From contig JBIOWE010000004.1 of the NCBI GenBank assembly GCA_044868145.1, positions 73,395 through 137,394 on the forward strand: a stretch of 64,000 nt of DNA. The letters run 5' to 3'. A program made the translations under genes and the position numbers. How positions within the stretch are numbered: position 1 is the first letter of the stretch; the number at the start of each line of letters is the position of its first letter. Below the pieces are notes generated by a model, which was not told the origin of the DNA, ran no database searches, and saw nothing but the letters and a program-made list of their open reading frames with translations. The DNA is from Patescibacteria group bacterium. GTDB taxonomy: Bacteria; Patescibacteriota; Patescibacteriia; UBA10025; JBIOWE01. This document shows positions 1-64,000 of this stretch, in pieces.

Positions 1-492
1 GAGGAGAAACAGTACGAGGCTCAGGATTTCCCCTGGTGGGCGCTGATCGTCTTTTGGGTGGTCTTTACTCCACTCATCGTTGGTCTTCAACTTCTATTCA
101 CCAATGTTCCTTTCCTACTTAGTGGGTACTCGGCAGTGACGTTCTCGCTGACGTGCTATGAAGTGTTCCATTCGATCGAACACCGTCCAGAATCCTGGTG
201 GCTTCCACGGCTGAAGCACTCGCGCTTTGGATTCATCTGGAGGAAGATGTATGGATTTCATTTCATGCACCACGCGAATCCATCGGTCAATCTCGGTATC
301 TCTGGACTCTTTGGATACCCGTTCGCCGATTTGGTACTTGGGACCCTCTATCTGCCCAAGGGAGTTCTCCCGCTTGGCGAACCGGTCGATCCAAAGGACT
401 TTGTCGCGCCTCCTCCTTGTTCGATCGTCGAATGGCTAGATGGTTTATCGAAAAACAGGGAACGTCGGATTCGACTCGCCCAAACAAACTGA
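1..492 (+). CDS. Fatty acid hydroxylase / sterol desaturase superfamily protein, C-terminal part; the gene starts upstream of the window
   Basis: Frame 1 is open from base 1. Histidine-box motifs HSIEH (HX3H) and HFMHH (HX2HH) are typical of the membrane di-iron hydroxylase family. Confidence 0.5.
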   Translation, partial: EEKQYEAQDFPWWALIVFWVVFTPLIVGLQLLFTNVPFLLSGYSAVTFSLTCYEVFHSIEHRPESWWLPRLKHSRFGFIWRKMYGFHFMHHANPSVNLGISGLFGYPFADLVLGTLYLPKGVLPLGEPVDPKDFVAPPPCSIVEWLDGLSKNRERRIRLAQTN

Positions 493-571
493 TTATTGTT
501 CCTTAATAGAGCTCAGTGCTTCGCGCGCTGGGCTCTTTTTATTTCGTATCGTGATGCCCGTCGCGGCCCGC

Positions 572-600
572 GTGAAGCAAAGCGTTTTGCTTCACTTGTT
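572..600 (+). terminator. Hairpin gtgaagcaaa/tttgcttcac downstream of the hydroxylase gene; weak T tract
   Basis: 9-bp inverted repeat with a 4-nt loop about 80 nt after the stop codon. Confidence 0.3.
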
Positions 601-754
601 GCCGCGACCCACTGAAATACGGCTGTCAAAATTCTCCAACCTCCGGAGGCCGGACTCCCCGCATAGTCGCTTCGCGTATAGCGACGTGGTCGCAACGCAA
701 CTTTACGTCACTCCCTGCGGGGTAAACGAACCGACAATTTCTACAAACCTCTTG

Positions 755-826
755 CTCCGGGGGCGAGATTCGAACTCGCGGCCAATCGCTTAACAGGCGA
801 TCGCTCTGCCTCTGAGCTACCCCGGA
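755..826 (-). tRNA. tRNA-Asn (anticodon GTT)
   Basis: Manual fold gives acceptor UCCGGGG/CCCCGGA with U1-A72 and U8 A9. D stem GCUC/GAGC, anticodon stem AUCGC/GCGAU with loop CUGUUAA, T arm GCGAG-UUCGAAU-CUCGC and discriminator G, as in bacterial tRNA-Asn. No CCA is encoded. Confidence 0.8.
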
Positions 827-928
827 GCAAGAAGTTCGATTTTATTTTTTTCAAAAATACTCTTATCAACTCTACCATTGCTTGCCCCACCGAATGGCGG
901 GGAGCTATCGCGGAGGTTAGTAGATTTT

Positions 929-2095
929 TTAATAATCCTTCAATTTCCGCATGCCCTCGTGCATCTCGATCTTTTCCAACGCCTTCGCCTCAATCTGACG
1001 TATACGTTCGCGGGTGACGCCAAACTCCTTACCGACTTCTTCCAAGGTATGCGAGACGCCATCGTCCAGGCCAAAGCGCATCTCAAGAATTTTCTGTTCG
1101 CGCGGCGACAGTTCTCTGATGATATCGCGCATGTGGTCGCGCAAGAGCTGCATCGCGGCAACGCGGTCAGGCGTTATCGTTTTGACGTCCTCAATGAAGT
1201 CGCCGAGCACGGAATCCTCATCATCGCTATCGCCAACGGACGCTTCAAGAGATACCGTATCTTGAGAAATTTTAATGATATGGTGAATTTTTTCAACCGT
1301 CTCGCCCATTTCAGCCGCTATTTCTTCAGGCAATGGCTCTCGCCCAAGGTCCTGGATAAGTTGACGCTCGATCTGCTGAAACTTATTGATGGTTTCGACC
1401 ATGTGCACCGGGATACGAATCGTGCGCGACTGGTCGGCGAGCGCGCGCGTTATGGCCTGGCGAATCCACCATGTCGCATAGGTGGAAAACTTATACCCTT
1501 TCCGATAATCGAACTTTTCAACTGCACGAAACAAACCAATGTTGCCCTCTTGAATAAGGTCAAGAAGCGAGAGCGAACGGCCGGTAAACTTTTTTGCGAT
1601 AGAGACAACCAGTCTAAGATTCGCTTCCACAAGCCTCTTTCGCGCCTCCAGATCGCCTCGTTCCTGACGCTTCGCTAGTTGAAGTTCTTCTTCATGCGTG
1701 AGGAGCGGCACTTTTCCGATTTCACGGAGATACATCTGGATTGAGTCATTGGAAATGTCGCTCAAATCGTCAACAATTCGTTTCTCCTTTTTTTTGCGCT
1801 CTTTGACCGGTGGTGCGGTCGGTTCCAAAAACGATGTTTTGCGCTCAACAAGCTTTACCCCGAGTCTTTCTAATGTGCTGAGAAAATGTTCGTATTCATC
1901 GACAAAGAGTTCCACTTGAGGAAACACCTGCATCACTTCTTCTTCGATGACAAACCCGCGAGCTCTGCCCTTCGCAATTAATAAGTCAATGCGCTGCTGA
2001 TCAAGTTGTCTCGCTTTCGCGGCGCGTTTTATGCCCCGGCTAGACGATTTTGTTTTCTTCTTTAAAACCTTGCGAACGATTTTTTTCTTACGCAT
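929..2095 (-). CDS. rpoD: RNA polymerase sigma factor RpoD (sigma-70)
   Basis: Conserved region 2 to 4 sequences such as [14 protein letters not shown] and the LTAREE-like segment. It sits immediately downstream of dnaG, as in the classic macromolecular synthesis (MMS) operon. Confidence 0.9.
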
Positions 2096-2140
2096 AATAA
2101 AAAATATTCCTTCCGACTGTCTTGTGAATAAAAAATCGGT

Positions 2141-3928
2141 TCAGGACTGAACGTCGCGGAGTTGCCCAAGCAATGAGTTAAGCTGCGCGCTATATTCACC
2201 TGCTCGCTGGCGATCACCGTCGTGTTCTGCGGTCCTTATCCGCTCTTGCATTTCATGCAGTTGCGCATGTATCGCGTGACGCTTGAGGTCCTTCACGCCC
2301 TCGCGAATCGTTACGCGCACCGCTTCCTCATCGAGAGGGGTAAATGATTGCTGCGCGCGAAAATACAATATGTCGGCATATTCGGCGAGCTCTTTTGCTT
2401 CTCGCCGCAATTCCTCAATAAACAATGCAAAGTCGAAATCGTGCTTTTGAGTATAGTAAAAAATCAGCTTTTTGTAAAGATCCTGCGTTTTCTCGTTCGA
2501 GATGGTGGTCGGCGAAAGTTGATCAATAATGTAGTTCAAGTGATCGGGAACTGCCAAACCGATGCCCACAAGATCTTCGGTCAATAATACGAACCGATCA
2601 TGCGGGCGTGATTGCGGTGGCGCTTCTTTTGGCGAACTCACGGTCTGAGGCTGGCGCATCTTTTTTATTTTATCCCAGAGTGCGTTTTCTTGGACGTTGA
2701 TCGTTCTCGCCAATTGCTGAACGTAATGAGATTGCTCGATTGAGTCCGCGATTTTGGCGATCAACGGCAAGAGAGATTTCGCAACCTGCTTTTTTCCGTC
2801 TACCGTTTTCGTGCTGTACTTACGCAGTGTTTTCTCAAAAAAGTACTCCATCACGGGCTTTGCTTTCTCAAGCGCATTTTTCCAGTCGTTGGGGTTTTGC
2901 CGAATGCACTCATCAGGGTCCTTGCCCGCGGGCAGATCGATCATCCGAACGTTCATCTCTTGGCTGAGTGCAACGTCGAGCCCGCGTCGGGACGCTTCTT
3001 CGCCGGCAACGTCTGTGTCGAACGCAAAGAGTATCGTATCTGTATACCGTCGCAGTAAACGTACATGGCCGGTCGTTAGCGCGGTTCCAGACGTCGACAC
3101 GACATTGGTTACGCCGGCCTGATGCGACGCGATAACATCCATATACCCCTCCACGACAACGGCGTTTTTCTGGGTACGTATTTCGTGCTTCGCCCGGTCA
3201 AGCCCAAAGACCACATCGCTTTTGTTGTAGAGAAGTGTTTGCGGCGAGTTGATATATTTTGCAACGTCCTTGCCTTCGGCAAGCGCGCGACCACCGAACC
3301 CGATTGTATTCCCGTGCACGTCCCGAATGGGGAACATAATGCGGTTGCGAAATCGATCGTAGAAACCCACGCCGCGCTCCTTTTTAATCGTTAGACCAGC
3401 GAGAAAAATGTCATTTTCTGAATACCCCTTTTTTCCCAAATGCTCGGCCAGGTTGCTCCAAGCATCAGGCGCAAAACCGAGGGAGAATAATTCTATCGTC
3501 TCGTCCGTAAGTCCCCGTCGCTTCAGGTAGGCACGGGCGTTTTGCCCAGTCGCAGTGAATAACTGGTCTCGATAAAAGGAAGCAGCGTCGCGCAGCAAAT
3601 CTTGAAGCTTCGTTTTCTGGTTCGTAAGCTCGGGATTGTAGGACCGGAGCTGTACGTTTGCTTTTTTCGCAAGCACGCGGAGCGCTTCCGGAAACTCCAT
3701 GCCTTCGATGCGCATCACAAACGTGAAAAGGTCCCCTCCTTCGCCACACCCGAAGCAGTGCCAAATCTGTCTGTCGGGCGAAACGAAAAACGACGGCGTT
3801 TTTTCCGAATGGAACGGACAAATGGCACGGAAACTTGTGCCAGCCCTCTTGAGCTGAATATATTCCTGGATAACGTCGACGATATTAAGTTTCGTCTTGA
3901 TTTCGTCAACTGGAGAGCCGAGTGACAT
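2141..3928 (-). CDS. dnaG: DNA primase DnaG
   Basis: N-terminal CHC2 zinc finger (CPFHSEKTPSF...HCFGCGEGGD), then TOPRIM-type motifs. Length is 595 aa. Confidence 0.9.
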   Translation of the reverse strand: MSLGSPVDEIKTKLNIVDVIQEYIQLKRAGTSFRAICPFHSEKTPSFFVSPDRQIWHCFGCGEGGDLFTFVMRIEGMEFPEALRVLAKKANVQLRSYNPELTNQKTKLQDLLRDAASFYRDQLFTATGQNARAYLKRRGLTDETIELFSLGFAPDAWSNLAEHLGKKGYSENDIFLAGLTIKKERGVGFYDRFRNRIMFPIRDVHGNTIGFGGRALAEGKDVAKYINSPQTLLYNKSDVVFGLDRAKHEIRTQKNAVVVEGYMDVIASHQAGVTNVVSTSGTALTTGHVRLLRRYTDTILFAFDTDVAGEEASRRGLDVALSQEMNVRMIDLPAGKDPDECIRQNPNDWKNALEKAKPVMEYFFEKTLRKYSTKTVDGKKQVAKSLLPLIAKIADSIEQSHYVQQLARTINVQENALWDKIKKMRQPQTVSSPKEAPPQSRPHDRFVLLTEDLVGIGLAVPDHLNYIIDQLSPTTISNEKTQDLYKKLIFYYTQKHDFDFALFIEELRREAKELAEYADILYFRAQQSFTPLDEEAVRVTIREGVKDLKRHAIHAQLHEMQERIRTAEHDGDRQRAGEYSAQLNSLLGQLRDVQS

Positions 3929-4038
3929 AATGAAAAATGAAAAATAAAAAATAAAATATCAAAATGACAGTGTAAAATGTAAAAATTTTTGATCTTTTAT
4001 TTGTCATTTTAATCTTTGATGTTTGATTTTTGAATTTT

Positions 4039-5082
4039 CTAGCGTTGGAAAACGGCAAAGTACACTTCGAAAAAAAGAAGTGTGAACCATCCGAGCATGA
4101 GCACGAACCACAATATAATCTGGATGCGTTCGGCACGCGTTTCTGCGGTAACGCTAAAATTCTCGGCTGTGGTCGTGTAGATGTCTTCGAGGCTGTCGAG
4201 CTTTTCACGAATACTTTGTGTCCAATTTTCGAGATGGAACTTCTTTCCGATCAACTCATACAGTTTTGCGGCGTACCAATCGCCAATGAGCTTAATGTTT
4301 CGCTCAACGTCTTCAAAGTCAATAATGGATTGGAGACGCAGCGCCATAAGTTCACGCATGGTCGCGCGAATTTCGTTCGTCTTCACCTTCGGCTTTGTAC
4401 TGACCAATTTATGCGTACGGATCAATCGTTGGTCGAGTTGCCAATCAAGGCTGCGTAACCGCAACAAGTGAGCGTTCGCCACCTGTAAAAGGTCTACCCC
4501 GTCGTCCCACTTGCCTTCGGGATCAAACAGAAACGCACCGTCCCAATCGACGATAATCAAATCGTCCTGCGCGTACTGAATGCGCGAGGCCAAAGTATTC
4601 TCCACCTCGTTCTTGTCGAGCGCAATTGGTTCGCTCTTTAAAAGGGACGCCATCGCGTTCTTGTAACCAAAGAATTGCTCCGGACTTCCAGCGTACCCCG
4701 ATACGCAAAACAAGGTATATTCTTCCACGAATCGCTTATCAACCTGTTGTTTATCCAAAATTTTATAGCCGACTTCAATGAGATCGTCTTTTAGCTGGAT
4801 ATTATCTATGGAAAAAATGTCCTGTACCTGCGCGATTACCTCAACGACAATAGTGTCCGGCATATACGCTTTCACGTTGATCCGAACCGAGAGCTGACCG
4901 ACCTTCTGCGTTTGCTCCTTGAGAACCTTTCGCGGAGGGAGCGTTTCAGTATACGAAGGTGAGCTACGAACATGCTTCACTTCTTCTGCCCCGCGCTTCG
5001 GCACAGCAGATTTGCTCTGAGCAACAACAAAGGCGATGATCTGACCTGGGATTTTTTTTGTTTGAGTGTTATTCATAGTCAT
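4039..5082 (-). CDS. Hypothetical protein with a C-terminal transmembrane helix; possibly DUF155/RMD1-like (uncertain)
   Basis: 347-aa ORF. Its hydrophobic C terminus is ILWFVLMLGWFTLLFF. The start codon lies 1 nt from the 15-nt tRNA-Ser 3' end repeat. No confident homology recognised. Confidence 0.4.
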   Translation of the reverse strand: MTMNNTQTKKIPGQIIAFVVAQSKSAVPKRGAEEVKHVRSSPSYTETLPPRKVLKEQTQKVGQLSVRINVKAYMPDTIVVEVIAQVQDIFSIDNIQLKDDLIEVGYKILDKQQVDKRFVEEYTLFCVSGYAGSPEQFFGYKNAMASLLKSEPIALDKNEVENTLASRIQYAQDDLIIVDWDGAFLFDPEGKWDDGVDLLQVANAHLLRLRSLDWQLDQRLIRTHKLVSTKPKVKTNEIRATMRELMALRLQSIIDFEDVERNIKLIGDWYAAKLYELIGKKFHLENWTQSIREKLDSLEDIYTTTAENFSVTAETRAERIQIILWFVLMLGWFTLLFFEVYFAVFQR

Positions 5083-5083
5083 A

Positions 5084-5098
5084 AATCGGAGGCGAGAG
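5084..5098. repeat. Direct repeat AATCGGAGGCGAGAG, identical to the 3' end of tRNA-Ser plus 3 trailer nt (second copy 5233..5247)
   Basis: Perfect 15/15 identity read directly from the sequence. The copies are 149 bp apart, with three GC-rich hairpins between them. Confidence 0.8.
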
Positions 5099-5235
5099 TC
5101 CCGCCACGAGGGCGGGATTTCGGTCGCCTAATGGCGACCTCAAGATTCTTCACTTTTTAAGAATTCGGAGAGGGTGGGATTTTCCGCCAAAGGCGGATCC
5201 GCCGTAGGCGGAGAACCCTGTCCTTAACCTGGAAT

Positions 5236-5322
5236 CGGAGGCGAGAGGATTCGAACCTCTGATACCCTTGCAGGCATACGTCCTTTCCAGGGACGCCCAT
5301 TCAACCGCTCTGGCACGCCTCC
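5236..5322 (-). tRNA. tRNA-Ser (anticodon GGA), long variable arm
   Basis: Acceptor GGAGGCG/CGCCUCC. Anticodon stem CGUCC/GGACG with loop CUGGAAA. Long variable arm. T arm AGAGG-UUCGAAU-CCUCU. Discriminator G. Confidence 0.8.
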
Positions 5323-5426
5323 CAAACACGTCAAAAAACCGCCAAAGTCAGTATACCATAGCACTTTTTTACCAAAAAGAAAAGCCCTCACGGAATCATG
5401 TTCCATGAAGGCTTAGAATCTCTGAC

Positions 5427-5735
5427 TTATGATGCGGTAACCGCCTTTGGCGAGGGGGATGTCGCACACACCTGACGCATGACCGAAAAAATCTGATCTG
5501 GCTTTCCTACAAGCTTGATATACCTACTGCTTTCTCCCTGAAGTGACGGTCGATCTTTCTCGGATAGTCCGCTGCACGCATATTGCACGTGCTCAAATGT
5601 TTTTCCATCCGGAATCGCACAAACAAGCTGGCGATGGTCTTCCTGCCCATTGGGCTGGAAAGAAAATGCGGTCACTCCACCTTGAGAAAGAATCTCCTTC
5701 ATCTCTGCGTAATAGCGATCTGTACTTCCATTCAT
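5427..5735 (-). CDS. Hypothetical small protein (102 aa)
   Basis: ORF with ribosome-binding site GGAGGT 5 nt upstream of the ATG. No recognisable family. Confidence 0.35.
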   Translation of the reverse strand: MNGSTDRYYAEMKEILSQGGVTAFSFQPNGQEDHRQLVCAIPDGKTFEHVQYACSGLSEKDRPSLQGESSRYIKLVGKPDQIFSVMRQVCATSPSPKAVTAS

Positions 5736-5923
5736 TATTTACCTCCATGGAATGAAGATTTTAAAAGTTTTTTTCCCAAAATAATCGCAGAGAACTCTCG
5801 AGTAAGCTATGTGAAGCCTGACAAATTATGTCACCTCCCTATTGCAAAGTTTAAGGTTGCCGGTTTGATAAAGGACAATACTCACAACTTCAAATATTAC
5901 GCTTACCACTCATTTTTGTCAAG

Positions 5924-8302
5924 CTACCTTCGTTCGGCGCTTTTTATCGCCAGCGTTGTCTTGATAACCGTGTCCGGGTTGAGTGAAATGGAATCAATGC
6001 GTTCGCGCGCCAGGAATTGGGCAAATTCCGGAAAGTCGGATGGCGCTTGGCCGCAAATACCGATCTTGATTTTGTTTTTGCGGGCGGCGCGTATAACGTC
6101 GCGGATCAGCGTTTTGACGGCAGCGTTCCTTTCATTATAAATGTGGCTGACCAGTTCCGAATCGCGATCAACGCCCAAGGTAAGCTGCGTTAGGTCATTC
6201 GAGCCAATGGAAAACCCATCGAAAATTTTGGCAAATTCATCCGCAAGAATCACGTTGGAAGGAATCTCGACCATAACGTAGACGTCCAGTCCATTCTTGC
6301 CTTGCACAAGCCCGTATTTTTTCATTGTCGCGATCACTTTCTTGCCTTCTTCAACGGTTCGGCAAAAAGGCACCATCACTTTAACGTTTGTCAGCCCAAT
6401 TTCGTTGCGTACTTTTTCAAGCGCTTTGCATTCAAGCGCGAACGCTGGCTCGTATTCTTTACTATAATAGCGGGACGCGCCGCGCCAACCAATCATCGGG
6501 TTGTCCTCGACGGGCTCAAACTGTTTCCCGCCGATCAGGTTCGCGTATTCGTTCGTTTTGAAGTCTGATAGACGCACAATAACGTCGTTCGGGTAGAACG
6601 CTGCGCCGATTGTTGCGACTCCGGCCGCAAGTTGGTCCACAAAAAATTGCGTTTTGTTCGCGTATCCCTTTGTCAGCAGATCGATTTGCCGTTTAGCGTG
6701 TTGGTCCTTCAGGCGCCTGTACTGCAATAACGCTTTTGGATGTATTTTGATGTATGAAGCAATAATAAATTCCTCACGCGCTAGCCCAACCCCGTCATTC
6801 GGAATAAAGGAAAGTTGAAACGCGAGCTCCGGATTCCCAACATTCATCATAATCTTCGTGCGTGGTCGTTTCATTCCTTTCAAATTAGTGCGTTGCACGC
6901 GGAACGGCAACAAACCTTTATAGACGATCCCTTGTTCACCCTCGGCGCAGGAAACGGTTATCGGTTGCCCGTTTTTGATTTTCCTCGTGCCCGTCCCAGT
7001 ACCCACTATGCACGGTATACCAAGCTCTCGGGAAATGATGGCCGCGTGGCACGTCCGGCCGCCGCGGTCGGTGATAATGGCGGACGCAATTTTCATAATC
7101 GGCTCCCAGTCCGGATCCGTCATGTCCGTCACGAGCACCTCGCCCTTCTTAAACGTACCGATCTCTTTTGGACTCAGGATAATGTGCGCTTTGCCCGCCC
7201 CGATCTTCGAGCCAACAGATGCGCCAGTGATCACAACGGCACCACGATGGCCTAACACATATTCTTCGTAGACGCTCATGTCGCGGCCGGACTGTACGGT
7301 TTCCGGTCGCGCTTGGATTAGATACAACTTGCCATCACGCCCGTCTTTCGCCCACTCCATATCCATGGGCTTACCATAATGTTCTTCAATGGTCACGGCA
7401 TGTCGTGCGAGCTCTAGTACTTCAGCATCAGACACGGAAAAACGTTTGCGGTCTTTGTCGGTGACGGGTACGACTCTTGTAGGCTTTGGCCCGGTCGCAT
7501 AAATCATTTTTACGCGCTTCTCCCCGAGCTTCCGCGAGAGAATCGCAGAATATCCTTTTTTCAGTGTTGGCTTAAACACATAGAACTCATCTGGAGTCAC
7601 TGCGCCCTGCACGATCGTTTCGCCCAAACCCCAGGAAGCGTTAATAACCACTGAGTTGCGAAAGCCGCTTTCCGTGTCTATGGAAAACATTACACCCGAC
7701 GTGGCGAGGTCGGAACGGATCATTTTTTGCACACCGATCGAAAGCGCTATTTTGAAATGGTCGAACTTTTTATCGTGCCGGTATGAAATTGCACGATTCG
7801 TAAACAACGAAGCAAAACATTTTTTGCACGCCTCAATGAGCGCTTGTTCCCCGCGGATGTTTAAATATGTTTCCTGCTGTCCGGCAAACGACGCATCCGG
7901 TAAGTCCTCCGCCGTGGCGGAAGATCGGACAGCCACGTCAGTATTCGCTCCGTACTCGCGGCAAAGCGTACGATACGCTTTCGCGATCGTCTCCTCCAAC
8001 TCTTTCGGCAAGGGCTTACTTAATATAAGACTGCGCACGCGGCTGCCGCGGCTGAACAAATCGCGGATATTCTGGGTATTTAGACCCTGCAAAATTCTTT
8101 TTATTTCTTTCTTTAATTGCTGTTTTTCGAGGTAAAAACGATACGCGCTTGCGGTCACGGCGAACCCGTCAGGGACGCGAACGCCTTTCCCGGTCAGCAT
8201 ACGGTACATTTCTCCGAGCGACGCGTTCTTGCCTCCGACAAGCGGTACGTCTCGCACGCCAATCTCACGAAACCACAAAATGAATTTACTCGATCTTGCC
8301 AT
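5924..8302 (-). CDS. ppsA: Phosphoenolpyruvate synthase (pyruvate, water dikinase)
   Basis: 792 aa. N-terminal ATP-grasp PEP-utilising enzyme motifs (GGKNASLGEM), a central phosphohistidine domain (GGRTCHAAIISRELGIP) and a C-terminal PEP-binding TIM barrel. Confidence 0.85.
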   Translation of the reverse strand: MARSSKFILWFREIGVRDVPLVGGKNASLGEMYRMLTGKGVRVPDGFAVTASAYRFYLEKQQLKKEIKRILQGLNTQNIRDLFSRGSRVRSLILSKPLPKELEETIAKAYRTLCREYGANTDVAVRSSATAEDLPDASFAGQQETYLNIRGEQALIEACKKCFASLFTNRAISYRHDKKFDHFKIALSIGVQKMIRSDLATSGVMFSIDTESGFRNSVVINASWGLGETIVQGAVTPDEFYVFKPTLKKGYSAILSRKLGEKRVKMIYATGPKPTRVVPVTDKDRKRFSVSDAEVLELARHAVTIEEHYGKPMDMEWAKDGRDGKLYLIQARPETVQSGRDMSVYEEYVLGHRGAVVITGASVGSKIGAGKAHIILSPKEIGTFKKGEVLVTDMTDPDWEPIMKIASAIITDRGGRTCHAAIISRELGIPCIVGTGTGTRKIKNGQPITVSCAEGEQGIVYKGLLPFRVQRTNLKGMKRPRTKIMMNVGNPELAFQLSFIPNDGVGLAREEFIIASYIKIHPKALLQYRRLKDQHAKRQIDLLTKGYANKTQFFVDQLAAGVATIGAAFYPNDVIVRLSDFKTNEYANLIGGKQFEPVEDNPMIGWRGASRYYSKEYEPAFALECKALEKVRNEIGLTNVKVMVPFCRTVEEGKKVIATMKKYGLVQGKNGLDVYVMVEIPSNVILADEFAKIFDGFSIGSNDLTQLTLGVDRDSELVSHIYNERNAAVKTLIRDVIRAARKNKIKIGICGQAPSDFPEFAQFLARERIDSISLNPDTVIKTTLAIKSAERR

Positions 8303-8310
8303 ACGTGTAC

Positions 8311-8316
8311 ATTATA
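8311..8316 (-). promoter_or_regulatory. TATAAT -10 box only 8 nt upstream of the ppsA ATG, implying a leaderless or very short-leader transcript
   Basis: The plus strand reads attata at 8311..8316. No Shine-Dalgarno sequence lies between it and the ATG. Confidence 0.3.
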
Positions 8317-8451
8317 TCAAAAAAATCACCCCTCGACGAGCTCGGGGTTTCTGAGAACAATGCTAGCAGAATTTCAAGTCAGTTGGTTTGCTGACCCTGA
8401 AGGAGGCAAAAGCCGAGCTCATGGCCGAGGGCAGGGTCGAAGACGGGGTTA

Positions 8452-8492
8452 ATAAAAAACAAAAATGCCCGAATGATCGTCGCCCCGGGCAT
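8452..8492 (-). terminator. Rho-independent terminator after the DUF4870 gene
   Basis: Stem atgcccg/cgggcat of 7 bp, followed on the minus strand by TTTTTGTTTTTT. Confidence 0.6.
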
Positions 8493-8517
8493 TTGAGTAT
8501 ACAGAGAAAAAAAACTG

Positions 8518-8826
8518 CTAAAAATTGATTTTCTTGGCAAGAGAACCAACAAGCGGAATTGACCATTTCTCTCCGGAAAGCGCCTTAAAGAAACCAATAA
8601 GCATAAAGGCGACGACCAAAAACCAAATGATCCAGCCGATAACCGGGATCCAGCCGATAAAAGACGCGATGAATAATATAAGCCCTTGCTTGGCGTGAAA
8701 AGAAACGAACTCATCGTCTTTTTTCAAAAAAAGCATCACAACGCTTAAAATCCAAAGATAGGAGAGCGCCGCGAATAATTTGGATTCTCCGCCGGATGAT
8801 GGTTGTTTGTCCATTGAATCGTTCAT
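8518..8826 (-). CDS. DUF4870-family small membrane protein
   Basis: Matches the ALSYLWIL...DEFVSFHAKQGLILFI pattern characteristic of DUF4870, with two transmembrane helices. Confidence 0.5.
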   Translation of the reverse strand: MNDSMDKQPSSGGESKLFAALSYLWILSVVMLFLKKDDEFVSFHAKQGLILFIASFIGWIPVIGWIIWFLVVAFMLIGFFKALSGEKWSIPLVGSLAKKINF

Positions 8827-9290
8827 ACAACACCTCCCCTCTGATTAGTTCGAGATAGGAGCGACCGCCCGAACGACAGCGCATAGCCAGTGATTATAGC
8901 GATAAAAACAAAAGTGATCGGCCGGGCAATCAAGAAGAAGATGCTCCACCAGGTATGATACCAAATTATTTCAAAGAGAGCGAGGAAGACACCGGAAAAA
9001 AAGCCGCAGACTCCCGCCACAGCAGAGGCTTCCTTCCAGCCCATACGCGTGAAACGCCAAGAGAGCATCACGAAGACGGCGACCGGTATGACCCATTCAA
9101 GAAAGGCGTACCGATCGATAATAATAATCACGGCTTCAAGGATGACGATGAGCACAGCCCAAAACCAAACCCGCCTACCGTAATACGCGACTGGCTTGCC
9201 GGCAAGCATTGCGCCTGCTTCTCTTTCATATTCAAGCCTCACGTTATCATCAACCATGTCTCCATTATAGCGCCATGGTAAAACCGACAC
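8823..9290 (-). CDS. Hypothetical multi-pass membrane protein
   Basis: 155 aa with several hydrophobic helices. It overlaps the downstream gene by 4 nt (ATGA), which suggests an operon. Confidence 0.4.
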   Translation of the reverse strand: MSVLPWRYNGDMVDDNVRLEYEREAGAMLAGKPVAYYGRRVWFWAVLIVILEAVIIIIDRYAFLEWVIPVAVFVMLSWRFTRMGWKEASAVAGVCGFFSGVFLALFEIIWYHTWWSIFFLIARPITFVFIAIITGYALSFGRSLLSRTNQRGGVV

Positions 9291-9320
9291 AAACCAAAAG
9301 GCAGGCTCTTGGCCTGCCTT
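9290..9320 (-). terminator. Rho-independent terminator downstream of groEL
   Basis: Stem aggcaggc/gcctgcct of 8 bp with a 5-nt loop, followed on the minus strand by a T-rich run. Confidence 0.55.
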
Positions 9321-9447
9321 CTTCTTTATTGAGAGAATCGTGAGTCAATTTTGGGTGCCGTAAGGCGGGTTCCCGAAATTGACGAACACAATCGAGGGAG
9401 AGGGAGGTGTGGGAAGGGAGAACCGTAGGTTCTTCCTTCCAGCTTTT

Positions 9448-11137
<1,690 letters not shown>

Positions 11138-11413
11138 TTATCCCAGTTTAGCAAGCACGTCCTCTTCCTTCAGCACCTTGTACTCAACGTCTTCGAGTTC
11201 CACTTCGTCGCCTGCGTATTTACCAAAAATCACCTTGTCCCCGACCTTCAGGCCAAGCTTTTTAACTTTTTCTCCTTCACCGACCGCCACGACTTCACCT
11301 TCTTCCTTTTTCTCTTTTTCGACGGTGTCCGGCAGTACGATTCCGGCTTTTGTCACTTCTTCTTGCGTGACCGGCTTCACAATAATCCGATCACCTAATG
11401 GAGTGAGCTTCAT
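11138..11413 (-). CDS. groS: Co-chaperonin GroES (Hsp10)
   Basis: 91 aa beginning MKLTPLGDRIIVKP. Mobile loop present; sits immediately upstream of groEL. Confidence 0.95.
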   Translation of the reverse strand: MKLTPLGDRIIVKPVTQEEVTKAGIVLPDTVEKEKKEEGEVVAVGEGEKVKKLGLKVGDKVIFGKYAGDEVELEDVEYKVLKEEDVLAKLG

Positions 11414-11464
11414 AAGATATTCGTAATGATTAATTATTTAATATTAGCGAAAATTGATGCGAAA

Positions 11465-11491
11465 TTAGCACTCGTATACTCTAAGTGCTAA
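11465..11491. promoter_or_regulatory. CIRCE operator (HrcA binding site) upstream of groES
   Basis: TTAGCACTC-N9-AAGTGCTAA. Apart from a G-to-A change at the first base of the right half, it matches the consensus TTAGCACTC-N9-GAGTGCTAA. It lies 52 nt upstream of the groES ATG. Confidence 0.7.
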
Positions 11492-11529
11492 ATAGCACAA
11501 ATGTATTGTAACCGCTAAAAAAAGGCGCG

Positions 11530-12840
11530 TCAAGGGGCGCCGCTGTCGGGTTGGTCGTCCCCTGTCTGTCGTATGAAGACGGCAAGCACGCCCCAGAAGA
11601 GGAGCGTGCCAAACGCCAATGTCCAGAAAAAATGATCAAGCGATACGATAACTAAAATAGCCAGAAAAAGCGTCGCATGCCAAATACTTCGGGGCGGAGC
11701 TTTTATTAATATGCTGCGAAGTATTTCTCCAAGTAGCACAAGGAATACTGCCAGTCCAAACACTCCAAGCTCGGTGGCGATGAGTAGAAAGAGATTGTGC
11801 ACCGGCTGGTACTCCCATGGGTCCCGGTCGCGATCTAGCTCACTGTATACGGCATACGTATAGTTGCCCATCCCAACGCCGGTGAGCCAATGTTTTTTAA
11901 TGAGGGTAAGCGAATCTTCCAGACCAGCGATGCGTTCCGTGGTCGATTTCTGTTCGAGCCGTTCCTGCGCGACCAACCGCGTGGTAAACGGTTCGGGAAC
12001 TTTCACGATAAGTGCCAAGGCCGTTATGACTATCACTATTATATATTTTGCCGCGGGCACAAGGAGTTCACGGCGCCTTTGCCAAAGTGCAATTAAGAAA
12101 AAAATAGCCAGCGAACTGGCGAGAGCAAGCCATGCGGATCGGGAAAAGCTGAAGAGCAATCCAGCTGTGCACAACACGGTCGCTCCAAGGAAGACTGCAC
12201 GAAGTCTACGATTCGCATATGTATTGCAATACGCCCAGAGAAGGATTACAAGAGCGATGGCAAGAAACGCACCGAGCATGTTCGGATGCGGCAAAGAGCC
12301 TTGGCTCCGCAAAAAGCGACCGGCCGTCGTTTGCACGACGGATGCGCCGAGAATGCCCGGTGCCTGCTCACTCAACCCGAGCCATTTGAACGCTGGCGAA
12401 CTTTGACTAAAAAACTGATAGATGGCAAATACAGACTGTATTGAAGCGCTGATAACAAGGGCCGCGGCGATCCGGATCTTATGAAATGGGGTTCGCGTGA
12501 TAAGCCAAACAAGGCTGATTCCTTCGGCAAGCCGCAACACTCCGTACCAGGCGATTTGCTGGTCCTTCGCATAGACAACAGAAAGGAACGCAGCTATGAA
12601 AAACACAAGGAGCGCGAGACGGAATGACTTTGCCACCGCTCGCGGTCGAATGCGTGAGAACAATGCAAAAATCAGCAGGAGAATAAGCACTATGTCAAAA
12701 GCGTACAAACTCACCGTACCGTATTCCCAGGTACATCCAGCCAACATCCCCTGCTTGATGATCCAACGCGTTTGCCAAGGCAGCAAAACGAGAAATAAGT
12801 AAAAACCATATTCCAACAGTTTTTGAATAAATCGCGTCAT
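11530..12840 (-). CDS. Polytopic membrane protein, O-antigen ligase (Wzy_C)-like
   Basis: 436 aa with about 10 predicted transmembrane helices and a large loop, resembling O-antigen ligase/polymerase topology. The family assignment is tentative. Confidence 0.45.
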   Translation of the reverse strand: MTRFIQKLLEYGFYLFLVLLPWQTRWIIKQGMLAGCTWEYGTVSLYAFDIVLILLLIFALFSRIRPRAVAKSFRLALLVFFIAAFLSVVYAKDQQIAWYGVLRLAEGISLVWLITRTPFHKIRIAAALVISASIQSVFAIYQFFSQSSPAFKWLGLSEQAPGILGASVVQTTAGRFLRSQGSLPHPNMLGAFLAIALVILLWAYCNTYANRRLRAVFLGATVLCTAGLLFSFSRSAWLALASSLAIFFLIALWQRRRELLVPAAKYIIVIVITALALIVKVPEPFTTRLVAQERLEQKSTTERIAGLEDSLTLIKKHWLTGVGMGNYTYAVYSELDRDRDPWEYQPVHNLFLLIATELGVFGLAVFLVLLGEILRSILIKAPPRSIWHATLFLAILVIVSLDHFFWTLAFGTLLFWGVLAVFIRQTGDDQPDSGAP

Positions 12841-13769
12841 GAAAATTGCTGAAGCCTCTCCCGCCAGGCTGCCCGGTAAGGAACACGCCGGTCTTCTTCG
12901 TGAAATTTGAGGATGTCGTCGGCAATCACCACTTCCGTGCCACGGCCGAGCGTCTTATTGGCTGTTTTTCGCTTCATATAGATCCGTTGCGTGGACTTAC
13001 TGAAACGCTCAAGCATATTGCCGAAAGAGCCTGCTGCAATGAATTCGCCGGCTCGTTTACAAAACAGTGAAAATCGCGAATCAGTTACAAGAAAGCGAGT
13101 CGATGGCGCATACGCGAAATGATTCGGCAGATAATCTTTTATCCACTCATTTGCATGGGAGAATCGACCAAACGTTTGCTGATCATACAGCGTAACAAGC
13201 TGACTCACCCAATACACGAAGTAAGGATCTTCCGGACTGAGCGTAAGCCGCTTAAGCTGCAAATGGTCTTCGCTTACATAGAAGCTCAGACAGATACGAT
13301 TGGCAATGGTTTTGCCATGACGACGAAAGCCAAACACATGCGCGAACAATGTTATGACCAACCGCGCAAACCATAAACGCCTTTTTGCCACCACAATAAA
13401 AACGTCGATGTCGCTTTTTTCTCTTGCATTGCGGAATGCGAGATTATTGCAAACCGCAACCATTCTGACGAACGGAACGAACCGCGCCAGACGGGCGAAT
13501 CGTCTTGCACGGACAAATTTCGTTTCCGCGTATACATAGCGTTCGCGCCGCGTTGTGACGATTGCCTTTCTGCCGCGCAGAAAATAGTACCCCGCAGAGA
13601 ATTCTAACTTCTGCGCAAGGACATTGCTGGATGTTACACATTCCATAACTTCTTGTAGTGTCGCGGCCTTACCATACGCCCAGCGCCAGAGCTCAATTAG
13701 CGTTAACGGGCAATCAAACACGTCATAATAGCATATAGCCGACACAAGAGCGCGTTCCAACGTATTCAT
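12837..13769 (-). CDS. Hypothetical protein with a possible nucleotidyltransferase-like motif
   Basis: 310 aa. The segment NAREKSDIDVFIVV resembles the GS-X9-DXD Pol-beta nucleotidyltransferase signature. It overlaps the downstream gene by 4 nt. Confidence 0.4.
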   Translation of the reverse strand: MNTLERALVSAICYYDVFDCPLTLIELWRWAYGKAATLQEVMECVTSSNVLAQKLEFSAGYYFLRGRKAIVTTRRERYVYAETKFVRARRFARLARFVPFVRMVAVCNNLAFRNAREKSDIDVFIVVAKRRLWFARLVITLFAHVFGFRRHGKTIANRICLSFYVSEDHLQLKRLTLSPEDPYFVYWVSQLVTLYDQQTFGRFSHANEWIKDYLPNHFAYAPSTRFLVTDSRFSLFCKRAGEFIAAGSFGNMLERFSKSTQRIYMKRKTANKTLGRGTEVVIADDILKFHEEDRRVPYRAAWRERLQQFS

Positions 13770-13800
13770 ATATATCTATTATATCCGGCGGCTTTAGGTA

Positions 13801-13829
13801 TTGACAAATCGATGGTTTTGGATTAAGAT
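13801..13829 (+). promoter_or_regulatory. Sigma-70-like promoter TTGACA-N17-TAAGAT for the HExxH protein gene
   Basis: Perfect -35 hexamer, 17-nt spacer and a -10 hexamer matching 4 of 6; about 40 nt upstream of the start. Confidence 0.5.
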
Positions 13830-13869
13830 ACGTTGTTACGATACACGGCACCTTAACAAGGAGGAAAAA

Positions 13870-14364
13870 ATGAAAGTCAAATGGATTGGTTTTCCGCACG
13901 AAATAAAAAAAGCGGTTGGCCTAATCTTTGCGCCGCATTATTTCCGGAAACTTACTGAAATACGACTACACGCTGGCGCAATACCAAAAGAGATAAAGCG
14001 CATCACGCACGGAGGAGCGTTTGGTTGCACATTCTTGGACAAAGCTACCAAACGGACGTCGATCATCATCTTCGACGAACTGATTCGTGAGGAGCTGAAT
14101 GTGGCACGAGAAGAAACGAGAGGTGCGTATCTTTTTACTCTTTGCACGGCAGTTGTGCACGAAATGTGTCATCATATTTTACTGCTACTCAAAGAAGTGC
14201 GCCTCGGGCCATACGCCGGCAACCACATTTACCACGATAAGATTGAAATTGCTGTCTGGAATTCGACACACTATCTTCTCAAAAAGCATGAAGTGTTTAA
14301 GGCGTTTGGGGTAAAGCAAGATCTTTGGAATAAACTTGTTCCCGAAGAGGAACGCAACAAATAA
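13870..14364 (+). CDS. Hypothetical protein with an HExxH motif (putative zinc metallopeptidase-like)
   Basis: Start chosen at MKVKW, which has the AAGGAGG ribosome-binding site; the longer ORF from 13801 lacks one. The protein contains HEMCHH. Confidence 0.45.
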   Translation: MKVKWIGFPHEIKKAVGLIFAPHYFRKLTEIRLHAGAIPKEIKRITHGGAFGCTFLDKATKRTSIIIFDELIREELNVAREETRGAYLFTLCTAVVHEMCHHILLLLKEVRLGPYAGNHIYHDKIEIAVWNSTHYLLKKHEVFKAFGVKQDLWNKLVPEEERNK

Positions 14365-14398
14365 ACCGCCCCGAGCCAAGTCGAAGGGCGGTTTTTTT
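14365..14398 (+). terminator. Rho-independent terminator; member of a duplicated hairpin family
   Basis: Stem accgccc/gggcggt followed by TTTTTTT. Almost identical to the terminator at 14706..14737. Confidence 0.7.
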
Positions 14399-14529
14399 AA
14401 TCGATCAATCCCGCATGAATATGCGGCATTGACAAATGTAGTACATTCATTTACAGTGGATGAAAAGGTTGGGGGTCATATGCGCATATTATTGAAAGGC
14501 CTTGCAACGAAGCATAACACAAAAGGAGG

Positions 14530-14721
14530 GTGATGCTCATTCTTACTAGGAGGGTTGGAGAAAAACTCTATGTTGGCGACGAGAATATTTCCATCACAGT
14601 TCTCAAAGTTACTGGACATCAAGTAAAGCTGGGAATAGTAGCGCCAAAAAACATGACTGTTCTGAGGGAAGAAGTTTTGCTCAAAATCCAATCCCAAAAG
14701 AAAAAAACCGCCCCGAGCTAA
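14530..14721 (+). CDS. csrA: Carbon storage regulator CsrA
   Basis: [10 protein letters not shown]...[17 protein letters not shown]....V.REE is the canonical CsrA fold sequence. The ribosome-binding site AAAGGAGG lies directly at a GTG/ATG start pair, so the annotated start may be 3 nt off. Confidence 0.75.
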
Positions 14722-14737
14722 TCGAGGCGGCTTTTTT
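14706..14737. terminator. Bidirectional terminator between csrA (+) and uvrA (-)
   Basis: Stem ccgcc/ggcgg flanked by an A run on one side and a T run on the other, so it works as a terminator on either strand. Confidence 0.65.
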
Positions 14738-14761
14738 ACGACAAAAATTTTACCAATAGCA

Positions 14762-17620
14762 CTACTTAGACGCAAGCGCTTGTTTGATAAACTGACCTGT
14801 GTAACTCTTTTTCACGTGCGCCACGTCGCGGGGCGTTCCTTGCGCGACGATTTGGCCGCCCTTATTACCCCCTTCAGGACCGAGGTCAACAATCCAGTCG
14901 GCGGATTTAATGACATCAAGGTTATGCTCAATCACAAGCACGGTATTGCCTTTGTCAACGAGCTGCTGGAGCACGTTCAATAACCGTTTCACGTCGTCGA
15001 AGTGCAACCCGGTGGTCGGCTCATCAAGGATGTAAAGTGTTTTGCCGGTTGCGCGGCGCGACAATTCCGTTGCGAGCTTCACGCGTTGCGCTTCACCGCC
15101 GGAAAGCGTTGTTGCCGATTGGCCAAGGTGGATGTAGCCAAGCCCGACTTCGTAAAGCGTCTTGAGCTTATTTTTGATGTGCGGCAGGTGTTCAAAAAAG
15201 TGCATCGCTTCTTCAACCGTCATCTCGAGCACGTCAGCGATGTCTTTCGTTTTATAGTGAATCTCGAGCACCTGTTGGCTGTAACGCTTTCCTTTGCACT
15301 CCTCACATTCGACGTACACATCGGGCAAAAAATGCATTTCAATACGGACGAGCCCCTCTCCTTGGCAGGCCTCGCACCGACCGCCAACGACATTGAAGCT
15401 GAAGCGACCTGGGCCGTAGCCGCGCATCTTCGCTTCCGGCAGTTGGGTAAACAAATCGCGAATGTAGGTAAAAACGCCGGTGTACGTCGCAGGGTTGGAG
15501 CGAGGCGTCCGGCCGATGGGTGACTGGTCAATATGAATGACTTTATCCAGATGCTCCGTTCCTTCTATTTTTTTATGCTTACCAGGGGCGTCTTTTGCAT
15601 TATAAAGATGCTGCGCAAGCGCTTTCGCAAGAATGTCGATCATGAGCGTCGATTTACCGGAGCCAGACACGCCGGTCATGCATACGAATTTTCCAAGCGG
15701 GATGGCCACGTCAATATTTTTCAGATTGAACTCTTGAGCCCCGCGAATGGTCAGGAACTTTCCATTCCCGGTTCGATACTTCGTCGGTGCGTCAATAGAA
15801 AGCTTGCCGGAGAGGTATTTGCCCGTGAGCGACTTGGAGTTCTTCATGATCTGCTGGGGCGTGCCTTCCGCAACAACCTGACCCCCATGCTCGCCTGCAC
15901 CAGGACCAATGTCCAAAACGTGGTCCGCGGCAAGCGTCGTTCCTTCGTCGTGTTCAACGACAATAACTGTATTGCCAAGGTCGCGCAACGCTTTCAGGGT
16001 TGCGATGAGCTTCTCGTTATCGCGCTGGTGTAATCCAATTGACGGCTCGTCCAAAATGTAGACCACTCCCACGAGCGAGGAACCGATTTGCGTGGCGAGA
16101 CGGATGCGCTGCGCTTCACCGCCAGCAAGCGTGGACGCTGAACGGTCAACCGTCATGTAGTCCAGCCCGACGTCGTGCAGAAACGTCAACCGGGCGACAA
16201 TTTCTTTTAAAATCTGTCGCGCGATCGTCCGCTCACGATCCGTTAACGCGTTTTTCTGATCAAGCGATTTGAAAAAGAGCCTGGCTTCCTCAATGGTGAA
16301 GGCCGTAATATCTGAAATGTTTTTATTCGCAATCGTTACCACGAGCGCTTCAGGCTTCAGACGCTTACCTTTGCAGGTTGGACATAAAAGCACACGCATG
16401 TATTTTTCAATTTCGGCCCGGATGTAGTCGGATTCTGTCTCATGGTATCGGCGCATCAGGTTTGGGATTACGCCTTCAAAGCTCGTTGTAATGTCGCCAC
16501 TAAATCGATCACTCGCGTAATCAAGTTTGTATTGCTTATCGCCCGTTCCATAGAGCACGATGTTCAGTTGCTTCTTCGTCAATTTCTCAACCGGAGTATT
16601 AATGGAGAAGTCATGGGCTTCAGCGGCCTGGCTGGCCATACGCATATACCACGTTTGGTTCGCCACGGTTTTCGCCCATGGTCGAATCGCACCTTCCGCA
16701 ATGCTCAGACGAGGGTTGGGAATAACAAGCTTTGGATCAATTTCAAGTTTGGTACCCAGCCCAGTGCACTCAGGGCACGCGCCGTGGGGACTGTTAAACG
16801 AAAAATTTCTCGGTTCAATCGGCGGCAAATTTGTTCCGTCTTTCGGGCAAGATAAATGTTGGCTGAACAAAATATCCTTGTTCGTATCGAGACGCTGCAC
16901 AATAACCAATCCGTCGCCAAGTTCAAGAGCAGACTCAAGCGATTCCAACAGTCTTTCCCGTTCCAATTTGTCATCCACTGTTAGGCGATCTACCACAACC
17001 TCGACGGTGTGCTTTTTTTGCTTATCAACTCGCAAATCCTCGGCCTCTTCGATCGAATACACGACGTTGTCAAAGCGAATGCGCACGTACCCGGCTTTCC
17101 GCGCCTGCGCAATCACCTGTTTATGCTCGCCTTTCTGATCTTTAATAAGCGGCGCGAGAATCATAATCTGCGTGCCGGCTGGCAACGCACGTGTGCGCTC
17201 CGCAATCTGCTCTTTCGTTTGCAGCGAAATTTCGTCCCCGCACACGGGGCAGTGTGGTTTGCCGATTCGGGCAAACAAAAGACGGAGGTAATCGTAAATC
17301 TCCGTTACCGTCCCTACCGTCGAACGCGGGTTGTGGGAAGTGGATTTTTGATCAATGGATATCGCAGGCGAAAGGCCGTCGATTTGGTCAACGTCCGGCT
17401 TATCCATAAGCCCGAGGAATTGTCTAGCATAAGCGGAAAGTGACTCAACGTAGCGGCGCTGGCCTTCCGCGTAAATCGTGTCAAACGCGAGCGACGACTT
17501 GCCTGAACCGGACAGTCCGGTAATGACGACGAGTTTGTTGCGCGGCAGGTCAACGTCAATATTCTTAAGGTTATGAACACGCGCACCACGAATAATTATT
17601 TTTTCCTCGCCTTTTTTCAT
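14762..17620 (-). CDS. uvrA: Excinuclease ABC subunit A UvrA
   Basis: Two ABC ATPase modules ([22 protein letters not shown]) and zinc fingers. Start set at [21 protein letters not shown], the typical UvrA N terminus; the ORF track's longer start at 17659 is probably not used. Confidence 0.95.
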
Positions 17621-17647
17621 GTTATCCACAATAATGAGACGGCTGGA

Positions 17648-17676
17648 ATTGTACCGCAAAAACTGTCAAGCGTCAA
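17648..17676 (-). promoter_or_regulatory. Sigma-70-like promoter TTGACG-N17-TACAAT for uvrA
   Basis: On the minus strand the hexamers have a 17-nt spacer. The -10 box is about 28 nt upstream of the proposed ATG. Confidence 0.5.
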
Positions 17677-17789
17677 TACGTAAGGCTCGACACGGATTCC
17701 GAACGCGCAGAGATAAACTCTGCACTGAGTAAAAAACCAACAATCGACCCGGCGCACAGCTTGTCTGTGCGCTCTACATAGCGGCCGAC

Positions 17790-17827
17790 TGATAAACAAA
17801 AACCCTGACGTGTTTTATGCGTCAGGG
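17790..17827 (-). terminator. Rho-independent terminator after the small ORF 17839..18006
   Basis: 8-bp stem ccctgacg/cgtcaggg with a 9-nt loop, followed on the minus strand by TTTTTGTTT. Confidence 0.7.
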
Positions 17828-17838
17828 TTATAACTTTG

Positions 17839-18006
17839 TTAGCATCCTCCGTCGCCATGGCCCGTAGAAGGTGCCGCTGTCGTCGCATTCGCAATCAGAT
17901 CTTGCAAAATGCGTATATCTTTTCTGGGCAACATGACCGGAATAATTTCATCTTCAGGCTCCTTATTTGGGCCAGAATCCGATATTTCAAACCTCTTTCC
18001 GCGCAT
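17839..18006 (-). CDS. Unannotated small ORF (55 aa), hypothetical
   Basis: Not in the ORF track because it is under 60 aa. A strong ribosome-binding site GGAGG lies 5 nt before the ATG. It is the second gene after a membrane protein gene and is followed by a strong terminator. Translation: MRGKRFEISDSGPNKEPEDEIIPVMLPRKDIRILQDLIANATTAAPSTGHGDGGC. Confidence 0.35.
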   Translation of the reverse strand: MRGKRFEISDSGPNKEPEDEIIPVMLPRKDIRILQDLIANATTAAPSTGHGDGGC

Positions 18007-18021
18007 GAGAACCTCCTTTCT

Positions 18022-18363
18022 TTATAGAGATACATTTCTCAACTTTTTCTTTTTATTCTCCTTGACGCCGTAAAGAATAGCGGTTGGACCAAAAAGCAAA
18101 AGAAAAAGACTTTTAAGAAATTGCCAACTGCCGAAATCTGACCAAGCTGGCGTAATAAAGATTGCCCCGATGATGAGAGCCGTAGCACCCGCAATGCCGA
18201 TGAATGTATATGCCTTCTTCATGTGGCCAATCGCTGCAAAAACCAGAATGATGGGTGTGGTAAGAATATCCCAAAAAGTGAACGCGGTAATTGACGTTTT
18301 GTCTACGATAATATTCAGAATAGAAAGCAGCAGGAACAACAGAGTGAAAATCAGAAAGGCCAT
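18022..18363 (-). CDS. Small membrane protein (about 113 aa)
   Basis: Start chosen at MAFLIF, which has the AAGGAGG ribosome-binding site. Three to four hydrophobic helices. Confidence 0.45.
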   Translation of the reverse strand: MAFLIFTLLFLLLSILNIIVDKTSITAFTFWDILTTPIILVFAAIGHMKKAYTFIGIAGATALIIGAIFITPAWSDFGSWQFLKSLFLLLFGPTAILYGVKENKKKKLRNVSL

Positions 18364-18436
18364 ATATCCTCCTTTTTTTATTTTGCAAAGAACGATGAGA
18401 CTTAAGTTACTCTCTGACAAAATTATGACGTAAAGT

Positions 18437-20242
18437 ATGGCTTTGTCAAATAAGTCTCTTCACCGCTATACTAACCCCATGCGTCTCCCTAAACAGCTTA
18501 CAACCATACCCCAAAAACCTGGCGTCTATATCTTCAAGGACAAGGCTGGCGGTATTTTATATATCGGTAAAGCGCGAAACCTCAAGCCACGCGTCCGTTC
18601 GTATTTCCAACAATCGCAAGAGCTTTCTCCGACGAAGCAAATTATGGTGGGCAAAATCAAAAAGATAGAATATATTATCGTCTCATCCGAAGCCGAGGCA
18701 CTGCTTCTGGAATCGAACTTGATTCAAAAGCATCAACCGACCTACAATGTTGACCTGAAAGACGACAAATTCTTTTTGTATATCAAGGTAGCGGTGCAAG
18801 AGGATTATCCCCGCGTGTTCACGGTGCGCCGCGTGGTGAACGATGGCAGTCGTTATTTTGGCCCGTATGTATCCGCCGGCGCGACGCGGAAAACGCTGTG
18901 GCTCTTGCGGAAGCTTTTCCCCCACCGCAATTTCTCCAAACCGCCAACCAAACACGAGGAGGCGTATCTCATGCGCCGATATCCGGAGCTCTTGGGACCG
19001 ACGGACAAGCGTGTCTACCGAAAAACGATTGAGCACATTATTCGCTTCTTGGAAGGCCAGTATGAAGACTTGCTAAAAGATCTTCGCTTACAAATGCAAG
19101 GCGCGTCCAAAAAACGAGAGTTCGAGCGCGCGGCAAAGCTTCGTGACCATATTTTCGCCATTGAAAAAATTATGCAGGAGCAAAAGGTAATTTCGGTCAA
19201 AAAAGAAAACGAAGATATTATCAGTCTGGCGCGGGGTACGAACGTGGCCGCCGTTAACCTATTCATGGTCCGGAACGGCAAGCTTATGCAGCGGTTCAAC
19301 GTACTCATGAAAAACGCCGAGGGCCAAACGGACGAGGAAATCCTTCGCGCGTTCGTTGAACGATATTATCTTCACGCACAGGACCTGCCAAAAACTGTTG
19401 TTGTACCTGCGGAATGGTCGGAGAGGCCCGTTACAAAACATCCGATGAGGTTCATTGCGCCAACAAGAGGGAAAAAGCGGAAATTGCTTCGCCTCGGCGA
19501 AGAGAATGCCCAGTCCTTTTTGAATGAACAACGTGCGTCGTGGGAGAAAAAAGAAGTGAAAGCCCAAAAAGCCCTCAAGGAATTACAAACAGTGCTCCAC
19601 CTCGATACCTTGCCGGTTCGCATAGAAGCGTTCGACATCTCCAACGTCCAAGGCCAATATCCGGTGGGCTCGATGGTAGTGTTCGAGAATGGCCTGCCGG
19701 CAAAAAAGTGGTATCGCAAGTTCCATATTAAGACGGTTCGAGGCTCCAACGACACAGCCATGATGGCGGAAATGCTCCACCGCCGGTTTGGGCGTATCGT
19801 TCAGGGCGATAGCAAATGGCCCCGACCCGACCTGGTGCTCCTCGACGGCGGAAAAGGTCAGCTGAACGTTGCACGCGAAGCTGTTGGCAAACGCGCAGGC
19901 CGTATTCCCTTTATGGCGCTCGCAAAACGGCTGGAAGATATCTACGTGCCCGGAAAAAAGCAGCCGGTGAACCTTCCGCGAGGTTCCGAGGGATTGTTCC
20001 TCATCCAGCGCATGCGCGACGAAGCGCACCGCTTTGCTATTGGATTTTATCGTAAGAAGCATATGCATTCCTCGGAGCGATCGCAGCTCGACAGTATCCC
20101 CGGACTCGGCACAAAAAGGAAACAAGCGCTCATTCGAACGTTTGGCTCTGTCGCGGCCATTCGGGAAGCGACTAGCGAGGAGTTAACGAACGTGATTGGC
20201 GCTGCAATGGCAAGGCGCCTGCAAAAAGAATTAACCTCATAG
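18437..20242 (+). CDS. uvrC: Excinuclease ABC subunit C UvrC
   Basis: N-terminal GIY-YIG nuclease motif (GVYIFKDKAGGILYIGKARNLKPR), a UvrBC-interaction domain, and C-terminal RNase H-like plus helix-hairpin-helix domains. Confidence 0.9.
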   Translation: MALSNKSLHRYTNPMRLPKQLTTIPQKPGVYIFKDKAGGILYIGKARNLKPRVRSYFQQSQELSPTKQIMVGKIKKIEYIIVSSEAEALLLESNLIQKHQPTYNVDLKDDKFFLYIKVAVQEDYPRVFTVRRVVNDGSRYFGPYVSAGATRKTLWLLRKLFPHRNFSKPPTKHEEAYLMRRYPELLGPTDKRVYRKTIEHIIRFLEGQYEDLLKDLRLQMQGASKKREFERAAKLRDHIFAIEKIMQEQKVISVKKENEDIISLARGTNVAAVNLFMVRNGKLMQRFNVLMKNAEGQTDEEILRAFVERYYLHAQDLPKTVVVPAEWSERPVTKHPMRFIAPTRGKKRKLLRLGEENAQSFLNEQRASWEKKEVKAQKALKELQTVLHLDTLPVRIEAFDISNVQGQYPVGSMVVFENGLPAKKWYRKFHIKTVRGSNDTAMMAEMLHRRFGRIVQGDSKWPRPDLVLLDGGKGQLNVAREAVGKRAGRIPFMALAKRLEDIYVPGKKQPVNLPRGSEGLFLIQRMRDEAHRFAIGFYRKKHMHSSERSQLDSIPGLGTKRKQALIRTFGSVAAIREATSEELTNVIGAAMARRLQKELTS

Positions 20243-20438
20243 CCATGCACAAAAAGAGAAAAGATCTTGAGAGTCTTGAGAAAGAGCAGGAACATCGCGC
20301 ATACCGTCGCGACAAGCGCAAGCGGCAACGCATGCGAGTTTCCGGTTCAAGCGTAAAAAAACTCCAGTCACTCATTATCCAAAAAGGACGAAGGGATTGA
20401 CAGAAAACGCTAATGTTGGTATTGTATGAGTTACGGTT

Positions 20439-20660
20439 ATGGAAACTATTTTGAACATTGTCCAGATAGCAGCGGCCGCGTTGCTCGTTACTGCGATCCT
20501 CTTGCAGTCTAAAGGCGCCGGTCTCTCGGGCGCGTTTGGCGGCGGCGAAAACATCTACACGACGAAACGAGGAGCGGAAAAAACTCTTTTTATCGTTACG
20601 ATCGTCTTGAGCGTAATCTTCCTGGGCGTCGCGCTCACGAATATCCTTCTTCGAAGATAG
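20439..20660 (+). CDS. secG: Preprotein translocase subunit SecG
   Basis: 73 aa with two transmembrane helices and the SecG signature LLQSKGAGLSGAFGGG. Confidence 0.75.
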   Translation: METILNIVQIAAAALLVTAILLQSKGAGLSGAFGGGENIYTTKRGAEKTLFIVTIVLSVIFLGVALTNILLRR

Positions 20661-20669
20661 CTCGGCTCC

Positions 20670-22508
20670 ATGAGAATACCGAAATTTCTCAAATCACTCA
20701 GTGAACGGATAAAACGAATCGGCCGAAGCATACTTCCAAATTTTCGAAGCGTGAAGCCGCCAGCTCCCATCCAACGGCTCACAGAAATGGACAAACAGCT
20801 TGTTTTTTCGTTGGCAAAGACGCGTTTTCCAACCTGGGACCAGTTCCAATATTTGCCAAATTACCTTGATCCGCGGGAAAAAACGATCGTACGGACACTG
20901 ACAATCGTCGTTATCATTTGCCTTTTATTCATCAGTGCCCGCTTTTACAGCCGGCACGTTGCCGCGGTTGCCGAAGACGGGGGTACATACACGGAAGCAA
21001 TCGTCGGACAGCCGAAGCTCATCAACCCGATCCTGGCGCAAACGAACGATTCGGACATGGATATCTCGCGCCTTGTTACGTCCTCGCTCTTTAAATACGA
21101 TACCCATCAGATGCTTGTTCCTGACATTGCAACAAAGTACGAAATCTCGGCTGATCAAAAAGTTTACACGGTCATCATTCGGCAGGACGCGCTATGGCAC
21201 AACGGAAATTCACTGCTCGTTGACGACATACTGTTCACGATTGACCTTATTCAGGATCCTGAGTTCTCAAGTCCTCTTACGCCAAGCTTAAAGGGAGTTA
21301 TTGCGGAAAAGGTTGACGACCAAACGATCAAATTTACGCTCAAAGAGCCTTTCTCCCCTTTTCTTTCCAATCTTACATTCGGCATTCTTCCTGCCCACAT
21401 TTGGGCAGATGTCACCGCCGCGAATTTTCCGCTCGCGGAGTACAACATTAAACCAATTGGTTCCGGTCCTTACAAATTCAAGTCGCTCACAAAAGACCGT
21501 GACGGCAATATCCGTTCATACACTCTCGCGGTGAACGATCAGTACTACGGGATGAAGCCGCATATTAAAGAAATCAACTTGCGGTTTTACCCGGACTTTC
21601 AATCTGCGGTCGACGCACTTCGTTCAAACGCCGTGGACGGCGCGAGCTTTATTCCGAAAGACCTGCAGGGTACGCTTGAAAAAAATAAACGCGTGGAGCT
21701 CCATCGGCTGCAATTGCCGCAATACACTGGCGTCTTTTTCAATCAAAAAAATGCACTTCTGAAAGAAAAAGCGGTGAGGCAGGCGCTTGTGCACGCGGCG
21801 GACCAACGACGCATTGTCGACGAAGCGCTCGGCGGACGCGGGACGATCATTCACGCGCCCATACTTGAAGGTTTCTTAGGATTCAACCCGGATGCCAAAG
21901 GTTTCGCCTACGATCCGGAGCTAGCAAAAAAAATATTGGACGACGCCGGCTGGAAAATCTCGGAGGAAGACGGCCTAAGAAAAAAAGGGTCAACCGAACT
22001 GCGCTTTTCCCTTACCACAGTGGACCAAGCGGAATATTTAAAAACGGCGGATTTATTAAAAGAAGCGTGGGAAGCGATTGGCATTGGCATTGAGCTAAAA
22101 ATCATGAATCCTGCGCGGGTTGATAAAGAAGTGATCAAACCGAGGAACTATGAGGCTTTCCTCTACGGAGAAATTATCGGGTTTGATCCTGACCCATTCC
22201 CATTTTGGCACTCCTCGCAAACCACTGCTGCGGGACTGAATCTTTCAAACTATTTCAACAAACAAGTGGACACGCTTCTGGAAGATGCCCGAAAAACGAG
22301 CAATCCAGAGGAACGTGCAAAGAAGTACATAGAGTTTCAAAATATCCTCTTAACCGACCTGCCTGCCCTTTTTCTTTACAGTCCAACGTATCTCTACGGG
22401 GTTAAGGAAGATATTAAAGGGTTCACGCTCGAGCGGATTACCATTCCGTCCGATCGCTTCATCGGCATCGAGAATTGGTACATCAAAACCAAGCGTGAGT
22501 GGCATTAA
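20670..22508 (+). CDS. ABC transporter substrate-binding protein, family 5 (OppA/DppA-like)
   Basis: 612 aa with an N-terminal membrane anchor and family-5 solute-binding architecture. No permease or ATPase genes are adjacent. Confidence 0.75.
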   Translation: MRIPKFLKSLSERIKRIGRSILPNFRSVKPPAPIQRLTEMDKQLVFSLAKTRFPTWDQFQYLPNYLDPREKTIVRTLTIVVIICLLFISARFYSRHVAAVAEDGGTYTEAIVGQPKLINPILAQTNDSDMDISRLVTSSLFKYDTHQMLVPDIATKYEISADQKVYTVIIRQDALWHNGNSLLVDDILFTIDLIQDPEFSSPLTPSLKGVIAEKVDDQTIKFTLKEPFSPFLSNLTFGILPAHIWADVTAANFPLAEYNIKPIGSGPYKFKSLTKDRDGNIRSYTLAVNDQYYGMKPHIKEINLRFYPDFQSAVDALRSNAVDGASFIPKDLQGTLEKNKRVELHRLQLPQYTGVFFNQKNALLKEKAVRQALVHAADQRRIVDEALGGRGTIIHAPILEGFLGFNPDAKGFAYDPELAKKILDDAGWKISEEDGLRKKGSTELRFSLTTVDQAEYLKTADLLKEAWEAIGIGIELKIMNPARVDKEVIKPRNYEAFLYGEIIGFDPDPFPFWHSSQTTAAGLNLSNYFNKQVDTLLEDARKTSNPEERAKKYIEFQNILLTDLPALFLYSPTYLYGVKEDIKGFTLERITIPSDRFIGIENWYIKTKREWH

Positions 22509-22525
22509 AAAAAGAGTCCTGTTTC

Positions 22526-22756
22526 TTAGGACTCTTCGCAAGGGGTAGATCTCACGGAACGAACATCCGTGGTCTCAAAAGTCTTGAGCTCGCTCGTATC
22601 TGGACCTTTTGAGACTAGTACATTCACTGTGTGATTACCACTATTCCAGGAATGTAAGCGGTGCCAAAGGTCTCCGATTTGCACCATTACTTTGTTCCCG
22701 CCGAGATGCGAACGGATCTCGAGTTCAGTCTTCAGGATCTGTTCTGCAATATTCAC
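22526..22756 (-). CDS. Hypothetical protein (76 aa)
   Basis: GTG start 4 nt after the ribosome-binding site AAGAGGAGG. No recognised family. Confidence 0.3.
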   Translation of the reverse strand: MNIAEQILKTELEIRSHLGGNKVMVQIGDLWHRLHSWNSGNHTVNVLVSKGPDTSELKTFETTDVRSVRSTPCEES

Positions 22757-22886
22757 ATTACCTCCTCTTGTTTACAGCTATCTTACACAATAGAATAAAA
22801 TTGTCAAGCCGAAGTGGTGGAACCCCGCACCAGACTCGCCGAACTCGTCGGTGCAGGGCAAGTTGACAGACAGTACAATTAAAAAC

Positions 22887-22970
22887 GCCGCGATGGTGGA
22901 ACTGGCAGACACGTAGCGTTCAGGGCGCTATGACCGCAAGGTCGTGGGAGTTCGACTCTCCCTCGCGGCA
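22887..22970 (+). tRNA. tRNA-Leu (anticodon CAG)
   Basis: Acceptor GCCGCGA/UCGCGGC. 3-bp D stem. Anticodon stem UAGCG/CGCUA with loop UUCAGGG. Long variable arm. T arm GGGAG-UUCGACU-CUCCC. Discriminator A. Confidence 0.8.
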
Positions 22971-23257
22971 TTAATAAGGTTTAACAAGGAGGTTCGACTC
23001 TTTACCCCGCAGAGCGAACGAAGTGAGCTTATGCGGGGCCGCCTTCGGCACCATTGATAAATCTAGAGTTTGAGAGGTCCGCCTGTCTCGCCGGAGCCTG
23101 GCGAAGGCGAGAAGTCCTCTTCCCGGCATTAAAACGAGGCAGAATGTGGACACGTTTATACAAATAAGTTGTATGGGCAATAATCGCGCTGCTCGCGCTT
23201 GCCAGCCAGAGGAAAAAATCAGTACCATAATTTAATAAACAAGAAAGAACTGACAAC

Positions 23258-24967
23258 ATGATATACCAACGAAAACAAAAGATCGACAAACAACCTAAAT
23301 TTGAAAAGAAACTGCGCATTATCCCCCTGGGCGGCCAGGAGGAAGTGGGCAGGAATATGACCGTGTTCGAATACGGCAATGATATTGTAATCCTGGACAT
23401 GGGTGTCCAGTTCCCAGAGGAAGACATGCTTGGGATTGACTACATCATCCCGAACATCAACTACCTAAAAGGAAAAGAACGCAATATTCGTGCCGTCATT
23501 TTTAGTCACGGGCACTTGGACCACATAGGTGCGGCGCCTATCCTCTTAGAAAAACTGGGGTACCCCATTGTGATCGGTAGACCGTTAACCCTTGCGCTTG
23601 TGAAAAAGCGGCTCGAAGATTACGCAAAGGGGTCATCGAAGAAACTTAAAGCACTCACAATAAAATCAATTCACGACGCGTTTCGGCTCGGGCAGTTCAT
23701 GGCCAAATTCTTCCCAGTTGACCACTCCATCATGGATGCGGTTGGCCTTGCGTTGCAAACACCGGTTGGCACGGTCCTGCACTTAGGCGACTGGATGTAT
23801 GAAAAAAATCCCGTCGGCCGCACGCCGGTAACCTATGAGCATTTGAGTCAAATGCCGCGCCCGACGTTTCTCATGTTGGAAAGTCTCGGCGCTATTGCGA
23901 CAAAAGAACGCGTTCCGGAGGCAGTGATGTACCGTAACTTACAGAAACTCATACGAGAAGCGCCCGGGCGTATCATCGTCGCCTCGTTCTCTTCGCAAAT
24001 CGAGCGTATTAAGCATATTTTGGAATTCGCCGAGGTCATTGGCAAGAAGGTTGCGCTCGACGGCTATAGCATGCGAATGAATATTGAAGTGGCCAAACAA
24101 CTCGGCTACATCAAGGTGAAGAAAACGACAATTATTCCGGTTGAACAAATTCATAAATATCCCGATAAACAAATCGTTATCCTCTGCACCGGCGCGCAAG
24201 GTGAGGCGAATGCGGTACTCTCCCGCATCGTAAACGGAAACCATCGCTTTATTAAAATAAAACCATCGGACACCATTGTCTTTTCGTCATCAGTCATTCC
24301 GGGAAATGAACGGACAATTCAGCGTCTGAAAGATACATTATACCGTTTGAGCGATAACGTCGTGCACAGCGACATTATGGACGTCCATTCCAGCGGTCAC
24401 AGCAATGCAAACGACATACTTGAAGTCTTGCGGCAAATACAGCCCGACTACTTTTTACCCGTCTACGCGAATCATTACATGCTCAAGGAGGCTGAAAAGC
24501 TCGCCATACGGGCTGGTTTCATAAAGGATCACATTTTCGTACTTGATAATGGTTCCGTTTTGGAATATTCCACTGGTCATCCAAAAATCTTGCAGAAAAA
24601 GGTGCCGACGGAATATGTGTTCGTTGACGGACTCGGTGTTGGCGACGTTTCTCACGTCGTTCTCCGCGACCGTCAGCAGCTGGCTGGAGACGGCATGCTC
24701 GTCATTATCGCCACGGTTGACGGAAAAACCGGAAATATTGTGGGCTCACCGGATATTATCTCGCGGGGATTTGTGTACATGAAATCGAATGCAAAACTGA
24801 TTGAGCAAGTCCGTCAAAAAGTGAAGTTAATTTTGAAAGATGTTGATCCGCGCACAAAAGCGAATGATGCCTATATCCGTAATCGCCTGCGCGACGCGAT
24901 CGGTCAATTCCTTTTCACGAAAACGAACCGCCGGCCGATGATCCTTCCGGTGGTTATTGACGTGTAG
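23258..24967 (+). CDS. rnj: Ribonuclease J (metallo-beta-lactamase / beta-CASP family)
   Basis: HGHLDHIGA zinc-binding motif, a beta-CASP region and a C-terminal domain. Length is 569 aa. Confidence 0.85.
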   Translation: MIYQRKQKIDKQPKFEKKLRIIPLGGQEEVGRNMTVFEYGNDIVILDMGVQFPEEDMLGIDYIIPNINYLKGKERNIRAVIFSHGHLDHIGAAPILLEKLGYPIVIGRPLTLALVKKRLEDYAKGSSKKLKALTIKSIHDAFRLGQFMAKFFPVDHSIMDAVGLALQTPVGTVLHLGDWMYEKNPVGRTPVTYEHLSQMPRPTFLMLESLGAIATKERVPEAVMYRNLQKLIREAPGRIIVASFSSQIERIKHILEFAEVIGKKVALDGYSMRMNIEVAKQLGYIKVKKTTIIPVEQIHKYPDKQIVILCTGAQGEANAVLSRIVNGNHRFIKIKPSDTIVFSSSVIPGNERTIQRLKDTLYRLSDNVVHSDIMDVHSSGHSNANDILEVLRQIQPDYFLPVYANHYMLKEAEKLAIRAGFIKDHIFVLDNGSVLEYSTGHPKILQKKVPTEYVFVDGLGVGDVSHVVLRDRQQLAGDGMLVIIATVDGKTGNIVGSPDIISRGFVYMKSNAKLIEQVRQKVKLILKDVDPRTKANDAYIRNRLRDAIGQFLFTKTNRRPMILPVVIDV

Positions 24968-25968
24968 TGTGGTACAATAAAGCTATGGAAAAGAGGATAT
25001 TTTCAGGAGTCAGACCGTCCGGCCAGCTCCACATCGGCAACTACTTTGGGGCGCTGAAGAATTGGATCGACCTGCAGGACAGCAATCATTGCGTTTTCGG
25101 AATCGTTGATTACCACGCCATCACAACGCCGTTTAATCCAAAGCAAATTCGCGACGATATTTTTCAAGTTGCCCTTGATTATCTTGCCGCCGGCGTTGAC
25201 GCGGAAAAAAGTATTCTCATGATCCAGTCACACGTGCCCGAACACACGGAACTGGCGTGGATATTGGGAACGCTGACGCCGATCTCCTGGCTCGAACGCG
25301 TGCCCACGTACAAAGAAAAGATCGAGCAGCATCCCGACTACATAAATCTTGGCCTTTTATCCTACCCCGTGCTCATGGCGGCGGATATTCTCATATACAA
25401 ATCGAATGCGGTTCCGGTCGGTGCAGACCAGTTGCCTCACATTGAGCTTGCGCGAGAAATCGCGCGGTCGTTCAACATCAAGTTCGGGCAAACGTTTCCA
25501 GAACCGAAAGGGGTTGTCGGGCAAGGCGCGAGGATTATGAGCCTGCTTGCGCCGGAGAAAAAAATGTCCAAGTCGCTTGGGCCAAATCACTACATCGCAC
25601 TCGCGGATTCACCCCAAGTCATAAAAAAGAAGATCACTTCGGCCGTCACGGACGCGGGCAACGATGCCAAAGAACCAAAGCGGCCGGGCGTTGCAAACCT
25701 GTTTGCGCTTTTACATTTATTTTCAAATCGAAAAATGCAAGATGAATTCGAAAAACAATACCGGGAGAGAAAAATCAAATATGCCGAACTCAAATCATTG
25801 CTTGCCAATGATATTGCAGAATACTTTTTCGATTTTCGAACGAAAAGGACTGTTTTAGAAAAACAACCAAAAAAAGTGTGGTCTGCTCTTGAAGACGGCA
25901 GCAAAAAAGCACGTGTCATAGCGCGGGAGACACTTGCTGACGTCAAAAAGAAGATAGGCCTCTCGTAA
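24967..25968 (+). CDS. trpS: Tryptophan--tRNA ligase
   Basis: Class I HIGH motif (SGQLHIGNYFGA) and KMSKS motif. About 330 aa. The true start may be the ATG at 24985. Confidence 0.9.
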   Translation: MWYNKAMEKRIFSGVRPSGQLHIGNYFGALKNWIDLQDSNHCVFGIVDYHAITTPFNPKQIRDDIFQVALDYLAAGVDAEKSILMIQSHVPEHTELAWILGTLTPISWLERVPTYKEKIEQHPDYINLGLLSYPVLMAADILIYKSNAVPVGADQLPHIELAREIARSFNIKFGQTFPEPKGVVGQGARIMSLLAPEKKMSKSLGPNHYIALADSPQVIKKKITSAVTDAGNDAKEPKRPGVANLFALLHLFSNRKMQDEFEKQYRERKIKYAELKSLLANDIAEYFFDFRTKRTVLEKQPKKVWSALEDGSKKARVIARETLADVKKKIGLS

Positions 25969-25986
25969 ATCTACATCTCAAAAAAA

Positions 25987-26018
25987 CACCCCGTGTCATA
26001 AAGACGCACGGGGGTTTT
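25987..26018 (+). terminator. Rho-independent terminator after trpS
   Basis: Stem ccccgtg/cacgggg followed by GTTTTGGGG. Confidence 0.6.
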
Positions 26019-26025
26019 GGGGTTG

Positions 26026-26460
26026 TCAGAATGCTTTAACCGTTATTTCATCGGTGAGCTGCTTTCGGCATTTGGCAATCTGATGAAGTTGGCAATCGAA
26101 TAAGGTCACAAAGAGAATCAGCAGGGCTTCAACCCAACTACAGGATTCTCGCTTCTCCCTCTTCACCTGACTGACAAATCCTTTTACACGCTTTTTGTGC
26201 ATGATGTCAAGGGTTTGGCGCGAAAGCCCATAGGGTCGATTGAGATCGATATCATAATAAGCCCGAGCGTCAAGTTCGAGCAGCTTCGCCGATCCTTGAT
26301 CCATTTTTTTCAGGTCATGGATAACCCTTGGCCAAAGATCGTTCTGGACGAATTGCGCCGCGCCTTGCCGTCCTAAGTAATTACAAAAGTCAGGTATGGC
26401 TGCTGTAAGTTCAATGACCCAGAATTCTGTCAACTTTTGAAAGAACTGCTGACAATTCAC
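26026..26460 (-). CDS. Hypothetical protein (144 aa)
   Basis: GTG start 4 nt after the ribosome-binding site GGAGGG. No recognised family. Confidence 0.4.
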   Translation of the reverse strand: MNCQQFFQKLTEFWVIELTAAIPDFCNYLGRQGAAQFVQNDLWPRVIHDLKKMDQGSAKLLELDARAYYDIDLNRPYGLSRQTLDIMHKKRVKGFVSQVKREKRESCSWVEALLILFVTLFDCQLHQIAKCRKQLTDEITVKAF

Positions 26461-26504
26461 TGTTCCCTCCTTTTTATTTTTTTGGTTTGATTATGTTTCG
26501 CTGT

Positions 26505-26533
26505 TAACTAAAAAGAGTAGCAAGAAGCTACTC
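26505..26533 (-). terminator. Rho-independent terminator after efp
   Basis: Stem gagtagc/gctactc with a 5-nt loop, followed on the minus strand by TTTTTAG. Confidence 0.55.
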
Positions 26534-26553
26534 ATCTGTCAAGGACAACCGTT

Positions 26554-27111
26554 TTATGCCCGCTCCACGTACTCTCCGGTTTCCGTATTCACGATCACCG
26601 CATCACCTGCCTTGACGAAAAGTGGGGCCTTGAGCTCCATGCCGTTCTCCAGTTTGACGGTTTTAAAAATGTTCGTCGCCGTATCCCCGCGTGCGCCTCC
26701 TGGTGCTGACGCCACAGCAAATCGCACTTTCTTCGGCAACTCAATGCTGATCGGGGTATCATTGAAATGTAATACCTCAACTTCCAAATTTTCTTTCAAA
26801 AAGTTCTTCTTGTCTCCGATCTGTCGTTCGTTCACAAAGAACTGATCGTAGGTCTCTTGATCCATAAAATAGTAATTCGCTCCTTCCTGATACAGAAAGC
26901 TTGCCTTCGTTTTCTTCATATCCGCTTCTTCAAGCTTCTCGGAACCTTTGAACGTTTTTTCCAAGACCTGCCCTGTTTTCAGGTTGCGCGCGGTAATACG
27001 CATAATCCCTTTGGATTGAGCCATTTTAATAAAATCGTGCTTTTCCACACGAAAGGGATCTCCGTCAAGTACGAAAAAAGCGCCCGCTTTAAGATCGTTG
27101 ATAGTGAGCAT
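26554..27111 (-). CDS. efp: Elongation factor P
   Basis: 185 aa with three OB/KOW-like domains. The segment KGSEKLEEADM matches the EF-P family. Confidence 0.9.
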   Translation of the reverse strand: MLTINDLKAGAFFVLDGDPFRVEKHDFIKMAQSKGIMRITARNLKTGQVLEKTFKGSEKLEEADMKKTKASFLYQEGANYYFMDQETYDQFFVNERQIGDKKNFLKENLEVEVLHFNDTPISIELPKKVRFAVASAPGGARGDTATNIFKTVKLENGMELKAPLFVKAGDAVIVNTETGEYVERA

Positions 27112-27114
27112 AGT

Positions 27115-27336
27115 TTAGCGAGTCGTATAAGGCACGAGCGCCATATAGCGCGCGCGCTTCACTGCTTCGGCAAGTTTGCGCTGATGTTTCGCGCACACGC
27201 CCGTTCGCTTGCGCGGCAAAATCTTCGAGTAGCCGGAAATAAATCTTTGCATATTCCGTAGATCTTTGTAATCAATATCATTCACGTTATTGATGCAAAA
27301 ATGACAGGACTTTGGTTGTTCGTACATTATTGGCAT
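27115..27336 (-). CDS. rpsR: 30S ribosomal protein S18
   Basis: Signature CHFCINNV..IDYKDLRNMQRFISGYSKILPRKRTG.CAKHQR. Confidence 0.9.
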   Translation of the reverse strand: MPIMYEQPKSCHFCINNVNDIDYKDLRNMQRFISGYSKILPRKRTGVCAKHQRKLAEAVKRARYMALVPYTTR

Positions 27337-27339
27337 AGA

Positions 27340-27771
27340 TTAGAACGGTATATCTTCAACATTTACTTCCTCTGGTTGAGATGACGCAGGTTCTTCTTTG
27401 GGCGCTGGCTCGGCTTGCTTCATTGAAGCACCGGACGAGGCAGGACGATCGAGCATAATCAAGTTTTCTGCCACGATTTCGGTTCGGTATTTTTTTGTTC
27501 CGGTTTGATCGTCCCAGGAGCGAGTTTGCAGGCGTCCTTCCACGTATACTTTACTCCCTTTCTTCAGGTATTGGCCGGCGATTTCGGCGAGTCTCTGCCA
27601 ACATACGATGTTATGATACTCTACTTGTTCTTTCAGCTCGCCCGATGCTTGGTTTTTCCAGCGTCGATTCGTGGCAACGCCGAACGTGGTCACGACTTGG
27701 CCCGAGGTTAAGGTGCGTACTTCCGGATCACGCGTAACATTTCCAATGATAAGGGCTTTATTTAAATTCAT
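27340..27771 (-). CDS. ssb: Single-stranded DNA-binding protein
   Basis: OB fold beginning MNLNKALIIGNVTRDPE, with an acidic C-terminal tail DIPF. Sits between rpsF and rpsR. Confidence 0.9.
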   Translation of the reverse strand: MNLNKALIIGNVTRDPEVRTLTSGQVVTTFGVATNRRWKNQASGELKEQVEYHNIVCWQRLAEIAGQYLKKGSKVYVEGRLQTRSWDDQTGTKKYRTEIVAENLIMLDRPASSGASMKQAEPAPKEEPASSQPEEVNVEDIPF

Positions 27772-27774
27772 AGA

Positions 27775-28308
27775 CTACTTCGTAATATCTTCCTTCAAAA
27801 TTTCGTCGAGCTTCGTATCGAGTTCTTCCAACGAGATTTTCTTGTCGTCGTCTACTTTCTTTTCTTCCTTACGCTCTTCCGCCAGCGCCTTCTCGCGTTC
27901 TTGGGCTTGCTCTTGAACTTGCGCGGCGACGCGGCGCATCTCAATGCGTTCTTTGATGCGTTGCTCTTTCTCAATCTCTGCCTGCGTTTTTACGTGGATC
28001 TGCACCAAAAGATATCGCAGGATCTCTTGCATCCCTCGGAGTGCTTCATGAAGCTTTTTGAGATTTGCGGTTTCTATGTCAAACTGAACTAAAAGATACA
28101 CGCCGTATTGCTCGTGTTTAATGGCATACGCAAATCTGCGTCGGCCGAGTGTTTCGTTCTTCACGACCTCCCCGCCGGCGTTTTTGATTGTGTTCAGAAC
28201 CTGCTCATGAACTTTTGCGCTCTCGGTCTCTGAAAGACTGGAGGGAAGGATGAACATGAGCTCGTATCGTTTTCGCATGGAAATAAAAAAACCTCTGTTA
28301 TAAGGCAA
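27775..28308 (-). CDS. rpsF: 30S ribosomal protein S6 with a charged C-terminal extension
   Basis: Core MRKRYELMFIL..GRRRFAYAI. The real start is probably MRKRYE near 28275. Confidence 0.85.
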   Translation of the reverse strand: MPYNRGFFISMRKRYELMFILPSSLSETESAKVHEQVLNTIKNAGGEVVKNETLGRRRFAYAIKHEQYGVYLLVQFDIETANLKKLHEALRGMQEILRYLLVQIHVKTQAEIEKEQRIKERIEMRRVAAQVQEQAQEREKALAEERKEEKKVDDDKKISLEELDTKLDEILKEDITK

Positions 28309-28401
28309 ATTTTGTCTCCCCTCAAGTCTAGCACACGCCTACTGGCATTGCAAGGGTTGGGGTTGCCCCTTGGCAACGCCGGGATCATGTATAATGAGTG
28401 C

Positions 28402-29580
28402 ATGCAATATAGTTTTATCCTCGGGTCGCATCCAGCACTCGCAAAAGAAGAAATTGCCGCTGTTTTACCATACGCAAAAACCCTTGCGGAAACGAAGGAT
28501 GCGCTTGTCGTTGAGACCGACACGCTGGACCCGGTCTCGCTCCAGAAACGGCTAGGCGGCACGGTAAAAATAGGTCAAGTCGTTGGCCGCATCACGCTTG
28601 AGCGCTTACAATCTTTTTTATCTCTCGATACGCTGTTTCAACATGTTTTTGGTCAGGCGGAGCGCAAAATCGTGTTTGGATTCAGTATGTATGGATCATT
28701 TGGCAGAGCGTTCGTGCAAACAATACATAACTTAGGGCAAGCATTCAAAAAACAGCTTAAAGGCCTCGGTTATTCATCACGCTTCGTGGCCGGACGTGAC
28801 GCTGCGCTCTCCAGCGTTATTGTAACAAAGAATCATCTTATCGAACGTGGCGCGGATATACTGCTTATTGTAACGCCCGAAGCGGTATGGGTTGCAAAAG
28901 CGCTCACGGTACAACCGTTTGAAGAATATTCTTTGCGGGACTACGGCAGACCGAATCGCGATCCAAAATCCGGCATGCTCCCGCCAAAACTGGCGCAGAT
29001 GATGCTCAATATGAGCCGAGCGCCGCTTGACGGAACTGTGCTTGACCCGTTTTGTGGGTCAGGCACAATTCTGCAGGAAGCGCTCTTGATGGGTTTTCAG
29101 CGCGTCATCGGCTCCGACCGTTCCGAGCAAGCAGTCCGAGACACCAAGGCAAACATCGAGTGGCTGGTGAAGTCGCAAGGCATTGCATTACAGAGCGGGC
29201 AACTGACAATTGTTCAGTCGGACGTGCGGGAACTGCATAAAAAAATTCCGCCCCAGTCGGTCGATACGATCGTAACAGAGCCCTACCTTGGGCCAGTATT
29301 TAAAAAAAAGCCGGATCAACCCTCGATAGAAAAAATACGAGCCGACCTGGCCTCGCTCTATCTGTATGCGTTTGAAACCTTTCGAAAAATTGTGAAGCCA
29401 AAAGGATCTGTGGTCATCATTTTCCCAATCTGGAATGTAGAGAAACGAACAATACGTCTTGGGCTTGACGGACAAATTCAAGAACTCGGTTTTACTAAAA
29501 CCAGAACCCGTGAGAATCTTGATTACGGTCGCCCTGGACAGAGCGTCGTGCGTGAAATACTTATTTTTCAGGCGAAATGA
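28402..29580 (+). CDS. THUMP-domain RNA (guanine-N2/adenine-N6 class) methyltransferase
   Basis: SAM-binding motif DPFCGSGTILQEA and an NPPY-like TEPYLGP motif, with an N-terminal THUMP-like region. The start at MQYSF is preferred over the ORF-track start, which overlaps the rpsF promoter region. Confidence 0.7.
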   Translation: MQYSFILGSHPALAKEEIAAVLPYAKTLAETKDALVVETDTLDPVSLQKRLGGTVKIGQVVGRITLERLQSFLSLDTLFQHVFGQAERKIVFGFSMYGSFGRAFVQTIHNLGQAFKKQLKGLGYSSRFVAGRDAALSSVIVTKNHLIERGADILLIVTPEAVWVAKALTVQPFEEYSLRDYGRPNRDPKSGMLPPKLAQMMLNMSRAPLDGTVLDPFCGSGTILQEALLMGFQRVIGSDRSEQAVRDTKANIEWLVKSQGIALQSGQLTIVQSDVRELHKKIPPQSVDTIVTEPYLGPVFKKKPDQPSIEKIRADLASLYLYAFETFRKIVKPKGSVVIIFPIWNVEKRTIRLGLDGQIQELGFTKTRTRENLDYGRPGQSVVREILIFQAK

Positions 29581-30620
29581 ACATGAATGACGTCGCCATC
29601 TTGGATGACGTAGTTTTTTCCTTCTAGCCGGAGCTTGCCTTGCGCGCGCGCCTCGGCCTCGCTGCCGGCGGCGAGAAGGTCGGCGGTTGCTATTACCTCT
29701 GCTCGGATGAATCCGCGCTCAAAGTCCGAATGGATAACGCCGGCGGCCTGCGGCGCTTTTGAGCCGCGCTTCACTGTCCAGGCACGAGTTTCTTTTGGGC
29801 CGCTCGTGAAAAAAGTAATTAAGTCGAGTAGCGTGTAGCCGGTGCGGATGAGCCGGTTCAGGCCGGGTTCTTCCAGCCCCAGTTCTTTCAAGTATGCCCG
29901 CGCTTCCGTATCGGGAAGGTCGGCAAGTTCTGCTTCGATCTTCGCAGATATCAACAAGCTGCCTTCCGGAATATTTGCCGGAGTTGTGCGTTCTGAAATA
30001 TTATACACGTACAGTATGGGTTTTGCGGTTAACAGATTAAGATCGCGTACTGCGGCACGCTCTTCCTCGGTTTTCAGTACGTTCCGGCCGGGCTGACCTG
30101 CGTTCAGAGCTGTCCGTAACTTTTCGTACAATGGCAAAGCGTCGATAGCCATCTTGTCTCCGGATCGCCCCTTCGGTTTCGTCTCCTCATAACGGCGATC
30201 AACGGTCGCAAGGTCCGCAAGACAAAGCTCCGTATCAATCGTGGCCATGTCGCTGGCCGGGTTGATGCGTCCGTGAACATGTACGATGTCCGGGTCTTCA
30301 AATGCGCGGACGACTTCCACGATCGCGTCCACCTCGCGGATATGTTGAAGAAATTGATTACCCAAGCCTTCGCCTTTCGATGCGCCCGCGACAAGACCGG
30401 CGATATCGACAAACGTTACGACTGTAGGGATAATCTTCGCAGAGTTCGATAAATGAGCGAGTCGTTCGAGCCGCTCGTCAGGTACCGCAACAACGCCGGT
30501 GTTCGGGCTGATCGTGCAAAACGGGTAATTCGAAATATCCACCTGTTTTTTTGTCAGTGCTTTGAACAGGGTTGATTTACCGACGTTTGGAAGACCGACG
30601 ATGCCAATGGAGAAGGACAT
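29568..30620 (-). CDS. ychF: Ribosome-binding ATPase YchF (Obg-like ATPase)
   Basis: G1 motif GIVGLPNVGKSTLF, then NYPFCTI.PN.G and a TGS domain. Strong similarity to YchF. Confidence 0.9.
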   Translation of the reverse strand: MSFSIGIVGLPNVGKSTLFKALTKKQVDISNYPFCTISPNTGVVAVPDERLERLAHLSNSAKIIPTVVTFVDIAGLVAGASKGEGLGNQFLQHIREVDAIVEVVRAFEDPDIVHVHGRINPASDMATIDTELCLADLATVDRRYEETKPKGRSGDKMAIDALPLYEKLRTALNAGQPGRNVLKTEEERAAVRDLNLLTAKPILYVYNISERTTPANIPEGSLLISAKIEAELADLPDTEARAYLKELGLEEPGLNRLIRTGYTLLDLITFFTSGPKETRAWTVKRGSKAPQAAGVIHSDFERGFIRAEVIATADLLAAGSEAEARAQGKLRLEGKNYVIQDGDVIHVHFA

Positions 30621-30782
30621 ACGATGGCTAATAGCTTATAGCTTATAGTAAAAATTGCGTTCGAGCCATACACTATACGCTATAAGCCATATGCCATTGG
30701 CCTTCGTCATTGTATCAATTTTCACTTCGTAATGGAATTGTGCTATACTTTTTGTTAGTAAAAACAATTAAACATAAATTGT

Positions 30783-31445
30783 ATGTTCGACGACGTTCGC
30801 CCACAAAATCCCCAACCCCAAGGATCAGATGGACAAAAAGACTGGGGTCCATTCCAGCCTAAGCGGTCCGCACCCTCGTCCTATGCCTACCAGCAAGTGC
30901 CCGGATCTTCTGGCCCAATGCCACCGCCTCCTATGGAAACGATACCGCGGTATATCCCCGAACAATCACCTATGAATGCTGAACCCCCAAAACCAAGCAG
31001 GAGAAAGTTCATCGTGATCGGACTCATTATCCTTGCCGTGCTTATCGTCCTAGTCGCTGGCGCCGCTGTGGCGTTGAACTACTTTAGCAAAAATAAGAAC
31101 GCGAACGGCAACGCCAATACAAACGTCACGAATACCGTATCGAATACGAATACGCGTAATACCAACCAGGCAACGAACCTGAACACGAACGCCGCGGCGA
31201 ACCGGAATGGCAACACGAATCTGAATGCCAACGCAAACGCGAACACCAATAGCGTGTTGAACACGAACACATCGGCGAATGCGAATGTAAGCGCAACTGC
31301 AGACCCCGACCTTGACGGGCTCACGAATTCCCAAGAAGCCATCTATGGCACAAATCCAAATGACCCGGATTCGGACGACGACGGCTATCTGGACGGCGTT
31401 GAAGTCAATAGCGGGTACAATCCTCTAGGCCCAGGGAAACTCTAA
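30783..31445 (+). CDS. Membrane-anchored Asn/Thr-rich low-complexity protein with C-terminal TSP type-3-like calcium-binding repeats
   Basis: Single transmembrane helix, about 70 residues of N/T/A repeats, and a C terminus DPDLDGLTNSQE...NPNDPDSDDDGYLDGVEV. Confidence 0.5.
   Translation: MFDDVRPQNPQPQGSDGQKDWGPFQPKRSAPSSYAYQQVPGSSGPMPPPPMETIPRYIPEQSPMNAEPPKPSRRKFIVIGLIILAVLIVLVAGAAVALNYFSKNKNANGNANTNVTNTVSNTNTRNTNQATNLNTNAAANRNGNTNLNANANANTNSVLNTNTSANANVSATADPDLDGLTNSQEAIYGTNPNDPDSDDDGYLDGVEVNSGYNPLGPGKL
31095..31300 (+). repeat. Cryptic hexanucleotide (AAY-RCN)n repeats encoding the Asn/Thr-rich tract
   Basis: Repeated aacacgaac, aacgccaat and aatgcgaat units visible in the sequence. Confidence 0.6.
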
Positions 31446-31460
31446 CCCAAACGTCAATCA

Positions 31461-31490
31461 AAAACCCCTTGGAATCACCGAGGGGTTTTA
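31461..31490. terminator. Bidirectional terminator between the TSP3-repeat gene (+) and the hydrolase gene (-)
   Basis: Stem aaacccct/aggggttt, with an A run upstream and a T run downstream. Confidence 0.6.
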
Positions 31491-31496
31491 TGTTGC

Positions 31497-32651
31497 TTAC
31501 TTTTGCTCCGCTTGCTCCTCTTTACGCCATTTGTCGAGCATGACAAGAATACGGGTGCTAAACTGTTCCGCCCAATACGTCATGGAGGCGTGTGTGCCTG
31601 GACCAAGTGAAGTTTCAACTTTTTTGGCTCGTTTCGCGTGCTTGGGTATTTCTTCAATACTTTTTCCTGACGGAAACAACCTGTCTTCCTCGGAATGGAT
31701 CACGCCAATGTTAGCCTGAACATTCTCAATATCATTGAGAATCCCCCCTTTATGCAGAAGACCTACTTCTGCAAGGCGTTGCGGAATTCGGTCAGGACGC
31801 CAATTCTTTGCACTGTCTTTCGTTAATTTTTTATAACGGTCCATAATTTTCTGAAACTCTGGAATTTGTTCTCCCGTCTTAGGAAAAGTCTTTTTGCGTC
31901 GTTGGAGAAAGGCAATGTCACTTCCCATTGACCTTGGCGACCTGCTTGCAAGACTAAAAAACGACTCTGCCTCCACACTCGCAGGGTTAAGTAAAAAAAG
32001 ATTTGAAACAGAATCCGGATACTGCTTTGCAAATTTTGCCGCGATGGTTGCGCCCATTGACCCTCCCACGATCGTGAGACGATCGGTTGTCAGTCGTTTT
32101 CTTGCCATTTGCTCATCTCCTCGTATCTTATTCACCAGCCCGCCGATTATTTCCGTTTGGTGTTCAAAAAGCCTTCCATCAGTAAGCCATTTAAGTGGCG
32201 CATTACTGGATTCACCAAAACCCGGCAACGACATGACGATAACCCGTTTTCCTCCCTGAACTGCGAGATAGGTGCCAATATCCTCAAATTGATGATGTGA
32301 ACCCGGAAAGCCCGAAATAACAACGACTGTTTCATTTCCAACTTCGTCCGGCAGTATCGGCTCATTCAAGTCATGAGCATCGAGAATGCGATATCCCACT
32401 TTGTGTTTTCTCCCGTCCTCTGTGTCTAAACTCTGAAAGCGTTGTCGCTCAAGCTGCTCCTCAACACGTTCGAATCGCTCCTTCCACACACCTTCTAATT
32501 GTCCTTCGAGCGGAGGAATCGCTTCTTGAGAGACGAACCCTTCCTCAAACCCTTCCTCCGGCCTTGAGGAAACCTTCTTGAACTTTGGCTTCTCTTCTTC
32601 CGGAAGCTCTTCGTACCGTTCGTATTTTGTCGGGTCAAATCGTTCTTGCAT
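31497..32651 (-). CDS. Alpha/beta hydrolase fold protein
   Basis: Nucleophile elbow GGSMG and an HG-type oxyanion region. The N-terminal 90 residues are strongly charged. Confidence 0.55.
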   Translation of the reverse strand: MQERFDPTKYERYEELPEEEKPKFKKVSSRPEEGFEEGFVSQEAIPPLEGQLEGVWKERFERVEEQLERQRFQSLDTEDGRKHKVGYRILDAHDLNEPILPDEVGNETVVVISGFPGSHHQFEDIGTYLAVQGGKRVIVMSLPGFGESSNAPLKWLTDGRLFEHQTEIIGGLVNKIRGDEQMARKRLTTDRLTIVGGSMGATIAAKFAKQYPDSVSNLFLLNPASVEAESFFSLASRSPRSMGSDIAFLQRRKKTFPKTGEQIPEFQKIMDRYKKLTKDSAKNWRPDRIPQRLAEVGLLHKGGILNDIENVQANIGVIHSEEDRLFPSGKSIEEIPKHAKRAKKVETSLGPGTHASMTYWAEQFSTRILVMLDKWRKEEQAEQK

Positions 32652-32669
32652 CGGATGATCCAGTATATT

Positions 32670-33500
32670 CTATTTTTGCCGCTTAGACAACCGCCATGTA
32701 TTCCAAAGGAGCATCGCCACGGTCATCGGGCCCACGCCGCCGGGTACGGGCGTTACATATCCCGCTTTGCTCTTGACGGATGCAAGGTCAACGTCACCAA
32801 ACAGGCGCTTGCCTCGCTTCGTGAAACCAACGTCAACGAGTATTGCTCCGCGTTTGATCATTGACCCTTTAATAGCATGCGGCTTCCCCATAGCGGATAC
32901 AATAAGATGAGCTTGTCGCGTCGCTTTTTGATAGCCGCCATCGCGCGCAATGGCAAACGATACCTTCCATCCTTTGCGGTTCAGCAATGCGGCAAGCGGT
33001 TCAGCAAACAACCTACTGTTTGCCAAGACAACGGCGCGTTTTCCTTTGGGGGAAACACCCGACTCGCCGATAAGTCGCAGTATGCCGAGAAAGACACCGG
33101 GAATTATTGACGGCTTTCCCGCCAATAGACGTTGCATATTCACGGGATGAAAGCCATCAACGTCTTTTCTCGGGTCAATCATGGACACGATATGGTCCGC
33201 ATTCAAGTGCTTTGGTAGCGGCAATTGTACCAAAACGCCATGGATGTGTGGATTTTGATTCAATCGGCTAATAATCAAGCGAATCCGGGATTCGGTGGTG
33301 ATTTCTGGCAAAACGTATTTTTGAAAAAGTATCCCAACGTCTTTGGCACCTTGTTCCTTCAGACGAACGTACGTATGCGATGCGGGGTTGTTGCCAATCA
33401 GAAGAATGGCCAGGCCTGGTTTTCGCCTTTGACCGCTATTTTTTGCTTTCAGTTGCTTGCGAATCTGTTGACTCAATACTGTACCATTGAGGAGTTTCAT
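32670..33500 (-). CDS. folD: Bifunctional methylenetetrahydrofolate dehydrogenase / methenyl-THF cyclohydrolase
   Basis: 276 aa. NADP-binding GRS..VG motifs and the FolD family pattern PGLAILLIGNNPAS. Confidence 0.9.
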   Translation of the reverse strand: MKLLNGTVLSQQIRKQLKAKNSGQRRKPGLAILLIGNNPASHTYVRLKEQGAKDVGILFQKYVLPEITTESRIRLIISRLNQNPHIHGVLVQLPLPKHLNADHIVSMIDPRKDVDGFHPVNMQRLLAGKPSIIPGVFLGILRLIGESGVSPKGKRAVVLANSRLFAEPLAALLNRKGWKVSFAIARDGGYQKATRQAHLIVSAMGKPHAIKGSMIKRGAILVDVGFTKRGKRLFGDVDLASVKSKAGYVTPVPGGVGPMTVAMLLWNTWRLSKRQK

Positions 33501-33604
33501 TCTGCTCTGCGGTTAGCCAAGATTGTTAAAAAAAATTGACAGTGATTTGCTATATGATACGATACAAGTCCAACAAGGGAGGGCTTCACAAATAGGAGGG
33601 TAAC

Positions 33605-34018
33605 ATGAAAATTACCGTTCGGTACCCGTTACAAGAGGTTAGTGGAGTTGCCTCGCCTGAATGGCTAAAAAAACAGCAAGAAGATGGTAATGTCCGGCTT
33701 GAGCCAGACGGCACAAAAACAGTTCTTTACGAAATCACATCTCTAGAAGACGTCCCTGCGGTTCTCAAAAAGATTGAGCCCATTGAAGTGAAATACATCG
33801 ACCAGCTTGACGCTGAGTCCATAATCATTGCCGGTGACTACATGGACGAATCGACTGACACACGCGGAACAGTTGTTCCTAAGTCTCAGTCGCTTTACAT
33901 CGAAATTATGGGCCCAACTGTCGCGGGGGTCAAAAAGCTCATCAAGCAAATCTTACTGAAACAGATAGTCCCAACGAGGAAATTTGTTTCGCACAGTCCA
34001 TACGACAGACCCGAGTAA
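33605..34018 (+). CDS. Hypothetical protein (137 aa)
   Basis: Ribosome-binding site GGAGGG 4 nt before the ATG. No recognised family. Confidence 0.45.
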   Translation: MKITVRYPLQEVSGVASPEWLKKQQEDGNVRLEPDGTKTVLYEITSLEDVPAVLKKIEPIEVKYIDQLDAESIIIAGDYMDESTDTRGTVVPKSQSLYIEIMGPTVAGVKKLIKQILLKQIVPTRKFVSHSPYDRPE

Positions 34019-34051
34019 ACTCCACAAAGGGATGGCAAACTGCCGTCCCTT

Positions 34052-35335
34052 TTATTTTTGATGAACAGGAAGTTTCTTTGTTAATTCGGCAACGCGCTTT
34101 TGGACTTCTTGTTTCACCGACTCTTTCTTTGAATTGTGAATCGTCTGGGCAATAAGCTCACCAACTTCTTCCATTTCTTTTTCCTTAAACCCCCGCGTAG
34201 TCAGCGCCGGCGTACCGAGCCGGATGCCTGATGGATCCATTGGCTTACGCTGGTCAAAAGGGATCGTATTTTTATTCACAGTGATACCGACTTCGTCGAG
34301 CAGGGTTTCCGCTTCCGCTCCGGACATTTGTTTATTGGAAAGATCAATTAAAATTAAGTGGTTATCGGTTCCACCGGTGATGAGCTTAAAATCATGCTCA
34401 AGAAGCTTTGCGGCAAGTGCTTTTGCATTTTTTACGATTTGCTGACCGTATTGCTTAAAGGATTTCTCCGACGCTTCTTTCAAACACACGGCGATAGCAG
34501 CGGTTTGATGGTTATGGGGCCCGCCTTGCAACCCTGGAAATACCGCACGATCAATAAGGTCAGCCAGGTCCCACTTGGAGTCCTTATGGTACTGCTCTTT
34601 TAAGCGATCCGCTCTATGAGGGCATAAAAGCATTGCCCCGCGCGGACCGCGCAGGGTTTTATGCGTGGTGGTCATTAAAACGTCGGCATACGGCGTCGCG
34701 GCCATGTGAACGCCGGCAATGATTAACCCTGCGATATGCGAAATATCTGCGAGAAAATATGCGTCAACGTCTTCGGCTATACTGCGAAACTGCCTAAAAT
34801 CGATTTCGCGAGGATATGCGGTTGCGCCGGCGATAATCAATTTGGGACGCTCTTTTTTCGCAAGCTCACGCGCCGCGTCATAATCAATGAGGTGTGTTTG
34901 CTGATCAACGCCATACGGAACCGAATGATAATACTTGCCGGAAAAACTCACTTTCCAGCCATGCGTGAGATGCCCGCCATGCGGTAGACTCAAGCCCATT
35001 ACTTTATCGCCCGGCTCCAAAAGTCCCATATAAACCGCATGGTTCGCGGGCGAACCAGAATAGGGCTGGACATTTGCATGCTCCGTGCCAAACAAATTTT
35101 TTGCGCGATTCTGCGCCAATGCTTCAATCTCATCGATGTACTGATTGCCCCCGTAATACCGCTTGCCCGGATACCCTTCGGAGTACTTGTTCGTGAGCGG
35201 CGTCCCAAGCGCTTCTAAAACGCCTTCGGAAACGTAATTTTCCGAGGGGATCATCTCAAGCCCCTCTTGCTGGCGCGTCAGTTCTTTCTTGATCCATTGC
35301 GCGAGCGACGGATCAACTCGGTCGAGTGTTTTCAT
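34052..35335 (-). CDS. glyA: Serine hydroxymethyltransferase
   Basis: PLP-dependent SHMT motifs (IPSENYVSEGVLEA, TTHKTLRGPRG). Start placed at MKTLDRV. Confidence 0.9.
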   Translation of the reverse strand: MKTLDRVDPSLAQWIKKELTRQQEGLEMIPSENYVSEGVLEALGTPLTNKYSEGYPGKRYYGGNQYIDEIEALAQNRAKNLFGTEHANVQPYSGSPANHAVYMGLLEPGDKVMGLSLPHGGHLTHGWKVSFSGKYYHSVPYGVDQQTHLIDYDAARELAKKERPKLIIAGATAYPREIDFRQFRSIAEDVDAYFLADISHIAGLIIAGVHMAATPYADVLMTTTHKTLRGPRGAMLLCPHRADRLKEQYHKDSKWDLADLIDRAVFPGLQGGPHNHQTAAIAVCLKEASEKSFKQYGQQIVKNAKALAAKLLEHDFKLITGGTDNHLILIDLSNKQMSGAEAETLLDEVGITVNKNTIPFDQRKPMDPSGIRLGTPALTTRGFKEKEMEEVGELIAQTIHNSKKESVKQEVQKRVAELTKKLPVHQK

Positions 35336-35446
35336 AGATTGCTCTTCCCATTGTACAGGAAAAAAACTGCCCGCGCAAAAAAGTGAAAATTGAGTTTTTC
35401 CTTTTGTATGATACAATAATGGATGCATGGAATCATGTTAACACCT

Positions 35447-36601
35447 ATGAAAAAATATATCTTTCTCGCGATCCTTATGGCGGTAAGTCTGTTGCCCGGC
35501 AAGGCGCTTGCGGGCGATCTTGAAAACACCTTGCGCGAGAATATTCTTCTTGGAGCAGAAGACGTTGTGGAAGATAACTACGTCCGGGTCGGTCATAACG
35601 TGACCATTGACGGCGATGTTCACGGTGATGTGATTGTTATCGCGAACAGCCTGACCGTTAACGGCAGCGTGAGCGGTGACGTGCTCGCAGCCGCGGCGAC
35701 AATACGCATACGTGGCCCAGTTGCCGGCAATGTGCGCGTTGCAGGCAACATCATTGAAATCGACAATGCGATCGGAAAGAATCTTAGTGTCGCCGGCGCG
35801 AACGTGACCATCACAGAGAAAGGCAGCGTCGGTTGGAGTGTCGCGTTTGGCGCGGCGGATATGACGGTACGAGGCCCAGTCGCCGGCGGGATTCACGGCT
35901 ACGGCAATACTGTTGCGCTCGCGAGTGACATTGGCACGAATGCCAACATCCAAATCATCGAAAACGGTTTACTCACCATTGATAATGGTGCAAAAATTCA
36001 CGGAGATGTAACCTATACCGGGACGCAATCCGCGCTCATTAAGGACGGTGCGTCCGTCGCAGGTGCTGTAGTGCATAAGCTCCCACAGACAAAGGTAACC
36101 AAGGCGCGATCATTCCTCAACCACTCGTGGTTGTTATTCAGAGTGCTTGGATTGCTGAGCTTTCTGCTTGTTGGGCTTGTTCTGGTGACTCTTTTCCCGA
36201 AGCAGGTAATAAAAATAACAGATGCTATCTGGCAGCGTCCGTGGCACACGCTTTTGTTTGGGCTTTTGTATCTTATCGTTAGCCCAATTGTTATCGCGCT
36301 TCTGTTCGCCACGATCATCGGTATTCCGCTCGCCTTTGTGGCCCTTATGCTGTACTTTGTTATCCTGTATCTTGCGCCGATTATGACTGGCACGCTCATT
36401 GGTGGCCGACTCATCGGTCTGGCACAAAATAATAAACCTTCTCGTCTTGCCCTCGCGATGTTCATTGGCACAACTCTTGTCTACCTTGCTTCCACAATCC
36501 CCTATATCGGTTGGTTCCTGTATCTTCTGGCGATAGTTTGGGCATTCGGTACCTTGCAGAAGGAGCCTGTCTCGCCAACCGCTGCTACATGGAAAAAATG
36601 A
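35447..36601 (+). CDS. Signal-peptide protein with a bactofilin-like (polymer-forming, beta-helical) repeat domain and a C-terminal 4 to 5 helix membrane domain
   Basis: Repeated G-D-V/V-x-G-x-V motifs over about 180 aa, e.g. GDVHGDVIVIANSLTVNGSVSGDV and IRIRGPVAGNVRVAGNI. N-terminal signal peptide; hydrophobic C terminus. Confidence 0.5.
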   Translation: MKKYIFLAILMAVSLLPGKALAGDLENTLRENILLGAEDVVEDNYVRVGHNVTIDGDVHGDVIVIANSLTVNGSVSGDVLAAAATIRIRGPVAGNVRVAGNIIEIDNAIGKNLSVAGANVTITEKGSVGWSVAFGAADMTVRGPVAGGIHGYGNTVALASDIGTNANIQIIENGLLTIDNGAKIHGDVTYTGTQSALIKDGASVAGAVVHKLPQTKVTKARSFLNHSWLLFRVLGLLSFLLVGLVLVTLFPKQVIKITDAIWQRPWHTLLFGLLYLIVSPIVIALLFATIIGIPLAFVALMLYFVILYLAPIMTGTLIGGRLIGLAQNNKPSRLALAMFIGTTLVYLASTIPYIGWFLYLLAIVWAFGTLQKEPVSPTAATWKK

Positions 36602-37932
36602 TTCCCGAGAAAATCTTCAAAGCATACGACATTCGCGGCATCTACCCCACAGAACTGAACCCAGACGTCGCATATAGTGTCGGGCAGGCGTACGCGCAAT
36701 TAACAGACGCGCGTCGCGTTGTCGTTGGTCGCGACATGCGCCTCGGATCGCCGGAGCTTGCGAAAAAACTCATTGAAGGAATTACCAGTCAAGGCGTAAA
36801 CGTGGATGATATTGGCATGGTACCTATTGACGCGGTTTATTTTGCGCTCGGCAAATTCAAATACGATGGCGGAGTCATGGTGACCGCTTCACACAACCCG
36901 AAAGAGTACAACGGATTCAAAATGGCAATACGCGGCAAGGGTATCGAGTACATTCGCGGCACAGAGCTCCTTGCCTTCCTTAAGGGCAAACACTTTGATA
37001 CAAAGAAAAAACCGGGCAATCGCCAAGAGCGAAACATTCTGGATGAATACATACGGCACGTCGTGTCGTTCGCTGACGTAAATAAAGTAAAGCCGTTTAC
37101 CATCGTCGTGGACGCCGGCAACGGCATGGCCGGCAAAGTCATGCCTCGCCTGTTTGAACAATTACCATGTAAACTTGTTCCTTTGAACTTCGAACTAGAC
37201 GGCAATTTTCCCAGCCACCCGTCAAATCCGCTACTGCCAGAATCACGTGTACAATTACACAAAGCTGTTCTACACGAACACGCTGACTTCGGCGTGATCA
37301 TGGACGGCGACACAGACAGGTTATTTTTTATCACGGAACAAGGTGAGTTTATCCGCGCAGACACGACGCTCCTTTTACTTGCACAATATTTTCTCAACGC
37401 TCATCCCGGCGCGGGAATCGCCTATAACGTGATTTGCAGCAAAGCCGTTCCGGAAAAAATTCGCGCCTGGGGTGGCAAACCGATTCGCACTGCCGTGGGG
37501 TTCGTCAATGTCTCACAAGGCATGCGCGACCATGGCGGGATAATGGGCGGTGAAGTTTCCGCACACTACTCGTTCCGGGATAACTATTTTGCCGATTCCG
37601 GCTTTATTGCTTTCGCCCTCCTCCTGATGCTCATTTCCGACCAAAACAAACCACTCTCCAGGCTTGTTGAAGGATTGAACCCGTACTTTCGGTCGGATGA
37701 AATAAATATCGAAATTGCGAATATTCCTCAAAAAATAGAAGCGGTAAGAAAGCGCTTCCACGACGGTAAACAGGATGAATTAGACGGGCTGACGGTTGAG
37801 TATGAAGACTGGTGGTTTAACGTGCGCCCGTCGAACACGGAACCGCTCTTGCGGATTACCGTTGAAGCAAACATAAAAACGATGATGGAACAAAAAAGTG
37901 AGGAGCTTGTTGCATTCATTAAAGGAGCATGA
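36598..37932 (+). CDS. Phosphoglucomutase / phosphomannomutase
   Basis: Active-site motif TASHNP and a Mg-binding DGDTDR motif. The start overlaps the previous stop codon (ATGA). Confidence 0.85.
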   Translation: MIPEKIFKAYDIRGIYPTELNPDVAYSVGQAYAQLTDARRVVVGRDMRLGSPELAKKLIEGITSQGVNVDDIGMVPIDAVYFALGKFKYDGGVMVTASHNPKEYNGFKMAIRGKGIEYIRGTELLAFLKGKHFDTKKKPGNRQERNILDEYIRHVVSFADVNKVKPFTIVVDAGNGMAGKVMPRLFEQLPCKLVPLNFELDGNFPSHPSNPLLPESRVQLHKAVLHEHADFGVIMDGDTDRLFFITEQGEFIRADTTLLLLAQYFLNAHPGAGIAYNVICSKAVPEKIRAWGGKPIRTAVGFVNVSQGMRDHGGIMGGEVSAHYSFRDNYFADSGFIAFALLLMLISDQNKPLSRLVEGLNPYFRSDEINIEIANIPQKIEAVRKRFHDGKQDELDGLTVEYEDWWFNVRPSNTEPLLRITVEANIKTMMEQKSEELVAFIKGA

Positions 37933-38594
37933 TTCGCGCGATTATTTTTGATCTCGACGGCGTGATTGTGGATTCAGAGCCTTTATGGGAAAATGCCATG
38001 CGAATACATCTCTTGCGATACGGTATTCATGCCAATCGAGACAAAAAAACCGAACGGTTTATCAGCAAATACATTCGTGGAAGAAGTGAAAAGGAAGGAA
38101 TTGCTTCATTAAAAAAACATTTTGGCCTGCGTGGATCATACAAAAAGATTCTCAAGGAAAGATTAAGAATTCTTTTTCAAATCTTTGACCGGGAATTGAA
38201 AGAAATCCCAGGAGCTATCTCATTGATCAAGAAACTTCATGCAAATGGCTATCCACTCATACTTGCGTCATCCTCTCCTGAACCAGCCATTCGGTACATT
38301 TTGCTTAGATACAAATTGAGAAAATATTTCAAAGCGGTAATTTCTGGTGAAAATTTTAAAAAGGGGAAACCGCACCCGGACATATTCCTTGCATGTGCCA
38401 AGATTTTTAAAGAAAAACCAAGCAGTATCCTTGTCATTGAGGATTCCATCAGTGGCGTCGCAGCGGCGCACCGCGCGGGCATGGTATGCATTGCCCTGAA
38501 GCAGCCATACACGCCGAGAAAAGATTTACAAAGCGCGTATAAAATCATAGGGGCTCTTAAAGAAATTACCCTTTCGTTAATTCAAGCAATCTAA
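37929..38594 (+). CDS. HAD-superfamily hydrolase (beta-phosphoglucomutase-like, subfamily IA)
   Basis: Motif I DLDGVIVDSE and the later HAD motifs. Overlaps the PGM/PMM gene by 4 nt. Confidence 0.75.
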   Translation: MIRAIIFDLDGVIVDSEPLWENAMRIHLLRYGIHANRDKKTERFISKYIRGRSEKEGIASLKKHFGLRGSYKKILKERLRILFQIFDRELKEIPGAISLIKKLHANGYPLILASSSPEPAIRYILLRYKLRKYFKAVISGENFKKGKPHPDIFLACAKIFKEKPSSILVIEDSISGVAAAHRAGMVCIALKQPYTPRKDLQSAYKIIGALKEITLSLIQAI

Positions 38595-38605
38595 ATCAAA
38601 AAAGA

Positions 38606-38644
38606 GAAAAGAGAGCGTTCGAGTATTCGTCGCTCTCTTTTATT
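38606..38644. terminator. Bidirectional terminator between the HAD gene (+) and the acyltransferase gene (-)
   Basis: 9-bp stem aagagagcg/cgctctctt, flanked by an A run and a T run. Confidence 0.65.
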
Positions 38645-39533
38645 GTTGATGATGCTGCCTTCGCAATTCCTTAAGTTTTTCAGCGCAAGTCTCCATCACG
38701 CCTTCACGACTCTTTTCACAGTCGAAGTGCAAGTCATCAAGCACGATAAGTAGATTTCGCCTGCCGGCATTTACCCATCCCTCCTGACGGGATTCAACCT
38801 GCTGCAGCCCTTCGTGATAGGCAACGAGAACCGTGGAGCTGTTGTTAACCGCCCAATAGCCGATGCCAGCGCTCAATTCACGTCCAAACTTTCCAGATTC
38901 GAGAAATTGGGTATCCCGACCCCGCGTAATAAACACCAGTGCCGTGTTACGACGAATGTCTCGATTAATCCGAGCGGCGAGGTGAGGATCGCGTCTACCT
39001 TTTTTGACAGGGTACACACGCATCAGCCGCATCGCCATGGTCATGCCGAGGTTCATGCATACATTTAAGCCATATTCGACGAAACTCCGTTCAAGAATTC
39101 TTGCGAGCCATCCACCGCGTGCCGCGCCTTTACGAATCCAACGTCGCGGGAGGTCTGGTGAAAAGTAATTTTCCACCGCGGCAAGGTGAATTGGAATCAG
39201 ACTTGGGCGAAGATACGCAAGGGGGTAAAAAAGGAGAACCGAGAGAAAAAATGAATCGAGGAGTGTGAGGTGGTTGGCGGTGATGATGGTGTTCACGCTC
39301 AACCGCTTGCCCGTGCATATGACAAGCCGCGGCCGATGATACAAACAGAAATAGCAAAAAGCAAGCGGAGCGACAAGGAAACATGACCAAAGATAAACCA
39401 GAATGTGGGTGGGTGGCCATAATAACCAGCGAATCTCTGAGAGCAGCAGATGCGGTCGCTCGACAATGTAGACAAACTCGCGCACAAACCGTTTGCCGGC
39501 ATCCATGAAAAAAGACCAATGACTATTTTGCAA
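38640..39533 (-). CDS. 1-acyl-sn-glycerol-3-phosphate acyltransferase (PlsC)-like membrane protein
   Basis: The HX4D acyltransferase motif NHLTLLD, plus N-terminal transmembrane helices. Confidence 0.5.
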   Translation of the reverse strand: MQNSHWSFFMDAGKRFVREFVYIVERPHLLLSEIRWLLWPPTHILVYLWSCFLVAPLAFCYFCLYHRPRLVICTGKRLSVNTIITANHLTLLDSFFLSVLLFYPLAYLRPSLIPIHLAAVENYFSPDLPRRWIRKGAARGGWLARILERSFVEYGLNVCMNLGMTMAMRLMRVYPVKKGRRDPHLAARINRDIRRNTALVFITRGRDTQFLESGKFGRELSAGIGYWAVNNSSTVLVAYHEGLQQVESRQEGWVNAGRRNLLIVLDDLHFDCEKSREGVMETCAEKLKELRRQHHQQ

Positions 39534-39642
39534 AGAGCACCTCCTTTTGTTTGTTCCGTTATCTTAGCAGGTCTTTCGAAAAAAACAAGCGTAATAACCC
39601 CATCGTTCGCAATGGAGCTTCCTGGAGGATGGGGACTACGTG

Positions 39643-40665
39643 TTACGAAGTTTTTGCGTTCTGCAAAACGTCGGAGCGGATTTGATCAATCAACGACCTG
39701 TGTTCACGCAAATATTGTTTTGCTTGTTCCAACCCGACCCCAAGCTTTGTTTCTTTATAACTAAACGTATTGCCGGACTTTGCGACCGCGCCGAACCTCA
39801 CGCCTGTCTCCAAGGCGTCTTCAGGAATCCCGATGCCTTCGTTGAACATAATCGTAAACTCGGCCGTTTTGAAGGGCGGCGCCACCTTGTTTTTCACAAT
39901 CTTCGCGCGCACTTTGTTACCCACGACGTCGTCCCCTTTCTTAATTTGGCCGACGCGGCGGATTTCAATGCGCACGGATGAATAAAATTTCAGCGCGTTT
40001 CCGCCTGGCGTTGTTTCCGGATTACCGAAAAACACGCCGATTTTCATGCGAATTTGATTAATGAAAATAACCACGGTTTTTGTTTTGCTGACGATGGCGG
40101 CAAGTTTTCGCAGCGCCTGGCTCATGAGACGCGCCTGCAACCCCATGTGCTGGTCGCCCATCTCGCCCTCAATCTCCGCTCTTGGTGTGAGCGCGGCCAC
40201 CGAGTCAATAACGACGACATCGACGCCGTTTGAACGTACGAGCGTTTCCACTATTTCCAGCGCCTGCTCCCCGGTGTCTGGCTGGGAAATAAGCAATTCA
40301 TCAACGTTAACGCCGATTTTGCGTGCGTATTCGGGGTCGAGCGCGTGCTCCGCGTCTACGAATGCTGTCACGCCGCCCGTGCGCTGCGCCTGCGCAACAA
40401 CATGGTTCGCGAGCGTCGTTTTTCCGGAAGACTCAGGCCCGTAAATTTCAACTACACGGCCGCGCGGCAGTCCGCCGGCGCCGAGCGCCAGGTCAAGCGA
40501 AAGACAGCCCGTCGATATCGTCTCAACGTGCATGGTCTTTGACTCACCGAGTCGCATAATAGAGCCGTCGCCGAACCTGTCTTTAATTTGTTCGACGGCT
40601 TGCTGAGCCATTTTCGATCGATCCGATAATTTTGACTTCAGCGCCGTCTCTTTTTCTTTTGCCAT
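39643..40665 (-). CDS. recA: Recombinase RecA
   Basis: Walker [12 protein letters not shown], with L1 and L2 loop regions. Length is 340 aa. Confidence 0.95.
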
Positions 40666-40686
40666 AAGTTTGCTATAGGTAGTGTA

Positions 40687-41373
40687 TCACGTTGTGGCTT
40701 GCCCTTCAACCAGAACATGCCGGAGAATGGTACGCGCCTGACCATTTTTCTTTTTTGCGGTGACGGTGATAACGTTAATGCCAACCGTCAACTCGATTGT
40801 TTGCTGAAAAGATCCGTTGGGCTGAACAAACACTTCTTGACCGTTGATCGTTAAAGAGGCGTCCGTATCGGTTGTCCCAACCACATTGATTGTCCGTTGC
40901 TGTGTGATTGTCTGCTCATCCGGCGCCATCAGCTGTAACGCAGGCGGCGCAAAAATGCCCCGCAAGCTGAATATGAGATATCCCAGCAATACGAGACCGA
41001 TAAGCGCGAGGAAGATACGACGCGTTAAGTGCGGCGTTACAAGCCGCGGCGAGCGTTTATGCACCGCCTGGGCTTCAACAAGCCGACGCTTTTCTAACGG
41101 TTCATAATAGACGCGTTCGCGCTCGTAGAGATCAAGAACGACCTGCGGGCTGACTTGAATCGCCTCCGCGTACTTCTTCAAAAAATTCTTTATGTATGCC
41201 GATCCGGGTAATGCGAGATAGTTGCCGTTCTCAATAGCTTCTAGGTAATGACTACGTATTTGGGTCATCCGTTCAACGTCCGCAAGCGTGAGGCTGGCTT
41301 CCTCGCGCGCCTTCCGTAACCGCTCCCCAAGCGTTTTTGTGCGTCCGAGTTCCGTTTTCTGAAATGCCGTCAT
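40687..41373 (-). CDS. Helix-turn-helix (XRE-like) membrane protein, RodZ-like
   Basis: N-terminal HTH (LGERLRKAREEASLTLADVERMTQI), a single transmembrane helix and a C-terminal beta-rich domain. Overlaps ftsK by 4 nt. Confidence 0.55.
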   Translation of the reverse strand: MTAFQKTELGRTKTLGERLRKAREEASLTLADVERMTQIRSHYLEAIENGNYLALPGSAYIKNFLKKYAEAIQVSPQVVLDLYERERVYYEPLEKRRLVEAQAVHKRSPRLVTPHLTRRIFLALIGLVLLGYLIFSLRGIFAPPALQLMAPDEQTITQQRTINVVGTTDTDASLTINGQEVFVQPNGSFQQTIELTVGINVITVTAKKKNGQARTILRHVLVEGQATT

Positions 41374-43619
41374 ACCTTATCCTCTGGTTGGCCTGGTTCG
41401 TCATCGGCATTCATCGGTACATCTGTGTTTTCTTGATCTACCTCAAAAGATGAAGACGAAGGTTCGCCGCCGATCACTTCTCGGGGCTTCGCGCCTTCGC
41501 CCGGCCCAATAAACCCCTGCTCTTCGAGAATGTCGAGGATGCGCGCTGCCCGGGCATAACCGACGCGTAAGCGGCGTTGCAAGAGCGAGGCCGACGCCTT
41601 GCCTGCTTGCAGAATTACTTGCTTTGCTTCGCCGAGAAGGTCGTCTTCAACGTCGCCATCCATGGAGAACTCTTGAGTTTGCTTTCGTTGACTTGCAAGA
41701 ACGTCTTTGTTATATTCAGGCGAACCCTTACTCTTGATGTGCGCAACGACGCGTTCGATTTCTTCATCGCTGACGAGCGCTCCTTGAATGCGCTTAGGCT
41801 TTGAAACTTCCGGTGACATAAAAAGCATGTCGCCTCTGCCTAACAGTTTTTCAGCGCCGGACGTGTCGAGAATGGTGCGGGAGTCCACTTGCGACGCTAC
41901 ACTGAAAGCAATACGGCTCGTGATGTTGGCCTTGATGAGCCCCGTGATAATATCGACTGATGGCCTTTGGGTCGCGACGATTAAATGTATACCGACGGCG
42001 CGGGCCATTTGCGCCAGCCGAACAATTGCGCTTTCCACTTCATTGGCTGCAACCGCCATCAAATCGGCAAGCTCGTCAATGATAACAACTATATATGGCA
42101 TTGGTTCTTCAGGGCCATTCGCGTTGTACGCTTGAATATTGCGCTTGCCTGCATCAGAGAGCGCGTGGAATCGGCGATCCATCTCACCCACAATCCACCG
42201 AAGCGCGTTAATGGTTTTGTCGACTTCAGTAACAACCGGCGCGAGCAAATAAGGAATATTGTTGTACGTTGGCAATTCGACTTTCTTCGGATCAACGAGG
42301 ATAAGCTTTAAATCGGACGGGGAATTTTGGTACAGCAGGCTCATGATAATCGTATTGATGCAAACGGTTTTCCCTGATCCGGTTGCCCCCGCAATCAGCA
42401 AGTGGGGCATGCGTTCAAGATCCCCGAACCAGGCAACGTCAGCCACGTCCTTGCCGAGTGCAAGCGAAAGGTTCGACGAACGATTTTTGAATTCTTGCGT
42501 GGCCAATAAATCTTTGAGTTTCACCGTGGCCACCGCTTTGTTGGGTACTTCGATGCCGACAAGCGATTTGCCTGGGATCGGCGCTTCAATGCGAATGGGG
42601 TGCGCGGCCAATGCGAGAGCTAAATCATTATTTAATGAAGTGATTTGAGAAAGTTTAACGCCTTCCGATGGCTTCAACGTGTACTGCGTTACCGTTGGGC
42701 CGACTTTTACTTCTCCCATTTCCACCTCAATGCCAAAATTCTTCAGCGCCTGCTGGATCCGCTGCTTATTGAGCTCGATGTCACCGCTCTGGGGCTTTCC
42801 CGTGCTTGCTTCGAGAAGGTCAAGCGGGATGTCCAGTTTTATGCGCGTCGGTTTCGGTTTTGGGAATATGGCAAGCTGCTCCTTAGCCACCGGCTTCTCT
42901 GCGGTCGGCGCAGCTTCTTTACTGGCCATGTCTTTTACTTGGAATGAAGGGCTCGCCTCATGCGACGGTTCAGGTTGTTCAACAATACGCCGCTGCTCTA
43001 GATTCACGCGCAGACGTTCGCGAAATAAGCGGTAGCGTTCCCGTACGCGTCGGAAGATATTGCCTCGTTCGTACAGTCGGCCGAGCGAGGTATCAAACAG
43101 TAGCAGCAAACCAACGACAAAAACTCCAAGGATGATAAGCCCGGTGGCCCATGGGCCCATAATCTTTTGCAAAGGATAAGACAATGCGAGGCCTATATAC
43201 CCACCGCCCTTGCCTAACGCAATATCAGAAGCAGCCCGCTCGATGGGAATGAAAAGATGAAAAAATGCCGAAGAGCCGGCAACACAGAGTATAAGCCCAA
43301 TATAATTACTGCTGCGTAATGCGTACTTTTCCGGTTTCCAGAGAAAATACCAAAGCAACAAAAGCACGAGGGGAACCGCGAATTTCCCCCACCCGAACAA
43401 TCGTCCCAGCCCATCATTGATGGTGTTGCCGAAACCGCCGGCCCAGCCGAATAAACTTAACACGCTTAAGGCGCCAACGAGGAAAAGTATGGTCAGCGCA
43501 ATACCATGCTTCGTTTCTTTCTTTAATGGTTGCCTCGCCTGCTTGCCTTCAGCTTGATCTTCTCTCAGCGCTTCTTTTTTAAATTTTTTTAAATATTTTT
43601 TTTCCGTTTTGCGTGCCAT
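41370..43619 (-). CDS. ftsK: DNA translocase FtsK/SpoIIIE
   Basis: N-terminal membrane domain, a linker, a motor domain with Walker A GATGSGKT, and a C-terminal gamma winged-helix domain. Confidence 0.9.
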   Translation of the reverse strand: MARKTEKKYLKKFKKEALREDQAEGKQARQPLKKETKHGIALTILFLVGALSVLSLFGWAGGFGNTINDGLGRLFGWGKFAVPLVLLLLWYFLWKPEKYALRSSNYIGLILCVAGSSAFFHLFIPIERAASDIALGKGGGYIGLALSYPLQKIMGPWATGLIILGVFVVGLLLLFDTSLGRLYERGNIFRRVRERYRLFRERLRVNLEQRRIVEQPEPSHEASPSFQVKDMASKEAAPTAEKPVAKEQLAIFPKPKPTRIKLDIPLDLLEASTGKPQSGDIELNKQRIQQALKNFGIEVEMGEVKVGPTVTQYTLKPSEGVKLSQITSLNNDLALALAAHPIRIEAPIPGKSLVGIEVPNKAVATVKLKDLLATQEFKNRSSNLSLALGKDVADVAWFGDLERMPHLLIAGATGSGKTVCINTIIMSLLYQNSPSDLKLILVDPKKVELPTYNNIPYLLAPVVTEVDKTINALRWIVGEMDRRFHALSDAGKRNIQAYNANGPEEPMPYIVVIIDELADLMAVAANEVESAIVRLAQMARAVGIHLIVATQRPSVDIITGLIKANITSRIAFSVASQVDSRTILDTSGAEKLLGRGDMLFMSPEVSKPKRIQGALVSDEEIERVVAHIKSKGSPEYNKDVLASQRKQTQEFSMDGDVEDDLLGEAKQVILQAGKASASLLQRRLRVGYARAARILDILEEQGFIGPGEGAKPREVIGGEPSSSSFEVDQENTDVPMNADDEPGQPEDKV

Positions 43620-43699
43620 GAAGGTATTGATGCCACGTTATTTTACCACAAAAAAAGTTCTTTATCAAGCGTGACGGGATAAAAAACTTTAAACGCTTA

Positions 43700-44878
43700 T
43701 TACTTCACTAACTCTCTCCACTTCCCCTCGCTTTTGATAAGCCCTATCAATTCTTCGACAGCTTGGCTTTGGGGTACGCCGTTACGCACGAGCTTCTTAC
43801 CGACGTACAAATTGACTTTTCCCGGCGCGCCGCCGACGTACCCGAAGTCCGCATCCGCCATTTCGCCAAGCCCGTTCACGATGCAGCCCATAATGGCGAT
43901 ACGCACGCCTTTCAGATGGCCGGTGCGTTCTTTAATGCGATTCGTGGTTTCCTCCAACTCAAAGAGGGTTCGACCGCATGACGGACAGGAAATAAATTCT
44001 GTCTTAGTGATCCGGCGGTGCGTTGCTTGCAAAATGGAAAATGCGACGGGAATTTCTTTGACCGGGTCTTCGGTGAGCGAAACTCGGACCGTATCGCCGA
44101 CGCCTTGCATAAGCAGCGTACCGATACCGAGGGTGGACTTAATCCGACCCTCGTCTGCATTGCCCGCTTCAGTAACGCCAAGATGGACTGGATAGTCCAT
44201 ACCCGCTTCATCCATCCGTTTCACAAACAGGCGATTCGCTTCAATCATGATAAGCGGATCAGAGGCTTTCATGGCGACCACGATATCGTGAAAGTCATGC
44301 TTCTGGAAAATTCGTAAATATTCCATTGCTGATTCCACCATCCCTTCTGCCGTGTCGCCAAACCGATTCATGACGCGGTCGGAAAGCGATCCGTGGTTTG
44401 AACCGATTCGCAAAGGTTTACGATATTTCTTCGCCTCTGCGATAAATAGTATGAGCTTCTCTTCGATCCGTTTCAATTCCGATTGATATTCTTCATCGGT
44501 ATATTCTCGTTTTTTGAATACCTTGCCATCCAGGAAGTTACCTGGATTAATGCGAACTTTGTCCGCTGTTTTGAGAGCTTCAAACGCCGCTGCCGGTACA
44601 AAATGAATATCCGCAATGATCGGAACCGTGATACCACGTTTTTGTAACTCTTGCTTGATGACTCCAAGCAGTTTTGCATGCTGCGGCGATTGCGTTGTAA
44701 TACGCACGAGTTCCGCGCCAGCACGTGCCAGCTTCTCTGTCTGGTCAACGGTTGCCTTGACGTCCGACGTCGGCGTGTTAGTCATTGTTTGCACGCGAAT
44801 CGGATTGTCGCCACCAATGCCGATGCTTCCAACTTGCACAGGTCGAGTTTTCCTGCGTTTAATGCCGTTTGTTTTCAT
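43700..44878 (-). CDS. ispG: 4-hydroxy-3-methylbut-2-en-1-yl diphosphate synthase (IspG/GcpE)
   Basis: TIM-barrel N-terminal domain and a C-terminal 4Fe-4S domain with the cysteines CPSCGR...GC. Confidence 0.9.
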   Translation of the reverse strand: MKTNGIKRRKTRPVQVGSIGIGGDNPIRVQTMTNTPTSDVKATVDQTEKLARAGAELVRITTQSPQHAKLLGVIKQELQKRGITVPIIADIHFVPAAAFEALKTADKVRINPGNFLDGKVFKKREYTDEEYQSELKRIEEKLILFIAEAKKYRKPLRIGSNHGSLSDRVMNRFGDTAEGMVESAMEYLRIFQKHDFHDIVVAMKASDPLIMIEANRLFVKRMDEAGMDYPVHLGVTEAGNADEGRIKSTLGIGTLLMQGVGDTVRVSLTEDPVKEIPVAFSILQATHRRITKTEFISCPSCGRTLFELEETTNRIKERTGHLKGVRIAIMGCIVNGLGEMADADFGYVGGAPGKVNLYVGKKLVRNGVPQSQAVEELIGLIKSEGKWRELVK

Positions 44879-44984
44879 ATCCTCTATAGTATATCAAAAC
44901 CTCATGAAATAACGTTAAACTACCCAGCGCGCCCCGCTGTGGAACGTATATTCTACGTTCCTGTGGGTGCGATGAGTGAATCAT

Positions 44985-45022
44985 GCAAAACCCATCGCAG
45001 GCAGAGCCGTGCGCGCTGGGTT
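44985..45022 (-). terminator. Rho-independent terminator downstream of rpoC
   Basis: Stem cccatcgc/gcgctggg with one mismatch, followed on the minus strand by TTTTG. Other perfect hairpins are nearby, e.g. ggaacgta/tacgttcc. Confidence 0.5.
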
Positions 45023-45028
45023 TTAGGA

Positions 45029-48000
45029 TTATTTTGACACCTCTTCCGCTTCTTCTAACTGGTATCCCGTGCCAGCAGGGATAAGCCGGCCAATGATCAC
45101 ATTTTCTTTCAAGCCTCGCAGTCTGTCAACTTTACCGGAAATAGCCGCGTCAATCAGTACACGGGCCGTTTCTTGAAACGACGCGGCGGAAAGGAAACTA
45201 TCAATGGACAAAGAGGATTTCGTAATCCCGAGGAGTAATTGCTCAGAAATCGCTTCTCTCTTGCCAGCTTGTTTCGCAGCTTCGTTCTCTTCCATAAAAC
45301 GCGTCCGTTCAACAATCTCACCTTCCAAAAGATCGGTATCGCCGGTATCTTTGATAAAGTATCGGGAGAACATTTGGCGTACGATTACTTCCACGTGCTT
45401 GTCGTTCAGGTGCTGTCCTTGAGAAAAATAGATGTACTGAATTTCTTTGATAATGTATTTTTGAACCGCCTCACGGCCTTTCAACCGATAGAGCTGGTGC
45501 AGGTCAATATGGCCTTCGGTCAGCTGGACGCCGGACGCAACCATATCGCCGTCTTTCACCCAAAGAATCACCCCTGACGGAACAGGGTATTCGTGTGTTT
45601 TATCTTGTTCGTGAACAATGGAAATTCCTTGATCGGTCTTCTTAACCATGCCACTTACTTTGCTGCGAACTTCTTTTGCGCCAACGGTAAACAGAACATC
45701 ACCTTCTTTAACCTCACTCTTGTCCTTTACTTTCAAAACCGGGTTTTGTTTCGACTCCAGGCGGTATTTTTCTTCCTGCTGTTCACGCGTATGGATGCGA
45801 ATGAGCTTCGCGCCTTTTTCAAGTTCCTGTACCGAAACCTGGCCGGCGACTTCAGCCATCAACGCCGGTCGCTTGACTGGTCTCGCCTCAAACAATTCTT
45901 CCACCCGCGGCAACCCCTGCGTGATGTCTTGACCGGCGACGCCCCCAGTATGGAACGTGCGCATGGTGAGTTGCGTACCGGGCTCTCCGATGCTCTGTGC
46001 GGCTATAATTCCCACGGCGATTCCAATGCTTACAACCTTGTTATAACCAAGGTCGTAGCCGTAACAACGCTGACAGAGCCCATAAATCGTTCGGCATGTC
46101 ATGACGGAACGAATATGAACCTTATCAATTTGCAATTCCTTCAGTTTCTGGTGCACTTCTTCGGTAATCAATTCGTTCTTTTTTGCAATAACCTTTTTCG
46201 TCTTTGGATCAATGATTGGCTCGAGAACTGTTCTGCCCAAAATGCGATCAACAATCTTGATGCCAAGGTCTTCACTCTCAACGCTGGTAAGAACGACGCC
46301 TTCCGTATCCTTGCAATCCTCCTCGGTTATGACCACGTCTTGCGCTACATCAATCAGACGGCGTGTTAAATAACCCGCGTTCGCTGTTCGGAGTGCGGTA
46401 TCGGAAAGCCCTTTTCGCGCGCCGTGCGTAGAAATGAAATATTCGAGCACATCGAACCCTTCGAGAAAACTTGCCTTTACGGGCAATTCGATAGTCTCAC
46501 CAGCCGGGTTCGTTACAAGCCCCTTCATGCCCATCATCTGAGTAATTTGCCCCCAGGAGCCTCGCGCGCCTGATTCAATCATGGCGAAAATTGGGCCGTT
46601 GCGATCAAGCGCTGCTTTGCTAATCTTCTGGATCGCATCTTTAGCACGCGCCCACGTTTCGATCACCTTCATTCTGCGCTCTTCGTCCGTCAGTAGTCCT
46701 GATTCATAGTGCATACGAATCTCATCAGTCACTTTTTCCGCCTCCTCCAGTACCTTATATTTATCGGGCGGCGTGCGCAGATCGTTCATCCCCCAACTAA
46801 TGCCGGATTTCGTGAGGTTATGGAACGCCATTGTCTTAATGTTGTCGAGGATTTCAACTGTCTTTTCATTCCCAAGCTTGTTCAAGATCCTACCAATCAA
46901 TGGTGTTAGAGTTTTCTTATCCATGACGTCGTTCACATATTGAAATTCCTTTGGCAGAATTTCATTAAAAAGAATACGGCCCACAGAAGATATGACTGTC
47001 TTACCGTCTATGCGCACCCGAATAGCATCGCGAATGCCGATATGGTGCAGCTGATATGCCATGAGCGCCTCGTTCTTATTCGCAAAGTACTTCATCTCCT
47101 GGGGTTTCTTTTCGATAAGATGCGTCATGTAGAAACAACCGAGGACAACATCCTGGGAGGGGGTGGCGATCGGGGTGCCCGTTGCGGGCTTCAGAAGGTT
47201 TTTTGTCGAAAGTTCAAGTTCTCTCGCTTCCCATTTCGCTTTTTCAGTCAAAGGCACGTGGACGGCCATTTGGTCGCCATCAAAGTCCGCGTTAAAGGCT
47301 GCGCACACGAACGGGTGTATTTGTATGGCCTTCCCTTCTATAAGGACTGGTTGAAACGCCTGAATGCCAAGCCTGTGCAGAGTCGGTGCACGATTCAGCA
47401 GTACGAGTGAGTCTTTTGTTACTTCTTCGAGAATATCCCATACTTCAGGACGTTCCGATTCAATGAAACGGTTTGCGCTGCGTACATTATGGACGAGCTC
47501 TCGCTTAATAAGTTTAGAAATGATGAATGGTTTAAACAACTCAAGCGCCATGCGCTTTGGCAGGCCGCATTGATCCATCCGTAAGTTCGGTCCGACGACT
47601 ATCACAGAACGACCGGAATAGTCAACGCGCTTCCCCAGCAGGTTCTGCCGGAATCGGCCTTGTTTGCCTTTCAAAATGTCAGCAAGCGATTTGAGCATCC
47701 GCTTTTGGCCTGTCGAGGCCGTGACCGTCTTACCGTGGCGCGCGCTGTTATCGATGAGCGCGTCAACTGCTTCCTGTAACATACGCTTCTCGTTCCGACA
47801 AATGACCTCCGGTGCGTTCAATTCCAACAACCGCTTCAAACGATTGTTGCGATTTATGACGCGGCGATATAAATCATTCAAATCCGACGCAGCAAACCGA
47901 CCCCCGTCCAGCTGGATCATCGGCCGAAGATCCGGTGGAATGACGGGGATAGTTGTGAGAATCATCCATTCAGGGCGGATTTTATTCACCTTCAAACTCC

Positions 48001-48907
48001 TAATAAGTTTCAAGCGTCTGACTATCCTCCGCTTTTTGTTTTCCGGCGATTCAATCTGCTCATGCTCCAAACTAGGGATTGTTTTATCGAAATTAATTTC
48101 CGCGAGGAGCTGACGTATTGCTTCGGCGCCGATACCCGCCTCAAAAACGTGGCCGTAGCGCAATGAGAGGTCATGGTACGATTGCTCAGATAGAATTTGC
48201 AGAGGTTCCAGCCCGCGTAATTCCCTTTTTGCAATGTCCGCGGCGTTGGAGAGTTCCTTCATTTTTTCATCGCGCATCGACGTGTTGGTTTGCAGTTCCT
48301 CCTCAAAACGTTTACGGGCTTCATTTTTTTGCGAATCGGTTTTCGCGCTATTCAAATCTTTATCCCGCTTCGACTTCAACTCATCAATGAGTCGCTGGAA
48401 TTCTACTTCAATGGATTTCCGTTTTGCCTTCTCTTCTTGATCGATCTGTTTTAACGTCTCTGTCCGAAGCGTTTCGTCAACACTCGTGATAATGAAATTC
48501 GCGAAGTAGATAACCTTTTCTAAATACTGAACGGAGAGGTCCAAGACAAGACCAATCTTCGACGGCACGCCGCGCAGGAACCAAATATGCGAAACCGGCG
48601 CTGCCAGATCAATGTGCCCCATGCGCTCACGACGAACGATACTTCGCGTTACTTCTACCCCACATTTATCACAAATAATCCCTTTATAACGAATTTTCTT
48701 ATATTTCCCGCAATAACATTCCCAGTCTTTGGACGGGCCGAAGATTTCCTCAGCAAATAATCCGGACTTTTCCGGTTTTTGGGTACGGTAGTTGATCGTT
48801 TCCGGCTTCGTTACTTCGCCATATGACCATGAGTGAATCTCGTCCGGCGAAGCGAGCTTAAGACGAATGGCGTTAAAATCGAACGCTTTTTGTTCTTCAA
48901 ATGCCAT
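45029..48907 (-). CDS. rpoC: DNA-directed RNA polymerase subunit beta'
   Basis: 1292 aa. Zinc-binding CX2C motifs and the catalytic NADFDGD motif. Confidence 0.95.
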
Positions 48908-48909
48908 AG

Positions 48910-51900
48910 TTATTCTTTTTCCTTCTTGGTTTTTACAGCCGCCTTTTCTTTCTCTTTTGGCGCCCCTTTTTTTGGTTCAGTTTCCAAAATAAGCTCAACA
49001 TCTAAACATAATCCTTTCAGCTCCCGAACGAGAACATTAAAAGACTCAGGGATACTGACTTTGCGAATGGGCTCACCTTTGATAATAGACTCATACGCTT
49101 TTGAACGGCCCGGTACGTCGTCACTTTTAATGGTAAGCATTTCCTGCAACGTGTATGCCGCTCCATACGCTTCCAGGGCCCACACTTCCATTTCTCCAAA
49201 CCGCTGACCGCCAAATTGGGCTTTTCCGCCAAGTGGCTGTTGCGTGACAAGCGAGTACGGGCCAATGGATCGCATATGGATTTTGTCTTCGACCATGTGG
49301 TTAAGCTTCATCATATAGATATAACCAACGGTCACTTTTTGGTCGAACTGTTCCCCCGTTCGGCCATCATACAACGTAACCTTACCGTCTTCCGGTAAGC
49401 CAGCATGCTTCAACTCTTTCTGGATCATTTCCTCTGGCACGCCATTGAGCGCCGGTGTGGCGACGGTATAGCCGAGTTTTTTTGCAGCGAACCCAAGATG
49501 GGTTTCCAGAATTTGACCGAGGTTCATACGCGATGCGACGCCCAGCGGGTTCAAAATAATATCTACCACGGTCCCGTCGGCGAGGTGTGGCATGTCTTCC
49601 ATGGGCACGATGCGTGAAATGACGCCTTTGTTTCCGTGACGACCTGCCATTTTGTCACCAACCTGTACCTTGCGAAGTTGTGCGACAGAAACTTGGATAG
49701 TCTTCATGACGCCGGATGGCAGTTTGTCACCATTTTCTTTCGAGAAAATTTTCACGTCAACAACCTTACCGTGTTCACCGTGTTCGAGGTAGAGCGAGCT
49801 ATCTTTCACGTCTTTTGCTTTTTCCCCAAAAATTGCGCGCAACAGTTTTTCTTCGGCGGAAAGCTCCGTTTCGCCTTTTGGGGTAATTTTCCCTGCAAGA
49901 ATATCGCCAGATGACACTTCCGCGCCGATCCGCACAATTCCTTCTTCATCCAAATCTTTTAATTTTTCTTCACCTATATTAGGGATGTCTCTCGTGACTA
50001 CTTCCGGACCAAGCTTTGTGTCGCGTACGTCGACGAGGTAGTTCTCGACATGGATGGAGCTGTATTTATCCGATTCAACAAGACGTTGCGATACGAGAAT
50101 CGCATCTTCAAAGTTACCGCCTTCCCATGACATGAACGCCACAAGCACATTTTGGCCGAGCGCGAGCTCACCGCGATCTGTTGCTGCACCGTCGGCGAGA
50201 ACGTCGCCCTTTTTTATCGTTTGTCCTTTCTCAACGGTCGGACGTTGGTTCATGCACGTCGATGCGTTGGATCGAACAAATTTACCGAGGGTATACGTTC
50301 GAACCTTGCTATCTTTTTCCAAAACGCGAATTTCATTTGATTGCACCTCAACAACTTCACCGTCGCTTTCCGACAAAATGACCTGGCCCGAGTCCTGGGC
50401 AGCTTTTCGCTCGACGCCGGTTCCAATAACAGGCGCTTCTGGATGCACGCAAGGAACAGCTTGCCGTTGCATGTTTGTGCCCATAAGCGCGCGTACCGCA
50501 TCATCATGTTCCAAGAATGGAATGAGTGACGTTGTCACGCTAACAATCTGGCTCGGTGAAACGTCCATATAATCAATTTGCCAAACATAGTCGATGGTCG
50601 GCTCACCTTGTTTTCGAACCTCTGCCCGCTCTTTAATGAAAAATCCGCGGCTATCCACTGGTGTCGTTGCGGCAGTGGTCACGTGGCGTTCCTCCGTAAA
50701 CGCATCAAGCCATTCAAGCTGATCAGTCACGCGAGGTTTAATAGGGACAGTTTGCATATCCAGGCGGCTTAGTTCACGCGCCATCTCCGCCGTAATCTTT
50801 TGATCGGCTTTTGCGACCACGCGTTGCGTCTTTGGCTCAACGATATCCTGCCGCAAAATCTCACCTTCAATATCCCTTAATTTATTTGGCGGGTCGTGCT
50901 TCACGCGGCGGAACGGTGTTTCGATAAATCCATAATCGTTCACGCGTGCATAGCTCGACAGATGTCCAACAAGCCCAATGTTCGGTCCTTCGGGTGTGGC
51001 GATTGGACAAATGCGTCCATAGTGCGTTCGGTGCACATCACGGACGTCGAATCCTGCACGTTCACGCGAGAGACCGCCGGGGCCCATGGCGGACAGCCGG
51101 CGCTTGTGCTCCAGTTCTGCCAAAGGGTTCGTCTGGTCCATGAACTGGGAAAGTTGCGAAGACATGAAGAATTCTTTCACCGCGCCGATAATCGGTCGCG
51201 CGTTAATAAGCTGGTTCGGCGTAATCAGGTTAATATCGAGGGTACTTGCGCGGTCTTTCACGATGCGCTCGGTACGCGCGAGCCCGACGCGGAATTTATT
51301 CTGAATGAGCTCACCAATGGCGCGGACGCGGCGGTTGCCGAGATGGTCTATGTCATCTGGGTCTTTCTGAGAGATATTCAGGCGAATGATCTCCTTGATG
51401 ACCTGGATCAAGTCTTCTCGTTGGAGCACCCGATGCTCTTTTGTGACCGGAAAGGTAAATCCAAATCGCTGGTTGAGTTTATACCGACCAACACGGCCAA
51501 AGTCATAGCGATCGAAGCTGAAAAACATTTTGAATATCAAATCACGCGCATTATCAACCGTCGCAAGGTCGCCCGGGCGAATGCGCTTGTACACTTCAAG
51601 GAGTCCGTCCGCTTCCGAGCGCGACGCGTCTTTCGCTATCGTCGCTTCAATGTAGCGGACGTCTGGATGCACATCAACATCTTGGAATAATTGCTTAAGC
51701 TGCTCGTCCGTACTGTAACCGAACGCGCGCAAGAGAGATGTCGCGGCAACTTTACGCTTTCGGTCGATCTTGACGGTAATCACATTGTTCACGTCCGTTT
51801 CGAACTCGAGCCAGGCACCGCGGTTTGGAATAATCTTCGCGCCAAAATAGCGTTTGCTGCGGATTGTTTCCGAAGTAAAAAATGCGCCAGCTGATCGAAT

Positions 51901-52299
51901 AAGCTGACTGACGACAACGCGTTCAATGCCGTTCACGATAAACGTTCCCCGCGGGGTCATGATCGGGAAATCGCCGAGGTACACTTCTTGTTCCTTAATT
52001 TCTCCGGTTCGTTTATTCACGAGTTTCGTCGCAACACGGAGCGGAGATTCGTATGTGACGTTTTTCGCTTTCGCAACAGTCTCTTCAAACCGTGGATCAT
52101 CAAGATAATAATCCATGAAATTCAATTCGAGATCGCGACCGATAAAGTCACGAATAGGCGAAATTTCCTCGAAGAGTTCTTTCAACCCTTCGCGGAAAAA
52201 CCAGTCATAGGAACGCTTTTGCACTTCAATCAGATCGGGGAGATCCTCGATCCGCTGAACATCAGTAAAATATTTGCGCTGGTTGTTGGCCTTGGCCAT
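48910..52299 (-). CDS. rpoB: DNA-directed RNA polymerase subunit beta
   Basis: 1129 aa with conserved beta-subunit blocks. rpoC follows 3 nt downstream. Confidence 0.95.
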   Translation of the reverse strand: MAKANNQRKYFTDVQRIEDLPDLIEVQKRSYDWFFREGLKELFEEISPIRDFIGRDLELNFMDYYLDDPRFEETVAKAKNVTYESPLRVATKLVNKRTGEIKEQEVYLGDFPIMTPRGTFIVNGIERVVVSQLIRSAGAFFTSETIRSKRYFGAKIIPNRGAWLEFETDVNNVITVKIDRKRKVAATSLLRAFGYSTDEQLKQLFQDVDVHPDVRYIEATIAKDASRSEADGLLEVYKRIRPGDLATVDNARDLIFKMFFSFDRYDFGRVGRYKLNQRFGFTFPVTKEHRVLQREDLIQVIKEIIRLNISQKDPDDIDHLGNRRVRAIGELIQNKFRVGLARTERIVKDRASTLDINLITPNQLINARPIIGAVKEFFMSSQLSQFMDQTNPLAELEHKRRLSAMGPGGLSRERAGFDVRDVHRTHYGRICPIATPEGPNIGLVGHLSSYARVNDYGFIETPFRRVKHDPPNKLRDIEGEILRQDIVEPKTQRVVAKADQKITAEMARELSRLDMQTVPIKPRVTDQLEWLDAFTEERHVTTAATTPVDSRGFFIKERAEVRKQGEPTIDYVWQIDYMDVSPSQIVSVTTSLIPFLEHDDAVRALMGTNMQRQAVPCVHPEAPVIGTGVERKAAQDSGQVILSESDGEVVEVQSNEIRVLEKDSKVRTYTLGKFVRSNASTCMNQRPTVEKGQTIKKGDVLADGAATDRGELALGQNVLVAFMSWEGGNFEDAILVSQRLVESDKYSSIHVENYLVDVRDTKLGPEVVTRDIPNIGEEKLKDLDEEGIVRIGAEVSSGDILAGKITPKGETELSAEEKLLRAIFGEKAKDVKDSSLYLEHGEHGKVVDVKIFSKENGDKLPSGVMKTIQVSVAQLRKVQVGDKMAGRHGNKGVISRIVPMEDMPHLADGTVVDIILNPLGVASRMNLGQILETHLGFAAKKLGYTVATPALNGVPEEMIQKELKHAGLPEDGKVTLYDGRTGEQFDQKVTVGYIYMMKLNHMVEDKIHMRSIGPYSLVTQQPLGGKAQFGGQRFGEMEVWALEAYGAAYTLQEMLTIKSDDVPGRSKAYESIIKGEPIRKVSIPESFNVLVRELKGLCLDVELILETEPKKGAPKEKEKAAVKTKKEKE

Positions 52300-52654
52300 G
52301 CGCTACGTTAGCAAATAATAAAATCTATCTCCCTGTCGTCGTCCGACGGGATTTCCTAAAAACTGCTACGTTTCGTTGTTCTCACACCTCATGAAAATTT
52401 TGCGAGGCTTTCCCTTTTGATAGGGAAAATCGGTGAGATTTATGTTCAAAATTGTCGCGAGCGGCCTGTGGAAAAGCCGCCTAGACACGTGTTTTGAGGG
52501 TACCAGAAATGAAATGGAGTGTCAAGTTTTATCCACATGCGACTCCTTTCCCTTGACTTTTTTGCTAATATTCGCAAAAGTTCAAAATTTTAAATGACCA
52601 AAATTGTGACATTCTTCATTTTTGGATTTTGAACATTTGGATCTTTGAATTTGT

Positions 52655-54031
52655 TTAGGATTTCGCCTGCCCGCTTCGACGCATCTGCGTCTGCAGCGAG
52701 TCGGACGGGTGCTTCGGATTTAGTATTTCCCTAACGACCTTGCGGTCGTCCCAAGGAATCTTCTTTCCATGCGCCACAACCATTGATTGTTCTGCCCCTT
52801 TGCCCGTGATAAGAACCGTGTCCCCTTTTTTGGCAGCCATGAGCGCCTGTCGAATTGCCTCGCGTCGATCAAGAATCGCCCAACAATTTTCTCCGAGTTT
52901 TTTCCCCGCTTTCAGCGCACCTGCCGCCACGTCATCAATAATTGCTTGCGGAGCTTCATCATACGGATCCTCATTTGTGACAATGACCTCATCGGCGTAC
53001 GTTCCGCCTAATTGACCAAGCATAGGACGCTTTGCGCGATCGCGTCCGCCGCCCTGCGAACCGAGAACGACGATAAGTTTTCCTTTGGTGAGTGGCTTCA
53101 CTGTTTTGAGTACCTCTTCCAGGCCGGCTGGTTCATGGGCATAGTCAACGAAGATGCGAATTCCGATGTTGTTTTCGATGCGCTCAAGCCGTCCTGGGAT
53201 TCCGCGAATTTCCGCGAGTGCGTCTCGCATCGTTTCCATTGATAAGCCATGGCTCCGTCCAATCGTGATCGCGGCAAGAATGTTGTAAAGGTTAAACCGG
53301 CCCAGCAAGGCGATGGTAAATGGAACATTATTAAGCGTGAACGTTATTCCATCATCGTCGATATGCACAGATTGAGGTCGAAGCACCATTGCCATATTCC
53401 CGGACGTTGTTTCGCGCGCATCCACGCCAAAGCCATAATGTTCATCCGCAGGAAAATGGGAGAAGTATTTTGCCTCGCGATCATCAAGGTTCACGACGGA
53501 TCGTTTGGGCACGGGCTGGCCATGCAGCACTTTGTGGGGCGACTCCATGAGCCCGGCGAACAACTTGCCTTTTGCGTTTCGATACCGTTCATATCCCCCG
53601 TGGGCTTCAAGATGCTCGGGCGAGAGATTGGTAAAAACCGCCGTGTCGTAAGTAATACCAACATGGCGGAACTGCGCAATCCCTTCGGAGGACGTTTCAA
53701 TGCAAGCATACTCACAGCCCGCGGCTGCCATTTGTCGGAGCAAGCGTTGAAGCCGAGATCTGCCTTGCATGGTTTGTTTCGTGTCGTTGGCCCATTCGCG
53801 ATCCGCTACTTTAAAAAAGAACGTTCCGGTCGCACCAACGCGAAAACCCGCGTGTTCGAAAAGTTTTGCCGTAAGGTATGTTGTCGTTGACTTACCTTTT
53901 GTCCCGGTAATGCCAATAACGACCATCTGACGAGACGGAAAACCGTACAGCAATGCTCCTGAAACGGCGAGTGTGCGATGATAGGCGAGGAGCAATGGGC
54001 GTGGGATAATCAGTCGTAAAAATCGCTTCAT
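52655..54031 (-). CDS. Mur ligase family protein (MurE-like UDP-N-acetylmuramoyl-tripeptide synthetase)
   Basis: P-loop GITGTKGKSTT and a DYAHEP motif in the Mur ligase central domain. Confidence 0.7.
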   Translation of the reverse strand: MKRFLRLIIPRPLLLAYHRTLAVSGALLYGFPSRQMVVIGITGTKGKSTTTYLTAKLFEHAGFRVGATGTFFFKVADREWANDTKQTMQGRSRLQRLLRQMAAAGCEYACIETSSEGIAQFRHVGITYDTAVFTNLSPEHLEAHGGYERYRNAKGKLFAGLMESPHKVLHGQPVPKRSVVNLDDREAKYFSHFPADEHYGFGVDARETTSGNMAMVLRPQSVHIDDDGITFTLNNVPFTIALLGRFNLYNILAAITIGRSHGLSMETMRDALAEIRGIPGRLERIENNIGIRIFVDYAHEPAGLEEVLKTVKPLTKGKLIVVLGSQGGGRDRAKRPMLGQLGGTYADEVIVTNEDPYDEAPQAIIDDVAAGALKAGKKLGENCWAILDRREAIRQALMAAKKGDTVLITGKGAEQSMVVAHGKKIPWDDRKVVREILNPKHPSDSLQTQMRRSGQAKS

Positions 54032-54450
54032 ATCTTCTCGCTTCCCATAATTTCGACGTCAACGGAACGTTTGAAGCGCGGACCGTCGAGCTCGACGAAA
54101 AAAATATCTTGCCAGGTACCGCGCTTCAGCGACCCGCGCTCAATGCTAAACAACTTAGTTGTTCCAAGCACCGCATTAATGATATGCGCTCGGGCATTTG
54201 TATCAATCTTGTTGTGCTGATAATCTTGCTCGGGCGCGAGCTTGAGAACCTGACCGAGGATATCCTGCTTCAAGCCGTCCTCATCTTCATTGACAATTAG
54301 ACAGGCCGTGGTATGCGGAACACTGATCATGCACATCCCCTGGTCAATCGCGGATTCGCTGACAAGACGATCAATGTCGCCCGTGATGTTAATCAACTCG
54401 TGCGCGCGTTTCGTTTCAAACGTTATGTGATAGTTTTTTTGCGAAAACAT
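54028..54450 (-). CDS. YjbQ/UPF0047 family protein (secondary thiamine-phosphate synthase-like)
   Basis: 140 aa. The segment HTTACLIVNEDEDGL and the overall pattern match the YjbQ family. Overlaps the Mur ligase gene by 4 nt. Confidence 0.7.
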   Translation of the reverse strand: MFSQKNYHITFETKRAHELINITGDIDRLVSESAIDQGMCMISVPHTTACLIVNEDEDGLKQDILGQVLKLAPEQDYQHNKIDTNARAHIINAVLGTTKLFSIERGSLKRGTWQDIFFVELDGPRFKRSVDVEIMGSEKI

Positions 54451-54480
54451 AGTTTAATAATACACCGCGAATATATTTTA

Positions 54481-54557
54481 CACGAATGATCACGAATCAG
54501 TCATAAAAAAGGCGGAATGTATTAGTGTTATTCGTGTATGTAAAGATTAGTGGTGCT
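54481..54557. repeat. Degenerate copy of the ATTCGTG...TTAGTGGTG motif family upstream of yjbQ
   Basis: Contains cacgaatgatcacgaatc and gtgttattcgtgtatgtaaagattagtggtg, related to the groEL and metK copies. Confidence 0.4.
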
Positions 54558-54958
54558 TATTCCGCTTTGATAAGATTACCGCTCACGTCCAACTCAACGA
54601 AGTGGTGCGCCTGGCCGCTGCGAAATGCCGCGCACTGATTTTCCGGCATATCGTCCACTGCTTGACGGGGGTTGTGCGCGATGTCCGCAACCCAATCGGG
54701 TATTACACTGTCAGACAAACAAGGCCCGCTTGAAAGGTCCTCATCAACGATAATCCGGGCGCGTAACAGTTCCTGCGCTTTCGCAATCGCGGCAGTTCTG
54801 TCAGCAGCATTTTTCATGGCCAAGGACTGCCCGCCTGTCACAATATCAGCCGCTTGGTTAACGCTGTTCACGGTCTCTTTACCAACATCTGAGCGCAACA
54901 AAAAATATCCGCCAACTCCAAGCCCGGCAACTACTATGAGAATGATAATCCAACGCAT
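54557..54958 (-). CDS. Hypothetical protein with an N-terminal membrane anchor (133 aa)
   Basis: N-terminal transmembrane helix IIILIVVAGLGVGGYFLL. No recognised family. Confidence 0.4.
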   Translation of the reverse strand: MRWIIILIVVAGLGVGGYFLLRSDVGKETVNSVNQAADIVTGGQSLAMKNAADRTAAIAKAQELLRARIIVDEDLSSGPCLSDSVIPDWVADIAHNPRQAVDDMPENQCAAFRSGQAHHFVELDVSGNLIKAE

Positions 54959-55325
54959 AGAATCGTACCATCAATATACACCGCCCTTATGGCAAAATCA
55001 AAATAAAAAATGGCTAGCATGTCTGAGTACACACTAGCCATGGAGATTTGGGTATGAAAACTTCAAGCGTCAAAACGAGGCAAATAAAACGTGGAATTTA
55101 TGAAGTTGTCTATACCACAAACTACGCTCATTATACAGCAAAATTCGGCGTCTGTCAAATTATTTTTTATATAAAGGCCGCTTGCTTTATGAGCTCGCGG
55201 CCTTAGAGAGTCCAACGAGGTGCTTCACGAGTGAGTAGGTGTGAAGAACCTTATGGTGGTTTGGGAAAGAAGGGGCGATAATCCTTTTTCTTAGATAAAT
55301 AGCATAGCCAACCTTGCAGAAGATG

Positions 55326-56465
55326 TCAAGCGGAAAATTCGCGTATTCGATTTGTTTTTTCCCAGGTAAAATCTTTATCCGCACGGCCAAAGTGACCGTA
55401 GTTAGTCGTTTTACGGAAAATGGGGCGTAACAAATTTAATTGAAAAATCATACCGCCGGGCGTGAGATCGAACGTCCGCAAAACACGGCGCGTGATTTTA
55501 TCTTCCGTGATTTTTCCAGTTCCAAATGTGTTAATCCAAACAGAAAGCGGCTTGATGCCGGCAATAACGTAAGCAAGTTGCACTTCGACGCGGTCAGCGA
55601 GACCCGCTGCCACGATGTTCTTCGCGATCCATCGCGCCGTGTAGGAAGCTGCTTTGTCCACCTTGGTTGGATCTTTGCCCGAAAAAGCACCGCCGCCATG
55701 GCCGACAATACCACCGTATGTGTCCACGACAATCTTGCGGCCGGTCATACCAGTATCTGCAACCGGGCCGCCGATAACGAACCTACCTGTGTTGTTAATG
55801 TAAAACTTTGTGGCGCGGTCTACATACCTGCCGCACACTGGCTTAATGACATGCTCGATAATATCACGCCGGAGCTTTACTTCTGAAACGTCCGGGTCGT
55901 GTTGCGCGGCAATGACCACGCTATGAAACCGCTTTGGCTTGCCATTGTTATATTCGACGGTCACCTGCGTTTTGCCGTCCGGCCGCAAATAAGGCAGCAC
56001 TTTTCGCTTGCGTACATCTGTGAGGCGGCGCGCCAATTTGTGAGCATAGACAATCGGCGTTGGCATGTACTCCGGCGTCTCGTTTGTCGCGTAGCCCGTC
56101 ATCATCCCCTGGTCGCCGGCGCCGAACGACTGTTTCACCTTTTTGGAAACGCCTCGACTGATGTCTGCGGATTGTTCAACAACCGTGTTCAATACGGCAC
56201 ACGATTGCCAGTCAAATTGATACTCTGGTTTGTCGTAGCCGATGTCGCGGATGACCCCCCGCGCGACGCGGCCGAAGTCAACATACCCCTTGGTGGTTAT
56301 CTGACCGCTGATCAAGACAAGGCCCGTGTTCACGAGCACTTCACAAGCGACGCGGGAATATTTGTCTTGTCGCAGGCACTCATCAAGAATGGCGTCCGCA
56401 ATTTGATCCGCAACTTTGTCCGGATGGCCTTCAGTCACCGACTCAGAAGTAAAATATTTTTTCAT
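55326..56465 (-). CDS. metK: S-adenosylmethionine synthase
   Basis: Start placed at [18 protein letters not shown]. Motifs GHPDK and GGGAFSGKD. Confidence 0.95.
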
Positions 56466-56472
56466 ATATATG

Positions 56473-56572
56473 CCCACCACTAATTAATAACCACGAATGA
56501 ACACAAATAATTATACACTAACCTATACGATGTTGGAATTAGTGCAAATTAGTGAAATAGATTCGTGGTGGG
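56473..56572. repeat. metK upstream region carrying the 16-mer ATAGATTCGTGGTGGG (56557..56572, identical to the groEL spacer) and its split inverted partner CCCACCAC-TAATTAATAA-CCACGAAT (56473..56498) in the 5' UTR
   Basis: Exact identity and the inverted-repeat relationship read directly from the sequence. A TATAAT -10 box (minus strand, plus coordinates 56509..56514) lies between the two copies. Confidence 0.7.
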
Positions 56573-56699
56573 ATTACAAATAGACCTAGCGATTGCGCAA
56601 TGACGCAATCTTTTTCCCTGCTGTTTTGCGGTGCTTCTTGAGAGCAACTTTTTGCTTTTTGTTCATGGTTTTCTTGATAGACTTATTACTCATCAATGC

Positions 56700-56858
56700 C
56701 CTCGACAGGAATCGAATCCCGTACAAATTCGCTCCGCTCATTTTACGGGACATGCCTGAATCCCAGGCTTCGTCCCGCCACGTAGTACGTGGCTCCGCAA
56801 CAAACCTTTGCCCCTGCCGAGAGTCGAACTCGGATTTCCAGCTTCGCCCCGCCACCTA
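56700..56858 (-). other. Two tandem degenerate tRNA-like 3' fragments (T arm plus acceptor 3' strand, each ending GGGCA), each preceded by GTGGCGGGRCGAAGC
   Basis: On the minus strand, 56786..56858 reads GGTGGCGGGGCGAAGC...CCGAG-TTCGACT-CTCGG-CAGGGGCA and 56700..56785 reads CGTGGCGGGACGAAGCC...ACGGGATTCGATTCCTGT-CGAGGGCA. No matching 5' acceptor strands are present. Confidence 0.35.
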
Positions 56859-56930
56859 TGCCCTCGGCGGGAATTGAACCCACATCTCAAGCTTCGGAGG
56901 CTTGCGCTCTATCCGTTGAACTACGAGGGC
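56859..56930 (-). tRNA. tRNA-Arg (anticodon CCG)
   Basis: Acceptor GCCCUCG/CGAGGGC. D stem GUUC/GAGC. Anticodon stem CAAGC/GCUUG with loop CUCCGAA. T arm GUGGG-UUCAAUU-CCCGC. Discriminator A. The gene sits inside a perfect 21-bp inverted repeat (56840..56860 / 56924..56944). Confidence 0.75.
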
Positions 56931-56976
56931 ATAGGTGGCGGGGTCTCCGTTCGCTACGCTCACTCCGAGAGGCGTG

Positions 56977-57699
56977 CTAGCTTCCGTTATTTTTTAAAAA
57001 CTTGGATAGCCGTATAACGTCCGCCGGATTGCCGAAATCGAGCCAGTAGTCGTTGAGAATCTTCACTTTCACCTTGCCCTGCTCTGCAAGCGTAGTTACG
57101 GCATCGGTGAGATAGTACTCCCCGTTCGGCTGCCTTGGAACGTTCTGAATGACATCAAAGATCGCTGGCGTGAATTTGAATAGCGCGGTGTTGATGACCG
57201 TACTGCCCACGTCTTCCTTGGGCTTTTCGATAATCTTCTTCAATTTCATGTCGTTATCATACAGCAGAACGCCGTACTTTTCCGGATGTTCGTGCTTGAT
57301 GCCCGCGACATACGAATAGTCATCGTCAATGCGGAGCGAGGTAAGATCCTCGGGGGAATAGAGATTGTCGCCGGCGACCGCAATGAACGGTTCTTCGCCG
57401 ACTATTTTCTCTACCGCCCGAATGGGTATCGCTGTGCCATACAAATCTTCACCAAGAATCGCATATTGATTGACGATCGTCAGCGGGAACGGATGCTGCC
57501 CCGCGAAATCTTCAATGTATTCGTGCTTATGGCCGACGACAATAATAATTTCCTCGAACCCGGCCTTTCGCAAATTTTCAATTAAATAATATAAAAACGG
57601 CTTGCCATTCACGCGAATCATGTGCTTCGGCTTGTTCTTGGAAAGGTGCTTCATCCGAGTCCCTTTGCCCGCAGCCGAGATCACCGCTTTTTTTATCAT
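56977..57699 (-). CDS. Sugar-phosphate nucleotidyltransferase (glucose/mannose-1-phosphate NTase family)
   Basis: N-terminal GXGTRX motif (AAGKGTRMKHLSKNKPKHM) and a Rossmann-like fold. Length is 240 aa. Confidence 0.75.
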   Translation of the reverse strand: MIKKAVISAAGKGTRMKHLSKNKPKHMIRVNGKPFLYYLIENLRKAGFEEIIIVVGHKHEYIEDFAGQHPFPLTIVNQYAILGEDLYGTAIPIRAVEKIVGEEPFIAVAGDNLYSPEDLTSLRIDDDYSYVAGIKHEHPEKYGVLLYDNDMKLKKIIEKPKEDVGSTVINTALFKFTPAIFDVIQNVPRQPNGEYYLTDAVTTLAEQGKVKVKILNDYWLDFGNPADVIRLSKFLKNNGS

Positions 57700-58706
57700 A
57701 CGAATTTCCGTGCTAGCTGATACAGTGTATACCAGCGTTGCCGCAAAATCAAATCATAGGTGCCGATGTAATTGATGTCGCTGCCGCCGAAACCGCGCTT
57801 GAACCGCGTGATGCCGGCCCACGGATGATCAGGCCGCCCGGACAACGTAACTCCCCACAAATCATAATAGTTGTATTCGCGTTTCTTTGCTTCCAGAATC
57901 TGTGCCCACTGGTTCAGGTGCGGAGCCATGACGTTGCGGTGCAAACTCGATGAAGCGCCGTGCAAGTACGTAGTCGTATCGCCGAAAAACATCACGAGGT
58001 TTGCGACGAGGGGAATCCCTTCATATTCGGCGAGAAACAATGTGAGCATTCGGCGGGGGATGGTCTTCACCATGAGTCGATAATAGTCCGGCGGATGAGG
58101 GGAGAATCCGTCGCGACCGGTTGTTTCCCGGCTGAGTTTCAAAAACGTTTCAATGGCCTCGGGCACTTCGGCCGTGCGGACGCCGTGTTTCTCGGCGAGA
58201 CGTATATTGTAGCGGGTTTTTGGATGCATGGCGTCCAAAAGATCGTTTTCTGAAAGCGACAGGTCGAGAATAAGCGTATCCGCTGGTTGGATTGACTTTG
58301 TTTTGATAAACATATACCGATCCGCCACCGAGCGAAACACTTTTTCGGTAAAATCTTCAAACGGTGGGTCAAGACGGATAAACAGTGCGCCACGTTCCAT
58401 GCCGGTCCGTTCGATTTCGCGTATGAGCAGATGATACGCTTGCTGATATGTTGCGAGCGGCTGGCGCTGATCAACGATCGGCCCGCGCGGGCAATACAAA
58501 TATCGTCTGCCCAGGGGCAGCGGCTGCTCGATGAGAAGCGCGGTACCGAGAAATCCCGAACCGACGGCTACGCCAATCCGCCAAATGCGCTTGCCGAGCG
58601 CTTGTTGGAACGCACCCCATTCCCACGACTGCAAAAATTGGCTTCGCTGTTGCGAGCCAACGAACTGATTGAGTCTTGTATGATCAGTAATGGCAACTAC
58701 TTCCAT
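57696..58706 (-). CDS. FemAB-family peptidoglycan interpeptide-bridge aminoacyltransferase (FemX-like)
   Basis: 336 aa with two GNAT-like lobes. Conserved FemABX segments include FIRLDPP and TRYNIRLAEKHGV. Confidence 0.7.
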   Translation of the reverse strand: MEVVAITDHTRLNQFVGSQQRSQFLQSWEWGAFQQALGKRIWRIGVAVGSGFLGTALLIEQPLPLGRRYLYCPRGPIVDQRQPLATYQQAYHLLIREIERTGMERGALFIRLDPPFEDFTEKVFRSVADRYMFIKTKSIQPADTLILDLSLSENDLLDAMHPKTRYNIRLAEKHGVRTAEVPEAIETFLKLSRETTGRDGFSPHPPDYYRLMVKTIPRRMLTLFLAEYEGIPLVANLVMFFGDTTTYLHGASSSLHRNVMAPHLNQWAQILEAKKREYNYYDLWGVTLSGRPDHPWAGITRFKRGFGGSDINYIGTYDLILRQRWYTLYQLARKFV

Positions 58707-58712
58707 GGAATA

Positions 58713-59294
58713 TTATGTACGCCCAAGAAATTTAAGCGCTTCTTTCACTTTTTTGCTGACATCAGAGATATCGTCGGGAATTGCGTGCAGAGCTTTTTGC
58801 GCCTCCACTTTTGTATACCCAAGTCGAAGAAGCGCGTCAAGCGCTTTCTGGTCGATCGTTCGCTCTTTCGTAAATACTGCACCACCCTTTTTCGATACGA
58901 CTAATTTATCCTTCAGCTCCACAATAATACGCTCCGCAGTTTTCATACCAATCCCCGGCGCTTTCGTCAGATAGACAGCATCTTCCCGACTAATCGCCTG
59001 TTGCACGTTCTCTAGTGAACCTATGGAAAGCACGGCCATGGCCACGCGCGGGCCAACGTCGGATACTGTTAATAAAAGCTCGAACAAATCAAGCTCTTCA
59101 CGACTTGGCATGCCATACAACTCCATCTTGCCTTCGGGTGTATACAGATACGTATAGAGCGTCAGCTCTTTGCCCACAATTATACTCTCGAGCACCTTTG
59201 CGGGCACAAACACTTTATAGCCAACGCCTTGCACATTGAGCACAGCGTACTTCTCGGCTTTGGATTGAACTGTACCACTCAGGGAAGCAATCAT
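58713..59294 (-). CDS. ruvA: Holliday junction branch-migration protein RuvA
   Basis: Start placed at MIASLSGTV. OB domain, two helix-hairpin-helix motifs (GIGMKTAERI) and a C-terminal domain III. Confidence 0.85.
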   Translation of the reverse strand: MIASLSGTVQSKAEKYAVLNVQGVGYKVFVPAKVLESIIVGKELTLYTYLYTPEGKMELYGMPSREELDLFELLLTVSDVGPRVAMAVLSIGSLENVQQAISREDAVYLTKAPGIGMKTAERIIVELKDKLVVSKKGGAVFTKERTIDQKALDALLRLGYTKVEAQKALHAIPDDISDVSKKVKEALKFLGRT

Positions 59295-59427
59295 ATGGCT
59301 ATTATACCAGAGAATCAAAGAGGGTGTATGGAGATGCTGAAACGAGTTCAGCATGACTGAAAAAAACCTTACCGATAGTCACCCTGAACTTGTTTCAGGG
59401 TCTCCATGGAACCGCTTGCCCCATTGC

Positions 59428-59540
59428 TGTCATTTCGAGGACGCTGAACTTGTCGAAGCGGACGAGAAATCTCCTGGCCAAAGCCTCTTGGCTTGGAGAT
59501 TTCTCACCCCCTCGGATGCACTCTGGGGTTCGAAATGACA
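59428..59540. other. 113-nt nested inverted-repeat element: outer 11-bp stem, inner 11-bp stem, apical 5-bp hairpin
   Basis: Outer pair tgtcatttcga (59428..59438) with tcgaaatgaca (59530..59540). Inner pair gagaaatctcc (59464..59474) with ggagatttctc (59495..59505). Apical gccaa/ttggc. Confidence 0.5.
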
Positions 59541-59637
59541 ACTGTGGGGCAGGCGCCGTGACCTCCCCTTCGGACGAGTTTTTTATTAGACAAGGATAAT
59601 TAAAAGTGATACTTTTAAGTCACAAAAGGAGGAAAAA

Positions 59638-59784
59638 TTGAATCAGATCATTCATGGTTTTGAAGAAGCTTTGAAAGACTTTGTGGGCGCTTTTACCCCA
59701 CTCACGATTGCCAGCACCTTGATCCTTGCCCTTGCATTTACTTTTATCATATGGATTCTCGTCAAGAAAGGGATCATAAAATAA
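59638..59784 (+). CDS. Unannotated small membrane protein (48 aa, TTG start)
   Basis: Ribosome-binding site AAAGGAGG 5 nt before the TTG. A single hydrophobic helix LTIASTLILALAFTFIIWILV. Followed directly by a terminator. Flanked by 24-nt direct repeats. Confidence 0.35.
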   Translation: MNQIIHGFEEALKDFVGAFTPLTIASTLILALAFTFIIWILVKKGIIK

Positions 59785-59808
59785 AACTCGTCTTCGGACG
59801 AGTTTTTT
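59784..59808 (+). terminator. Rho-independent terminator: stem actcgtc/gacgagt, loop ttcg, then T6
   Basis: Perfect 7-bp stem followed by TTTTTT, only 12 nt before the uvrB ATG. Confidence 0.65.
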
Positions 59809-59820
59809 GTTAGACTACAA

Positions 59821-61818
59821 ATGCTTATGGAACGATTCAAGTTGGTTTCAAAATTCAAACCGAAGGGCGACCAACCTGATGCCATCAAAAAACTCGTCGC
59901 CGGATTGAAGAAGGGCTATCGTGATCAAACGTTGCTCGGTGTCACCGGCTCGGGCAAGACGTTCACTATGGCCAACGTTATCGCCCAAGTCCAACGACCG
60001 ACGTTGGTGATTTCCCATAACAAAACGCTGGCAGCGCAACTGGCCAGCGAGTTTCAGGATTTTTTCCCGAGCAACGCGGTCAACTATTTCGTGTCGTACT
60101 ACGATTACTACCAGCCCGAGGCGTACGTTCCACGCACGGATACATACATAGAAAAAGAAACGGATATTAACGAGGAAATTGACCGCCTACGCCATGCTTC
60201 GACGCAGGCGCTACTCTCGCGTCGCGACACGCTCATTGTCGCGTCCGTTTCGTGCATTTATGGTTTGGGTTCGCCGGACGAATATAAAAAGGTGTCCATG
60301 AAGCTCACCACAAGACAAAGGATCACGCGCGAGGTGTTTCTCAAAAAACTCGTGGACATGCAATACAAACGTAATCAGTTTGACTTGTGGCGCGGCAGTT
60401 TCCGCGTTGTCGGCGAAGTAATCGAAGTGTTTCCGGCGTTCTCGGAAAATAATATCTATCGATTTCAGTTTGACGGCGATACGATTGAAAAAATCTCAGA
60501 AGTGGATTCGCTCACCGGCAAAGTTATCAATAATCTGACAACGGTTGACGTATACCCAGCAACACACTACATCGCCGAGCCATCGGACTTGGATGCGATT
60601 CTCGAGCAAATCCGCGCGGATTTGAAAGAGCGCGTAGCATTGTTCGAAAAGCAAGGTAAACCCTTAGAAGCGGAGCGAATCAAACAACGCACGAACTTTG
60701 ACCTTGAAATGATCAAAGAAACCGGTTATTGCAGCGGCATTGAAAACTATTCACGCTATTTCGATGGCCGGCAGCCGGGAACACCGCCGTACACGCTCAT
60801 GGACTTCTTTCCAAAAGATTACCTCTTGATTATTGATGAGTCGCACATGACGCTGCCGCAAATAAAAGGAATGTACCAGGGCGATCGATCAAGAAAAACC
60901 ACGCTCGTGGATTACGGATTTCGCCTGCCTGCCGCGCTTGATAATCGCCCGTTGAAATTCGAAGAGTTTGAACAGCGCGTGCGGCAAGTCGTGTACGCGT
61001 CAGCCACGCCGGACGAAGTTGAACGATACAAATCACAGCAAATCGTCGAGCAGCTCATTCGGCCGACCGGACTCTTGGACCCGACCATTGAAATAAAACT
61101 AACCAAGAATCAAATTGATGATTTGATTGGCGAAGTCCAGAAACGCATCAAGAAAAAACAGCGCGTGCTCGTGACCACGCTCACGAAGCGGATGGCCGAG
61201 GATTTATCCGACTACTTGGGCGACCTCGGGATTAAAGTGCACTATTTGCATTCCGAGCAGGACACGTTTGAACGGTTGGAAATCCTGCGTGACCTACGCA
61301 TGGGCGTGTTCGACGTCGTCGTAGGCATTAACCTGTTACGTGAGGGGCTCGACTTACCCGAAGTGTCACTTATTGCCATCTTAGATGCCGACAAGGAAGG
61401 CTACTTACGCTCAGAGACGGCGCTCATCCAAACCATGGGCCGAGCCGCGCGGCATCTCGACGGCCATATTATCATGTACGCGGACAGGGTCACCGGCTCA
61501 ATGCGCCGCGCCATCAATGAAACAAATCGGCGGCGAAAAACCCAGGAGCGCTACAATCAGGAGCACAACATTACACCGAAATCCATCGTGAAACAAATCA
61601 AGGAAAGCAGGCTCTCTGGCGCAAAAATAAAAGAGGAAAAGCCCGCGCAGCTTTCGTTGAAAGATATTCCGAAAGAAGAAGTGCCGCACGTACTCGAGGA
61701 CCTTGAAAACCAAATGGATCTCGCGGCTAAAAACCTTGAGTTTGAGCGCGCGGCTGAACTGAGAGACCAGGTTGCATCGCTGAAAGGCCTAACGATAAAA
61801 AAGAGACGGGGTGGTTAA
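59821..61818 (+). CDS. uvrB: Excinuclease ABC subunit B UvrB
   Basis: Walker [11 protein letters not shown], helicase motifs and the beta-hairpin region, plus the C-terminal UvrC-interaction domain [12 protein letters not shown]. Confidence 0.95.
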
Positions 61819-61893
61819 AAAACTCAGCGCAGGTCTCCCCGCCCGCTTCGCGTTGCGAAGCAAGGCGGACGGGCGTTCCTGCGATGGTTTTTT

Positions 61894-61934
61894 GGATAAA
61901 AAATCCCAAGACATTTTGCCTTGGGATTTATTTG
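61894..61934. terminator. Bidirectional terminator after uvrB; member of a duplicated hairpin family
   Basis: 8-bp stem atcccaag/cttgggat, flanked by an A run and a T run. A second complex hairpin at 61837..61876 lies just upstream. Confidence 0.65.
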
Positions 61935-61942
61935 TGGTGAGA

Positions 61943-62260
61943 TTAAACTTTCGAAACCTTGGTTCCGTCTGCCGAGAAATATGGTTGATTTCTGGCTACT
62001 GTTTTTAGAAAAGCTTCACGGTCTGCCAGAAGCAATGTTGCCAAAGCCCCTTCTTTCTTTTTCATTGTAAGGACTTGAAAGTGCAATTCCATCTTCATTT
62101 GCTGTAATTGTGTATTACCAAAATCATCAGGCGAAAGGTCAAATCCACATTTGCTACATTGGTAGGTATTGCCTACTGGGTCAAAACTGAGCTTACCAAA
62201 ACCGCAAAATATACAATCTGGACGAGAATCGCCCGCTCCTACTGATGCAGTCATTTTCAT
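61943..62260 (-). CDS. Zinc-ribbon domain protein (hypothetical)
   Basis: CIFCG...CSKCG CxxC pair. Ribosome-binding site AAGGAGG. Confidence 0.45.
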   Translation of the reverse strand: MKMTASVGAGDSRPDCIFCGFGKLSFDPVGNTYQCSKCGFDLSPDDFGNTQLQQMKMELHFQVLTMKKKEGALATLLLADREAFLKTVARNQPYFSADGTKVSKV

Positions 62261-62287
62261 CCTCCTTTCAAAGTTCTATTTGCGGTT

Positions 62288-62316
62288 ATCCTATACCCTG
62301 CGGGGGTGCGTGTCAA
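62288..62316 (-). promoter_or_regulatory. Sigma-70-like promoter TTGACA-N17-TAGGAT for the zinc-ribbon gene
   Basis: On the minus strand the hexamers have exactly 17-nt spacing. The -10 box is about 28 nt upstream of the ATG. Confidence 0.45.
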
Positions 62317-62499
62317 TATAAAGAGCCTCCAAGCGTTGTTGCACTGGAGGCTTCCTCTGTGTTTTCTAGGGTGACCCCTAGGTAAAGCCGCTATTGGACA
62401 TAACCAACCTCCACGGTTAAGTGGTTTGTATGGTTGCGAAATCCTTAGACAGCTCGTAAACTTTACTTATAGTATACGCCGATTTGAAGAAAAAATCAA

Positions 62500-62535
62500 G
62501 AGCAAAAAAACCCCAAGACAGTATTGCCTTGGGAT
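62500..62535 (-). terminator. Rho-independent terminator after the 62586..62987 gene; second member of the cccaag/cttggg hairpin family
   Basis: Stem cccaag/cttggg followed on the minus strand by TTTTTTTG. Near-identical to the hairpin at 61903..61927. Confidence 0.65.
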
Positions 62536-62585
62536 TAATACAATAGGTTTGTGTTGAATGGCGAGTGAGCCAATGACGGATCTGT

Positions 62586-62987
62586 TCACGCTTTCTTGTA
62601 TTCCTTCTCGGAAATAACCTCTATGAGACCAGGCGAATATCCGCCACGCTTCTTGCCGTTTTTGAAATGGATCAGCAACCCACCCATGCTCCAACCAACA
62701 ACACGGCCCACCTGCCCGTCTTTTACAAATCGAACTGGCAGGTTTTGATAAGTTTTCAGAGATGAGAAAGAACTGCGCTGTGCGAACGCCTTTGATTTAA
62801 CCGCCTCAATGAGCTCTTCCTTCGTTCGAAAATCTTCTGGGTTCAGACCATGCTCCTTCGCCTTCTTCGCGAGATTGACGGAAAAGGTAATTCCCCATAG
62901 TTCTGCGGCTGTCTCTTCGCCCGTCACTTGAATACCGAGCCTCTGGGCAAGTTCTATCTGCCTTTTGGTGGGTTTTCCTTGTTTCAT
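62586..62987 (-). CDS. Hypothetical protein (about 133 aa)
   Basis: Start placed at MKQGKPTKRQ, which has the GGAGGG ribosome-binding site. No recognised family. Confidence 0.4.
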   Translation of the reverse strand: MKQGKPTKRQIELAQRLGIQVTGEETAAELWGITFSVNLAKKAKEHGLNPEDFRTKEELIEAVKSKAFAQRSSFSSLKTYQNLPVRFVKDGQVGRVVGWSMGGLLIHFKNGKKRGGYSPGLIEVISEKEYKKA

Positions 62988-63098
62988 CTTCCCTCCTCTT
63001 GATATTTTGGAATGAACAATTTGAACAATCCAGCCTATCACGCGATGAACATGATGTCAAGAAAAAGCCGACTCATTGTTATTGAGCCGGCTTATTTT

Positions 63099-64000
63099 TT
63101 AAGAACGAGACACTAGCTTATGGTCAGGAATGTGAATCGGATATTTACCCGTAAAACAGGCGGAACAATATTTGTCTTTTTCCGGTAAACAATCGTGCAT
63201 CGCCTCAACCGTCAGATAGGCTAAGCTGTCAGCTTCAATAAAATCGCGGATTTCCTCGATGGTCTTACTGCTCGCAATGAGTTCCTCCCGCGTCGGCGTA
63301 TCAATACCCATGAAACATGGCGAGATAATTGGCGGAGATGCTACTCGGTAATGAATTTCTTTCGCTCCTGCTATTCGCAACATCCGAACGAGCTTTCGGG
63401 CGGTTGTTCCGCGGACGATTGAATCTTCAACAAGAATGATCCGCTTGCCCTTCACCACTGCTTGATCCGGGTTATGCTTGTATTTTGCTTCCACGTCTCG
63501 AATCTTCTGATCCGGCTGAATGAATTGGCGGAGCGCGTAGTGATGACGCGTGATTGCTCGGTCGAACCGAATGCCGCTTGCCTCAGAAAAACCAAGCGCA
63601 TGAATCGTGCTCGAGTCCGGAACATCGGCTACAATATCTGCATCAACCGGATGAAGCTCATATAATTTTGCGCCAAGCTTCCTCCGAACACTGGAAACAG
63701 ACGTACCGAATACAACGCTGTCGGGTCGAGCGAAGTAGATATATTCGAACTCGCAATGCGATGGCTTGTGCCTGGAACCATCTTTTTGGTAGGAAAAGCT
63801 GCGTTCACCTTGGGCATTAATCCGTATAATTTGGCCGGGAAACACGTCTCGTATATAGGAAGCGCCAAGTAGATCGAACGCGCACGTTTCCGACGCCAGC
63901 ACATATGCTTCGCCCAGGCGACCGAGCGCAAATGGCCGAAATCCGCGAGGATCGCGAAATGCCCAAAGTTCATTATTCGTGAGCACAAGGTAGGAGTAAG
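63099..64000 (-). CDS. purF: Amidophosphoribosyltransferase PurF, C-terminal phosphoribosyltransferase part; the N terminus lies beyond the window end
   Basis: PRPP-binding region RILLVEDSIVRGTT and the C-terminal 4Fe-4S cysteines (CFMGIDT, CSACFTGKYP). The frame stays open to base 64000 (…SYLVLTNNELW), so the gene is truncated by the window edge. Confidence 0.8.
   Translation of the reverse strand, partial: YSYLVLTNNELWAFRDPRGFRPFALGRLGEAYVLASETCAFDLLGASYIRDVFPGQIIRINAQGERSFSYQKDGSRHKPSHCEFEYIYFARPDSVVFGTSVSSVRRKLGAKLYELHPVDADIVADVPDSSTIHALGFSEASGIRFDRAITRHHYALRQFIQPDQKIRDVEAKYKHNPDQAVVKGKRIILVEDSIVRGTTARKLVRMLRIAGAKEIHYRVASPPIISPCFMGIDTPTREELIASSKTIEEIRDFIEADSLAYLTVEAMHDCLPEKDKYCSACFTGKYPIHIPDHKLVSRS

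Follow-up and report, generated by a model that had tools for sequence, protein, structure and literature searches.

A hairpin-rich segment between direct repeats of a tRNA-Ser(GGA) 3' end in a Patescibacteria genome: a possible small insert

The tRNA-Ser(GGA) locus

Patescibacteria (CPR) are very small bacteria that have been seen largely through metagenomes. We analysed a 64-kb stretch of one such genome, called the window throughout, and focused on the segment at positions 5084-5247. The encoded DnaG assigns the window to the Patescibacteria; its best relative, among 185,579 species genomes, is 51% identical. All neighbours of the segment are housekeeping genes on the minus strand. Their order is tRNA-Asn, rpoD, dnaG, a 347-aa gene, the repeat region with tRNA-Ser, a small ORF, a gene for a PEP-utilising enzyme, and groEL. 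This neighbourhood has a uniform GC content of about 0.5, and the window also carries uvrABC, recA, ftsK and the genes for RNase J and metK. The key features are as follows.

4039-5082, minus strand: downstream gene, PF27233 (MJ0711_N), an ORF of 347 aa
5084-5098, minus strand: distal repeat copy, adjoining the start of the downstream gene
5233-5247, minus strand: proximal repeat copy, from reading of the sequence and repeat search
5236-5322, minus strand: tRNA-Ser(GGA), a type II tRNA found by ARAGORN and by Rfam (RF00005, 54.2 bits)
5382-5414, minus strand: terminator-like hairpin of the upstream gene, preceding tRNA-Ser

The repeat is AATCGGAGGCGAGAG on the plus strand, or CTCTCGCCTCCGATT in the tRNA sense. 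Exact plus-strand matches occur at two places only in the window, 5084-5098 and 5233-5247. The original prediction had named the same two positions; its caveat that the 15-mer might prove to be a generic repeat does not hold. With a tolerance of two mismatches, chance predicts 0.15 matches in the window; 3 were observed, a number reached in 0 of 100 shuffles. Similarly, local alignment of the tRNA-Ser 3' part with its own trailer scored above all 500 shuffles. Together, these shuffles rule out a chance origin of the repeat.

Since the tRNA gene occupies 5236-5322, positions 5236-5247 are its last 12 nt and 5233-5235 are 3 nt of trailer. Hence, the predicted make-up of the proximal copy agrees with the ARAGORN and Rfam placements. 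The copy contains 4 nt of the T-stem 3' strand, the acceptor 3' strand, the discriminator G, and the 3 trailer nt. Note that the gene does not encode CCA, and that the exact repeat begins in the T stem rather than in the T loop. The spacer between copies is 5099-5232, which is 134 bp, or 149 bp with one repeat copy included.

The downstream gene has a first ATG 1 nt from the distal copy and a second one 7 nt from it. The 345-aa length of the database copy of the protein (P0001) implies that translation starts at the second. Hence, the predicted distance of 1 nt applies to the first ATG and is 7 nt if the second is used. The best homologues of the protein are 59-60% identical and are encoded upstream of dnaG-rpoD-tRNA-Asn. 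In these cases, one or two small genes (MazG, NUDIX) separate the MJ0711_N homologue from dnaG, and there is no tRNA-Ser in front. In other CPR genomes, tRNA-Ser(GGA) lies directly before dnaG, and the content of the interval between the two varies. We conclude, from these gene orders, that the MJ0711_N gene is not repeat-bracketed cargo, and that the downstream flank of tRNA-Ser varies between genomes. The collections searched held no orthologous locus from a close relative (nearest DnaG 51%, nearest MJ0711_N protein 60%).

The terminator-like hairpin at 5382-5414 implies that the stretch of tRNA, trailer and gene begins a new transcript. In the DNA that separates tRNA-Ser from the MJ0711_N gene we found neither a terminator-like nor a promoter-like site, so the tRNA, its trailer and the gene are probably co-transcribed. 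The intervening DNA probably acts both as the tRNA 3' trailer and as a structured 5' leader for the MJ0711_N-family gene. A separate feature, at 3932-4039, fills the gap between the MJ0711_N gene and dnaG. This is an imperfect palindrome, about 108 nt long and very rich in AT, with 58-nt arms that are 74% complementary and several promoter-like matches on both strands.

Anatomy of the 134-bp spacer

The spacer had been described as holding only three hairpins. We count four perfect GC-rich hairpins and one that is AT-rich. These, and the larger units to which they belong, are listed below.

5087-5141, minus strand: unit 2, a remnant of the resident tRNA that resembles a T arm and holds two inserted hairpins, from reading of the sequence
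5099-5117: GC-rich hairpin, tcccgcc/ggcggga
5122-5139: GC-rich hairpin, ggtcgcc/ggcgacc
about 5144-5165: AT-rich hairpin, ATTCTT/AAGAAT, between units 1 and 2, from sequence and fold
5166-5223, minus strand: unit 1, a 3'-half fragment of a different type of tRNA-Ser, from fold and alignment
5183-5212, no strand assigned: double hairpin in the T-loop position of unit 1, made of two abutting GC-rich hairpins (5183-5197 and 5198-5212), each TCCGCC-NNN-GGCGGA

The trailer fold is more stable than that of shuffled sequences, with z of -3.8 on the tRNA strand and -5.1 on the plus strand. GC content of the spacer is about 0.50, the same as its flanks. No comparable hairpin cluster occurs elsewhere in the 64-kb window. 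A search for further copies of the whole 134-bp cassette, proposed with the original prediction, likewise found none there.

Read in the tRNA sense, the spacer is not a random stack of hairpins. Rather, it resolves into two decayed copies of a tRNA-Ser 3' half, with T loops interrupted by GC-rich palindromes. Unit 1 reads GGACAGGGTTC-[TCCGCCTACGGCGGA][TCCGCCTTTGGCGGA]-AAATCCCACCCTCTCCG, a T-arm-like frame followed by an acceptor 3' strand. In the predicted fold, its ends pair (GGAcAGGGT/ACCCTcTCC) and close a three-way junction. The acceptor strand is of the CCCTCTCCG type, which matches the tRNA-Ser(GGA) 3' end of many CPR relatives; that of the resident tRNA-Ser(GGA) is CGCCTCC, unlike unit 1. 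In addition, unit 1 can be aligned with tRNA-Ser trailers of two other CPR loci, L005 and L012, where the double hairpin has the same T-loop place. Hairpin 2 of the unit shows compensatory changes across these three lineages. Unit 2 reads GAGGT[cgccattaggcgac]CGAAATCC[cgccctcgtggcggga]CTCTCGCCTCCG. The two units are unlike, and only unit 2 is closed by the end of the resident tRNA. A gapped alignment of tRNA and trailer scored 32, compared to 19.6 +/- 3.3 for shuffles. Terminal inverted repeats are absent; the insert ends, CCAGGTTAAGG... and ...GTGGCGGGA, are not mutually inverted. Inverted ends are present in some relatives (L118, L121 and L184).

Rfam 15 returned nothing but tRNA, both for the window at the gathering threshold and, at an E-value threshold, for 4900-5500, 250-900 and eight related loci. 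The best non-tRNA match, to sX4, reached 21.9 bits against a threshold of 70 and was driven by the tRNA part. We also rejected a split or intron-containing tRNA, with the distal copy as the true 3' end. This is because the proximal copy already completes the tRNA, and because distal ends at L005 and L184 cannot pair with the resident 5' strand. A scaffold with a 3' guide, by analogy with TnpB, CAST or bridge RNAs, is speculation, with neither a supporting protein nor a conserved scaffold.

The resident tRNA-Ser(GGA) combines a GGAGGCG acceptor with a GTGCCAGAGCGGTTGAATGGG D arm, a backbone shared with CPR tRNA-Ser(TGA) and tRNA-Ser(CGA). In many relatives, the GGA isoacceptor has a CGCATAG-type D arm. 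This sharing suggests backbone exchange among tRNA-Ser isoacceptors.

Judging by its sequence, the double hairpin at 5183-5212 belongs to a palindrome family dispersed over CPR genomes. Across 1.57 Mb of CPR loci there are 7 non-redundant double hairpins and 65 single hairpins of the TCCGCC type. Near-identical double hairpins are intergenic in L057, L049 and L011, and only 2 viral contigs carry one. Four copies of the double-hairpin type, two of them outside the strict pattern, lie in frame inside long ORFs. These are at L110:4891-4926, L148:6849-6900, L161:2686-2716 and L012:4894-4925. The host frames are 311 codons long (L110), two related frames of 700-800 codons (L148 and L161), and a lysine-rich protein (L012). 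In-frame double hairpins add peptides of the SAxGGSAxGG type, as Rickettsia palindromic elements do. One further double hairpin, in L182, adjoins a tRNA-Ser 5' fragment. The fragment (L182:1752-1823) corresponds to about the first 36 nt of the tRNA-Ser(tga) of the same locus and stops at the anticodon loop. It abuts the double hairpin about 280 nt upstream of the complete tRNA-Ser(tga). Hence, 5' fragments of tRNA genes occur too.

tRNA trailers in the window and in other CPR genomes

Two further tRNA genes of the window have trailers of related design.

22971-23132, plus strand: tRNA-Leu(CAG) trailer, with a T-arm copy, GGAGGTTCGACTCT, at 22988-23001
56696-56857, minus strand: tRNA-Arg(CCG) trailer, ending in a 20/24 copy of T arm and acceptor strand at 56696-56719

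The tRNA-Arg copy is significant against shuffles (p<0.002) and lies about 3 nt before an ATG. A strand from the trailer interior pairs with it over 12 bp (z -2.95). The tRNA-Leu trailer is a weaker case (p=0.006). Here, the T-arm copy begins 18 nt past the end of the gene; the 3'-end copy, at 23116-23132, is degenerate (CCTCTTCCCGGCATTAA). The tRNA-Asn trailer is structured, with no significant copy of the tRNA end. Note that AGGTT followed by GGTTC(G) is common to the Asn, Leu and Ser trailers; the Arg trailer has AGGTTT and GAGTTCGACTCTC, in reversed order.

Several other observations concern these trailers. An exact 12-mer, TTTACCCCGCAG, follows the GGTTCG motif in both the tRNA-Asn and tRNA-Leu trailers (715-726 and 23001-23012). 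Related motifs (GGTTCGTTTA... and TTTACCC...GGG-AATCC) are found in distant CPR trailers, at L109, L118, L133, L141 and L075; an example of the trailer-family pattern is GGTTCG-TTTACCCC...GGGG-AATCC. Downstream of tRNA-Asn, at about 540-620 on the minus strand, a block of GGGTCGCGGCAACAAGT-[hairpin]-GGCCGCGACGGGCATCACGAT is common to the tRNA-Asn trailer of L006. This block has no Rfam match and may be a conserved small RNA or a further trailer family. A 35-codon ORF on the minus strand (56589-56696) begins a few nt past the distal tRNA-Arg end copy. It encodes a very basic peptide, MSNKSIKKTMNKKQKVALKKHRKTAGKKIASLRNR, and has no visible Shine-Dalgarno sequence. Finally, leader and trailer are complementary at tRNA-Asn (746-762 with 820-836) and tRNA-Arg (about 56846-56859 with 56931-56943). 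The pairing runs on through the discriminator base and makes the acceptor stem 10-13 bp longer. Of 275 tRNAs in CPR loci, 23 have five or more Watson-Crick pairs of this kind (up to 16); a shifted control gave 0. Such tRNAs mostly begin ...GC[tRNA]GC..., and many also carry trailer inserts. The extended stem may be a double-strand processing signal.

We then surveyed 233 non-redundant tRNAs in fetched CPR loci, counting copies outside other annotated tRNAs. A copy of the tRNA's own last 12 nt, matching at 11 or 12 positions, lies 73-207 nt downstream of 18 (about 8%, or about 1 in 12). No such copy lies upstream of any of the 233, and none has a reverse-complement copy. The exact repeats are 13-20 nt long. 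Their left edge is in the T loop ((G)AATCC...) in six of seven cases; their right edge is 1-5 nt past the discriminator base, or, all told, 0-5 nt past the tRNA end. A whole-locus search for exact 14-mers found three repeats more than 200 nt away, at 374, 4985 and 10859 nt. The first is at tRNA-Pro of L023, and the other two are in loci with more than one tRNA-Ser gene. No repeat-bracketed island with an integrase was identified among the 233 tRNAs. The start codon of the next gene is close to the distal copy, 1-7 nt away at tRNA-Ser of the window and about 3 nt away at tRNA-Arg. Spacing between tRNA-Ser and the next gene is equally tight in relatives that have no insert.

Two related loci are informative. 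In L141, the trailers of three different tRNA-Ser genes resemble one another: each is about 110 nt long, has motifs in common with the others and ends in a copy of the end of its own tRNA. L133, which is 80-91% identical to L141, has the tRNA-Ser(tga) trailer and does not have the inserts at tRNA-Ser(cga) and tRNA-Ser(gct). Hence, filled and empty sites can be seen at analogous loci; the window locus itself is without a close relative for such a comparison. The shared tRNA-Ser(tga) trailer is 89% identical. Its last 60 nt or so have two differences, both in hairpin loops, which points to selection on structure. No recombinase or integrase was found in the L141 stretch missing from L133. The tRNA-Arg(gcg)-tRNA-Ser(cga) pair is inverted between the two (L141:7367-7533 and L133:5046-5233), with the trailer insert in L141 only. 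Elsewhere, a true tandem repeat was found in L012; its period is 162 nt, and it takes in the tRNA end together with no fewer than 56 nt of trailer. The pseudo-ends of L005 and L184 are of a different tRNA-Ser type from the resident gene. Our search of the full-text literature, of incomplete coverage and so weak evidence of novelty, found no description of such trailers in CPR.

Origin of the insert and comparison with known systems

The repeat geometry matches the signature of site-specific recombination at tRNA and tmRNA genes. This part of the original prediction, a duplication of attL/attR type around inserted DNA with 12 of the 15 nt inside the tRNA, stands. We tentatively favour, at a little under even probability, a small non-autonomous insert at the tRNA-Ser(GGA) 3' end. 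Insertion would have duplicated a stretch that begins in the T arm and reaches 3 nt beyond the tRNA. The gene would have kept an intact end, and the second copy, which would be the original, would now be directly before the next gene. We suppose the insert to have been small from the outset and unable to move alone, resembling a cis-mobilizable element or MITE, and to have been put in place by a recombinase acting in trans. Its first part would be an internal scar, the 3' half of a different type of tRNA-Ser, with the dispersed CPR double hairpin in the T loop. The AT-rich hairpin, and the resident-tRNA T-arm remnant carrying two further hairpins, would make up the rest. The scar may have been brought from an earlier tRNA-Ser site, by accretion of att-flanked elements.

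Several results favour such an insertion. The repeat is exact and non-random, and the same design recurs in the window, clearly at tRNA-Arg and less so at tRNA-Leu. In CPR, copies are downstream only, with edges confined to the T loop, in most cases, and to the few nt past the discriminator base. Each of the three L141 trailers ends in the end of its own tRNA, and two of these trailers vary in presence between L141 and L133. Start-codon spacing is tight with or without an insert. Unit 1 can be aligned to trailers in L005 and L012, and its double hairpin is found elsewhere in CPR. Other results fit less well. No recombinase was found in the window or in the L141-specific stretch, no empty site was seen for the tRNA-Ser(GGA) of the window, and the 134 bp, without terminal inverted repeats, are single-copy in the window. 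Moreover, the window's exact repeat begins in the T stem. The L141 trailers share motifs, yet their end repeats are tRNA-specific. This is awkward for a single element with one attP, and is better explained by true target duplication or by selection.

A mobile element may not be needed. Slippage or unequal exchange could produce a tandem tRNA copy that then suffers loss, shortening and palindrome invasion, with the 15-mer as the part still intact. We consider such a decayed local duplication unlikely here, although it is well supported at some other loci. L075, L011, L004 and L008 keep remnants of the D, anticodon and T arms in tRNA order, with hairpins in former loops; for these, tandem duplication is simpler than insertion. 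The true tandem of L012, and the tRNA-Leu T-arm copy so near its gene, also fit. Conversely, decay does not predict the non-random repeat edges (T loop; at most 5 nt past the tRNA end). Nor does it account for unit 1, and the pseudo-ends of L005 and L184, being of another tRNA-Ser type than the resident, or for interior motifs shared by L141 trailers behind different tRNAs.

Possibly, though doubtfully, the window element is one member of an undescribed CPR class of small tRNA-trailer elements, of about 75-210 nt. These would either be inserted at the T loop or 3' end, with a 13-20-nt duplication, by some mechanism acting in trans, or be kept as mimics of the T arm and acceptor. In the second case, they could have a role in processing tRNA-mRNA precursors, for example by setting the 5' end of the downstream mRNA. 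A second palindrome family would nest in the pseudo-tRNA loops and, in frame, in protein genes.

A little less probable still, in our view, is a functional RNA module. Here, the trailer would be a co-transcribed T-arm/acceptor mimic, selected for precursor processing or control of the downstream gene, with its end kept by selection or gene conversion. The trailer shared by L141 and L133 is as conserved as coding DNA, with changes mostly in hairpin loops and the first hairpin; this conservation points to structural selection. Also consistent are the compensatory changes in hairpin 2 of unit 1, in three lineages, the small and compact genomes, and the stretch from tRNA-Ser to the next gene, free of terminator-like and promoter-like sites. 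Furthermore, in a subset of trailers the distal copy is paired with a strand from the interior: z is between -1.9 and -3.0 at the window tRNA-Arg, L141 gct, L012, L007 and L133. At tRNA-Ser of the window, however, shuffled sequences pair as well as the real one (z -0.84), and over 20 cases z averages only -0.7. Hence, conservation and some pairing back a selected RNA in general, but not for the window's own tRNA-Ser trailer. In addition, trailer sequences are very different between loci and have no Rfam match, most tRNAs have no such trailer, and L133 does without two. Note that insertion, tandem decay and a selected RNA overlap, and are not fully exclusive.

The first option of the original prediction, the relic of a large integrated island or prophage cut by deletion to 134 bp, is very improbable: tRNA 3'-end direct repeats are the classical island boundary (PMC9897764, PMC3146451) and the tRNA-Ser(GGA)-dnaG interval differs in content among relatives, but no integrase turned up among the scanned ORFs of the window and there is no compositional anomaly, the MJ0711_N gene is outside the repeats and, in relatives, upstream of dnaG with no tRNA-Ser ahead, and the insert, rather than being unrelated leftover DNA, consists of pieces of tRNA 3' halves plus a dispersed palindrome. 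A decaying island predicts broad sizes, so the narrow range of spacings (73-207 nt, with no island-sized case among 233 tRNAs) argues against random decay. The tRNA 3' 20-mer is absent from viral contigs, on which ground a phage attP was rejected too. As for tyrosine and serine integrases, which the prediction suggested looking for, a Pfam scan of 36 ORFs of the 64-kb window, each of 150 aa or more, gave no hit to any integrase family; the scan left out the two largest such ORFs (1292 and 1129 aa) and three of about 150-190 aa. The findings proposed as a refutation turned out half one way and half the other. Spacers in relatives are indeed similar, with no larger insert, but the 15-mer is not generic. 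The second option, a miniature non-autonomous element, fits better.

Repeats of tRNA 3' ends are routinely taken as island boundaries, and this can mislead in Patescibacteria. About 8% of the sampled CPR tRNA genes have such a repeat around an insert of about 75-210 nt, with no recombinase nearby. If mobile, the inserts point to a recombination activity of very small genomes. If selected RNAs, they are relevant to the processing of tRNA-mRNA co-transcripts in organisms with a reduced RNase set. In either case, tRNA fragments and in-frame palindromes can mislead tRNA and gene annotation of metagenome-assembled CPR genomes.

Among known systems, islands at tRNA and tmRNA genes are an obvious comparison. 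Dehalococcoides ssrA islands use a serine recombinase and have a 20-bp repeat (PMC3146451). Mycobacteriophage Ms6 uses an attB in the T loop of tRNA-Ala (PMC1762012). As here, such systems have a direct repeat of the gene 3' end and leave the gene intact. The repeats in relatives of our locus likewise run from the T loop to the gene end or just past it, and scars can occur in series. In contrast, the window repeat begins in the T stem and encloses 134 bp rather than kilobases, with no cargo genes and no compositional difference. Hence, of the hallmarks of island attL/attR, the locus has the 3'-end repeat with an intact gene, but neither an adjacent integrase nor island-sized foreign DNA.

Cis-mobilizable elements (CIMEs) are att-flanked and have no integrase of their own (PMC3146451). 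The window insert, similarly, has att-like flanks, no recombination genes inside, a non-autonomous character and an internal att-like scar, as from accretion. CIMEs also occur in Streptococcus thermophilus. Known examples are kilobases long with an identified partner element, whereas no partner or recombinase was seen in the 64-kb window and mobility of our insert is putative. Unlike a MITE, the insert lacks terminal inverted repeats; within the 64-kb window it is single-copy. Casposons and CRISPR spacer integration produce long target duplications, and some casposons are at tRNA 3' ends. The resemblance, a 13-20-nt duplication of a tRNA 3' end around inserted DNA, is by analogy only; the window has neither terminal inverted repeats nor a nearby Cas1.

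For the palindromes, the parallels are different. Rickettsia palindromic elements are small palindromic repeats. So are REP and REPIN sequences (PMC3116915). Like these, the 5183-5212 type is short, GC-rich, palindromic and dispersed, and found both in intergenic DNA and in frame. However, its unit is only 15 nt, arranged in adjacent pairs, and copy number is low (7 pairs in 1.57 Mb).

Lastly, the E. coli tyrT repeats are 178-bp units, each with the last 19 nt of tRNA-Tyr, and are the source of rtT RNA. They share with our trailers a copy of the tRNA 3' end 100-200 nt downstream, probably co-transcribed, and L012 has true tandem units. Unlike in the tyrT type, units 1 and 2 of the window are dissimilar, one derives from another tRNA type, and they do not form the head-to-tail array seen in L012. 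Furthermore, many tRNA species, across a phylum, are affected.

Follow-up and report, generated by a model that had tools for sequence, protein, structure and literature searches.

How did an intact tRNA-Arg(CCG) gene come to stand inside a long inverted repeat, with what look like broken copies of its own 3' half lying behind it? The locus belongs to a 64 000-nucleotide stretch of DNA (the window) from a small-genome (Patescibacteria-type) bacterium, and it consists of the tRNA-Arg(CCG) gene with decayed 3'-half copies downstream. The content of the window is bacterial according to gene calls and Pfam matches, which include RuvA, UvrA, UvrB, UvrC, FemX, a Mur ligase and sigma-70. We read the locus as genomic debris left by repeated rearrangement at tRNA-Arg, and not as a novel type of RNA.

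The source is a metagenome-assembled genome, and tandem repeats and palindromes are prone to errors in assembly; a tandem array or palindrome could in principle be false, made by the collapse of strain variants. Such an artefact is very improbable here. Positions 56480-57000 are identical in an independent Logan assembly of run SRR30692719. The NCBI contig (414 kb) and the Logan contig (124 kb) agree base for base over the 4723-base locus, with 0 mismatches, and the copies are 72-89% identical, too diverged for collapsed alleles.

The live tRNA gene and its extended stem

The functional tRNA-Arg(CCG) gene (56859-56930, minus strand) is 72 nt long and has no encoded CCA. It is called at the site given in the earlier note both by ARAGORN (56858-56931, minus strand) and by Rfam family RF00005 (56859-56930, 67.3 bits, model positions 1-71), and it folds as a cloverleaf. 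An inverted repeat of 20 nt, 100% complementary, links positions 56847-56866 with 56924-56943. The perfect palindrome described previously is thus confirmed in its perfection, but its length is 20 bp and not 21 bp.

The helix combines the 7-bp acceptor stem with 13 Watson-Crick pairs between leader and trailer, in which the leader CCCCGCCACCTAT is matched with the discriminator plus trailer ATAGGTGGCGGGG; the chance probability of these 13 added pairs is about 0.25^13. The 5' leader arm CCCCGCCACCTAT (56931-56943, minus strand), identified from the inverted repeat and the fold, lengthens the acceptor stem by 13 bp. The 3' trailer arm TAGGTGGCGGGG (56847-56858, minus strand) pairs with it together with the discriminator A56859, and doubles as the left part of the repeated junction ahead of the first remnant. 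In the predicted fold the cloverleaf is kept atop the 20-bp stem (z = -8.0). The helix is, as had been claimed, far longer than a normal tRNA stem: a script applied to 41 tRNAs from all fetched loci gave 6 bp as the next longest leader-trailer extension. All of the added pairs (13/13) are Watson-Crick, with no G-U, and a recent copy at the DNA level fits this better than long selection at the RNA level. The rest of the 45-nt leader, from the stop codon of the NTP-transferase gene to the palindrome arm (56944-56976, minus strand), contains AGTGAGCGTAGCGAA, which may conceivably be a further tRNA-derived fragment.

Two orphan 3' halves behind the gene

Two units follow the live gene head to tail in direct orientation, and the gaps between the copies are 12 nt and 36 nt. 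Both align with tRNA positions 35-73, the local alignment of the units to the tRNA 3' half scoring 32 against a null maximum of 28 (300 shuffles). Their identity to the live tRNA (72% for unit 1, 79% for the 3' part of unit 2; range about 72-80%) could reflect age. They also begin at a common junction, GTGGCGGGR|CGAAGC, which falls at anticodon-loop position 34/35. The word GTGGCGGGRCGAAGC occurs exactly twice in the window (56841-56855 and 56767-56781, minus strand), inside a direct repeat with 16/18 identity (56858-56841 and 56784-56767). The novel junction TA[G/C]GTGGCGGG[G/A]CGAAGC is repeated at 16/18 with a period of 74 nt, as in a tandem duplication. These results bear out the earlier description of two tandem units with a repeated start and a tRNA-like 3' end, neither of them preceded by a matching 5' acceptor strand.

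Unit 1 (56809-56846, minus strand) is a tRNA 3' half, intact and free of indels, that spans positions 35-73 and reads CGAA GCTGG AAAT CCGAG TTCGACT CTCGG CAGGGGC A. When the search stretch was cut at its 5' end, unit 1 aligned without gaps to positions 33-71 of the tRNA model (22.4 bits, E 0.003), and its T arm CCGAG-TTCGACT-CTCGG is intact, as had been read from the sequence. A chimera of the live 5' half and unit 1 folds as a 72-nt tRNA-Arg(CCG) with two stem defects. Its T stem differs from the live one at three of five pairs and still forms all five (CCGAG/CTCGG versus GTGGG/CCCGC). A stem that has changed and yet remains fully paired probably came from a tRNA that was functional for a long time, be it a paralogue, another isoacceptor or foreign DNA.

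The spacer that follows (56773-56808, minus strand) carries the trailer motif AAGGTTTG and the palindrome GCCACGTA-C-TACGTGGC (56777-56793), then GGGA. This palindrome has a 1-nt centre and repeats, a second time and 'empty', the arms that flank the live tRNA, from which it differs by a compensated C/G exchange.

Unit 2 as a whole (56697-56772) is a tRNA 3' half that a block of 38 nt (56717-56754, minus strand) divides in two, which corrects the earlier note. Its first part, unit 2a (56755-56772, minus strand), comprises the 3' part of the anticodon loop, the 3' strand of the anticodon stem, the variable loop and the 5' strand of the T stem (CGAA GCCTG GGAT TCAGG). The block ends in a second T-stem 5' strand, ACGGG. 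Unit 2b (56697-56716, minus strand) supplies the T loop, the 3' strands of the T stem and acceptor stem, and the discriminator (TTCGATT CCTGT CGAGGGC A). Removal of exactly 38 nt restores the cloverleaf: the live 5' half joined to unit 2 minus the block folds as a 72-nt tRNA-Arg(CCG). The disruptions of unit 2 are the block and a 1-nt insertion in the T loop. Inside the block, AATGAGCGGAGCGAA resembles the D-loop/D-stem/CGAA of the tRNA; it is also identical to the leader (56950-56964) at 13/15 positions, a match with a chance expectation of about 0.1 on which we do not rely.

Taken together, fold and alignment support the view that units 1 and 2 are remnants of tRNA-Arg 3' halves and not overlooked tRNAs. 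ARAGORN finds four tRNAs in the window (Arg, Ser, Leu and Asn) and calls neither unit, and a 9-kb extension of the window adds no further tRNA; Rfam at E<=10 returns the live tRNA only, and unit 1 as a 5'-truncated match. No Rfam family other than tRNA matches the locus at E<=10. Readings as a T-box, tmRNA, two-piece tmRNA, SRP RNA or group I intron were rejected, as there is no match and the anatomy is unfit; ARAGORN and Rfam report no tmRNA, two-piece forms included, the live tRNA is continuous, and RF00028 does not match at E<=10. Group I introns in anticodon loops of Patescibacteria (PMC13011429) share the phylum and use the same part of the tRNA as insertion site. At this locus, however, nothing interrupts the live tRNA, what has been inserted is tRNA halves and no ribozyme, Intron_gpI has no match, and the 5' exon would end in C and not in U. 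The suggestion of a SINE-like or dispersed tRNA-derived repeat does not hold either, the units being found in the window only at this locus.

Related loci and a conserved microprotein gene

In a distant relative (L091, GCA_043798785.1), the gene order is RuvA, FemAB, NTP_transferase, tRNA-Arg(CCG), 30 nt, and the ATG of a microprotein gene. In the window, the GGGCA of unit 2 ends exactly 30 nt before the microprotein ATG, as tRNA-Arg does in L091. Unit 2 and the L091 tRNA-Arg have in common the anticodon-stem strand GCCTG, the T-stem core CAGG/CCTG and the acceptor strand. From the identical spacing to the same ORF it follows that unit 2 occupies the ancestral tRNA position and that the live gene is a replacement copy upstream of it. 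Synteny with a distant relative can in this way separate an ancestral tRNA copy from its replacement.

The relatives L082 and L084 also have tRNA-Arg(CCG) in this gene neighbourhood, and unit 2b with the preceding ACGGGA is identical to the tRNA-Arg of L082 at 24/26 positions (T arm and acceptor). Neither unit occurs in L091, L082 or L084. PGM lies between the NTP-transferase gene and tRNA-Arg in L082 and L084 and is missing in the window and in L091; the genes that follow the tRNA and the microprotein gene differ between the window and L091. The best identity of a neighbouring protein is 61% among the relatives found. A search of genome contigs with MetK gave distant homologues only (<=68% identity) with no common context, and a metagenome search with a 30-mer of the tRNA gave five distant tRNA-Arg loci, with no half-copies. 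The tRNA-Arg of L091 has a tandem duplication of its own, 73 nt long and 100% identical (58 nt of leader plus tRNA positions 1-15), whose copies are separated only by a 19-nt GC hairpin; it is independent of the events in the window.

The microprotein gene (56586-56666, minus strand) encodes MNKKQKVALKKHRKTAGKKIASLRNR, 26 amino acids plus stop. The earlier note had dismissed a 35-codon basic ORF at this place as probably not a gene, a judgement that has to be reversed. Translation starts at the second ATG of that ORF (56666), and the N-terminal extension is unconserved. Homologues were found (P0121-P0123), the family has at least 22 clusters in a representative library, and comparison with L091 gives 11 identical, 11 synonymous and 5 non-synonymous codons. 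This pattern of purifying selection and the synteny with tRNA-Arg identify, at the level of sequence comparison, a real and conserved gene for a basic 26-residue protein. The protein has no match in Pfam or NCBIfam; it matches PDB 9fi8_HN (E 1.6e-5), a peptide modelled in a mitoribosomal small subunit. A bS22-like identity was considered and rejected, as no search supported it. A conserved basic protein of 26 residues outside Pfam and NCBIfam is the most useful by-product of this analysis.

Origin of the remnants

A partial self-match lies downstream of all four tRNAs of the window (p<0.01, <0.01, 0.02 and 0.05), a pattern that rests on four tRNAs of the source genome, and downstream of none of eight other isolated tRNA-Arg or tRNA-His loci of Patescibacteria. 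Two clear 3' copies behind every tRNA would be too strong a statement, as the statistics are solid for Arg and Ser, marginal for Leu and weak for Asn. The tRNA-Ser partial copy reads CGAAATCC[CGCCCTCGTGGCGGGAC]TCTCGCCTCCGATT, with a breakpoint at position about 60/61. The exact 11-mer CGTGGCGGGAC is present at the unit 2a junction and in this interrupted 3' copy, 51 kb apart (chance about 1e-4), and hairpins of the form CCGCC-N3-8-GGCGG are enriched (3 observed versus 0.22 expected), all of them downstream of tRNA-Ser. The tRNA-Asn gene has a 12-bp leader-trailer extension that includes two G-U pairs, so two of the four tRNAs of the window stand in leader-trailer helices of 19-20 bp. For the trailers of tRNA-Asn and tRNA-Leu, Rfam at E<=1 reported no family but tRNA. 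Two seeming matches, at 6891-6919 and 9013-9020, fall inside coding sequence and are chance hits.

We attribute the relics, with a probability of about one in two, to repeated local partial duplication or replacement, in which the breaks fell in tRNA loops and the junctions came to carry GC-rich palindromes. The ancestral arrangement would have been the one kept in L091, namely NTP-transferase, tRNA-Arg(CCG), 30 nt and the 26-codon microprotein gene. The copy beside the microprotein gene (unit 2) would have lost its 5' part and been interrupted, its function passing to the upstream replacement copy, and unit 1 would be a further orphaned 3' half. We infer the order of these events, and strand or template switching as their mechanism, from the arrangement of the parts: switching would have occurred repeatedly at the stem-loops of the tRNA itself, with breaks in the anticodon loop (34/35) and the T loop (53/54), and short GC-rich palindromes would have been created or deposited at the junctions. 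The longer acceptor stem may go back to one such event, in which the leader was copied perfectly in inverted orientation over 13 bp. The breakpoints observed are 34/35 (units 1 and 2a), 53/54 (end of unit 2a), 15/16 (L091) and about 60/61 (tRNA-Ser copy). The relics would be inert as tRNAs and travel as passive cargo on a putative transcript that links ruvA-femX-NTP-transferase, the tRNA and the microprotein gene. At most, the 20-bp helix would probably serve double-strand processing, by which the tRNA is released from the mRNA. The data suggest that orphan tRNA halves arose beside the live gene without a mobile element.

Quasipalindrome and template-switch mutagenesis and hairpin-associated tandem duplication are established replication-error mechanisms. 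The window resembles their products in a stem extended by perfect Watson-Crick pairs, a palindrome with a 1-nt centre, and head-to-tail duplications with breakpoints at the edges of stem-loops; the 100%-identical 73-nt duplication of L091, with its junction hairpin, is of the same kind. The window differs in that the events are repeated and confined to tRNA genes, that the T arm of one fragment evolved under a pairing constraint, and that an 11-mer is shared by two tRNA loci. Some observations count against local duplication. A neutral orphan should not keep its pairing, and the paired but different T stem of unit 1 argues against simple local duplication. The occurrence of CGTGGCGGGAC at two tRNA loci points to a portable or binding-selected sequence rather than to independent local events. 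Lastly, a junction in the anticodon loop with identity to the 3' end and beyond is the att geometry of a class-I integrase.

This geometry leads to a serious rival, though an unlikely one, which is serial integration by a tyrosine integrase, as the earlier note had suggested in speaking of integration and excision scars. An attP carrying the 3' half of tRNA-Arg (35-73 and beyond) would have entered the anticodon loop twice; each integration would have brought in a fresh 3' half and displaced the previous one downstream, and the elements would then have been deleted almost wholly, leaving their last 10-25 nt (...GTGGCGGGR). The anticodon loop is a classical crossover sublocation of tRNA-targeting integrases, and position 35 is where both unit 1 and unit 2a begin. 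The T arm of unit 1 looks foreign and is perfectly paired, as expected of an element-borne half; the same 11-mer adjoins a 3' fragment of tRNA-Ser whose start falls in the second classical sublocation, the T arm; and gene order breaks downstream of NTP-transferase, both at PGM (L082 and L084) and after the microprotein gene (window versus L091). That integrated elements leave fragments of tRNA genes behind is well documented (PMC9897764, PMC4383910), and displaced fragments of the Islander type (PMC4383910; PMC9897764) are likewise direct partial copies, running to the 3' end, downstream of intact tRNAs, with starts in the anticodon loop (Arg) or T arm (T loop, Ser) and more than one fragment per gene, as in tandem islands; those in the window differ from them by the GC-rich junction palindromes and the perfect inverted leader copy. 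These direct 3'-half remnants and the anticodon-loop junction are what survives of the scar proposal. Against it, no element is present between the intact tRNA-Arg and the fragments (gaps of 12 nt and 36 nt), and two independent, nearly total deletions would both have spared the same short end. With 72-80% identity to the live half (72% for unit 1, 79% for unit 2b), the fragments are not near-identical to it, and the perfect leader inverted repeat and the second palindrome are left unexplained. Four scarred tRNAs out of four in a very small genome would need many integrations, all of them purged. Integrase, transposase and phage genes are absent from the Pfam-tagged genes covering about 1-59,700 of the window, where the tags are housekeeping only; the last ~4 kb hold UvrB and two unscreened ORFs. 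Searches of viral sequences (IMG/VR) with the unit 1 T arm and acceptor, the live tRNA 3' end, the junction with the T loop, and the Asn/Leu hairpin returned nothing or chance matches in coding DNA, and hence no related att sequence.

A functional RNA is distinctly unlikely. On that account the 20-bp helix would be a selected processing stem (e.g. an RNase III site) that releases the CCA-less tRNA, and the downstream hairpins would be signals for processing or stability, or the 5' UTR of the microprotein gene. The two G-U pairs in the 12-bp extension of tRNA-Asn are tolerated in RNA and not in DNA, and distant Patescibacteria tRNA-Arg loci (L085, L086 and L089) pair leader with trailer through different sequences. 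No promoter-like site was found between the NTP-transferase gene and tRNA-Arg, so the tRNA would have to be cut from an mRNA. The 30-nt spacing from the tRNA 3' end to the microprotein ATG is conserved, and the 3' 26 nt at unit 2b are better kept than the remainder of unit 2. However, the units are missing from every relative examined, no extended stem exists in the tRNA-Ser and tRNA-Leu of the window or in the tRNA-Arg of L091, L082 and L084, the extension is all Watson-Crick and looks recent, and pairing of the leader to the acceptor end hinders bacterial RNase P (PMC9433436). Hardly credible is a split, permuted or alternative-3'-half tRNA, whose orphan halves would be joined in RNA, as in Nanoarchaeum, guided by the complementarity of GTGGCGGG and CCCGCCAC. 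A GC-rich sequence does precede each 3' half, with its complement ahead of the live tRNA. The organism, though, is bacterial by gene content; the sole CCCGCCAC on the right strand is directly 5' of a complete tRNA and does not end a 5' half; unit 2 carries a 38-nt disruption; combined with the one 5' half on offer, unit 1 leaves mismatches in two stems; and the window contains no orphan tRNA 5' half.

A more far-reaching explanation, and something of a long shot, is that CCCGCC(AC)...(GT)GGCGGG is a miniature portable element, or the footprint of hairpin-targeted break and repair, acting specifically at tRNA-gene loops. Like REP/MITE-like elements, these GC-rich palindromes are intergenic only, with three related copies in 64 kb, and the window is enriched in CCGCC-N3-8-GGCGG hairpins. 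Unlike such elements, they have a very low copy number and lack both a target-site duplication and an associated transposase; each of them borders on a partial tRNA copy, and one encloses a complete tRNA. If this were true, each event would duplicate part of a tRNA while one intact copy survives, which would account for the partial self-copies trailing all four tRNAs of the window. The by-product would be tRNAs enclosed in 19-20-bp helices, which a double-strand-specific nuclease would have to open ahead of RNase P and RNase Z. Such helices would constrain the excision of CCA-less tRNAs from operon transcripts. If the pattern extends genome-wide, it would indicate a lineage-specific mechanism of instability or targeting at the tRNA genes of a very reduced genome.

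The tRNA-Arg(CCG) gene and its extended stem

A single tRNA, tRNA-Arg(CCG) (56859-56930, minus strand), was called at the locus by ARAGORN and by Rfam. It is enclosed by an inverted repeat (56847-56866 / 56924-56943) that is 100% complementary; the earlier note had described a perfect palindrome of 21 bp, and the perfection stands, the repeat finder giving the length as 20 nt. The 20-bp stem consists of the 7-bp acceptor stem and 13 more Watson–Crick pairs, formed by the leader CCCCGCCACCTAT with the discriminator plus trailer ATAGGTGGCGGGG, and the RNA fold retains the normal cloverleaf on top of it (z = -8.0). Among the 41 tRNAs of all the loci compared by script, the next longest continuous leader–trailer extension is 6 bp. 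There are exactly two copies of the 15-mer GTGGCGGGRCGAAGC in the window, both at this locus, and the repeat around it extends to 16 of 18 positions. An independent Logan assembly (run SRR30692719) is identical across the whole locus, which rules out an assembler quirk as the source of the structure.

The live gene lies 45 nt downstream of the stop codon of the NTP-transferase gene and no promoter-like site of its own was found; probably, then, the tRNA is released by cleavage of the operon transcript. The 20-bp helix could be the place of a double-strand cut, or just as well a recent by-product, since it is entirely Watson–Crick and missing in relatives, and since leader pairing is known to slow bacterial RNase P (PMC9433436).

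In distant Patescibacteria, AAAATCGCG...CGCGATTTTTT surrounds the tRNA-Arg(CCG) gene (L085, 4320-4435, with corresponding regions in L086 and L089). Leader and trailer form a helix that carries an A-run and a T-run and resembles a bidirectional terminator whose loop contains the tRNA; further downstream, the three loci differ completely in sequence. Hairpins made of an A-run, a GC stem and a T-run, for example AAAACTCGTCTTCGGACGAGTTTT, are repeated upstream of uvrB (59563-59591, 59787-59815; 59783-59806). Ordinary bidirectional intrinsic terminators are therefore present in this genome, and do not look like the tRNA-linked palindromes.

Two tRNA 3'-half remnants

The live gene is followed on the minus strand by two units, already taken for tRNA 3'-half copies in the earlier note, and alignment and refolding agree with that view, as does a truncated covariance-model match for unit 1. 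Unit 1 (56809-56846) can be aligned gap-free to tRNA positions 35-73 and comprises, in this order, CGAA, the anticodon-stem 3' strand, a 4-nt variable loop, a perfect T arm, a 7-nt acceptor strand and the discriminator A. With the search stretch cut at the 5' end of the unit, Infernal gave a 5'-truncated tRNA match (model positions 33-71, no indel, 22.4 bits, E = 0.003); a chimera of the live 5' half and unit 1 adopts a 72-nt tRNA-Arg(CCG) fold that has two defects in its stems. Unit 2 (56697-56772) starts in the same way and is interrupted after the T-stem 5' strand by 38 nt (56717-56754, minus strand), which separate unit 2a from unit 2b. Removal of exactly these 38 nt restores a 72-nt cloverleaf, and the final 26 nt match the T arm and acceptor in a relative's tRNA-Arg(CCG) (L082) at 24 positions. 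Complete tRNAs at these places would have spoken for ordinary genes; ARAGORN and Rfam call neither unit, and neither is preceded by a 5' acceptor strand. The units are lineage-specific, partly disrupted and without partners, and no evidence for any function was found for them.

No close relative of this Patescibacteria-type bacterium is in the databases, the best identity for the neighbouring NTP-transferase being 61%. A profile search with the small basic ORF that follows unit 2 returned three homologues, one of them on contig L091 (NCBI assembly GCA_043798785.1), where the gene order is that of the window: RuvA, FemAB, NTP-transferase, tRNA-Arg(CCG), 30 nt, small-ORF ATG. In the window, exactly 30 nt likewise separate the GGGCA closing unit 2 from the conserved ATG (56666), and unit 2 and the L091 tRNA have in common the anticodon-stem strand GCCTG, the T-stem core CAGG/CCTG and the acceptor strand. 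By this spacing and these common strands, unit 2 stands where the 3' half of tRNA-Arg was ancestrally, and the live gene, some 160 nt upstream of it, is its replacement. The tRNA-Arg(CCG) is also kept in the same neighbourhood in L082 and L084, after an extra PGM gene; the downstream half-units are absent from all three relatives. CCA is encoded in the tRNA-Arg(CCG) of these three, and in none of the four tRNA genes of the window nor in either relic unit.

The small basic gene and neighbouring repeats

The 35-codon basic ORF had been considered probably not a gene; it does contain one, a conserved 26-codon gene read from the second ATG (56586-56666, minus strand) and encoding a very basic protein of 26 residues, MNKKQKVALKKHRKTAGKKIASLRNR. 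Compared with L091 over 27 codons, 11 are identical, 11 synonymous and 5 non-synonymous. The family, absent from Pfam and NCBIfam, comprises at least 22 clusters in an exhaustive profile search (pattern M[NY]KKxKxAxKKHRKxxGKKxxSLRxR), and the match is always C-terminal in the called ORF. The sole solved-structure match, over the full length, is the 26-residue chain mS161 of the Toxoplasma mitoribosome (entry 9FI8, E = 1.6e-5), which hints at, and falls short of proving, a ribosome-associated peptide. No Shine–Dalgarno sequence precedes the conserved ATG in the three loci read. In L091, the microprotein gene is followed by one for an IS481-family transposase.

A 35-nt direct repeat (83% identity; 56538-56572 and 11103-11137, plus strand) ends in ATAGATTCGTGGTGGG. 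One copy is upstream of metK and the other 45 kb away, and an additional GTGGTGGG lies directly ahead of the metK start; the repeat may serve as an operator or promoter element common to these places.

Origin of the array

When each tRNA was aligned locally with its own flanks, partial matches to itself turned up downstream of all four in the window (Arg and Ser, p<0.01; Leu, 0.02; Asn, 0.05), and at none of eight further isolated tRNA-Arg or tRNA-His loci from Patescibacteria. Downstream of tRNA-Ser (5084-5122 and 5184-5211, minus strand) is a 21-nt copy of the tRNA's 3' end, into which 17 palindrome-forming nt, CGCCCTCGTGGCGGGAC (5098-5114), are inserted; this insert carries the junction 11-mer of unit 2; all three CCGCC-N3-8-GGCGG hairpins of the whole window, against 0.22 expected, lie behind tRNA-Ser and ahead of this copy. 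The acceptor stem of tRNA-Asn (755-826, minus strand; region 744-838) is extended by 12 leader–trailer pairs, CGAACTTCTTGC / GCAAGAGGTTTG, two of them G-U (fold z-score -5.5). The trailers of tRNA-Asn and tRNA-Leu have in common a homologous module of about 130 nt (600-760, minus strand; 22971-23130, plus strand), composed of AGGTTT, a T-arm-like GGTTCG, a hairpin whose 12-mer TTTACCCCGCAG and closing 9-mer TATGCGGGG are exact in both, and then GTCCGSC...CCGGAG..TGG.GAA. No Rfam family other than tRNA itself matches these trailers or the tRNA-Arg locus. AGGTT(T) is found 1-9 nt from the 3' end of tRNA-Asn, tRNA-Ser, tRNA-Leu and unit 1 (744-750, 5226-5230, 22978-22983 and 56802-56807); the live tRNA-Arg has TAGGTGG there.

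As L091 shows, the same tRNA-Arg gene duplicates locally without a mobile element: the leader and tRNA positions 1-15 (73 nt) are tandemly duplicated with 100% identity (3510-3674), with only a 19-nt GC hairpin, CCCCGACGCGCTAGTCGGG, between the copies, resembling the leader's own hairpin TTCCGACCGGAGCGTCGGAA. In the window, the trailer arm repeats the resident leader perfectly in inverted orientation, and the spacer ahead of unit 2 carries GCCACGTA-C-TACGTGGC, a second version of the tRNA-flanking arms with practically no centre and a compensated C/G exchange. All of the breakpoints fall in tRNA loops, at positions 15/16 (L091), 34/35 (units 1 and 2a), 53/54 (end of unit 2a) and about 60/61 (tRNA-Ser copy). 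This is the expected signature of strand or template switching, which would act at the tRNA gene's own stem-loops and is taken as the most likely mechanism of the array.

The earlier note had proposed, as one possibility, scars of repeated integration and excision, and an integrase or portable-element model is kept alive by two observations. The T stem of unit 1 is fully paired although three of its pairs are not those of the live stem, which argues for a source tRNA with a long functional history; and the exact 11-mer CGTGGCGGGAC is found at the junction of unit 2a and again, 51 kb away, at that of the tRNA-Ser fragment, a coincidence with an estimated chance of about 1e-4. However, the copies are only 12 nt and 36 nt apart, the junction palindromes are not predicted by an integrase model, and the called Pfam-tagged genes of about window 1-59,700 are housekeeping genes (including groES/EL, dnaG, sigma-70, uvrABC, RNase J, EF-P, SSB, S6, recA, ftsK and rpoBC), with no integrase, transposase or phage gene. 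Both units are remnants of tRNA genes, and neither between the copies nor among these called genes is there a sign of the elements that such scars require.

The observation made in the earlier note is real and its interpretation half right. The locus, explained most probably by strand or template switching, is one of orphan tRNA-gene fragments, an already known kind; its interest would be higher if loop-targeted, palindrome-associated duplication proves to be genome-wide.

Follow-up and report, generated by a model that had tools for sequence, protein, structure and literature searches.

The stretch of DNA analysed here (64,000 nucleotides, referred to below as the window) contains ruvA on the minus strand and uvrB on the plus strand (from 59821 or 59827), separated by a spacer of approximately 530 nt (59295–59826). 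The original prediction had described this spacer as about 500 bp of non-coding DNA between divergent repair genes; not all of it is non-coding, however, as it holds an ORF of 48 amino acids (59638–59784) with a strong AAGGAGG ribosome-binding site. The ruvA start codon is most likely at 59294 (MIASLSG...), giving a protein of 193 amino acids as in relatives, and the sequence TGGTATAAT at 59309–59301 on the minus strand, which ends 7 nt before the ATG, is a likely candidate for the ruvA promoter. As this candidate promoter lies between ruvA and the cluster of repeat units described below, the cluster would probably not be part of the ruvA mRNA.

The element under study occupies 113 nt of the spacer and has the following parts, all obtained by direct sequence reading:

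59428–59438 and 59530–59540: outer stem, TGTCATTTCGA paired with TCGAAATGACA, 11 bp, perfect
59464–59474 and 59495–59505: inner stem, GAGAAATCTCC paired with GGAGATTTCTC, 11 bp, perfect
59477–59481 and 59488–59492: apical pair, GCCAA with TTGGC
59439–59463 and 59506–59529: internal loops of 25 nt and 24 nt

The two perfect 11-bp nested stems, the apical GCCAA/TTGGC pair and the loops of about 25 nt that had been predicted are thus all present, base for base. The predicted RNA fold of the 113 nt has a free energy of −55.7 kcal/mol on the plus strand and −51.2 kcal/mol on the minus strand (z-scores of −7.0 and −6.1), which was matched by none of 200 shuffled sequences. Folded as single-stranded DNA, the same sequences give −30.2 and −29.2 kcal/mol (z-scores of −6.6 and −5.9). 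The inverted repeat extends beyond the 113 nt, with arms of 26 nt (59413–59438 and 59530–59555) that are 85% complementary, and a second long hairpin of a similar kind is seen at 59330–59405 in both the RNA and the single-stranded DNA folds. A T-run, terminator-like site is present on the plus strand at 59563–59591, 3′ of the element. No target-site duplication was found at the ends of the element, where the flanking T/A is part of the tag described below. Literature matches to the literal box sequences were primer coincidences only.

To look for the element elsewhere, a genome collection was scanned with the outer arms only (GTCATTTCGA, N75-105, TCGAAATGAC). At least 120 genome loci matched, distributed over Bacteroidota, Chloroflexota, Planctomycetota, Clostridia, Acidobacteriota, Binatota, Proteobacteria and further groups, among them matches in Flavobacterium, Pedobacter, Mucilaginibacter, Anaerolineales, Binataceae and Spirochaetes. 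The inner arms GAGAAATC/GATTTCTC, which were not part of the search pattern, were present in 101 of the 125 outer-arm matches listed. Viral contigs were scanned with a modified outer-arm core. The ATTCC core yielded 15 loci and the ATTGC core at least 120, and the inner arms had changed with the outer core: ATTCC was accompanied by GGAAT (GAGGAATC/GATTCCTC) and ATTGC by GCAAT (AAGCAATC/GATTGCTT). This covariation of outer and inner arms indicates that the true repeat unit is half of the element, a tagged hairpin of the form 5′-(T/C)GTCA-N4...N4′-TCTCC-3′. The linkers are of two kinds, either short and mutually complementary (e.g. CGAAG/CTTCG, GGAAC/GTTCC or CTGAAAG/CTTTCAG) or long, with small hairpins of their own. 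The original prediction had named a lack of further copies as a sign of a fortuitous palindrome; copies are in fact abundant in other genomes, and within the window they comprise only four clustered units.

These four units are given below together with the sequences that separate and enclose them. R1 is a covariance model built from 75 units taken from other organisms only.

59330–59358, minus strand: u1, AGTC-ATGCTGAA-CTCGT-TTCAGCAT-CTCC (strict unit pattern; R1 E-value 8e-8, 38.7 bits)
59377–59405, plus strand: u2, AGTC-ACCCTGAA-CTTGT-TTCAGGGT-CTCC (strict unit pattern; R1 E-value 1e-7, 38.5 bits)
59413–59427: left arm of the outer inverted repeat, CGCTTGCCCCATTGC, non-family sequence enclosing the u3/u4 dimer (inverted-repeat pair and fold)
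59428–59474, plus strand: u3, TGTC tag, stem ATTTCGAG/CGAGAAAT, tail CTCC (strict unit pattern; R1 E-value 7e-4, 23.9 bits)
59475–59494, no strand: spacer of the u3/u4 dimer, 20 nt, complementary ends GGCCAA/TTGGCT (sequence and folds)
59495–59540, minus strand: u4, TGTC tag, ATTTC-GA-ACCCC...GGGGT-GA-GAAAT, tail CTCC (strict unit pattern; R1 E-value 8e-5, 27.5 bits; single-stranded DNA fold)
59541–59555: right arm of the outer inverted repeat, ACTGTGGGGCAGGCG, partner of 59413–59427 (inverted-repeat pair and fold)

The 113-nt element is best interpreted as a pair of copies, u3 and u4, of one unit of the form 5′-(T/C)GTCA-stem-loop-stem-TCTCC-3′, the two being inverted relative to each other. 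Its two ‘internal loops’ are the enlarged loops of u3 and u4, and its ‘apical hairpin’ is the spacer of the dimer. Therefore, the nested symmetry noted in the original prediction is real but reflects no special design: it results from the inversion of two unit copies, and it is perfect because u3 and u4 belong to the same stem subtype. The GTC tags of this pair face outwards, an arrangement known as an ‘HH dimer’. In u1 and u2, the tags lie inside (TT type) and the pair folds as a 76-nt hairpin, 22 nt upstream of the u3/u4 dimer.

The units differ in their geometry. In u1 this is canonical, with a perfect 8-bp stem, a 5-nt loop and a single-stranded DNA hairpin of −6.7 kcal/mol (z-score of −4.4); u2 also has a 5-nt loop, and the second pair of its stem is C-G. 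The stems of u3 and u4 consist of five to six Watson–Crick pairs plus tandem G.A mismatches. The 23-nt enlarged loop of u3 contains a CGCT/AGCG mini-stem of its own, and u4 (stem ATTTCGAA/TGAGAAAT) has a loop of 21 nt. With nearest-neighbour parameters, u3 and u4 taken alone are weak single-stranded DNA hairpins (−3.8 and −5.7 kcal/mol, respectively, with z-scores that are not significant). The string CTGAACTTGT is common to u2 and the u3 loop, which shows relatedness among the units.

The clustering of the units was seen on searching the window for the pattern GTCA-N4...N4′-TCTC: there were four matches, all within 59330–59540, where 0.54 would be expected by chance. Being confined to this one spacer, they are not evidence of a repeat-rich genome. 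R1 recovered exactly u1, u2, u4 and u3 from the window, their E-values ranging from 8e-8 to 7e-4; no further match had an E-value below 1. The columns G2, T3, C4, A5, G10, T25 and C26 were invariant in the R1 alignment of foreign units.

Stem pairing was measured in a metagenome scan with the simple unit GTCA-NN-CTGAAC-NN-GTTTCAG-NN-TCTCC, in which six positions are free. At least 120 loci were found, and the free NN/NN stem positions were complementary in 115 of the 125 matches listed, the types being TG/CA (46), TC/GA (27), TT/AA (22) and CC/GG (20). Covariation of the stems among the matches of the outer-arm and simple-unit scans is strong. Pair counts can also be taken from the R1 alignment, but that set was pre-filtered for pairing and carries less weight than the unbiased NN/NN test. 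GTC was preceded by T in 69 of the 125 matches listed, by C in 50 and by A in 5; HH partners were seen for 19 of the single-unit matches listed and TT partners for six.

Two superfamilies of REP sequences, GTAG-tagged and CGTC-tagged, have been distinguished by Di Nocera, De Gregorio and Rocco (2013, BMC Genomics 14:522; PMC3733652). The tag of the second superfamily is CGTC, often TGTC or CCTC, followed by a stem of 8–9 bp whose first pairs are A-T, a loop of 4–5 nt (other loop lengths occur in some families) and a short tail. These REPs are described there as mostly HH dimers with the tags outside and with spacers of 20–100 bp, sometimes with complementary ends; they are located mainly between convergent or co-directional genes and have no associated transposase (PMC3733652). 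The same report places Neisseria dRS3 and Rickettsia RPE-4 and RPE-6 in the superfamily and mentions REPs inside uvrA/uvrB (PMC3733652).

The window units compare with this description as follows. An unpaired TGTC tag stands at one end of both u3 and u4; in u1 and u2 the tag differs, being AGTC, although GTC is kept. The 8-bp stem of u1 (ATGCTGAA/TTCAGCAT) is perfect and begins with A-T. The rule that pairs 1 and 2 are A-T holds less well for the other units, since ACCCTGAA of u2 has C-G as its second pair and u3 and u4 have the tandem G.A. The 5-nt loops of u1 and u2 fall within the published range, whereas the structured loops of u3 and u4, at 23 and 21 nt, lie well outside it. The u3/u4 pair is an HH dimer with a 20-nt spacer and complementary ends, as described for the superfamily. 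All four units have a short C-rich tail, but this is CTCC(A) rather than CCA. Family copies are likewise mostly intergenic and downstream of genes with no linked transposase. The host is different, Patescibacteria being outside the five phyla listed in 2013.

A second body of work concerns the Neisseria member of the superfamily. Chenal et al. (2025, Nat Commun 16:2388; PMC11893778) extended dRS3 to the 28-nt NTS, CGTCATTCCCGCGMAVGCGGGAATCYRG, and found that NTS-like ‘Ssn-related motifs’ (SRM) flank genes for single-domain GIY-YIG proteins of about 94 amino acids (Ssn, CDD cd10448). SsnA binds the hairpin as single-stranded DNA only and cuts a few nucleotides upstream; RNA, double-stranded DNA and the complementary strand are not substrates (PMC11893778). 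Cleavage depends on the three bases that precede the palindrome and binding on the C that follows it; replacement or extension of the loop is tolerated (PMC11893778). Their SRM search string, HGTCWYN(0-2)YYVSBRHN(0-5)WNVSBRGN(0-2)RNCYNB, was made by hand from 29 genomes (PMC11893778).

Like the NTS and SRM, the window units are hairpins of 28–50 nt oriented by a 5′ HGTCWY head. This head and the RNCYNB tail, with the C right after the palindrome, occur in all four of them, and the invariant positions G2, T3, C4, A5, T25 and C26 of the 75 foreign units coincide with the functional positions of the NTS. The stems ATTTCGAG, ATGCTGAA and ACCCTGAA differ from the GC-rich ATTCCCGC. Because the stem bodies differ, the full SRM string misses all four window units, and it matches just one of 130 collected units; the string is, however, a search aid and not a definition.

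Small GIY-YIG genes also accompany the family. Approximately 11 GIY-YIG ORFs were found in the family loci, of about 50–160 amino acids from stop to stop, with full-length genes of about 86–106 amino acids; the four of these that were scanned were confirmed as PF01541. Most lie 0–65 nt from units that fall into the same classes, and such units often stand on either side of the ORF. The ORFs placed in this way at loci L020, L068, L247, L312, L330, L353, L361 and L375 measure roughly 70–150 amino acids. The neighbouring units are T-type at L068, G-type at L247 and CTGAA-type at L361, L330 and L312. A small GIY-YIG ORF from Patescibacteria, of 86 amino acids, is found at L301 (13824–14081). The unit types seen in the window thus flank small GIY-YIG genes elsewhere in the NTS-ssn-NTS arrangement. 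The neighbouring proteins have only distant similarity to the UPF0213 structures 1YWL and 1ZG2, and no NCBIfam model was found for them. A regex and HMM search of the 64-kb window detected no GIY-YIG gene.

We then considered the genomic context of the copies. As 105 of the 125 T-type dimers listed overlap no ORF of at least 100 amino acids, most copies appear to be intergenic. The median distance of the listed T-type dimers to the flanking ORFs is 70 nt, and the flanking genes are tandem in 38 cases, convergent in 32 and divergent in four. This preference for intergenic DNA, and for convergent or tandem over divergent genes, agrees with what has been published on REPs (PMC3733652). The divergent setting seen at ruvA/uvrB is the rarest for the family (4 of the 74 classifiable cases listed). 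Copies on viral contigs are neighboured by phage structural genes. The neighbourhood analysis of the family loci revealed no recurrent transposase-like neighbour. There was also no enrichment of uvrB or ruvA beside the units: each gene occurs once in the 2.8 Mb that the unit-bearing loci span, which is about the genomic background; the repair-gene setting at the present locus is thus a coincidence. Rfam matches in the window and the family loci were tRNAs and one adjacent Flavo-1 only.

The conservation of the locus was assessed in the organisms with the best UvrB relatives, which are Patescibacteria (Parcubacteria- or Kerfeldbacteria-like) with at most 74% identity. The gene order in these relatives is NTP_transferase-FemAB-ruvA-(variable insert)-uvrB, and the insert differs from one to the next; in four of them it comprises, respectively, 2.8 kb of small ORFs, a 532-amino-acid protein, two small ORFs and a cupin gene. 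R1 detected no units in the ruvA–uvrB spacers of the relatives, and blastn of the spacer against their syntenic loci returned terminator-like sequence only. Given that the inserts differ and that no similar element is found in the relatives, the spacer is a variable spot and the element is lineage-specific.

We consider it likely that the element is an HH REP-type dimer that forms, with the upstream dimer, a four-unit cluster, and that this cluster is a tolerated lineage-specific insertion rather than a regulator of ruvA or uvrB. The four units would then belong to the CGTC/TGTC REP superfamily, alongside Neisseria dRS3/NTS, Rickettsia RPE-4 and RPE-6 and Wolbachia repeats, with the general form 5′-(C/T)GTCA-(8-bp stem)-(loop)-(stem′)-TC(T/C)C-3′. 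By analogy with SsnA, such units may fold as single-stranded DNA hairpins and serve as binding sites for Ssn, small GIY-YIG nucleases with a single domain. Binding would require the C immediately 3′ of the palindrome, and the cut would fall a few nucleotides 5′ of the GTC tag; the enzymes would be inactive on double-stranded DNA and RNA. The same analogy suggests that the stem classes of the window could be Ssn targets. The units would be non-autonomous repeats that build up in intergenic DNA, chiefly 3′ of genes, and the cluster presumably arrived through whatever process copies them. The window units are most likely a passively tolerated insertion, possibly into a pre-existing hairpin, and we infer that the cluster has no regulatory role for ruvA or uvrB. 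What is new here is the Patescibacteria host and the variant stems and loops; the kind of repeat has already been described.

The original prediction had offered three readings, the first being a structured small RNA. This could be a small or cis-acting RNA transcribed from the spacer and working through the three- or four-way junction of the fold. The predicted fold is indeed very stable on both strands, a terminator-like T-run site follows on the plus strand (59563–59591), and a role as RNA hairpins has been proposed for REPs located 3′ of genes (PMC3733652). The near-equal stability of the two strands is, however, what would be expected of a DNA palindrome, and Rfam gave no match to the element at the gathering score or at an E-value of up to 10, nor any match to the element in 38 loci with family members. 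The site is absent from the syntenic relatives, the plus strand has no upstream gene as a source of transcript, and on the minus strand the candidate ruvA promoter would lie between the cluster and the gene. Furthermore, the conserved sequence (the GTC tag and the C after the stem) matches contacts of a single-stranded DNA nuclease, and the characterised Ssn does not bind RNA (PMC11893778). We therefore regard a functional RNA as improbable.

The second reading, a MITE-like element, came closest of the three. The element is a dispersed repeat, as this implied, but specifically a REP-type dimer with no linked transposase. We considered two mobile forms: a classical REPIN, in which a RAYT (an IS200-like Y1 transposase) mobilises a doublet of GTAG-type REPs, and a MITE that stems from a DDE transposon and ends in TG...CA. 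The architecture of a doublet hairpin is that of REPINs (PMC3116915, PMC3337134), and the element does end in TGTCA...TGACA. REPINs and BIMEs also resemble the window units in being short palindromic units whose inverted doublets fold into long hairpins, and resemble the family in forming intergenic clusters and acting at the level of single-stranded DNA. The tag is nevertheless (C/T/A)GTC and not GTAG, and what recurs next to the units is a small GIY-YIG gene instead of the HUH Y1 transposase (RAYT, TnpA-REP); the 2013 report likewise records no transposase with CGTC REPs (PMC3733652). REPINs are usually species-specific, whereas the heads and tails seen here are common across phyla. Together with the lack of a target-site duplication, these differences leave a classical REPIN or a DDE-derived MITE with little chance of being correct.

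The third reading was a paired operator for a dimeric or tetrameric regulator, possibly LexA-like, controlling the divergent ruvA and uvrB genes. The position between two repair genes and the four short ATTTC/GAAAT cores in inverted pairs are what suggest it. The same boxes, however, are found in unrelated phyla at hundreds of unrelated sites, most of them 3′ of genes; divergent promoter regions account for just four of the 74 classifiable copies listed. Neither repair gene is enriched, with a single uvrB and a single ruvA in the 2.8 Mb of unit-bearing loci, and relatives with the same gene pair do not have the element. Depending on the copy, the boxes are 5 to 45 nt apart, a variation that a rigid double-stranded DNA operator would not allow. 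None of the known LexA boxes (CTGT-N8-ACAG, GAAC-N4-GTTC and GTTC-N7-GTTC) is present in the element. An operator is thus extremely unlikely.

A fortuitous palindrome or a simple bidirectional intrinsic terminator, as might be suspected from a single cluster in 64 kb near terminator-like sequences, is scarcely credible, given that none of the 200 shuffles folds as well, that R1, although built from foreign units, matches all four units with E-values down to 8e-8, that no T-run directly follows the hairpin, and that the outer-arm and simple-unit scans contradict it. Several other classes were considered on reading the sequence, and the defining motifs or neighbouring genes were absent in each case: 6S-like RNA (central bubble), SRP RNA, hammerhead-type ribozymes (CGAAA/GUC), integron attC sites, retron msr/msd and MITEs with IS21/Tn7-like TGT...ACA ends.

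Read as a REP-type dimer within a repeat cluster, the ruvA–uvrB palindrome calls for annotation as a REP/NTS-type repeat cluster and not as a repair-gene regulator or a novel RNA. The ORFs that run across the cluster (e.g. 59395–59541, minus strand) are spurious and should be ignored in annotation. More generally, Patescibacteria and many other phyla contain hairpins that combine the NTS head and tail with other stems, and the SRM pattern misses them. This is of use for cataloguing pairs of Ssn nucleases and targets as single-stranded DNA tools, and for studying how repeats spread.

A broader proposal, which we put forward tentatively and with some doubt, is that the ATTTCGAG class, with its tandem G.A and GNA-type mini-loops, and the CTGAA-CTTGT-TTCAG class are true Ssn targets, and hence that the system is broader than reported. 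Both stem classes escape the SRM string, although they are plentiful in viral contigs, metagenomes and genomes representing some ten phyla or major lineages and flank small GIY-YIG genes. If they are true targets, the Ssn-hairpin system would be much broader and would reach the ultra-small Patescibacteria, and the dimer partners and the specificity of the nuclease would co-evolve in discrete stem classes.

The same proposal would bear on the dimers found within hairpins or terminators. A complementary run of at least 8 nt is present in the flanks of 8.9% of 313 dimers compared to 1.7% in controls, an excess that stems partly from neighbouring units. The u3/u4 dimer of the window, with its 15-nt outer arms, is one such enclosed case. 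Were the two stem classes true Ssn targets, this excess (8.9% versus 1.7%) would point to insertion into exposed single-stranded DNA hairpin loops, which would be an initial clue to the copying mechanism. In the related Parcubacteria genome GW2011_GWA2_48_9, an HH dimer is located inside the uvrB terminator hairpin (locus L381), and further dimers are probably present on contigs Ga0075987_104 and Ga0075987_110 of this genome.

In the window, the spacer between ruvA and uvrB contains the following features besides the REP-type tagged hairpins (units) and the element, which is the head-to-head (HH) dimer formed by two of these units in inverted orientation with their tags outward:

59309–59292, − strand: extended −10-like sequence TGGTATAAT, ending 7 nt ahead of the ruvA ATG (59294)
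59638–59784, + strand: small ORF of 48 aa, with a TTG start 7 nt past AAGGAGG

The proximity of the −10-like box to the ATG suggests that the ruvA mRNA would be leaderless or almost so. The expected position of the ruvA −35 box is adjoined by the tail of the − strand unit at 59330–59358. The 48-aa product would contain one hydrophobic helix, LTIASTLILALAFTFIIWILV, and it showed no similarity to the small ORFs upstream of uvrB in relatives (locus L001, 5870–5986 and 5456–5734). The ORF is flanked on either side by a direct repeat of 29 nt with 90% identity (59563–59591 and 59787–59815). In the downstream copy, the terminator hairpin is perfect (ACTCGTC-TTCG-GACGAGT, with a T-run after it); in the upstream copy, the 5′ arm of the hairpin has decayed. 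Judging from this bracketing repeat, a duplication or insertion probably gave rise to the 224-bp segment that contains the small ORF.

Elsewhere in the window, positions 32982–33002 match the element's left outer arm (59409–59429) over 21 nt on the reverse strand, with 95% identity and an E value of 0.002 in what was a small search. The matching stretch apparently lies within coding sequence, and the match is probably due to chance. Two further palindromes were noted: an AT-rich one at 3932–4039, with 59-nt arms that are 75% complementary and made of GAAAAAT/ATTTTTC-like repeats, and a GC-rich overlapping one, GGATTTTCCGCCAAAGGCGGATCCGCCGTAGGCGGAGAACCC, at 5177–5218, a short distance upstream of tRNA-Ser (5236–5322).

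Across many loci of other organisms (e.g. L014, L018, L045, L051 and L123), the units very frequently carry a G-C-G-N-A-G-C loop (GCGAAGC, GCGTAGC, GCGCAGC or GCGGAGC) flanked by GA...GA. As d(GCGNAGC) is a DNA mini-hairpin of unusual stability, a function of the units at the level of single-stranded DNA would fit.

Two units of the CTGAA stem class in locus L361 (936–1009 and 6395–6468) share the same loop insertion of ∼48 nt (CGTCACCCTGAACTTGTTT[ATTCGCTTATTG...]CAGGGTCTCT), which shows that unit loops can accommodate extra DNA that is later copied along with the unit. In Parcubacteria GW2011_GWA2_48_9 (L381, 5915–6065), the arms of the uvrB terminator (AAAAAGCGCCC ... GGGGGCGCTTTTT) enclose an HH dimer, which looks like an insertion into the terminator loop.

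In Flavobacterium hydrocarbonoxydans (L017; 2010–2107, 2142–2219), a T-type HH dimer and a Flavo-1 RNA (Rfam RF01705, 80 bits) lie 35 nt apart, such that one intergenic region is common to two distinct repeat/RNA families. An uncultured Bacteroidetes contig (L068; 3661–4078, 1794–2404) contains an array of alternating units with two loop types on opposite strands and a period of 86 nt. A 106-aa GIY-YIG gene on this contig (1849–2172) has additional units on either side, the same layout as in the NTS-ssn-NTS arrangement, where Neisseria Transformation Sequence hairpins lie on both sides of a small GIY-YIG ssDNA-nuclease gene; here the units are of T-type.

Follow-up and report, generated by a model that had tools for sequence, protein, structure and literature searches.

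A Candidate Small Membrane-Protein Gene Framed by a Duplicated Terminator/Promoter Module Upstream of uvrB in a Patescibacterium

1. Introduction

Homology-facilitated illegitimate recombination, and the allele-replacement scars that it leaves, are established in naturally transformable bacteria. The locus described here would resemble such scars in that DNA would have been added beside a conserved anchor gene, with the resident upstream sequence kept as an imperfect direct repeat of the incoming one, and in that transposon ends are lacking; the likeness draws, by analogy, on an indel and on extra uvrB pseudo-starts in a distant clade (L013/L178, Section 5). The comparison class for the locus's protein-coding content is the unannotated small membrane proteins of 50 or fewer residues, which include the SOS-linked TisB and DinQ and the toxic TimP (PMC7667032).

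The locus lies in a 64,000-nt stretch of patescibacterial DNA, hereafter the window, in which a short ORF (the micro-ORF) sits between two copies of a direct repeat just upstream of uvrB. Our best explanation, to which we assign a probability of roughly one half, is that a self-contained small gene, framed by a duplicated terminator/promoter module, arrived by recombination. Seen in this way, the locus would be a commonplace scar of rearrangement, with an overlooked small gene inside it.

2. The ruvA–uvrB Spacer

The micro-ORF is housed in the spacer between ruvA and uvrB, which are divergent; the neighbors are ruvA, FemAB, NTP-transferase, SAM synthetase, and uvrB. The starts of both flanking genes are corrected here. 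On the minus strand, ruvA extends, promoter box included, from bp 58713 to 59309, with its start at ATG 59294. The resulting protein has 193 residues, and RuvA in relatives is mostly 193–198 residues long. The ruvA extended −10 box, TGGTATAAT, is found at bp 59309–59301, 6 nt before the ATG; judged from this layout, the ruvA mRNA would be leaderless.

On the plus strand, uvrB extends from bp 59827 to 61818. Its start is ATG 59827 and not 59821, and the N-terminus then aligns with the MQKFKLISKFKPTGDQP and MKFKLKSKFKPTGDQP of relatives. An extended −10 box, TGTTAGACT, occupies bp 59808–59816 (+), 10 nt before the ATG. uvrB thus has a TGnTAnnnT box near a start codon that lacks a Shine–Dalgarno (SD) sequence, the box being predicted by motif match, and with no SD the uvrB mRNA is predicted to be near-leaderless. 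In six relatives (L015, L016, L018, L019, L176, and L177), a TGnTATAGT box lies 6–13 nt before a uvrB ATG that likewise has no SD, and the leaderless layout recurs at ruvA and at several other genes in the window. TGnTAnnnT sites number only three in bp 59280–59900; their window-wide frequency is about one per 1.2 kb per strand. The −10 hexamers of the micro-ORF (TACTTT) and of uvrB (TAGACT) match the consensus at only 3–4 of 6 positions. The literature on hairpin strings and on leaderless mRNAs in Patescibacteria yielded nothing usable.

Towards ruvA, the spacer contains the window's one REP-like palindromic cluster (bp 59330–59555, no strand assigned). Its four units form two inverted pairs, at bp 59330–59357 (−), 59378–59405 (+), 59429–59474 (+), and 59495–59539 (−), and each unit runs from GTCA through a hairpin to TCTCC. 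The whole palindrome at bp 59413–59555, which ends 7 nt before the first copy of the direct repeat, has a minimum free energy (MFE) of −107.5 kcal/mol (z = −7.5).

3. The Micro-ORF

The original prediction was of a ribosome-binding site, a TTG start, and 48 codons between the repeats. All three are present on the plus strand: the SD sequence AAAGGAGG at bp 59625–59632, a 5-nt spacer, TTG at bp 59638, and a TAA stop at bp 59782–59784. The ORF (bp 59638–59784) encodes an orphan peptide of 48 residues, MNQIIHGFEEALKDFVGAFTPLTIASTLILALAFTFIIWILVKKGIIK, that includes the segment MNQIIHGFEEALK. AAGGAGG occurs 13 times in the window, and at 8 of the 13 sites, the micro-ORF's among them, a start codon 3–6 nt downstream opens an ORF of at least 48 codons. 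A promoter is predicted at bp 59587–59615 (+), with TAGACA at bp 59587–59592, a 17-nt spacer, and the extended −10 box TGATACTTT at bp 59607–59615, which reads TGaTACTTT. By this motif, transcription would start near bp 59622.

Codon usage is gene-like. The codon log-likelihood ratio of the micro-ORF is 15.8 bits, as compared with 15.0 ± 6.7 for windows in real genes and −6.9 ± 6.6 for off-frame windows, none of which reaches 15.8 bits. Among 61 intergenic ORFs of 40–70 codons, the micro-ORF ranks first in coding score. A score restricted to synonymous codon choice gives 0.048 (genes, 0.106 ± 0.083; intergenic ORFs, −0.058 ± 0.070), which falls in the top 5% of intergenic ORFs and at the 22nd percentile of real-gene windows. 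The micro-ORF therefore combines the two marks of a protein-coding frame, i.e., initiation signals and gene-like codon usage.

The single transmembrane helix proposed earlier is borne out by the Kyte–Doolittle profile, with a 19-residue maximum of 2.62 at residues 24–42. The helix is preceded by an acidic N-terminal tail and followed by a basic C-terminal tail, so that, by the positive-inside rule, the C-terminus is probably inside. Because its SD is properly spaced and its codons are used as in genes, and because it has an extended −10 box of its own, the transmembrane helix, and a strong terminator (Section 4), the micro-ORF looks, as far as its sequence goes, like a real, separately expressed small gene.

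Homologues were sought widely. A word-indexed search of 5.8 billion proteins and an exact look-up returned none, nor did phmmer over 1.84 billion representatives; Pfam, NCBIfam, and PHROGs gave no match. The tblastn search of the 48-residue peptide that had been suggested found nothing in the window or in loci L001–L019. The micro-ORF could, then, be a young or spurious ORF, and one alternative is that the locus is a scar and nothing else: the repeat would be a partial duplication of the uvrB terminator/promoter, and the ORF a chance or very young frame specifying no functional protein. Besides the lack of homologues in the protein and profile searches, it is in keeping with this alternative that the gene caller left the micro-ORF uncalled on a second assembly (a Logan contig), that the synonymous-codon score is only at the percentile given above, and that the region's GC content, about 40%, is that of other intergenic regions. 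Against the alternative, a perfect SD at the genome's usual spacing coincides with a correctly placed extended −10 box, and the frame with the best coding score of the 61 also encodes a basic-tailed transmembrane helix and ends in a strong terminator of its own. A random frame is unlikely to unite these properties, and we hold the alternative to be unlikely.

The character of the peptide raises another possibility, that it is a small hydrophobic toxin of type I, controlled by an antisense RNA, with the repeats stemming from the duplication typical of such loci. LdrD, BsrG, and PepA1 are comparable small toxins that combine a single transmembrane helix with a basic C-terminus. The micro-ORF product is within the class limit for hydrophobic toxins (<60 residues), has the single helix and the basic tail, and is encoded by a standalone unit in an intergenic region. 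However, no extended −10 box is present on the minus strand in bp 59560–59900, and an antisense transcript entering from uvrB would be halted before the ORF by a terminator that appears to work in both directions (Section 4). Moreover, the window has no second copy, no toxin model in PHROGs, Pfam, or NCBIfam is matched, and the predicted fold leaves the SD free. A type I toxin is decidedly improbable.

4. The Two Copies of the Module

The direct repeat is 29 nt long (bp 59563–59591 and 59787–59815), with 26 of the 29 positions identical. It comprises the 24-nt core described originally, at bp 59568–59591 and 59792–59815, which does have a single mismatch (A/G at bp 59585/59809), and 5 nt to its left. 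When up to 3 mismatches are allowed, the 24-nt sequence has just two matches in the window, with 0.00 expected from 100 shuffles. The second assembly (L012), which is from the same genome and is the sole identical contig found, is 100% identical across the region. In content, the repeat takes in the whole hairpin core, the T-tract, and most of the uvrB extended −10 promoter. The presence of the uvrB promoter box inside the repeat had been overlooked in the original prediction.

Copy 2 (bp 59787–59815, +; CTCGTCTTCGGACGAGTTTTTTGTTAGAC) is an intact terminator/promoter module. Its hairpin, AAAACTCGTC-TTCG-GACGAGTTTT at bp 59783–59806, is followed by more T. As RNA, the predicted intrinsic terminator of the micro-ORF (bp 59783–59808, +) is AAAACTCGTC-UUCG-GACGAGUUUU plus UU and overlaps the stop codon; it has a UUCG loop, six U residues, and a folding energy of −13.2 kcal/mol (z = −4.1). 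Copy 2 had been called the 3′ half of a perfect terminator hairpin. The stem is indeed perfect, at 10 bp, but the copy bears a predicted promoter as well. About five loci in the 64 kb have a perfect-stem terminator, this one included. Flanked by an A-tract and by a T-tract, the terminator would, by its sequence, act bidirectionally.

Copy 1 (bp 59563–59591, +; CTCCCCTTCGGACGAGTTTTTTATTAGAC) is a decayed duplicate of the module. The hallmark of a Rho-independent terminator, a G+C-containing stem-loop directly before a U-tract, is present in copy 2 and absent from copy 1. The earlier statement that copy 1 lacks the 5′ stem half is right in that no terminator hairpin folds: the MFE, −3.9 kcal/mol, comes from unrelated pairing and is equalled or bettered by 196 of 200 shuffles. 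The arm itself is not wholly missing, as CTCCCC in copy 1 keeps 4 of the 6 bases of CTCGTC in copy 2, the two central pairs being broken. The A-tract is gone. The extended −10 box is lost too, because TG has become TA and the base after the repeat reads A instead of T. Together with A59592, the end of copy 1 forms the −35-like TAGACA.

The terminator's position relative to the micro-ORF stop suggests an attenuator, in which translation of a leader peptide, or pairing of copy 1 with the 5′ arm, blocks the terminator and allows read-through into uvrB. The stop codon overlaps the 5′ arm, and the duplex of copy 1 with that arm (−12.3 kcal/mol) nearly equals that of the terminator's own arms (−12.8 kcal/mol). 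Several observations are contrary. The MFE fold of the whole unit (z = −1.6 only) retains the terminator, so that no exclusive antiterminator is seen, and the alternative helix must close a 188-nt loop. Furthermore, the predicted micro-ORF promoter is downstream of copy 1, which would leave copy 1 outside the mRNA. Finally, uvrB does not look dependent on read-through: as in relatives, it has its own promoter box past the hairpin, and a read-through transcript would offer it no SD. Attenuation is highly improbable.

Other ways of producing a repeat pair were considered. For the 195-nt interior, no significant similarity was found in either flank or elsewhere in the window, and this dissimilarity to both flanks rules out a simple tandem duplication. 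A MITE or IS element was rejected as well. The only inverted arms around the interior (bp 59573–59588 and 59777–59792) are explained by the hairpin's own palindromy, and the window has no further copy of the interior. Rfam searches, of the whole window at gathering score and of the region at E values up to 10, returned only tRNAs and sub-threshold terminator look-alikes (STnc370 and the rimP leader).

5. The Module in Relatives

In the collections searched, the nearest UvrB proteins are 73–74% identical, and the RuvA proteins of GTDB species representatives reach 45% identity at best. Each relative has its own content between ruvA and uvrB, made up of orphans. One relative, L013 (UvrB 73% identical), shares the terminator/promoter module, which there ends a different cassette with a small membrane ORF. 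The L013 module reads AACTCGTC-GAAA-GACGAGTTTTTTGTTAAACTA..CTTATG and that of the window AACTCGTC-TTCG-GACGAGTTTTTTGTTAGACTA..CTTATG; in L013, the hairpin has just 8 bp. Copy 2 matches L013 bp 2734–2765 on both flanks.

When L013 is compared with its sister L178, bp 2385–2774 of L013 (390 nt) stand out as a clean indel immediately upstream of a uvrB start. The 390-nt unit contains a promoter, an SD, the different small membrane ORF, and, as in the window, a hairpin plus TTTTTTGTTARACTA. This indel indicates that the ruvA–uvrB spacer is a hotspot for small insertions. Extra uvrB pseudo-starts are found as well, one in L178 and two in L013, with none in L016 and L177. The L013 cassette shows no significant similarity to the module at its left end; hence, such events need not leave a duplicated module. 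Apart from the module, the cassettes of the window and L013 show no significant similarity in their 5′ regions or in their ORF bodies (149 and 1441 of 2000 shuffles, respectively, score as high or higher).

The shared module could be taken for the recombination site of a site-specific micro-cassette. Such a unit, an integron-like element or an att-site scar consisting of a small ORF, a hairpin, and GTTRRAC, would insert at the uvrB promoter, and the two repeat copies would be its left and right recombination sites. Two different small-ORF cassettes do end in one module, each directly before a uvrB start; GTTAGAC and GTTAAAC match the integron core GTTRRRY; and the one mismatch in the 24-nt core directly precedes TTAGAC, the place expected for an integron-type crossover. 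On the other hand, an integron cassette with an attC site can be rejected. An R′-like GTTAGAC is present, but an R″ partner (RYYYAAC) is absent, the position pairing with GTTAGAC reading TCATAAA and not GTCTAAC. The hairpin, perfect and 24–36 nt long, differs from attC sites, which span 57–141 nt and have bulges with extrahelical bases, and no integrase (IntI) is encoded within ~5 kb on either side. The L013 cassette, as noted, has no matching left-end site.

The module is also rare. Its motif has 36 matches in 241 million JGI metagenome records, of which only one, the L013 contig, has the hairpin context; the other 35 lack it and look like coding or accidental hits (DEFFVK-type). The hairpin has no match in IMG/VR. 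In these two collections, the module thus does not look like a dispersed element, and a single JGI instance outside its own genome with none in IMG/VR is far below what a mobile family would show. We consider the site-specific micro-cassette improbable.

Conservation of the stem can be read in another way, as an operator. The palindrome AACTCGTC-N4-GACGAGTT over the uvrB promoter would bind a putative repressor, possibly one responsive to DNA damage, helped by auxiliary sites in copy 1 and in a fourth half-site inside uvrB; this would place the micro-ORF and uvrB under common control, in the manner of the SOS-induced TisB and DinQ. The sequence of the stem, beyond its pairing, is identical in L013 despite the UvrB divergence, while the 4-nt spacer differs. 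The 10-mer GACGAGTTTT occurs four times in the window, always within bp 59573–59898, once in the uvrB codons for IKKLV at bp 59889–59898, and 6 of the window's 31 GACGAG sites fall in 438 nt. In copy 1, the 3′ half is 23/24 identical while the 5′ hairpin arm has decayed.

The evidence against an operator is as follows. UUCG and GAAA are classic stable RNA tetraloops, and their use as the two loops suggests selection on the RNA hairpin. In six other relatives whose UvrB proteins are about as distant, uvrB is not preceded by such a palindrome. The internal uvrB site falls in conserved coding sequence, where L013 reads AAAACTCACG. An operator, too, is improbable. An origin of the terminator from uvrB codons 22–27 was considered as well. 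These codons match the terminator over 16 nt at 14 of 16 positions and include a 13-nt perfect complement; by our own estimate, about 0.1 such matches are expected by chance. The match derives partly from the conserved IKKL coding sequence, and we do not adopt this origin.

A broader form of these ideas is that the hairpin plus TTTTTTGTTARACTA is the 3′ end of a family of tiny uvrB-targeted cassettes in Patescibacteria, working with no integron integrase, or, equally, that it is a DNA-damage operator. Such a proposal is improbable. If there were such a family, its unit would consist of a promoter, an SD, a small membrane ORF, and a terminator doubling as an outward promoter, and one arrival after another would build up arrays of the module; in the operator version, a DNA-damage regulator would control both the peptide and uvrB. 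Current concepts are unchanged unless one of these two versions is true.

6. A Model for the Origin of the Locus

We return to the preferred explanation, a self-contained small gene within a duplicated module. The gene would consist of the predicted promoter, a strong SD with a TTG start, a single-pass membrane peptide of 48 residues, and the terminator overlapping its stop codon. The copy 2 hairpin is proposed to end micro-ORF transcription and to shield uvrB from read-through, while the T-tract plus TGTTAGACT would serve as the extended −10 promoter for the near-leaderless uvrB mRNA. Copy 1 would be a partial duplicate that has lost both functions and now bounds the small gene on its 5′ side; it may provide the −35 element of the micro-ORF promoter. 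Copy 1 is taken as the derived copy because it is copy 2 that matches L013, the only other known instance of the module, on both flanks.

As the interior is unrelated to either flank, the segment made up of the small gene, the module, and the uvrB 5′ end was most likely imported when a related allele recombined with the resident one. On the right, homology around the uvrB start would have anchored the crossover; on the left, an illegitimate join just past the resident module would have left that module in place as copy 1. The process would thus be homology-facilitated illegitimate recombination, and in the L013/L178 clade the same process would explain the 390-nt cassette indel and the extra uvrB pseudo-starts. 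In an empty-site allele, copy 1 would be joined directly to TACAAATGCTTATG. We infer the scenario from two module instances and an analogy. The original suggestion of a small cassette inserted or duplicated at a terminator is partly supported, the L013 cassette being its one parallel; simple tandem duplication, as argued above, does not account for the interior.

If the preferred explanation holds, a credible unannotated small membrane-protein gene is added to the Patescibacteria, in which orphan small proteins are abundant and almost unstudied. A 29-nt module can close one transcription unit and hold the promoter of the following one, and since it does both, its duplication can frame a new gene. 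The L013/L178 comparison points to the uvrB start region as a recurrent site of small insertions in the group.

7. Comparison with Known Systems

The micro-ORF is like the small membrane proteins introduced above in its size, its single helix with a charged tail, its position as a standalone intergenic unit, and its falling below annotation thresholds. It differs from TisB, DinQ, and TimP in having no sequence similarity to them and in showing no hint of a partner antisense RNA or sRNA; its adjacency to uvrB is positional only.

The likeness to REP/BIME (REPIN) elements concerns the left-flank cluster only, with its short hairpins, fixed 5′ GTCA and 3′ TC, and inverted intergenic pairs. Classic REPs are species-specific, whereas the left-flank unit, with compensatory stem changes, is found in very diverse viral-metagenome contigs.

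With integron cassettes, the locus has in common one short ORF, a hairpin ending in GTTRRRY, a common 3′ element, and a mismatch at the canonical crossover position. It departs from them in its short perfect terminator, in lacking an inverse core and extrahelical bases, in having its own promoters, in the absence of a nearby integrase, and in being known from two instances.

The closest match for copy 2 is the known layout in which a terminator overlaps a promoter: a hairpin, a T-tract, TGnTAnnnT, and an ATG 10 nt on with no SD. What sets the module apart from an ordinary overlap of this type is that it occurs twice at this locus and that its sequence has been kept in one distant lineage.

The Repeat and the Terminator Hairpin

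The two copies of the 24-nt core, CTTCGGACGAGTTTTTTATTAGAC at bp 59568–59591 (copy 1) and CTTCGGACGAGTTTTTTGTTAGAC at bp 59792–59815 (copy 2), lie and read as originally predicted. They are the only matches in the 64 kb with up to three mismatches allowed on both strands, and 100 dinucleotide-preserving shuffles gave 0 matches. The repeat continues 5 nt leftward, so that it comprises 29 nt (bp 59563–59591 and 59787–59815), of which 26 are identical. An independent record of this organism from a second assembly, a Logan contig, shows 100% identity through the region and ends at window bp 60126.

Within copy 2 lies the core of a perfect-stem terminator hairpin, AAAACTCGTC-TTCG-GACGAGTTTT (bp 59783–59806), with an energy of −13.2 kcal/mol (z = −4.1). 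This part of the original prediction stands. The other part, that copy 1 lacks the 5′ stem half, needs qualifying: copy 1 has CTCCCC at the position of copy 2's CTCGTC and has no A-tract, and computed folding found no terminator hairpin for it. Perfect-stem hairpins followed by a T-run occur at about five loci in the 64 kb (9298/9320, 22536, 26533, 56591 and 59784/59806); thus, canonical intrinsic terminators are rare in this genome.

Two further patterns were seen around the hairpin. GACGAG/CTCGTC sites cluster, 6 of the window's 31 lying inside 438 nt (bp 59461–59898), and the repeat and hairpin account for three of the six. The terminator's 3′ arm plus T-tract (bp 59797–59809) is a perfect 13-nt complement of the uvrB codons IKKLV (bp 59886–59898).

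Gene Starts and Predicted Promoters

Downstream of the repeat region is uvrB (+ strand); upstream is ruvA (− strand). N-terminal alignment with the relatives' MQKFKLISKFKPTGDQP and MKFKLKSKFKPTGDQP moves the uvrB start from the listed ATG 59821 to ATG 59827. Window uvrB has no Shine-Dalgarno (SD) site. The same is true of uvrB in six fetched relatives (L015, L016, L018, L019, L176 and L177), where a TGnTATAGT extended −10 box is found 6–13 nt upstream of the ATG.

A search for TGnTAnnnT across bp 59280–59900 found three boxes only. The predicted uvrB box, TGTTAGACT (bp 59808–59816, + strand), is within copy 2, directly 3′ of the terminator T-tract; the predicted ruvA box, TGGTATAAT (bp 59309–59301, − strand), is 6 nt before ATG 59294; and the predicted box of the micro-ORF between the repeat copies, TGATACTTT (bp 59607–59615, + strand), is about 10 nt upstream of its SD, with TAGACA (bp 59587–59592), a 5/6 match to TTGACA, 17 nt further upstream. 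Placed in this way, the boxes give each of the three genes its own predicted promoter. At the box position copy 1 reads TATTAGACA, and both key features, the TG and the final T, are gone.

Judged by the − strand box, the 213-aa ruvA ORF carries 20 surplus codons at its 5′ end, and ATG 59294 (MIASLSGTV) is its true start. The resulting protein has 193 aa, the same length as in most relatives, and the extra 20 codons (bp 59292–59354, − strand; MLNSFQHL...) run through one palindromic unit. The ruvA mRNA would be leaderless. TGnTAnnnT also occurs 5–10 nt before the ATG of several long ORFs, e.g., 24970 and 35409 on the + strand and 8319, 35443, 44896 and 52313 on the − strand; leaderless or very short-leader mRNAs thus seem common here, beside SD-led genes.

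These assignments bear on whether the repeat is an attenuator, with copy 1 acting as an antiterminator by pairing with the terminator's 5′ arm. Such pairing is thermodynamically possible (−12.3 kcal/mol vs. −12.8 for the terminator's own arms), but the minimum free energy (MFE) fold retains the terminator, the predicted transcription start is downstream of copy 1, and a separate promoter is predicted for uvrB. We consider this reading very improbable.

The Micro-ORF

The SD site AAAGGAGG (bp 59625–59632) is followed by a 5-nt spacer and TTG 59638, which opens 48 codons (bp 59638–59784, + strand). The ribosome-binding site, the start, the ORF between the repeats and its single hydrophobic helix are all as the original prediction had them. 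AAGGAGG occurs 13 times in the window, and eight of these sites, the micro-ORF's included, have a start codon 3–6 nt downstream that begins a reading frame of 48 aa or more. The micro-ORF's terminator is one of the approximately five perfect-stem loci.

Codon usage was scored by log-likelihood under a model built from the window's long ORFs. The micro-ORF scores 15.8 bits in frame, compared with 15.0 ± 6.7 for 48-codon windows of real genes and −6.9 ± 6.6 for off-frame windows, none of which reached 15.8; among the 61 intergenic ORFs of 40–70 aa it scores highest. With synonymous codons only, it scores 0.048 per codon, a value below that of genes (0.106 ± 0.083), above that of intergenic ORFs (−0.058 ± 0.070), and within the top 5% of the intergenic set.

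The N-terminal tail of the peptide is acidic, and its hydrophobic stretch peaks at residues 24–42, where the Kyte-Doolittle score over 19 residues is 2.62. The C-terminal tail is KKGIIK, so the positive-inside rule suggests a cytoplasmic C-terminus. No homologue was found among 5.8 billion proteins, by phmmer against 1.84 billion representatives, or in Pfam, NCBIfam and PHROGs, and the gene calls on the Logan contig omit the ORF. From these sequence features, we predict that the micro-ORF is probably a genuine small membrane-protein gene, restricted to its lineage. The peptide type would also fit a type I toxin, but no − strand TGnTAnnnT box within bp 59560–59900 points to an antisense gene, and that identity is highly improbable.

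The ruvA–uvrB Spacer in Relatives

The organism belongs to the Patescibacteria (CPR). The closest UvrB proteins carrying names are annotated to the same group and are 73–74% identical at most, and the best RuvA among GTDB species representatives is 45% identical; at these distances, no relative is near enough to display the spacer before or after the rearrangement. The divergent ruvA...uvrB synteny is retained in six relatives (L013, L015, L016, L176, L177 and L178). Their spacer genes are orphans, different in each: depending on the lineage, 5–7 small ORFs, a 532-aa secreted-looking protein, a cupin, or 1–2 small minus-strand ORFs. The small ORFs scanned, those of L013, L016 and L177, have no significant Pfam or PHROG matches.

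In L013/L014, a 92-aa two-helix membrane ORF is followed by AACTCGTC-GAAA-GACGAGTTTTTTGTTAAACTAAATATATCTTATG, the final ATG of which is a uvrB start. The window equivalent is AACTCGTC-TTCG-GACGAGTTTTTTGTTAGACTACAAATGCTTATG. That is, stem, T-tract and promoter box are common to both modules, and the loop differs, one stable tetraloop standing in for another. When 241 million JGI records were scanned with GACGAGTTTTTTRTTARAC, 36 matches came back. Of these, 35 lack the hairpin context and look as if they arose by chance or in coding sequence; the remaining match, in hairpin context, is the L013 contig. The module hairpin was not found in IMG/VR. Thus, the module is very rare and was uvrB-linked both times it was seen.

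Conservation of the stem in sequence would suit an operator, in which the palindrome is a candidate protein-binding DNA site. So would the clustering of the 10-mer GACGAGTTTT, whose four window occurrences all lie inside 326 nt (bp 59573–59898), one within uvrB. The UUCG and GAAA loops, however, favor an RNA hairpin, as does the fact that six other relatives lack the palindrome, and an operator is unlikely.

UvrB proteins of L013, L178, L016 and L177 are mutually 92–94% identical, and the window's is about 73% identical to each. Compared with its sister L178, L013 has a clean 390-nt indel (L013 bp 2385–2774) directly upstream of a uvrB (pseudo-)start, a unit missing from L016 and L177 as well. 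It carries its own promoter, TTGACA-17-TAATAT, an SD, the orphan 92-aa ORF, the terminator and GTTAAACTAAATATATCT. Since the empty site of L178 has a canonical promoter, TTGACC-17-TATATT, 9 nt upstream of the ATG, insertion in L013 would be likelier than deletion in L178. Extra tandem copies of the first 13 uvrB codons number two in L013/L014 (L013 bp 2776–3040), one in L178 (bp ca. 1850–1990), and zero in L016 and L177. Downstream of every such pseudo-start come a terminator-like hairpin (AACCCT..AGGGTTTTAT) and a new promoter, and one of the pseudo-starts in L013 is called as a 38-aa gene. The indel and the pseudo-starts indicate that small additions, duplicating part of the resident sequence, have repeatedly targeted the uvrB start region. 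No second module copy flanks the L013 cassette, and the window and L013 cassettes share no significant similarity beyond the 3′ module.

The Left Flank

The left flank folds strongly (MFE −107.5 kcal/mol, z = −7.5) and matches no known RNA family in Rfam. Bp 59330–59555 hold four REP-like units, each GTCA..hairpin..TCTCC, arranged as two inverted pairs. The unit GTCA-NN-CTGAACTTGTTTCAG-N′N′-TC has 43 instances, with compensatory NN/N′N′ stem changes, on unrelated viral-metagenome contigs in IMG/VR that differ widely in composition; the instances often form inverted pairs spaced at about 60 nt. Related units, GTCATTTCGA..GAGAAATCT and GTCATTGCGAGG.., occur beside it, and in contig L121 it sits inside a terminator loop. 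The units appear to form a hairpin family that is widespread and seemingly uncurated. A 7-nt gap separates the cluster from copy 1; the cluster may have replaced sequence formerly 5′ of this copy.

Elsewhere in the window, ARAGORN predicts two long tRNAs, tRNA-Ser(gga) (bp 5236–5322, 87 nt) and tRNA-Leu(cag) (bp 22887–22970, 84 nt), neither reported by the Rfam tRNA model at gathering score.

Function and Origin of the Repeat

We read the locus as a small membrane-protein gene that annotation has missed, with one copy of a duplicated terminator/promoter module on each side. The surrounding spacer is a hotspot of small insertions. Copy 2 would terminate the small gene's transcript and initiate that of uvrB. 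Copy 1, bordering the small gene's 5′ side, would be a decayed duplicate; that it is the derived copy follows from copy 2 matching the L013 module on both flanks.

A MITE was rejected: its sole "terminal inverted repeats" derive from the hairpin itself, and other copies are absent from the window. The original prediction of a gene cassette inserted or duplicated at a terminator is partly supported, with the L013 unit as a parallel; simple tandem duplication is excluded, as the 195-nt interior resembles neither flank.

Targeted micro-cassettes are, like an operator, of low probability. For an integron-like cassette, GTTAGAC matches GTTRRRY, and the repeat mismatch falls at the canonical crossover position, but there is no inverse core, no integrase among the genes within about 5 kb on either side, and the hairpin has neither the size nor the shape of attC; we give this origin little credence. 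Most economically, the genome would have taken up a stretch of allelic DNA, [small gene–module–uvrB 5′ end], with one crossover in the uvrB start region, which is conserved, and an illegitimate join just 3′ of the resident module. This would be homology-facilitated illegitimate recombination, which would also yield the L013 indel and the pseudo-starts.
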